Shown: positions 1 through 64,000 of the stretch, piece after piece
Numbering within the stretch: position 1 is the stretch's first letter
Layout of the letters: each line of letters opens with the position of its first letter
Assembly: GCA_964016885.1 (NCBI GenBank)
Contig: OZ024740.1
Coordinates: forward strand, 271,684,001-271,748,000
Direction of reading: 5' to 3'
Origin: Eledone cirrhosa
Lineage: Eukaryota
Length of the DNA: 64,000 nucleotides
The notes under the pieces: generated by a model
The model's database searches: none
Told to the model about the DNA's origin: nothing
Seen by the model: the letters and a program-made list of their open reading frames with translations, nothing else
Position numbers and translations under genes: made by a program

Positions 1-166
1 TATCTTCAAATTAGCAATAAATAGGTACAATATGAGGAAGTCAAACAAAAGCCAATGGATTTAATGTGTAAACATATTCTCAGACTGAGTACGATGGATT
101 GGTAGAATCATGAGGGTACTGGACAAAATGCTTTTTGTAGCATTTACTTCATATATTCGGAAGTCA

Positions 167-54443
<54,277 letters not shown>

Positions 54444-54460
54444 GGCGACTTACGAAAATT

Positions 54461-54517
54461 TTAAACTGTGTATAATTTTCTTGTATGTCTTTTCTTTTTC
54501 TTTTGGGGTTCAACCAT
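54461..54517 (-). other. Upstream ORF in the UPF1 5' leader (MVEPQKKKKRHTRKLYTV*)
   Basis: gttATGg context, 19 codons, TAA 17 nt upstream of the main ATG. Its presence in the mRNA is inferred. Confidence 0.55.
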
Positions 54518-55019
54518 AACCCAAACAGAAAACAGAACCAAGTGAAATACTGAAATATTGATATATGTATGTATGTGTATATATATATATATATAGATAT
54601 ATATGTATGTATGTATGTGTATATATATATATATGTATATATAAGCAATCAAATAGTGAAACTTATAGGGAAAAAGATAGAGAAACTATCAAAAGGAAAT
54701 ATTACGAATGTCGTTGATAAAACTGATTGCACAGAAATATATATAATGTGTGTGTTAACTGTATGTGGTCAGTGATTTTTTAATTTTTTTTTTCTTATCT
54801 AGGAGCAGTTATCATTTAGTTACACAGAAAAGAAATATATATGTAGGTAGGTATGCACACACAGGCATAAATGCGTGTGTGTATATATATATATTTATAT
54901 ATGTGTGTGTTAAATGGATGTGGTCAGCGATTTTCAAATTTGTGTGTGTTGTAGTTAATTTTTGTTATCTTGGAGCAGTTAATATAGTGTTTGTTTGTTT
55001 TCGAATTTCGTAAGAGTCA

Positions 55020-55300
55020 AGCAGTGGCGTTCTCTCGCAAGCACAACCCTTTCAGCACGCCATTTCCACAGCTGAATGTTGACGTCATAATACTCATGAA
55101 CTAGTGATACCGCAAAAAAATGTGTACCAATAGTGATGACGTAGTAAACAGCGACCATCTAACGTTCACCTCGAGCCACCGAGTCTCTTGTGGAAGAAGT
55201 TGTTAGGAAAGTAATTTTTTTTTTCTTCTTCACACATCTTCCGCATTCAATTGAAGGCAGCGAAGCGCAGCTAAACTCTCAATCATATCAGATGGTAAGT
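55020..55300. promoter_or_regulatory. CpG-retaining promoter region, probably bidirectional
   Basis: Perfect CRE TGACGTCA 55080-55087; second TGACGT near 55137; YY1-type CGCCATTT 55058-55065; TCTCGCAAG 55033-55041 (one mismatch to TCTCGCGAG); about 600 bp upstream of the UPF1 ATG. Confidence 0.6.
55215..55294 (+). other. Candidate first exon of a divergent gene, ending in ATG|GTAAGT
   Basis: Pyrimidine tract, unique CpG-containing leader, ATG 55292-55294 then a perfect donor GTAAGT; no downstream exon recognised in the window. Confidence 0.4.
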
Positions 55301-55759
55301 TAAGTTAATACAGATACACAGTGCTTAGTAATTAATTTACGCATATAGTTTTTAATGTCCCTCTGATATAGGTAAATATTACCCTATCAATAAACAAGTT
55401 AAAAGGCCCGTTCAATGTATTATATTATTGTAGTTAACTTTTGAATTTTGGCTGAAAAACAAACAAGCAAACCATGAATGCGAAATATTTCTTTAAAGTA
55501 ACTAAAATTGCTCGAAGTCTACTTCGGTTTAGATAGAACCGTCGTCTCGAAATGAAACCACGCCTCGTTTCCCATACATGCTGATAGTATGGCATTTTCA
55601 CTTTGGAATACTTTTATTTTGTGTTAATATCATGAAGGATAGGTTAAAAAATAACTTATTTTCGCCCTGTTAGGGTTTAATATAATATTTAGTTGCTGCT
55701 CTCTCTCTCTCTATATATATATATATAATAAGTTGACGGAACCAATGTATATATATATA

Positions 55760-55984
55760 ATGTTTGTGTATGCGAAAAATAAACGGAAACAACAAACAAC
55801 AACGAAGAAAAGTATTAGTTTAGTGCTTGACATAGTAGTAAAATAGTCTTTACGTCTCGGCCACTGGTCCTTCGTCAGTAGATAGAATGAGAATTTAAAA
55901 AATAGAAAGATAGAGAATGCGAAGATGAAAGAACGGTAAAGATTTGAGGCTTGGAAGGATAAGCACATGTATGTCCTCTCAGTC

Positions 55985-55985
<1 letters not shown>
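55760..55985 (-). mobile_element. Short Penelope-terminal-like repeat with a minimal hammerhead motif
   Basis: Minus strand CTGACGA (55878-55872) aggaccagtggcc GAGA CGTA (55858-55851); lies between (TA)n tracts. Confidence 0.55.
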
Positions 55986-56034
<49 letters not shown>

Positions 56035-56126
56035 GCGCACACACTGTTTTCTGTTTATTAAAAATGAAATAAACACTTAAACTTTTTCATTTGAACTGGT
56101 GAATTCAACTATGTTCCTTCTTCACC

Positions 56127-56172
<46 letters not shown>

Positions 56173-56358
56173 CACATATATGTCCGTAACTTTTTTTAAA
56201 GTAATGTTTTTCAATACTGACAGCAATAGCATTCATCTTTGAACAGAAAATTACAAAAGAAATGTACATTCTAAAATGAAACTATTGTGATTAATTTTTG
56301 CCTTTTACTCTCACTTTCTTACAATCTTTCACATTCAAATTGTCTCCCTCCTCTCACA

Positions 56359-56403
<45 letters not shown>

Positions 56404-57029
56404 CATACACACACACACGTAAAAGTATAGGTATACGCGTGGATACACACACATGTATGTATCTATAAACACATGTACATAGATATATAAACACATGTAC
56501 ATAGATATATGCATACGTTTCTTTAGTTCCTTTTGCTCCTTCAGGGCCATTAGGTGACTATATTGAGCGACATATATGTTCATACATACACTTACACAAG
56601 CATATATGCTTACCACGTGTATCTCAGTTGTTAGACTAGCTATACCATATCCTTGCATACCGTCATGCCATAAGACACTACTAAAAGAGTTGCTGTCAGG
56701 AAGGGCATTACCCATTGAACACTGTCTCAAAACATTCGGTACACCTAATTGCTGATCAGGCGCTAACTGGTCTTGCAGGCAGGGCCCCTAAATTAATCAT
56801 TTTGCTACGATAAATATGTAAGAGCCCTCTTGAAGTTTTCAGCTAGACGACCCATGCATACTTAGTCTGAGTATAATTGATACCAACATGGAAAAGCAAA
56901 CATAAAAACGAGGATATATATAAATATGTGTGTGTGTATATATATATATATAGAGAGAGATTCCCAGGTTGTCAGAAGGGGAATAACCACAATTAAAAAA
57001 AGTACTCAATACACTGCTAGGGTATTTCT

Positions 57030-57530
57030 TATCATTTTATGTCCATCTTCGACGCTAGCATGGGTTAGACAGGTTTGTCCCATTTGAGGCAAGTTTGGTC
57101 GGGTGACCGTGTCTCGCTCATATAGGACTGTTTCTAGCTGGTTTTCTACGTCTGGATGCCCTACCTAGTGCCAACCACATTTACAGTGTGTGCTGGGTTC
57201 TTTTTGCCATGTCTCCTACACAACCATTTTACAGTGTGGGCTGGATGTTTTGTAGTATTAACATAACTTTACAGAGTAAGGGTGGTGTAGGGTGTATATT
57301 GGATTAAGAGGTGCCTAAAGGGTAGATCTTCTGTATTACTGCATGGCGCCAAAGATCTCGATCCTGTGTCATTGTCTTAGAGGGTTCAACTGGCCCTACC
57401 CACTCCGTAGCTTCCATCAATTTTGATCGTCCTGCACTTTTTTATACAGCTGTCGTCCTTCATAAGCATCACATGACCATACCAACATAATCTCCTCTCT
57501 GGTAAACTGCATCTGATCCCTCTTATGCCT
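57030..57530 (-). mobile_element. RTE 3' end, degraded
   Basis: WYGHV remnant at ~57470-57490 plus the shared 3' UTR module. Confidence 0.75.
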
Positions 57531-57899
57531 CTTACATATGTTTATCATCATCACTGTTTAACGTCCATTTTTCCATGCTATCATGGGTTAGGCGAGTTGT
57601 CCTGTTGTGGGACAAGCCAGATCAGATGACCGTGTCATATATATATATATAGATGTTCCAACCTTTTCTCTCTCCGAACTTATTTCCTGAAGAAGAACTT
57701 AAGTCTGATACATTGAAACCCTCATTTACTATTTCCCAAACATGAAACCTAATAAGACTTTGTGTTTTTGCATCTGTATTTCTCTTGTTTATTCTTAAAC
57801 TATATATATATATATGCAAAAGGTAAACAGAAATAACAAAGCAAACGGCAGAGTACAGTGAAAAATATATTAGTTTAACGCTTGATTATATATTTATAC

Positions 57900-58940
57900 A
57901 TGATCGTTTTACATCTTTCCATGTTGGTATAGATTGGACAGGTCATTATGGTCCATGAGTAGATGGGCTGGAGTACCACATCTTGCTCATATGCTCCACA
58001 TTTTATCATAGTTCCAATGACTTGATGCCCTTCCTAGCACCAACCACTTTGCATAGTGTACTGGGTGCATATCATTTTGACACCAACACTAGAGAGGTAG
58101 TCAAGTCCATGACAAAACCAGTCTCCCATACATACTATGTAGTCTGTTTGTTTGTCCTCCATATTGTAGGGAATCCTGAGTGCATGCCATCATAATAGTA
58201 ATACTAGAAAGTTTGTCTTATCCATTGCAAGCTGAAGAGACCTCTCCATTCCGTGTAATCTCAGATCTCTCGCCACATTTACTTTTAGCATCAAAATGTT
58301 TGTACGGCAAAACACCAGTCAATTCATTACTTTTATCTCTTTGTAGAGTTCAGTTTCTTGAAGTCATTCTTTACAACTTCATCCCATGTCTTCATTGGTC
58401 TCCCTTTTCCACAGGTTCCATCAACTTCAAGCACTCTGCACTTTTTTATTTTTATTCAACTCTCAATCTTATGCACCACATGTCCATACCAGTACAATCA
58501 TCCCTGTTTCACACTACATCTTACACTCAGCTTTTTGCTCAGCTCACTTGTGTTCTGACATTCATACACAGTGACATTGCATATCCAATGGAGTATTTAT
58601 GCTTTATTCAAATCTTCTGCACTTATGACTCACGTCTTGCTGCCATGTAGCATAGTAGTTCAAATGCAAGCATCATATGATGTGCCATCAGAGGTAATAA
58701 CACTGAAATTCTTTCATCCGAATCTCACACTGGCTACAACACTTGCAATACATCCACCCTCATTGCTAATCAGGTCACCTTGATGGCAATAACCATCTAC
58801 TAATTCTAGCAAGCCTTCTTGGCATTTGCAGGAGTTTATTTCCTAAGTAACATGAATGTTGACTACTCCTGTATACCCATCACATATGAAGCCCACCTTC
58901 CCCTTTTAACCTCTTTGTGATCCCACTACATCTCTTGTGC
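57900..58940 (-). mobile_element. Old degraded RTE LINE
   Basis: WYGHV, GRP..TWDEV, LGDLISNEGGC and KRCSGI remnants. Confidence 0.7.
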
Positions 58941-58944
58941 TGTA

Positions 58945-60560
58945 TTTTCAGGTTTCTCATCGGGAGTGTGAAAACATTTTTATATTGTTCATTCAGTACT
59001 TCACTTATCCTTTGTGGGTTTGCGGTCAATGAGCCATTTTTATGGAAAAGTGACCCTATCCTATAGTGTACCAAATCGGTCTCTTTTTGTGAATTTAAAG
59101 AAGGCCTTAGGGTTTGTTTTTCTATTTTCTGTAGCCCTGGCTTCCATTTCTGCTCTTCCCTTTTCATAAGAATGTCTGTGTTCAGTTTCAATTTCAAACA
59201 GTGCCTGTTTCAAATGGGATTCTTCCTTATTCTTGTATATTTAGCCGGTTTGAGATCTTCGATCTGTCTCTGGAATAATATTTTTGTGTCTGTTGGCCTT
59301 TCTTTCCAGGGCAGACTTAAAGAATATGGTTTGTATTGTCATGGAATGTTGAAGTTGCAGTCTTGCTTAGTGACTCTTAGTCCAGTTATGCTTCAAGCTC
59401 TCTTCCTAAATTCTTTCCCAGTTAGCTTTGTGGACATTTAGCCTGGATAGAATCCGGATGCTTCCTGTTGACTGTATGTTGTTCTATTGTGTTATGATCT
59501 AAGAACATCATCAGTGTCACTTTTACATTGTGGATAAGTACTGTGAGCAGATATCCACAACATTCTCACCTCTTGTTGGGTGTAGTACCATCTATTCCAT
59601 GAACAGTCTGTTAGTCTTTGTTAATGTGCTGCCATTCCTTGGGAATTTGACCTTTGGGAGATTAAAGTCTCTCAGTAGTAGTATAATGAGACATTGATCT
59701 AGTTTGGTTAGTACTGCTTCCTCTTTCTGGGGCTATCTTTGAACTTGTCCTCTTGACTAGGGGTGTCTAGTGGTCGATATGTGACACATATTACATGTAT
59801 AAAGCAACCCCACCACGAGTTCTTTCACTCTTGTCAGTAGGAAATACAGCATGCTTTGGTTTGTGTATTTCTGCATCTGCTATGCTAGCTGTCAGGTGTG
59901 TTTCAGTTTGTGCCATGTGTATTGCTTGGGGCTAGGTCTTTCAGGTAGGGGATTTTGGTCATGATGGTAAGTTTTACTAGGCTCTGACATTTAGCTGTAA
60001 CACTGGTGTAGTATTTAGGGTGTCAGCAGTGGCTGCTGCTATGACATTTGGATGGGTGTCAGTGGTAGCTACCCTGGGCCCTTTATTTGTGGTGGTCTTG
60101 AATATTGGTATAAATGACTTTGGCTTTGTTGTAGCCAAGTCAATTGTTTTACAATCTTTTCTGCCTTGTCTAAAAAGGATAGTTGCTCTGCTGCTACAGT
60201 CTATACTGCATCTGCATACTCTCAGGACAGTATGTGCAGCATTAGCATATTTCTTGGTCAGTGACTTTGATTGCTGTTGTATGTCCATGCTGGTTTCAGT
60301 TGGAGTATTTGGGATAAGCCAGTTGGGCGCAGATTACATGGAATCTGGAGTGAACGAACCTGCTACCTGTTGATGCTTCTGCATGCCAGCAGGTCCCCTT
60401 CTAAAAATTTTAGAGTATTTGACCTTTCTTTTTCTCGGGGTCTCTGTTTCTCCTAGTTCTGTTCTTTGATTTAACATTTGTCCATTGGTCACTTCTTGCC
60501 TGTTCCTTATAGGGGTCTGCCTGGTAGCTCTTTATTTACCTTTGCTGTGTTCTGGTTTCT
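58945..60560 (-). mobile_element. Old degraded CR1/Jockey-group LINE (endonuclease and linker remnants)
   Basis: ISEVLNEQYKNVFT and DFNLP remnants; many stops. Confidence 0.55.
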
Positions 60561-60639
60561 TTTTGTTCACTTGGCTTGTCTCCATTGTCATAGTCTGCAT
60601 ATATATGTTATAATCATCATCACTGTTAATATTATGTGT

Positions 60640-63600
60640 ATCATCATCATCATCATCATCGTTTAACGTCCATCTTCCACGCTTGCATGGGTTTGGACGG
60701 GAGTTTTCCCACTTGAGGCAAGAGTGGTTGTCTTGCTTGCATAGGACGGTCTGGTGGGTTTTCTACGGCTGGATGCCCTTCCTAACACCAACCACGTTTA
60801 CAGTGTGGACTGGGAGGTTTTTACCGTGTTACCTACACAGCCACATTACAGCGTGGACTGTGTATTTTTTTGTCGTGACACCTACACGACCTCATTTGTT
60901 TCGGACTGGATGTTGTGGTACCGACAACTTTACATTGAATGGGTGGGGGTAGTGGGACGGGGGTGTATTTTTGTTAGAGGTGCCTACTGACTGTAGGTTT
61001 CGCTTTGCACTTAGGCAAGGCGGGTCTTCTGTATTACTGCGTAGCGCCAAAGATCTCGGTCCAGTGACATTGTCTTGGAGAGGTGTAAGTGTGTGAGGTC
61101 GGAATTTATCAAGTCATCCCAGGTTTTTCTGGGTCTGCTTACTCCGTGGCTACCATCTATTTTTATTGCCCTGCACTTTTTTATACAGCTGTCATCTTTC
61201 ATGCGCATCACGTGACCATACCAACGTAGTCTTCTCTCGAGTAAACAACATCTGATCCCTCTTATTTCTAATTTTTCCCTTAGTTCGTTTATGCTTTGCC
61301 GTTCACATATATTACTATTACACATCCAGCGGAGCATGCAAGCTTCGTTCCTCACCAGTCTGCGTATATCCTCTGCACACAATGCCCAGGTCTCACCGCC
61401 ATGCAACATTGCTGTTCGTATGCAGGCATCATACAGCCTGCCTTTCATTTTTAGAGAGAAGCCTTTAGTGGCTAATAGTGGTATAAGCTCTCTGAACTTT
61501 TTCCATCCAGTTCTGACTCTAGCTACTGTACTTTCAGAGCACCCTCCACCACTGCTGATTTTGTCACCCAAGTAACGGAAGGTATCCACTATTTCTATAG
61601 AACCATCTGTGCAATGGAATGAGCTAGTATTCTGTGGGCACTTGCTGCCACTTATTGCACCAGAGAACCGGCCACATATAAAATCTATATTCTTAGTTAG
61701 CTTACCTGTGATCCCACTACATCTTTTATACACCCATACTTTGCATTTGGGACATAAAATGGAGTTTCTACCTACTCCTTTCCTACACACTGAGCATGGC
61801 CATTTACCAGAGGGGACCAGTGCCCTATTTTCCTTCCTACAAACTAGAACTTTAGTCTTAGACAGGTTAATTTTAAGGCCTTTTAATTCTAGGCCATGCT
61901 TCCATGTTTGGAATTTCTTCTCTAGTTCAGCCATTGATTCAGCTATGAGCGTTAGATCATTTGCGTATAGGAGTTCCCATGGGCAGCCAGTCTTGAACTC
62001 CTCTGTTATAGCCTGAAGGGCAATAATAAATAGTAGGGGGCTAAGAACGGAGCCCTGATGAACACCAACTTTTACGCTAAACTCTTCACTATATTCGTTG
62101 TTAATTCTAACCTTGCTGACTGTTTATTTATACATGGCTTGTATAGCTCTCACAAGCCATTCATCAACACCTAGTTTTCTAAGAGCCCACCAGATAATGG
62201 AACGGGGGACTCTGTCAAAGGCTTTCTCCAAGTCAACAAAAGCTAAGTATAGGAGTTTACTTTTAGCTAGGTACTTCTCCTGTAGTTGTCGTACAATGAA
62301 AAGAGCGTCTGTGGTACTTTTACCTGACACAAACCCGAACTGCATTTCATCTAGATCAATTCACTCTCTGATTAGTTGCGCTATTACTTTTTCTGTCACC
62401 TTCATGACCTGGTCAATTAATTTAATGCCTCTAAAGTTACCCCTATCTAGGGCATCTCCTTTACCCTTGTAGCAGTTAATGATGATGCTGCTACGCCAGT
62501 CCTTCGGAACAACCCCATTCTATATGACTTGGTTTACTATCCGGGTGACCATGGTGTGTCCCACCGTTCCAGAAGCTTCAGCATTTCAGCAACTATTTCC
62601 GAAGGCCCAGCCGCGTTACCCGTCTTCATATCTTTGATTGCCTTACTTATTATACTACCTTCGACTAACACTGCTGGTCCCTCTATTGGATCGATGTAGG
62701 GGAGACTGTCTTTCTCCCATTTATTCTCCTCATTTAGTAGCCTTTTGTAGTGACACTTCCAAGCTACCTTCTTGTCAGTGTCTTTAATGATGATGGTGTA
62801 CACCATCATCATTAAAGACACACTTCTCCCCGACAATATCACGGTTTTCCTTGACACATTGCCTAGCAATCCTGAACACCTCACGTTTTTGGTCCTCGCG
62901 TTGTAGAACATGCTTAACTTTCTTTCCTCTGCTTCCCTTCTTGCGAAGTACACTTCTCTCCTAGCTTCCCTCCTGGCCACTTGATAGTCTTCTCTACTTC
63001 CCCCATCCCGCCATACTTTCCAAGCCTGCTTTTTGGCCTTAATTGACTCCTCCACCTTACTGTTCCACCACCATGTTACTCTCCTCCTGCCTATAGGCCT
63101 GCTCCAGCCACAGACTTCGTCTGCCGCCATCAGCAGGTTTGCTTTCAGGAATTCCCACTGTTCCTCTATATTGTACGACTCTATTTGCTCTTCCTTACTG
63201 TCGAAAGCATCAAGTAATATGCTTTTAAATTTATTACTGGCTGTGGAGTCCTTTAGCTTCCATATTTTTCTCCTGAGGATAGTCCTCTTCTGTTGTCGAG
63301 TATGTCTTGTCCTGACTATGAGGTCGCTAATTATCAGTCTATGTTGGGAGGTGCATTCTTCATGGGGAGGGATTTAGTGTTTACAACAGACACTCTGTCA
63401 CGTCTTCTGGTAAGGATATAATCTACCTGGCTGGTATGTTCCCCTGATCTGTAGGTGATCAAGTGATTGTCTCGTTTTTTGAAGTTAGTGTTACAGATAG
63501 TTGGGTTATTTACGTCACAGAATTCCAGGATTCTGGAGCCTTCCTCATTTCTAGTACCAAACCCATAGCCTCCATGGATTCCGTCATAGCCGTCACAATG

Positions 63601-64000
63601 TTGTCCAACGTGACCATTTAGGTCGCCAGCAATAATTATATAGTCACTGTCGGTTATTTGGGAGGTAGTGAGCATCAGTGTCTCATAGAATCTGTCTTTT
63701 ATAGCGCCAGGCAGTCCGGATTGGGGTGCGTACGCAGATATTACTGTCACAGTAGTTCTATTTAGAACAAGTCTTATTTTAATTATTCTGTCATTCACTC
63801 TATTTACGTCTATTATCTTATCCACCCATTTTTCTGCTAACATGATTCCTACCCCACCCAGCCCATTGTCATTTCCCACCCAGAAAAGCTTATAGCATCG
63901 TTTTTTACCCACAATGAATCTAGCAGACCCGCCCCTCCACCTGGTCTCTTGGATACAGCAAACATCAACCTTCTTACGTTCAAGCATTTCTACAACCGTG
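60640..64000 (-). mobile_element. Long RTE-clade LINE (APE + RT + PHD-type finger), runs off the right edge; inactive copy
   Basis: QETRW, SAYAPQ, GDLNGHVG, GYGFG.RN.EG, QVDYIL; QFGF, DLEKAFD; YADD mutated to YAND (~61957-61968); frameshifts; (GAT)n tail. Confidence 0.95.

What the first reader, a model, noticed from the sequence alone, without database searches (positions are those of the whole stretch)
54461..54517. Strong-Kozak polybasic uORF in the leader of the core NMD factor
Seen: gttATGg opens MVEPQKKKKRHTRKLYTV*, stopping 17 nt before the main ATG and 200 nt upstream of the first coding exon junction. It lies downstream of the nearest candidate acceptor (tttcag, AG at 54551-54550), so it stays in the mRNA whether or not that acceptor is used. 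Known: translated uORFs can trigger NMD, short intercistronic gaps disfavour reinitiation, polybasic tracts slow ribosomes, and NMD factors are feedback-regulated in mammals and plants. Inference: a uORF-based negative feedback loop on UPF1 in this lineage.
Basis: partly seen in the sequence, partly recalled or inferred. Interest (0 to 1): 0.7.

Follow-up and report, generated by a model that had tools for sequence, protein, structure and literature searches.

The report
Short upstream ORF in UPF1 leader
A real 18-codon reading frame ends 17 bases before the start of an octopus-type UPF1 gene, the core factor of nonsense-mediated mRNA decay; it likely lies in a long, fast-changing mRNA leader and likely dampens translation a little, but a relative's transcript differs at that spot, so a dedicated feedback switch is unlikely.

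Summary
The uORF is real (minus strand 54517-54461, 18 aa, 17 nt before the UPF1 ATG). RNA contigs make it likely part of the mRNA. But it is not alone. The leader is likely ~630 nt and unspliced, starts at a promoter shared head-to-head with a GLD2-like gene, and holds four uATGs, of which this is the last. A spliced UPF1 contig from a related organism leaves the window's sequence 9 nt above the ATG and shows neither the stop nor the A-rich tract in the 39 nt seen. The KKKKR run is rare (0 of 266 intron ORFs), but it is the reverse-complement arm of an adjacent T-rich tract and falls short of the published poly(A) stalling pattern. Nine other animal UPF1 loci carry closed uORFs at chance density, none polybasic and none overlapping the main ORF. 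What distant UPF1 loci do share is a promoter word, AATGGCGTG (3 of 9 plus the window), whose ATG opens a short uORF near the likely cap. Verdict: an ordinary, likely lineage-restricted uORF. NMD feedback on UPF1 is known in mammals, but there through its 3' UTR; a uORF route here is untested.

The parts
54461..54517 (-). The reported uORF, 18 aa; last of four uATGs in the likely leader
54261..54443 (-). UPF1 coding part of exon 1 (intron 1 runs ~33 kb to exon 2 at 21516)
   Evidence: spliced contig
54444..55075 (-). Likely unspliced UPF1 5' leader, ~630 nt; the 5' end is inferred from motifs, not mapped
   Evidence: RNA contig cover; ATG depletion on this strand
54488..54538 (-). Imperfect inverted repeat: T-rich arm 54537-54518, A-rich arm 54510-54490 (the KKKKR codons), uATG at the loop
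   Evidence: -12.2 kcal/mol; 2% of 607 GC-matched intron windows fold as well, window chosen after seeing it; z -0.68 for the wider 120 nt
54561..54643 (.). AT/ACAT microsatellite inside the leader
54746..54981 (.). Two diverged copies of a ~70-80 nt segment (about 54981-54901 and 54811-54746) that lengthen the leader
54812..54868 (-). uORF 2, 18 aa, T at -3
54795..54815 (-). uORF 3, 6 aa, T at -3
55052..55063 (-). uORF 1, MAC*, inside the shared word AATGGCGTG (YY1/TISU-like; label from PMC2518114 and recall); its presence in the mRNA is inferred
55055..55145 (-). Promoter cassette: two ACGTCA sites (CRE-like, label recalled), ATTGG, then AATGGCGTG; same arrangement above UPF1 in L005, L008, L012
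55200..55294 (+). Likely non-coding first exon of a divergent GLD2-like gene; donor GTAAGT at 55295, spliced to an exon 14.5 kb away (L013:5811); 5' end approximate

Best explanation
This is a real 18-codon uORF that likely sits in a long, unspliced UPF1 leader as a likely lineage-restricted by-product of that leader's low-complexity expansion, and it would trim UPF1 translation constitutively rather than act as a selected polybasic NMD switch. Shown: the ORF, the gene, RNA cover of the region, a different sequence above the ATG in a related organism, and the inverted repeat whose A-rich arm spells the basic run. Inferred: transcription starts near 55075; ribosomes scan ~630 nt past three earlier uATGs; some initiate at 54517, make the peptide without a lasting stall and mostly dissociate, because 17 nt is short for reinitiation; UPF1 is made by ribosomes that leak past. 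Any NMD sensitivity would be a modest side effect.
For: Run X19 holds 29 of 29 sampled words of 54261-54560. It behaves as RNA: it has a GT-AG spliced contig and no cover of 55295-55700. Its contigs cover 54650-54825 (running 79 letters past 54650) and 54915-55294 with no joint. The leader has 4 ATG on the UPF1 strand against 18 on the other; 0 of 51 equal-sized intron windows have so few. Organism D's spliced contig (16 differences in 192 nt) diverges at 54452; the 30 loose letters match the window at 5 of 30 positions and are T-rich in mRNA sense, with no ATG. Leader pieces of organisms C and D rejoin the window only near 54944-55007 and show indels; in a purine tract C has an ATG (reading MYTQKEE*) where D has ATA. 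The A-rich arm is a near reverse complement of the adjacent T-rich arm. It has at most 10 A in 12 nt against the 11-in-12 pattern (PMC4552401, passages). A strong-context complete uORF occurs in 66% of 620-nt intron windows. The neighbouring GLD2-like leader also has about 4 ATGs above its presumed start.
Against: The K/R run is rare in background (0 of 266). The uATG survives in a leader otherwise poor in ATG, has a purine at -3 and is predicted unpaired (0.87). The ATG shortage is partly compositional: 8.7 expected from base content, and 4 vs 10 without the microsatellite. In 7 of 10 UPF1 leaders a uORF ends within 30 nt of the start, against 3.9 expected (p=0.04). Only 39 of at least 58 leader bases of D next to the ATG, and 30 of 143-154 loose bases of the C and D upstream pieces, were seen, so an equivalent uORF elsewhere is not excluded; the visible purine tracts of C and D would read K-rich in one frame. 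Contigs give no strand, start or level.
Confidence: 0.55

Rival explanations
1. Class-level feedback with turnover: UPF1 leaders keep some closed uORF near the start, whatever its sequence, so that UPF1 mRNA stays partly NMD-sensitive; this uORF is the current occupant. The cap-proximal ATG in the shared promoter word may be the stable member.
For: All 11 loci (9 distinct leaders) have uATGs within 200 nt. Over 10 leaders including the window, 0 have an ATG frame running into the main ORF (5.4 expected, p=0.0005), while uATGs within 75 nt are not depleted (8 vs 7.8) and 7 end within 30 nt (3.9 expected, p=0.04). AATGGCGTG lies above UPF1 in 3 of 9 other leaders and occurs twice in 308 kb of own-genome strands. 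Spliced contig L011 begins 2 nt before that ATG.
Against: uATG density equals shuffled DNA, and the excess of late stops follows partly from purging overlaps. No control genes from the same organisms were available. Six of the 9 leaders are genomic only and may not be exonic. The uORFs opened by the shared ATG are 2, 3, 6 and 21 codons long, which fits conservation of a DNA site. D shows none in 39 nt.
Confidence: 0.22
2. One reading: this specific uORF is selected; strong initiation, slow polybasic elongation and poor reinitiation expose the downstream EJC and make a negative feedback loop on UPF1.
For: The geometry fits the EJC rule (PMC6173133, passages: junctions >=50 nt downstream). Translated uORFs are modestly NMD-associated in mouse ES cells (PMC3787261, section 7). 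The basic run is rare. The uORF of SMG5 is a precedent (PMC6680220, passages).
Against: Not present at that place in organism D; no polybasic uORF in 9 other leaders; below the A-run pattern for pausing; explained by an inverted repeat. For UPF1 the cited mammalian trigger is the 3' UTR (PMC6680220, passages).
Confidence: 0.1
3. The uORF is hardly used: most ribosomes skip it, or an abundant shorter or differently processed leader omits it, so it has no measurable effect.
For: TT at -2/-1 is absent from 9 of 9 other UPF1 start contexts; invertebrates prefer A-rich contexts (PMC2241899, passages). The depth of X19's UPF1 coding contig could not be compared with its leader contigs. UPF1 is generally essential (recalled), so heavy capture 17 nt before the start would be costly.
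Against: G at -3; RNA cover is continuous over the uATG by the word index; no strong donor lies between 55063 and 54550.
Confidence: 0.13

Closest known systems
NMD-factor autoregulation in human cells (UPF1, UPF2, UPF3B, SMG1, SMG5, SMG6, SMG7 mRNAs)
   Same: An NMD-factor mRNA with features that could make it an NMD substrate; the SMG5 uORF is reported sufficient in reporters (PMC6680220, passages).
   Different: For UPF1 the reported trigger is the 3' UTR. No NMD response has been measured here, and the uORF is not conserved at its position.
Ordinary translated uORFs associated with modest UPF1-dependent repression
   Same: Closed uORF fully upstream of the main ATG with downstream junctions (PMC3787261, section 7).
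   Different: Translation is not shown here.
Poly(A)/polylysine translational attenuators
   Same: A-rich lysine codons.
   Different: 10 A in 12 nt and a longest run of 5, against the 11-in-12 pattern of PMC4552401.
TISU / YY1 element
   Same: The cap-proximal word at 55063 has the ATGGC core in sense orientation; in 36% of human TISU genes the ATG is not the main start (PMC2518114, abstract and section 5).
   Different: 2 of 8 mismatches to the AAGATGGC core; the start site is not mapped; it concerns uORF 1, not the reported uORF.
ATF4/GCN4 delayed reinitiation (recalled)
   Same: A 3-codon first uORF and a later, potentially inhibitory uORF.
   Different: 534 nt lie between uORF 1 and this uATG but only 74 nt between it and the main ATG, so little stress-dependent bypass would be expected; it does not overlap the main ORF.

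Membership tests
uORF (sequence-level) | ATG-to-stop frame wholly upstream of the main ATG | tested here: met
uORF (sequence-level) | Lies within the mature mRNA | tested here: inconclusive
NMD-triggering feedback uORF (SMG5 type) | Translated | not testable with these tools
   no ribosome profiling available
NMD-triggering feedback uORF (SMG5 type) | Stop at least 50 nt above an exon junction | tested here: met
   200 nt; junction confirmed in a relative's spliced contig
NMD-triggering feedback uORF (SMG5 type) | mRNA rises on NMD inhibition in a uATG-dependent way | not testable with these tools
   needs knockdown or reporter
Conserved-peptide (stalling) uORF | Peptide, frame and position conserved in relatives | tested here: not met
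   absent at that position in organism D (39 nt seen); no polybasic uORF in 9 other leaders; only one close relative seen at this spot
Poly(A) attenuator | At least 11 A in 12 nt | tested here: not met
   maximum 10
TISU element (uORF 1) | AAGATGGC core | tested here: inconclusive
   GAAATGGC, 6 of 8
TISU element (uORF 1) | Located +5 to +30 from the transcription start | tested here: inconclusive
   L011 contig starts 2 nt before the ATG; contigs of C and D end near the equivalents of 55030-55050; contigs cannot map starts

The most novel reading that the evidence does not exclude
UPF1 mRNAs of molluscs and other lophotrochozoan-like animals keep a YY1/TISU-like ATG right behind the cap that opens a tiny uORF, plus a replaceable closed uORF just above the start codon; together these set a translation-coupled NMD feedback on UPF1 through the 5' leader instead of, or besides, the 3' UTR, from a promoter that in octopods also drives the mRNA-stabilising poly(A) polymerase GLD2.
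Probability: 0.1. Interest if true: 0.62.

Novelty: new member of a known kind. Interest (0 to 1): 0.27.

Why it matters
If the feedback reading held, it would show that NMD autoregulation of UPF1 can run through the 5' leader and has persisted by turnover of individual uORFs. Within the library searched, no paper holds 'cephalopod', 'UPF1' and 'nonsense-mediated' together, nor 'UPF1 promoter' with 'YY1', nor UPF1 with GLD2 and 'bidirectional promoter'. On present evidence the reported uORF is one of several in an AT-rich leader. The shared promoter word and the head-to-head GLD2-like neighbour are the more durable observations.

Tried and rejected
1) A 5' UTR intron ending at 54550 or just above the ATG: no strong donor between 55063 and 54550, no joint in RNA contigs, and D's leader letters have no match better than 13 of 19 in the 69.5 kb upstream. 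2) The uORF as an insertion relative to D: D's T-rich letters align best just above the uATG (54524-54538), but 5-14% of random windows score as well; unproven. 3) Homology of the purine tracts of C and D with the KKKKR tract: the best local hit falls there, but 16 of 130 and 62 of 130 control windows score as high; rejected as evidence. 4) The hairpin as a selected structure: z -0.68 over 120 nt. 5) ATF4-type bypass: the spacing is unfavourable. 6) Runs X19, X7 and X11 gave no laid contig on 54170-54559, which proves nothing; the two pieces of X2's contig are 18-21 nt, not colinear, and were set aside. No DNA run was laid as a control. 7) The two original papers on NMD autoregulation (PMC3222124, PMC4281029) are not held, so that point rests on review passages; no supplements were read. 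8) Earlier scan notes returned nothing. 9) The taxonomy of L005, L008 and L011/L012 is only approximate: the nearest of 25 named proteins were bivalve for L005 and L008 (short matches) and annelid, chiton or brachiopod for L011.

Full report
Observation. The minus strand at 54517-54461 encodes MVEPQKKKKRHTRKLYTV* in the context gttATGg. It ends 17 nt before the ATG at 54443 and 200 nt before the end of exon 1 at 54261. The 61 residues from 54443 match UPF1. Thirteen exons map within the window, the closest protein cluster contains named Octopus and Argonauta UPF1, and the last coding exon lies about 15 kb beyond the window's start.

Is it in the mRNA? One run search listed 24 runs. Four, of organism E, hold 29 of 29 sampled words of 54261-54560; the other 20 hold a share of 0.14-0.17. 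Run X19 (organism E) behaves as RNA: one of its contigs leaves the window at 55294, before GTAAGT, and continues at an AG-preceded exon 14.5 kb away, and nothing covers 55295-55700. Its contigs cover 54650-54825 (running 79 letters further towards the gene) and 54915-55294, with no joint. The stretch 55075-54444 has 4 ATG on the UPF1 strand and 18 on the other, and 0 of 51 intron windows of equal size have as few. Base composition alone predicts 8.7, so part of this is compositional. I infer an unspliced leader of about 630 nt.

The promoter. At 55145-55055 lie two ACGTCA sites and the word AATGGCGTG. The same arrangement lies 136-162 nt above the UPF1 ATG in L005, L008 and L012, that is 3 of 9 distinct leaders among the 11 loci, two of the nine being short transcript contigs. 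The word occurs twice in 308 kb of own-genome strands and never in 28 kb of the loci's downstream background. The spliced contig L011 begins 2 nt before its ATG. Leader contigs of organisms C and D end near the equivalents of 55030-55050, and C's contig of the opposite gene begins near 55200. This fits a bidirectional promoter. The opposite gene is GLD2-like: an exon further on matches solved GLD-2 structures at E=1.3e-8; its link to the spliced first exons is by position only. The YY1 and CRE labels are recalled; PMC2518114 (abstract, section 5) ties an AAGATGGC core at +5 to +30 to YY1 and to translation initiation. The reported uORF is therefore likely the last of four uATGs (55063, 54868, 54815, 54517).

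Conservation. A spliced 4492-nt UPF1 contig of organism D matches 54261-54452 with 16 differences, then diverges; 30 of its 49 loose letters were shown. In mRNA sense they are T-rich, hold no ATG and give no stop at -20..-18; they match the window at 5 of 30 positions. Upstream, C and D match the window only around 54944-55007, with indels, then run on into purine tracts. C has an ATG there reading MYTQKEE*, D has ATA. These tracts would read K-rich in another frame, and they align best to the uORF's tract, but no better than controls (16 of 130 and 62 of 130). If D's two contigs are adjacent its leader is about 290 nt, half of the window's, which carries a duplicated segment and an 83-nt microsatellite. 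Most of the C and D leaders was not seen. Among the nine more distant leaders, none has a K/R run above 1 within 130 nt of the start, against 5 here.

The basic run and the context. A run of five K/R is rare (0 of 266 intron ORFs). But its codons are the A-rich arm of an imperfect inverted repeat with the T-rich tract just above the uATG. The fold is in the best 2% of 607 GC-matched intron windows, chosen after the fact, and is unremarkable over 120 nt (z -0.68). The tract has at most 10 A in 12 nt; PMC4552401 (passages) proposes 11 in 12 for a measurable effect and ascribes pausing to the nucleotides rather than the peptide. The context has G at -3, but PMC2241899 (passages) finds +4G preferred in vertebrates and plants, not invertebrates. 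A complete uORF in such a context arises in 66% of 620-nt intron windows.

Results that favour a role. Across ten UPF1 leaders including the window, none has an ATG frame running into the main ORF (5.4 expected, p=0.0005), uATGs within 75 nt are at chance level (8 vs 7.8), and 7 have a uORF ending within 30 nt of the start (3.9 expected, p=0.04) (L007 and L011 were left out as duplicates of L006 and L012). Closed uORFs are thus tolerated near UPF1 starts. Without control genes from the same species this cannot separate tolerance from selection.

Mechanism. Most likely (0.55): ribosomes scan a long leader, a fraction initiates at 54517 and terminates too close for efficient reinitiation (about 78 nt is given as most efficient in the abstract of PMC6614817, seen in a search listing), and UPF1 comes from leaky scanning. 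The effect is a constant, modest brake, with at most incidental NMD sensitivity (PMC3787261, section 7: modest derepression of translated-uORF genes). All steps after the sequence and the RNA cover are inferred.

Comparison and verdict. NMD-factor feedback is known. [quoted passage not shown] D's contig implies a 3' UTR of at least about 1 kb if its protein has 1131 residues (my arithmetic), so that route is open here too. Library searches found nothing on cephalopod UPF1 and NMD, on a YY1 site in the UPF1 promoter, or on UPF1-GLD2 pairing; the library lacks most subscription papers. The element is a new member of a known kind, fails the tests for a conserved-peptide uORF and a poly(A) attenuator, and scores 0.27.

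Noticed in passing
window 55200-55294 (+), L013:5811 onward, L014:869-1099: UPF1 is head-to-head with a GLD2-like poly(A) polymerase gene across a promoter of roughly 150 nt; organism C has a contig matching the same first exon. An mRNA-decay factor and an mRNA-stabilising enzyme would share a promoter.
   Followed up: partly
window 55145-55055 (-); L005 -195..-140, L008 -186..-128, L012 -248..-154 from the ATG: Promoter cassette ACGTCA...ACGTCA/TGACGT...AATGGCGTG shared by UPF1 loci of distant animals; its ATG opens uORFs of 3, 2, 21 and 6 codons. L009 has a canonical AAGATGGCGG at -457.
   Followed up: partly
window 55292-55294 and L013:5811-5920: The GLD2-like leader has about four ATGs above its presumed start, one ending exactly at the first donor.
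   Followed up: no
window 54453-54448 (-): A consensus donor word GTAAGT lies 10 nt above the UPF1 ATG; its use would remove the coding part of exon 1. An older named Octopus model (P0129) starts MT followed by exon 2. No joint was seen.
   Followed up: no
window 42170-45027 (+) and 30831-32689 (+): Broken retroelement-like reading frames (endonuclease/reverse-transcriptase motifs, labels recalled) inside the 33-kb intron 1, antisense to UPF1; similar pieces at 61011-63373.
   Followed up: no
L002-L012, 130 nt above the UPF1 ATG: No uATG frame runs into the main ORF in 10 of 10 leaders (5.4 expected), although uATGs are not depleted.
   Followed up: partly
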